A DNA stretch of 64,000 nt from Eledone cirrhosa (Eukaryota). The notes beneath the pieces were generated by a model. It ran no database searches, was not told where the DNA came from, and saw nothing but the letters and a program-made list of their open reading frames with translations. The stretch covers positions 31,372,001 to 31,436,000 of the forward strand of contig OZ024752.1 in the NCBI GenBank assembly GCA_964016885.1, given 5' to 3'. Both the position numbers and the translations under genes were made by a program. Below, piece by piece: positions 1 through 64,000 of this stretch. Position 1 is the stretch's first letter. The number at the start of each line of letters is the position of its first letter.

Positions 1-48251: not shown

Positions 48252-51200
48252 TTACAGATATATACTCAGAGTCGGCCCATTCACTCGGGCCATTCTTGCT
48301 TCTCTCACCCATCTTTCAACAAAATGCTGGGAAGAGAGCACTTCCTTCTCTACTCTGATTTTCCTTTTCAAATGAAATTTGAAAAAGTCAATCAGAGCAT
48401 CACCGAAGAGGTAAGTGCTCGTCTTCAGCCCTTTCAAACGTGTCCACCATACTATCTCTTTCGCCATGGCCACCAGACAGATAAAAACTGCCTGCCCTTC
48501 CCGGCTAAAGGAGGAGGGCGGGGCAATCCTCACGATAGACTCAGATGATAGCTGGATCCGTCCTAAACGCGACAGCAGGTGTTCGACATAAACCCACAAG
48601 TCAGCAATTTTCGGACACTGGACGAGTGCGTGCAGGACGGTTTCGTCGCCCTGCGCGCATCTCGGACATGCCCGGCTGACGGCACCTCCATGCCTGTAGA
48701 GTTTATCCCGAACTGGCAAGGCTCCTCGGTAGCACTGCCAGGCCAGAGATTTCTGGAAGTTGTCCATAGGCCCTGGCCCGAAGGTTCTTCCGAAGAGATT
48801 GGCTAGTTGATTTTCGTCGACGCCTAGAGTTTCCCCAAGTACGTCGTCGCTCTTCCCCTCCACTAATCCTCTATAGAACGCCGAGGTGGAGTTTCCACCG
48901 ATCACATTGCCCGATTGGTCGAGGGCTGTGAGCGCCTGAAGACATTCCAGTCTCCAGGCGCTCCCTCTCGGTCTTCGCTTGACCCAGGACTGCAGCTCCG
49001 TCAAGGAAACGAGCTGGGGAAAAACGCGTCTAGCAAACGGCGACCACACCTGATCACCGTCGAGGAAGAGGTGGAGATGTCGTAGCCTGAGCGCGTGCCT
49101 GCGCATCATCAGCCACGGCATGCCCAGCCCTCCACGTAGCGGGTGTTGACAACAGATGGACCGCCTGACCATCGGAGCACGTCCCTTCCACAAAAAGCGA
49201 AAGAGCAAACGCTCCAGCGCAGTCAGGCGAGGCTTAGGACAAGGTACGACGGTTAGGCGGTAGCAGATGACAGACGCGATGTACGCGTTAGCCACCTCCG
49301 CTCGACCTTTCAGGGATAGCTTCCTCTCCGCCCATTTCTGGGTGAGAGAAGCCACCCTGCTCGTCACCTCGTCCCAGTTTTTGTCCGTCTGGAGGTCCGG
49401 ACCGAACCAGACCCCTAGCAATTTAACCGGTCCGTCCGTCCAGCGCCCGACGACGCTGTTGGACGGCATGGACCTGCCTCTCCAGGTGCCGAGCTGCAGG
49501 CCCACTGACTTTTCCTGGTTGATCATTGCTCCTGTCACCGCTTCGTATTCTCTTAGTGTAGTGCCGATCGCCTCGATGTGTTTGGCGTTCGACACCACTA
49601 CGGTGACATCGTCCGCATATGCTGACACGGATCTTCCGCATCCTAGTTCGCGCGGGACTCCCCTCAACGTCTCCAGTTTGTGCAGTAATGGCTCGAGAGT
49701 CAATACGTACAAGAGGGACGAGAGGGGACATCCTTGGCGGACCGAGCGCATGATGTTGAACGGTTCCGACAGGTGACCGTTCACTCTCACCACAGAGCAG
49801 ATGTCGCTGTGCATGGCAGCGATCCAGCCTCTGAAGACGGGCCCAAAGCCAGCCGCCCTCAGGACTGCCGCTAGGTAACGATGGTCGACCCTATCGAAAG
49901 CTTTCGACTGATCTAAATTGATCAAGGACCCACCCGTGCCAGGTTCCCTAGCTACCCTCTCTACGATGTATCGCATGAGGTGGAGGTTGTCGTGGATGGA
50001 TCTGTCGGGAATGGCGCATGTCTGCGCCTCTCCCACCAGACCACCAACGACAAGCGCCAACCTCTTTGCTAGCACCTTGGCCAAAATCTTAAACTCTGTG
50101 TTTAGCAGAGTTATGGGCCGGAAATTGTCTATGTTATCCCCCTTGTTCGGATCCTTTCTCAGCAGTGCCACCGCTCCTCGGCTCACAGAACTGGGAATTC
50201 TCCCGTTCTGTTGCCAGTTGCAGTAGACGTCCGCCAAGAGGCCTCCGAACAAGTCTGGCATCTGTACGTAAAGTTCATAGGGCAGACCATCTAAACCAGG
50301 CGATTTACCCCTTGTGCAGCCAGTCATTGCCTCCCGTACTTCAGCGGCTGTTATCGGCTTTTCGCAACACCTCGCCTCAGTGGCCGAGAGCCGCGGCAGT
50401 CCGTCGAGGTAGACACTAAAGTCCATCCCTCTACCCGGCCCCCCGCTGCCCCCGAACAGCTGAGCGAAGTGTCGCTGAAAAGCTTCACACATTTTCCCGG
50501 GATCGAGTAGCATGCGCCCGTCGTGGTCCACCAAAGACCGGATCGTGGCTTTGTTGCCACGACGCGCCTCCGCCACTCGGGCCCATTGAACGGCTTTCGT
50601 CCCCTCGTGTCTGAGAGCACGCACCCTAGCTCTGACAACGCAGCCTTCGTGCTTTGCATTGAAGAATTGGTCAAGGGCCAATTTCGCCGCAAGCACGTCG
50701 GTCGCAATGCCTTTGCTAAGCGCCTCGTCTAATTTTCTAACTAGTTCTCCCTCTGCTCTATTTTTCTCTATTGCTAAAGCCTTACTAAACCTAATCGATT
50801 CTATTCTAATCGCTCTTTTCAGAGCAAACCACCACTTGTTGTTGACGATGGCCCCCGTCAACGCCCGCTTAACTAGTTCGCTAATCCGGTCTCTGTAGGC
50901 CTTGCGCGCTGGTAAGGACGCGTTTAGCTTCCAGTAGCCGGGTCCTCGTCTATGAAGCCTATCTAAGTCAAGCACACAGGTCACGAATTTGTGGTCCGTG
51001 TAGCTGACTATCTTGAATTGTGGACAGCCTATGCTAGACCTATCTATTTCCCTACAAAATACTCTATCTAGATATGATCTGGATGACCCTATGCGGTTTG
51101 TCCAAGTCCACATTGGCACATTCGGGAAATCCAATCGGTACCTGTCAGACAGTTCAAAACGCCTGAGCAGGTTGGTGAGGCTCTTGCACCCTCCACCCCT

Positions 51201-51671
51201 ATCCGCTAATCCCACACAGTCCCAGCGTGCATCTAAGATCCCGTTCCAGTCGCCCACTAACACTAAAGAGCGGGACGTTCCAAGAAAGGTCTCCAGACGC
51301 CGGAAGAAATCAGGCCGCCCTGCTCCTGTCGGGGCATAGACGGCCACTAGCCTGAAAGCTTGCCCGTCTCCGCTGGTCACGTCCAGCACCACCAGCTTAC
51401 CCTCTGGGTCCAGGAAGATGGCCCGTATGGCGAGATCCAAACCTCTCCGAAAAAGCACAGCAACTCCTCCACCCGATCCAGGACGGCTGGGAGATGCGTA
51501 CACATCGTAGCCGCCGAAGATCGGTGCGAAGGCCCGTGCTTCGGAGATTCTGGTCTCGCTGATGGCCACTACATCTATGTTTAGTGACCTGAGGTCGTTG
51601 AGCAGGTGACCCTGCTTCCATGACGACCCCAAGCCACGCGCATTTATGCTGCCTATTCTGAGTGAGGTCAT
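48252..51671 (-). CDS. ORF2: APE endonuclease, reverse transcriptase and C-terminal Cys/His finger (1139 aa)
   Basis: SINARGL, ISET, GDWN, SYLDR, TDH, GPGYWKLN, KSPGLDGL, RPITLLN, LDQSKAFDRV, RQGCPLS, YADD, CPRC..H..C. Confidence 0.96.
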   Translation of the reverse strand: MTSLRIGSINARGLGSSWKQGHLLNDLRSLNIDVVAISETRISEARAFAPIFGGYDVYASPSRPGSGGGVAVLFRRGLDLAIRAIFLDPEGKLVVLDVTSGDGQAFRLVAVYAPTGAGRPDFFRRLETFLGTSRSLVLVGDWNGILDARWDCVGLADRGGGCKSLTNLLRRFELSDRYRLDFPNVPMWTWTNRIGSSRSYLDRVFCREIDRSSIGCPQFKIVSYTDHKFVTCVLDLDRLHRRGPGYWKLNASLPARKAYRDRISELVKRALTGAIVNNKWWFALKRAIRIESIRFSKALAIEKNRAEGELVRKLDEALSKGIATDVLAAKLALDQFFNAKHEGCVVRARVRALRHEGTKAVQWARVAEARRGNKATIRSLVDHDGRMLLDPGKMCEAFQRHFAQLFGGSGGPGRGMDFSVYLDGLPRLSATEARCCEKPITAAEVREAMTGCTRGKSPGLDGLPYELYVQMPDLFGGLLADVYCNWQQNGRIPSSVSRGAVALLRKDPNKGDNIDNFRPITLLNTEFKILAKVLAKRLALVVGGLVGEAQTCAIPDRSIHDNLHLMRYIVERVAREPGTGGSLINLDQSKAFDRVDHRYLAAVLRAAGFGPVFRGWIAAMHSDICSVVRVNGHLSEPFNIMRSVRQGCPLSSLLYVLTLEPLLHKLETLRGVPRELGCGRSVSAYADDVTVVVSNAKHIEAIGTTLREYEAVTGAMINQEKSVGLQLGTWRGRSMPSNSVVGRWTDGPVKLLGVWFGPDLQTDKNWDEVTSRVASLTQKWAERKLSLKGRAEVANAYIASVICYRLTVVPCPKPRLTALERLLFRFLWKGRAPMVRRSICCQHPLRGGLGMPWLMMRRHALRLRHLHLFLDGDQVWSPFARRVFPQLVSLTELQSWVKRRPRGSAWRLECLQALTALDQSGNVIGGNSTSAFYRGLVEGKSDDVLGETLGVDENQLANLFGRTFGPGPMDNFQKSLAWQCYRGALPVRDKLYRHGGAVSRACPRCAQGDETVLHALVQCPKIADLWVYVEHLLSRLGRIQLSSESIVRIAPPSSFSREGQAVFICLVAMAKEIVWWTRLKGLKTSTYLFGDALIDFFKFHLKRKIRVEKEVLSSQHFVERWVREARMARVNGPTLSIYL

Positions 51672-51706
51672 GTTTAAAATAGAGTGGAAAAGATGGGAAA
51701 GACCAC

Positions 51707-53803
51707 TTACCGTACTTTTGGTAGAGGAGGGATGGTTTTTACATCCCTTTTCACTTGATCGTCTGGTGAAGGGACCGTTGAATCGTCCCTTCGGCTGGTC
51801 GTCGGCTCTTCTAAGAGAATGTCTGAATATACTCTTCGATTAATGGTTCCTCCTAGGTCCCTGAAATCACCAACTGCGTTGGGGAATTTCGTTTTAATGT
51901 TTGTGTATTGTTTCTGTGCTATTTTTAGCAGTCTTATGTTAGTTGGCGTTTTGATTGGTGCTGGTATTATGTAGTCCTGTTGTGAAATGTCTGTGTGTTC
52001 AATTATGTAAGTCATTAGTTTCTTGTTGTGTGTGTTTATTGCCGTGCATTTGTTTTTCTGGGGGTGAGGTGTGGTTCTGCTATTTTCTTGTCGTTGTTGC
52101 TGGGTGTGTGTGTTTTGTTGTTGTGTTTGCGATGTTGGTGCTTGTGGTGGTGGTGTTGAAGGTGTTGTTGGCGGTGGGGTTGTCGCCGGTGGTGATGGTG
52201 GTGCTGGTGTGGGTGGTGATGGTGTTGGTGGTGTTGCTGCTGTGGGTCTCTTTGCAGTAGACTTTACCCTTTTCTCATTTCTTTCCTCCCTTTTCAAAGG
52301 CGACGATGCGCTGCTTCTGCGTTTGTGCCTTCTTGAGACCTTTTGCCATCCCTCTCCCACCTCACACTCCATGTCTGATTCTGTAAGGTCGGGGAGGGGT
52401 ACCAGCTCCACTCTTTCACTTGTTGTTGTTGGTGATGTTTGCACTGGAGTCTCTGTTGCAGCTGCATTTGGTATTGCTGTTGTTGTTGTTAATATTTCCA
52501 CTGCTGCTGCTGTCTTTGATTTCCGTGGAGTGGGTATGGGTGCCACGGACCTATCGTTCCTGGTTGCCGCTTGTCCTGTTGCTGGTAGCCGTGGAACCGG
52601 ATTCGGGAGGAGGGGGGTTTTCTCCTTTCTCATGGTCTTCTCGTTGCAGAAGGCCCTGAGGTGAGTCTTCGATCCACAGCGAAAGCATTTCGGGCGTTTG
52701 CCCTCAACACTTATGGGCAGTTGAGTGCCGTTATCGAAGTCTATCACATCCGGGATAGCTTCGATGCACTCCTGGTTGGTTTGGATTAGCATCTCAATGG
52801 AGGAGCCGACCCAATCTTCTCTTACTTTTTTCTGTACTTGCAGTACAGTTGTTTTGTCCTCGATTCCGACGAGGACAGACGCGGCCAGCCAAGAAGGGGT
52901 CATTCCGGGGGGGACGTGGGTCAGTTTGACCCTCACAATTTTTTGCCCGCAGTAGGAGGGCACCAACACCATTTCCTCGCTCCTTAGGGTCACTACTGAT
53001 TGGGCCTTTGCCTCCTGGGGTGTGGCAAAAAGTACGTCTACGGTGGCGTATTTTTTGCCTCGGGTGATGTGCGTTTTCCTCTGCCACACAGACCCCAAGG
53101 CTTTTTGTATTTGGGCCTCTGTGGCTCTTTCCACCCTACGGGATTTTGTACTTACTGTACGGTACGTGACCGTACAGTGCTCTTGGGTTTCGAAAAAATT
53201 TTTCGCTGCCTTGCAGATTGCTCGGTGTCCGTTCTTTGTCACCATCTTCTTCGCTTCCTCTAATTCCTCATTTGTTATGAGGATTGTTTCCAGGTTTTTC
53301 GCAATACCTGCAAATGAGATTGGTTTTTCTCTGCTGTTGTTGTTGTCGTCAGAGCTGCTGGTACTTTTGTTGTTGCTGCAGGTACTACGACTACTGCCTC
53401 CGCCGCTGTTGCTGTGGTTGTTGTTGGTGTTGCTGCTGCTAATGCTGTTGTTGTTTATGCTGCTGGTGATGCTGTTGCGGCTGCTACTGTTGTTTTCATT
53501 GTCACTGTTGCTGTTGTTATTACGGCTGCTACTGCTATTATTCCTGACGTCAGACGAATGAACTGGGTTTTCGTATTTCCCGCACACCTGTTTCGTCGCT
53601 GTCGTCGTCGTCGTGGAGAAACCTTGCACGCTTTGCACGAGACTTTTCTTTTCTTTCGTCACTTGCGAAAGAGAAGGGAGGGAGAGAGACACATTTAAAG
53701 AAGGGAGGGAGAGAGACAATCTTCTCTCTGCTGTAGTGATGATTGAGGAAGAAGAAGACGGAATGAGTGGGAGTGACGTATGAAATTTCTTTTTGGTAGC
53801 CAT
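51707..53803 (-). CDS. ORF1: gag-like nucleic-acid-binding protein with CCHC knuckle (698 aa from ATG)
   Basis: CFRCGSKTHLRAFC; Ser/Asn- and Pro/Thr-rich tracts; directly upstream of ORF2. Confidence 0.88.
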   Translation of the reverse strand: MATKKKFHTSLPLIPSSSSSIITTAERRLSLSLPSLNVSLSLPSLSQVTKEKKSLVQSVQGFSTTTTTATKQVCGKYENPVHSSDVRNNSSSSRNNNSNSDNENNSSSRNSITSSINNNSISSSNTNNNHSNSGGGSSRSTCSNNKSTSSSDDNNNSREKPISFAGIAKNLETILITNEELEEAKKMVTKNGHRAICKAAKNFFETQEHCTVTYRTVSTKSRRVERATEAQIQKALGSVWQRKTHITRGKKYATVDVLFATPQEAKAQSVVTLRSEEMVLVPSYCGQKIVRVKLTHVPPGMTPSWLAASVLVGIEDKTTVLQVQKKVREDWVGSSIEMLIQTNQECIEAIPDVIDFDNGTQLPISVEGKRPKCFRCGSKTHLRAFCNEKTMRKEKTPLLPNPVPRLPATGQAATRNDRSVAPIPTPRKSKTAAAVEILTTTTAIPNAAATETPVQTSPTTTSERVELVPLPDLTESDMECEVGEGWQKVSRRHKRRSSASSPLKREERNEKRVKSTAKRPTAATPPTPSPPTPAPPSPPATTPPPTTPSTPPPQAPTSQTQQQNTHTQQQRQENSRTTPHPQKNKCTAINTHNKKLMTYIIEHTDISQQDYIIPAPIKTPTNIRLLKIAQKQYTNIKTKFPNAVGDFRDLGGTINRRVYSDILLEEPTTSRRDDSTVPSPDDQVKRDVKTIPPLPKVR

Positions 53804-54016
53804 GTTTTTTTGTTTAAAATGAAATTTTGGGTACAAAACCCCAATAACTGGTTATTTAACCCCGAAGGGCCAAATAACGGACAGAAAGACCCCTCTCACG
53901 AGGAGGAGGGTGTCTTTATCAACAATTTGGTTCAAGTTTTAAACAATTTACAATTGTTTTAACGGTTAAAAATTACTATACCTTACAGAGCCGAGCCTCC
54001 GTCAACCATGGCATTC

Positions 54017-54245
54017 AATAATAATAATAATAATAAAACCACCACCACAACTAGTACTACTACTGCCGCTGTTGCTGCTAATAATACTACTACTACTAAA
54101 ACCACCACCACTACTACTACTACTACTGCTACTGCCGCTGCTGCTGCTAATACTACTACTACTACTACTACAAATAAAACCACCACCACTACTATTACTA
54201 CTACTGCCGCTGCTGCTGCTACTACTATTACTGCTGTTACAGCTT
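54017..54245. repeat. Compound (AAT/ACC/ACT/GCT)n microsatellite M; mirror copy at 60261-60489
   Basis: Directly visible. Confidence 0.93.
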
Positions 54246-56850
<2,605 letters not shown>

Positions 56851-56853
<3 letters not shown>

Positions 56854-57648
56854 GTAATAAACAATATTAGGCAATTATTCCATTTACCAGTGGTTTCTTA
56901 AAAGCAAAAAATGTTGCTTTCAATCATCAGAATGAAAAAATCCTGGTCTGTTTATTGAATTTGGATTTTAAAAAACAAAAATGCAATCTATATGAAAGTG
57001 AGGCTGGAGAAGGAAGAAGGAAAGGAAAAATAAAATAAAAACACACATGCAAACACACACACACACAAATGCATACATACACACACACACACATATATAT
57101 ATATATACATACACTCATACATACACACACACATATACACATATATATGTGTATATATATACACACATACACATACATATACACATACATACATACACAC
57201 ATAAATATCAACACATCCATACATACACATACATATATACAACCACATACACATATATACACACATATATATATAAATATAAATATATATATATGCATAC
57301 ACATACATAGCCATACACACATACATATACATACATACATACATACAATCATACCTATATACACACGTACATACATACACATACATAAATGCATACATAT
57401 GCATGTACAAAATTAGAAAAATATACACACATGCAAATAAATATAAGAAAAAATATATATTTTTTATTTTATTTTTTTTTTCCTTCTTCCTTCTCCAGCC
57501 TCACTTTCATATAGATTGCATTTTTGTTTTTTAAAATCCAAATTCAATAAACAGACCAGGATTTTTTCATTCTGATGATTGAAAGCAACATTTTTTGCTT
57601 TTAAGAAACCACTGGTAAATGGAATAATTGCCTAATATTGTTTATTAC

Positions 57649-57651
<3 letters not shown>
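56851..57651. mobile_element. Element X (family G) copy 2, centre of the large palindrome; hammerheads at 56881-56934 (-) and 57568-57621 (+)
   Basis: The outer left arm has the right-arm variant (AATATTAG) and the inner part has the left-arm sequence and forward spacer of 44760-45200. Confidence 0.9.
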
Positions 57652-60260
<2,609 letters not shown>

Positions 60261-60702
60261 AAGCTGTAACAGCAGTAATAGTAGTAGCAGCAGCAGCGGC
60301 AGTAGTAGTAATAGTAGTGGTGGTGGTTTTATTTGTAGTAGTAGTAGTAGTAGTATTAGCAGCAGCAGCGGCAGTAGCAGTAGTAGTAGTAGTAGTGGTG
60401 GTGGTTTTAGTAGTAGTAGTATTATTAGCAGCAACAGCGGCAGTAGTAGTACTAGTTGTGGTGGTGGTTTTATTATTATTATTATTATTGAATGCCATGG
60501 TTGACGGAGGCTCGGCTCTGTAAGGTATAGTAATTTTTAACCGTTAAAACAATTGTAAATTGTTTAAAACTTGAACCAAATTGTTGATAAAGACACCCTC
60601 CTCCTCGTGAGAGGGGTCTTTCTGTCCGTTATTTGGCCCTTCGGGGTTAAATAACCAGTTATTGGGGTTTTGTACCCAAAATTTCATTTTAAACAAAAAA
60701 AC

Positions 60703-62793
60703 ATGGCTACCAAAAAGAAATTTCATACGTCACTCCCACTCATTCCGTCTTCTTCTTCCTCAATCATCACTACAGCAGAGAGAAGATTGTCTCTCTCCCT
60801 CCCTTCTTTAAATGTGTCTCTCTCCCTCCCTTCTCTTTCGCAAGTGACGAAAGAAAAGAAAAGTCTCGTGCAAAGCGTGCAAGGTTTCTCCACGACGACG
60901 ACGACAGCGACGAAACAGGTGTGCGGGAAATACGAAAACCCAGTTCATTCGTCTGACGTCAGGAATAATAGCAGTAGCAGCCGTAATAACAACAGCAACA
61001 GTGACAATGAAAACAACAGTAGCAGCCGCAACAGCATCACCAGCAGCATAAACAACAACAGCATTAGCAGCAGCAACACCAACAACAACCACAGCAACAG
61101 CGGCGGAGGCAGTAGTCGTAGTACCTGCAGCAACAACAAAAGTACCAGCAGCTCTGACGACAACAACAACAGCAGAGAAAAACCAATCTCATTTGCAGGT
61201 ATTGCGAAAAACCTGGAAACAATCCTCATAACAAATGAGGAATTAGAGGAAGCGAAGAAGATGGTGACAAAGAACGGACACCGAGCAATCTGCAAGGCAG
61301 CGAAAAATTTTTTCGAAACCCAAGAGCACTGTACGGTCACGTACCGTACAGTAAGTACAAAATCCCGTAGGGTGGAAAGAGCCACAGAGGCCCAAATACA
61401 AAAAGCCTTGGGGTCTGTGTGGCAGAGGAAAACGCACATCACCCGAGGCAAAAAATACGCCACCGTAGACGTACTTTTTGCCACACCCCAGGAGGCAAAG
61501 GCCCAATCAGTAGTGACCCTAAGGAGCGAGGAAATGGTGTTGGTGCCCTCCTACTGCGGGCAAAAAATTGTGAGGGTCAAACTGACCCACGTCCCCCCCG
61601 GAATGACCCCTTCTTGGCTGGCCGCGTCTGTCCTCGTCGGAATCGAGGACAAAACAACTGTACTGCAAGTACAGAAAAAAGTAAGAGAAGATTGGGTCGG
61701 CTCCTCCATTGAGATGCTAATCCAAACCAACCAGGAGTGCATCGAAGCTATCCCGGATGTGATAGACTTCGATAACGGCACTCAACTGCCCATAAGTGTT
61801 GAGGGCAAACGCCCGAAATGCTTTCGCTGTGGATCGAAGACTCACCTCAGGGCCTTCTGCAACGAGAAGACCATGAGAAAGGAGAAAACCCCCCTCCTCC
61901 CGAATCCGGTTCCACGGCTACCAGCAACAGGACAAGCGGCAACCAGGAACGATAGGTCCGTGGCACCCATACCCACTCCACGGAAATCAAAGACAGCAGC
62001 AGCAGTGGAAATATTAACAACAACAACAGCAATACCAAATGCAGCTGCAACAGAGACTCCAGTGCAAACATCACCAACAACAACAAGTGAAAGAGTGGAG
62101 CTGGTACCCCTCCCCGACCTTACAGAATCAGACATGGAGTGTGAGGTGGGAGAGGGATGGCAAAAGGTCTCAAGAAGGCACAAACGCAGAAGCAGCGCAT
62201 CGTCGCCTTTGAAAAGGGAGGAAAGAAATGAGAAAAGGGTAAAGTCTACTGCAAAGAGACCCACAGCAGCAACACCACCAACACCATCACCACCCACACC
62301 AGCACCACCATCACCACCGGCGACAACCCCACCGCCAACAACACCTTCAACACCACAAGCACCAACATCGCAAACACAACAACAAAACACACACACCCAG
62401 CAACAACGACAAGAAAATAGCAGAACCACACCCCACCCCCAGAAAAACAAATGCACGGCAATAAACACACACAACAAGAAACTAATGACTTACATAATTG
62501 AACACACAGACATTTCACAACAGGACTACATAATACCAGCACCAATCAAAACGCCAACTAACATAAGACTGCTAAAAATAGCACAGAAACAATACACAAA
62601 CATTAAAACGAAATTCCCCAACGCAGTTGGTGATTTCAGGGACCTAGGAGGAACCATTAATCGAAGAGTATATTCAGACATTCTCTTAGAAGAGCCGACG
62701 ACCAGCCGAAGGGACGATCCAACGGTCCCTTCACCAGACGATCAAGTGAAAAGGGATGTAAAAACCATCCCTCCTCTACCAAAAATACGGTAA
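60703..62793 (+). CDS. ORF1 of the second copy (696 aa from ATG)
   Basis: Same protein with a 2-Pro indel and S/P and V/I changes. Confidence 0.88.
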   Translation: MATKKKFHTSLPLIPSSSSSIITTAERRLSLSLPSLNVSLSLPSLSQVTKEKKSLVQSVQGFSTTTTTATKQVCGKYENPVHSSDVRNNSSSSRNNNSNSDNENNSSSRNSITSSINNNSISSSNTNNNHSNSGGGSSRSTCSNNKSTSSSDDNNNSREKPISFAGIAKNLETILITNEELEEAKKMVTKNGHRAICKAAKNFFETQEHCTVTYRTVSTKSRRVERATEAQIQKALGSVWQRKTHITRGKKYATVDVLFATPQEAKAQSVVTLRSEEMVLVPSYCGQKIVRVKLTHVPPGMTPSWLAASVLVGIEDKTTVLQVQKKVREDWVGSSIEMLIQTNQECIEAIPDVIDFDNGTQLPISVEGKRPKCFRCGSKTHLRAFCNEKTMRKEKTPLLPNPVPRLPATGQAATRNDRSVAPIPTPRKSKTAAAVEILTTTTAIPNAAATETPVQTSPTTTSERVELVPLPDLTESDMECEVGEGWQKVSRRHKRRSSASSPLKREERNEKRVKSTAKRPTAATPPTPSPPTPAPPSPPATTPPPTTPSTPQAPTSQTQQQNTHTQQQRQENSRTTPHPQKNKCTAINTHNKKLMTYIIEHTDISQQDYIIPAPIKTPTNIRLLKIAQKQYTNIKTKFPNAVGDFRDLGGTINRRVYSDILLEEPTTSRRDDPTVPSPDDQVKRDVKTIPPLPKIR

Positions 62794-62828
62794 GTGGTCT
62801 TTCCCATCTTTTCCACTCTATTTTAAAC

Positions 62829-64000
62829 ATGACCTCACTCAGAATAGGCAGCATAAATGCGCGTGGCTTGGGGTCGTCATGGAAGCAGGGTCACCTGCTC
62901 AACGACCTCAGGTCACTAAACATAGATGTAGTGGCCATCAGCGAGACCAGAATCTCCGAAGCACGGGCCTTCGCACCGATCTTCGGCGGCTACGATGTGT
63001 ACGCATCTCCCAGCCGTCCTGGATCGGGTGGAGGAGTTGCTGTGCTTTTTCGGAGAGGTTTGGATCTCGCCATACGGGCCATCTTCCTGGACCCAGAGGG
63101 TAAGCTGGTGGTGCTGGACGTGACCAGCGGAGACGGGCAAGCTTTCAGGCTAGTGGCCGTCTATGCCCCGACAGGAGCAGGGCGGCCTGATTTCTTCCGG
63201 CGTCTGGAGACCTTTCTTGGAACGTCCCGCTCTTTAGTGTTAGTGGGCGACTGGAACGGGATCTTAGATGCACGCTGGGACTGTGTGGGATTAGCGGATA
63301 GGGGTGGAGGGTGCAAGAGCCTCACCAACCTGCTCAGGCGTTTTGAACTGTCTGACAGGTACCGATTGGATTTCCCGAATGTGCCAATGTGGACTTGGAC
63401 AAACCGCATAGGGTCATCCAGATCATATCTAGATAGAGTATTTTGTAGGGAAATAGATAGGTCTAGCATAGGCTGTCCACAATTCAAGATAGTCAGCTAC
63501 ACGGACCACAAATTCGTGATCTGTGTGCTTGACTTAGATAGGCTTCATAGACGAGGACCCGGCTACTGGAAGCTAAACGCGTCCTTACCAGCGCGCAAGG
63601 CCTACAGAGACCGGATTAGCGAACTAGTTAAGCGGGCGTTGACGGGGGCCATCGTCAACAACAAGTGGTGGTTTGCTCTGAAAAGAGCGATTAGAATAGA
63701 ATCGATTAGGTTTAGTAAGGCTTTAGCAATAGAGAAAAATAGAGCAGAGGGAGAACTAGTTAGAAAATTAGACGAGGCGCTTAGCAAAGGCATTGCGACC
63801 GACGTGCTTGCGGCGAAATTGGCCCTTGACCAATTCTTCAATGCAAAGCACGAAGGCTGCGTTGTCAGAGCAAGGGTGCGTGCTCTCAGACACGAGGGGA
63901 CGAAAGCCGTTCAATGGGCCCGAGTGGCGGAGGCGCGTCGTGGCAACAAAGCCACGATCCGGTCTTTGGTGGACCACGACGGGCGCATGCTACTCGATCC
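62829..64000 (+). CDS. ORF2 N-terminal part (APE domain and linker), truncated by the window edge
   Basis: ATGACCTCACTC at 62829, mirror of 51671. Confidence 0.92.
   Translation, partial: MTSLRIGSINARGLGSSWKQGHLLNDLRSLNIDVVAISETRISEARAFAPIFGGYDVYASPSRPGSGGGVAVLFRRGLDLAIRAIFLDPEGKLVVLDVTSGDGQAFRLVAVYAPTGAGRPDFFRRLETFLGTSRSLVLVGDWNGILDARWDCVGLADRGGGCKSLTNLLRRFELSDRYRLDFPNVPMWTWTNRIGSSRSYLDRVFCREIDRSSIGCPQFKIVSYTDHKFVICVLDLDRLHRRGPGYWKLNASLPARKAYRDRISELVKRALTGAIVNNKWWFALKRAIRIESIRFSKALAIEKNRAEGELVRKLDEALSKGIATDVLAAKLALDQFFNAKHEGCVVRARVRALRHEGTKAVQWARVAEARRGNKATIRSLVDHDGRMLLD

Follow-up and report, generated by a model that had tools for sequence, protein, structure and literature searches.

An inverted triplication joined to a LINE 3' end in Eledone cirrhosa, possibly formed by recombination of a Tx1-like cDNA with a neighbouring resident copy

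The DUP-TRP/INV-DUP structure reportedly goes back to the original human work by Carvalho et al. As outlined in PMC4689423, such loci carry a direct-inverted-direct triplication within a duplication and two new junctions, one of them in an inverted repeat. In ODIRA, both junctions lie at short interrupted inverted repeats (PMC4689423), and spontaneous TRP/INVs have been outlined for AT-rich Aspergillus DNA (bioRxiv 10.1101/2025.01.14.632981). Human cell lines and tumours have provided documented cases of L1 cDNA recombination and of cDNA-linked fold-backs (PMC13526784, PMC11702581). According to the outline in PMC13526784, two L1 cDNA recombinations with endogenous full-length L1PA3 in human cells were promoted by homology, whereas homology-free cDNA joins are apparently commoner than homology-driven ones, which mismatches suppress. 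A triplication lying between two fold-back junctions, one of which carries a TPRT cDNA, is outlined in PMC11702581.

The window analysed here is a 64,000-bp stretch of Eledone cirrhosa DNA (contig OZ024752.1, positions 31,372,001 to 31,436,000 of the forward strand), which was compared with itself by megablast and masked BLAST runs. One segment of this animal DNA is present in three copies (forward, reversed, forward) that adjoin two near-identical LINE copies. The arrangement, a-s-A followed by inverted LINE-M-A and by s-A-M-LINE, is a DUP-TRP/INV-DUP structure with the inverted triplication lying inside a duplication, and its segment order, orientation and both junctions are directly visible. 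On the plus strand, a (44590-44779), the left arm of an older 190-bp inverted repeat with four SNPs relative to its partner a', is followed by the first copy of s, a 419-bp CA-rich spacer (44780-45198, identical to 57042-57460), and by A1 (45199-47990), the first direct copy of the triplicated 2.8-kb segment, which starts with a' (45199-45388). Junction 1 (47981-48000) joins an ATT-like site to the 3' end of the left LINE, an element of 6,026 bp with both ORFs open that lies on the minus strand (47991-54016). Also on the minus strand are M' (54017-54245), which repeats in inverted form the resident LINE's microsatellite-rich 5' flank of 229 bp and is identical to 60261-60489, and A2' (54246-57041), the inverted middle copy of A, whose final 190 bp are an a'/a mosaic. 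The plus orientation resumes with the second direct copy of s (57042-57460), the centre of the large palindrome, and with A3 (57461-60260), the third (direct) copy of A, which carries the empty A/M site. Next come M (60261-60489), with a 3' terminal (ATT)6 that no ATT/AAT run of the window exceeds in length and only its mirror equals, and the right LINE (60490-64000), presumably the resident, with ORF1 at 60703-62793 and ORF2 from 62829, which continues beyond the window.

The cores of A1, A2' and A3 are identical once TA runs are collapsed, the triplicated A is flanked by duplicated segments (s in direct, M plus LINE in inverted orientation), and one junction falls within the pre-existing inverted repeat a/a'. 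All this is shared with the loci of PMC4689423; unlike in those outlined there, about 10 kb were added here, the second junction is a LINE 3' end and the LINE differs from the resident. No gene was found in the amplified segment, an Rfam scan gave no match, and Pfam searches of four other frames gave none at the curated cut-off. Older inverted duplications of 82-99.9% identity are common in the window.

The left LINE carries, on the minus strand, ORF2 (48252-51671; 1,139 aa), with an N-terminal APE endonuclease, an RT (YADD at 685) and a C-terminal CCHC / zf-RVT region, and ORF1 (51707-53803; 698 aa), with a CX2CX4HX4C knuckle at residue 373. The Pfam domains of ORF2 are PF03372, PF00078 and PF13966, its best PDB match is human L1 ORF2p (E 3e-52; R2 at 1e-21), and its domain order is that of an L1-group LINE. 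Tx1-clade non-LTR retrotransposons, as outlined in PMC4494074, likewise have two ORFs, an APE-RT-CCHC ORF2, a knuckle-bearing ORF1 and both element ends at a microsatellite-like target, and the element may be Tx1-like, going by its ORF layout and, tentatively, by its ATT-like ends. The targets named there are (TC)n, (TTC)n, (TTCC)n/(TTTC)n, U2 and transposons, with a preference taken as more than 20% of flanks across copies (PMC4494074); the ATT preference suggested here comes from two independent ends, one 5' and one 3', both ATT-like. An exact look-up found none of three proteins in databases, and an ORF1 word search gave no match among 7,995 scored candidates. The ORF1 core search returned 302 matches (the best 150 of 302 at no more than 41% identity), and the ORF2 search 53, the best with 79% identity over most of the length, plus 10 shorter fragments at 34-85%. 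GTDB scans gave no match, as expected for an animal element; the window holds no copy besides the left and right ones, and the databases searched yielded no third copy that is nearly identical.

At junction 1 the site reads ATAATAAT (at 47981) and is ATT-like. Judged by the sole AATAAA of the 261-bp 3' UTR, which starts 10 nt from the junction, the break appears to coincide with the LINE 3' terminus, as in TPRT. Beyond the LINE 3' end lie three A's and then ATT-like host bases, with neither poly(A) nor a clear repeat tail past those three A's; a single base is common to junction 1 and the empty A/M site at 60260. Both visible LINE ends contact ATT-type sequence. A target site duplication is absent, the left LINE 5' end running into the resident's M' and not into a repeated end of A, and an AAT run considered in its place is a resemblance only. 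The left LINE is not a canonical insertion.

Junction 2 is a mapped homologous template switch within 155 bp of the 190-bp inverted repeat. The sequence is of a' type at 56865 and 56868 and of a type at 57024 and 57025, a clean crossover at four of four diagnostic sites on either side of the 155-bp interval of perfect identity (56869-57023). As a single strand, a-s-a' folds at -217 kcal/mol with 188 of the 190 bases of a paired with a'. This junction resembles those outlined for ODIRA (PMC4689423) and the Aspergillus TRP/INVs (bioRxiv 10.1101/2025.01.14.632981) in lying at an interrupted inverted repeat in AT-rich, palindrome-rich DNA. Unlike in ODIRA as outlined there, junction 1 has no short interrupted inverted repeat within the window and would need a 6.25-kb loop with a partner outside it.

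The earlier note on this DNA had listed six differences between the LINE copies and none in the first 1.85 kb or so of the element, in M, or in A apart from TA lengths. A base-by-base global alignment of 57461-64000 with the reverse complement of 50500-57041 recovers exactly these six in the LINE, clustered in its 3' part. The first is a 6-bp CACCAC indel at 62351 (mirror 52150-52155, or equivalently 52147, its placement being ambiguous within a CAC run), and the others are SNPs at 62433/52067, 62719/51781, 62785/51715, 63520/50980 and 63872/50628. LINE nt 1-1860 have neither SNPs nor gaps and nt 1861-3511 have five SNPs and one gap; within the visible 3.5 kb, the two LINEs differ only from nt 1862 on. 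M (229 bp) and s (419 bp) are free of differences, and A1 and A3 (2,792 bp) show no SNPs and three TA-length gaps. TA-run lengths differ among all three copies of A, which fits either mutation or consensus noise. An additional SNP pair at 57477-57478, absent from the earlier list, lies inside the 190-bp inverted repeat and is due to the second template switch in a/a'. All six LINE differences preserve both reading frames: the indel is in frame, two SNPs are synonymous and three non-synonymous (ORF1 S/P, ORF1 V/I, ORF2 T231/I), and none is a homopolymer indel.

Over the whole arm, the probability that all six fall in the last 1,650 bp is 2.6e-4 (1.8e-3 by largest gap), and that the LINE 3' part differs while the flank does not is well supported. 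The same test within the LINE alone gives p=0.011 (0.075 by largest gap; KS 0.043), and the Bayes factor for a step inside the LINE versus a switch at its 5' end is 8.5; a step inside ORF1 is moderately supported. With a uniform prior inside the LINE, its 95% interval is 61207-62351 on the plus strand (median 62115; mirror about 52150-53300). We reject hypermutable repeats as the reason why the 3' part differs: trinucleotide runs make up 18 bases of the variable part but 114 (LINE) plus 144 (M) of the invariant part, which leaves the step unexplained by slippage-prone sequence. CpG decay is likewise rejected (0 of 5 SNPs at CpG).

The duplicated flank and 5' LINE, about 7.7 kb in pairwise comparison, contain no substitution, with an upper bound of 0.04%, whereas the 3' LINE part has diverged by about 0.3% (five SNPs and one indel in 1.65 kb). 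The flanks are therefore too young for this divergence to have arisen in place, and a second LINE source is needed. In-place divergence after an old duplication followed by arm-to-arm conversion is rejected because A1, which lies outside the central palindrome, is also SNP-free.

Given these data, we tentatively propose, at a little under an even chance, that a new LINE cDNA, derived from a different source copy, underwent recombination with the resident next to it and so yielded the locus. From a starting a-s-A-M-LINE, ORF2p would have used the ATT-like end of A (47990) to prime reverse transcription of RNA from a LINE copy about 0.3% diverged, with the new element facing the opposite way to the resident. 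After at least 4.1 kb, the cDNA would have paired, probably inside ORF1, with the resident LINE of an intact sister chromatid or of an identical homologue, DNA synthesis would have carried on through the LINE 5' end, M and A, and a second switch within the 155 bp of identity in a/a' would have returned it to the forward orientation. Alternatively, a broken sister end may have folded back at a/a' first and then annealed to the cDNA; both orders give the same product, so the order of the switches cannot be read from the sequence. The nick would separate A from M, and an intact sister or homologue is therefore required as template for both. Across 3,153 non-TA bases, the two a-s-A blocks do not differ by a single SNP, the chance of which for random haplotypes is about 0.03 at 1% heterozygosity and 0.24 at 0.1%, and this favours a sister template. 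The left LINE is likely a mosaic, with a 3' part from the other source and a 5' part of right-copy sequence, although two copies cannot tell which of them is the mosaic.

The earlier note had proposed that a cDNA primed at 47990 invaded the resident copy within ORF1 and copied back through M and A. The position of junction 1 close to AATAAA and at an ATT-like site, the need for a second source and the homologous switch at junction 2 agree with it, whereas M and A could not have been copied from the same chromatid and the step within the LINE is weak. The older inverted duplications of the window speak for the cDNA proposal, as they show fold-back to be a recurring real process in this region. 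Against it, a new copy has to insert only 230 bp away from a full-length member of its own family, no tail is seen past the three A's, and joins without homology appear the commoner outcome in PMC13526784. Moreover, the 3' flank of the resident lies beyond the window: if it has these same ATT-like bases, junction 1 needs no reverse transcription.

It is on that flank that the first alternative, which we consider unlikely, depends: a real triplication by two intra-locus DNA template switches (MMBIR/FoSTeS type), with junction 1 formed through ATT microhomology at the resident 3' flank and the six differences introduced later, through polishing or consensus contamination from (often 5'-truncated) family copies, a right-arm misjoin to a further copy or, rarely, ectopic gene conversion. 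The identical architecture would result without a new insertion, and borrowed alleles would preserve the frame, as observed. Simple protected-5' models give p=0.02-0.05 for the pattern (p=0.027 for one of polishing in which the first 500 bp are protected), and recent L1-Tx1 insertions such as those of O. vulgaris, where 421 near-full-length ones in 13 families are reported (PMC13282606), would be a potential donor pool. However, its 6.25-kb loop compares with spacers of 235-1,221 bp in the six inverted pairs measured elsewhere in the window, and a biological conversion tract must fit the very short age of the duplication. Nor is the left arm obviously drawn to the ancestral allele at the one of six difference sites where polarisation was possible: it has T at ORF2 residue 231, where 6 of 11 relatives cover the site (four I, one T, one R), with I likewise in the sequence P0005 in a multiple alignment.

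The earlier note had also taken the step as evidence against a simple read fold-back. Pure fold-back of one molecule is indeed rejected, as it can produce neither junction 1 nor SNPs that keep the frame and stay within one part; a bridging fold-back read or consensus contamination, however, predicts the same step. Quite unlikely, in our judgement, is the corresponding assembly artefact, in which an ordinary second LINE insertion at 47990 is present on one haplotype and a fold-back read at the a/a' hairpin bridges to the other. The arms would then be identical over the read span and different past it, which predicts both the step and the a/a' crossover, and the a-s-a' hairpin folds strongly as a single strand. 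Fold-back reads make up about 0.55-0.6% of ONT genomic reads, which favours this artefact, and were virtually absent from the PacBio HiFi data of the same study, which speaks against it (PMC12870357). It further requires two haplotypes SNP-free over the same 3,153 bp (P 0.03-0.24; heterozygosity exceeds 1.1% in O. vulgaris, PMC6472339), or homogenisation by polishing, and the older, diverged fold-backs in the window show an in vivo process. One chimeric read must also outweigh the normal reads in an assembler, which counts against such an origin.

Two steps without cDNA recombination, namely a completed inverted insertion at 47990 and a later interhomologue LINE recombination in the heterozygote with an a/a' switch, would give the same product and the same step, and repeat-mediated rearrangements are well known, as outlined in PMC10760644; the M-A join must, however, come from an insertion-free allele and hence from the homologue, yet no SNP is seen among the A copies, and we regard this course as improbable. 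A short-loop ODIRA-like inverted triplication (through ATT tracts around M and through a/a') followed by an independent full-length LINE at the duplicated ATT site could draw on the weakness of the within-LINE step and on ATT-like sequence at both left-copy ends, but it is highly improbable given identical 5' junctions, (ATT)6 included, two separate recent events at a single site, and 0 differences against about 5.6 expected in the first 1,860 bp.

Returning to recombination of a cDNA with the resident copy, each of its steps is known from human L1 experiments, and the combination was not found described in the literature. In the system outlined in PMC13526784, a TPRT-primed cDNA is likewise resolved through its homology to a genomic element; the setting there is human cell lines and reporter assays and the rearrangements are distal, whereas the product here is a local inverted triplication. 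The L1-mediated fold-backs outlined in PMC11702581 resemble this locus in that two fold-backs, one TPRT-primed, bound a triplication, with breakpoints about 6.3 kb apart and sister ends tethered by cDNA; the 5' join there is by 0-2 bp of microhomology and the cDNA is of CHML, in contrast to kilobases of LINE homology and a mosaic, ORF-intact element here. Templated or chimeric L1 insertions in tumours typically use templates of less than 250 bp within 15 bp of the site (bioRxiv 10.1101/2024.08.27.596794), compared with about 4.9 kb in inverted orientation at this locus.

The broader statement, that a Tx1-like LINE, in a single retrotransposition in the germ line of an invertebrate, took the opposite-strand resident next to it as homology donor and produced a complete DUP-TRP/INV-DUP together with a full-length recombinant with both ORFs open, is possible but somewhat short of an even chance. 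As a single unvalidated locus, it amounts to a case report rather than a new system. If true, it would be a natural, non-mammalian case in which the same repair route acted in the germ line of an animal, with both of its junctions mapped and the recombinant LINE intact, and it would provide a signature to search for, in which one junction has a LINE 3' end, the second an inverted-repeat switch, and the LINE copies a divergence step. Both inverted triplications and LINE recombination would then stem directly from microsatellite-targeting LINEs clustered at shared tracts.

The locus opens with a (44590-44779), the left arm of an older 190-bp inverted repeat, followed by s, its 419-bp CA-rich spacer, and by A1 (45199-47990), a direct copy of the 2.8-kb segment A. 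The left LINE lies next on the minus strand (47991-54016) and is succeeded by M', the inverted form of a 229-bp microsatellite-rich flank, by the inverted A2' (ending at 57041), the second s, the direct A3 and M, and the right LINE on the plus strand from 60490. A is present in three copies, direct-inverted-direct, and s is duplicated, as are M and the LINE together; this is the DUP-TRP/INV-DUP pattern as set out in the accessible part of PMC4689423. At junction 1, the ATT-like end of A meets the LINE 10 nt beyond the point where the sole AATAAA of its 3' UTR begins, and (ATT)6, equal in length to its mirror and longer than any other ATT/AAT run of the window, precedes the 5' end of the presumed resident (right) LINE. 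Junction 2 is sharp: four sites distinguish a from a', the right arm of the repeat, and the two outer ones are a'-type while the two adjoining s are a-type, so the switch lies within 56869-57023. About 7.7 kb of pairwise comparison contains no substitution (upper bound 0.04%), and the duplication is very young. The TA runs at 45389, 45802 and 46838 and their mirrors differ across the three copies of A (70/72/74, 92/94/94 and 16/16/18), which are therefore not simple pastes of one sequence. The 25-bp minisatellite in A (47187-47361, 54875-55049 and 59457-59631) is identical in all three, which suggests an accurate consensus at that place.

When 57461-64000 was aligned base by base with the other arm, 50500-57041 in reverse complement, seven SNPs and three gaps came out in total. 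The six LINE differences that the earlier note had listed, all recovered in place, account for five of these SNPs and for one gap, of 6 bp; the other two gaps are TA-run length differences, and the SNPs at 57477 and 57478 are part of junction 2. By segment, substitutions number zero in s and in M, in A and in the LINE's first 1,860 nt, the last three as the earlier note had it, and LINE nt 1861-3511 holds five SNPs and one gap. The six differences are real in the assembled sequence. One is an indel that keeps the frame; of the five SNPs, two are synonymous and three non-synonymous, and none is at a CpG site. Both copies keep both ORFs open.

If six events fell uniformly over the arm, all would lie within its last 1,650 bp with P = 2.6e-4 (largest-gap test, 1.8e-3), and over this length the uneven spread is well supported. 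Within the LINE alone the statistic is weak (P = 0.011; largest-gap 0.075; KS 0.043). A uniform prior within the LINE puts the switch at 61207 or later with 95% probability (median 62115, inside ORF1), and an internal switch is favoured over whole-LINE replacement by a factor of only 8.5.

ORF2 carries APE endonuclease, RT and zf-RVT domains, with human L1 ORF2p as its nearest PDB match, and ORF1 holds a CCHC knuckle; the element is an L1-group LINE. Long Ser/Asn-rich and Pro/Thr-rich low-complexity tracts (60950-61180 and 62260-62400) surround a conserved ORF1 core that has many distant relatives and no match in Pfam at the curated cut-off. The overall architecture resembles that of Tx1 and, with a microsatellite-like target as described in PMC4494074, is the basis of a provisional Tx1 label. 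The host is probably an octopus: the sole close named match is to part of an endonuclease within a gene model of Octopus sinensis (64% over 61 aa), and a TA-rich landscape is in keeping with octopus DNA. For O. vulgaris, PMC13282606 gives 421 recent near-full-length L1-Tx1 insertions in 13 families. The databases searched returned no third near-identical copy; the inference of mosaicism therefore draws on two sequences, either of which could be the mosaic. ORF2 residue 231, the only site polarised, is covered by six of 11 relatives, with I in four, T in one and R in one; the T of the left copy is thus in the minority, which says little.

Since the flanks are young and the 3' part is 0.3% diverged, one arm must have taken up sequence of a second LINE copy, whether in the living animal or during assembly. 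The earlier note had proposed that cDNA of another source copy invaded the resident within ORF1 and copied back through M and A; twice corrected, this is the most economical biological account, with a probability falling a little short of even. The cDNA would be primed at a nick between A and M and, because that nick parts A from M, the M-A join of the inverted arm would have to be copied from a sister chromatid that was still intact, or from an identical homologue. The cDNA might invade first, or the sister end might first fold back at a/a' and then anneal to the cDNA, with the same product. The two a-s-A blocks show no SNP over 3,153 bp, which favours a sister template (two random haplotypes would agree this far with P = 0.03-0.24 if heterozygosity were 1%-0.1%); heterozygosity in O. 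vulgaris exceeds 1.1% in the available text of PMC6472339, a value that may not be the local one here. The proposal is the best single account and not a secure one.

Readings in which assembly contributed to the step, or to the structure as a whole, together have a substantial probability, though one below even. The same step results from a hairpin read that forms at a-s-a' (-217 kcal/mol) and links two real copies, so the argument that the step speaks against read fold-back succeeds for a pure fold-back and fails for this one. Fold-back reads make up ~0.6% of ONT genomic reads but are nearly absent from HiFi (PMC12870357, accessible part), and, against this artefact, the many diverged inverted duplications in the window (82-99.9%) show that a fold-back process is real in this region. 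Consensus contamination as the source of the differences has p = 0.02-0.05 under simple models. Junction 1 could have arisen without reverse transcription, via ATT-like microhomology, if the resident's 3' flank, which lies beyond the window, has it. Mutability does not account for the pattern, since trinucleotide runs are more plentiful in the invariant stretch than in the variable one.

Elsewhere in the window, 2927-3640 and 4471-5184 form an inverted duplication (714 bp, one SNP, 830-bp spacer, edges passing into TA arrays), another very young one. TA/CA-type microsatellite occupies ~52% of 1-44000, and 1-44600 is rich in local palindromes and in inverted pairs whose arms are 82-99.9% identical (among them 10307-10487, 34523-34862, 39830-40198, 43233-43503, 43608-43715 and 44152-44485), several recurring elsewhere as direct copies; this region may be either a fold-back hotspot or a palindromic repeat family. 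A 60-bp tandem unit forms two arrays (24476-24890 and 35844-36016), both within a larger dispersed repeat (24000-24648 and 35387-36016, 93%).

In cell culture, Gilbert, Symer and colleagues reportedly obtained chimeras of L1 cDNA and endogenous L1. As far as the accessible parts of the sources go, L1 cDNA recombines by homology, with two events involving endogenous full-length L1PA3 that may bear on novelty here (PMC13526784), and triplication between two fold-backs, one with TPRT cDNA (PMC11702581), short templated chimeric insertions (bioRxiv 2024.08.27.596794), clustering of inverted triplications in AT-rich palindromic DNA (bioRxiv 2025.01.14.632981) and repeat-mediated rearrangements (PMC10760644, as well known) are on record. 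The literature searched, which included few subscription papers, yielded no description of inverted triplication with target-primed reverse transcription and a LINE, and no Tx1 with an ATT target; among the papers listed for DUP-TRP/INV-DUP with LINE retrotransposition, judged mostly by titles and abstract openings, none describes this combination. There is human precedent for every single step, and to find them together in an invertebrate would be a new variation on a known process.
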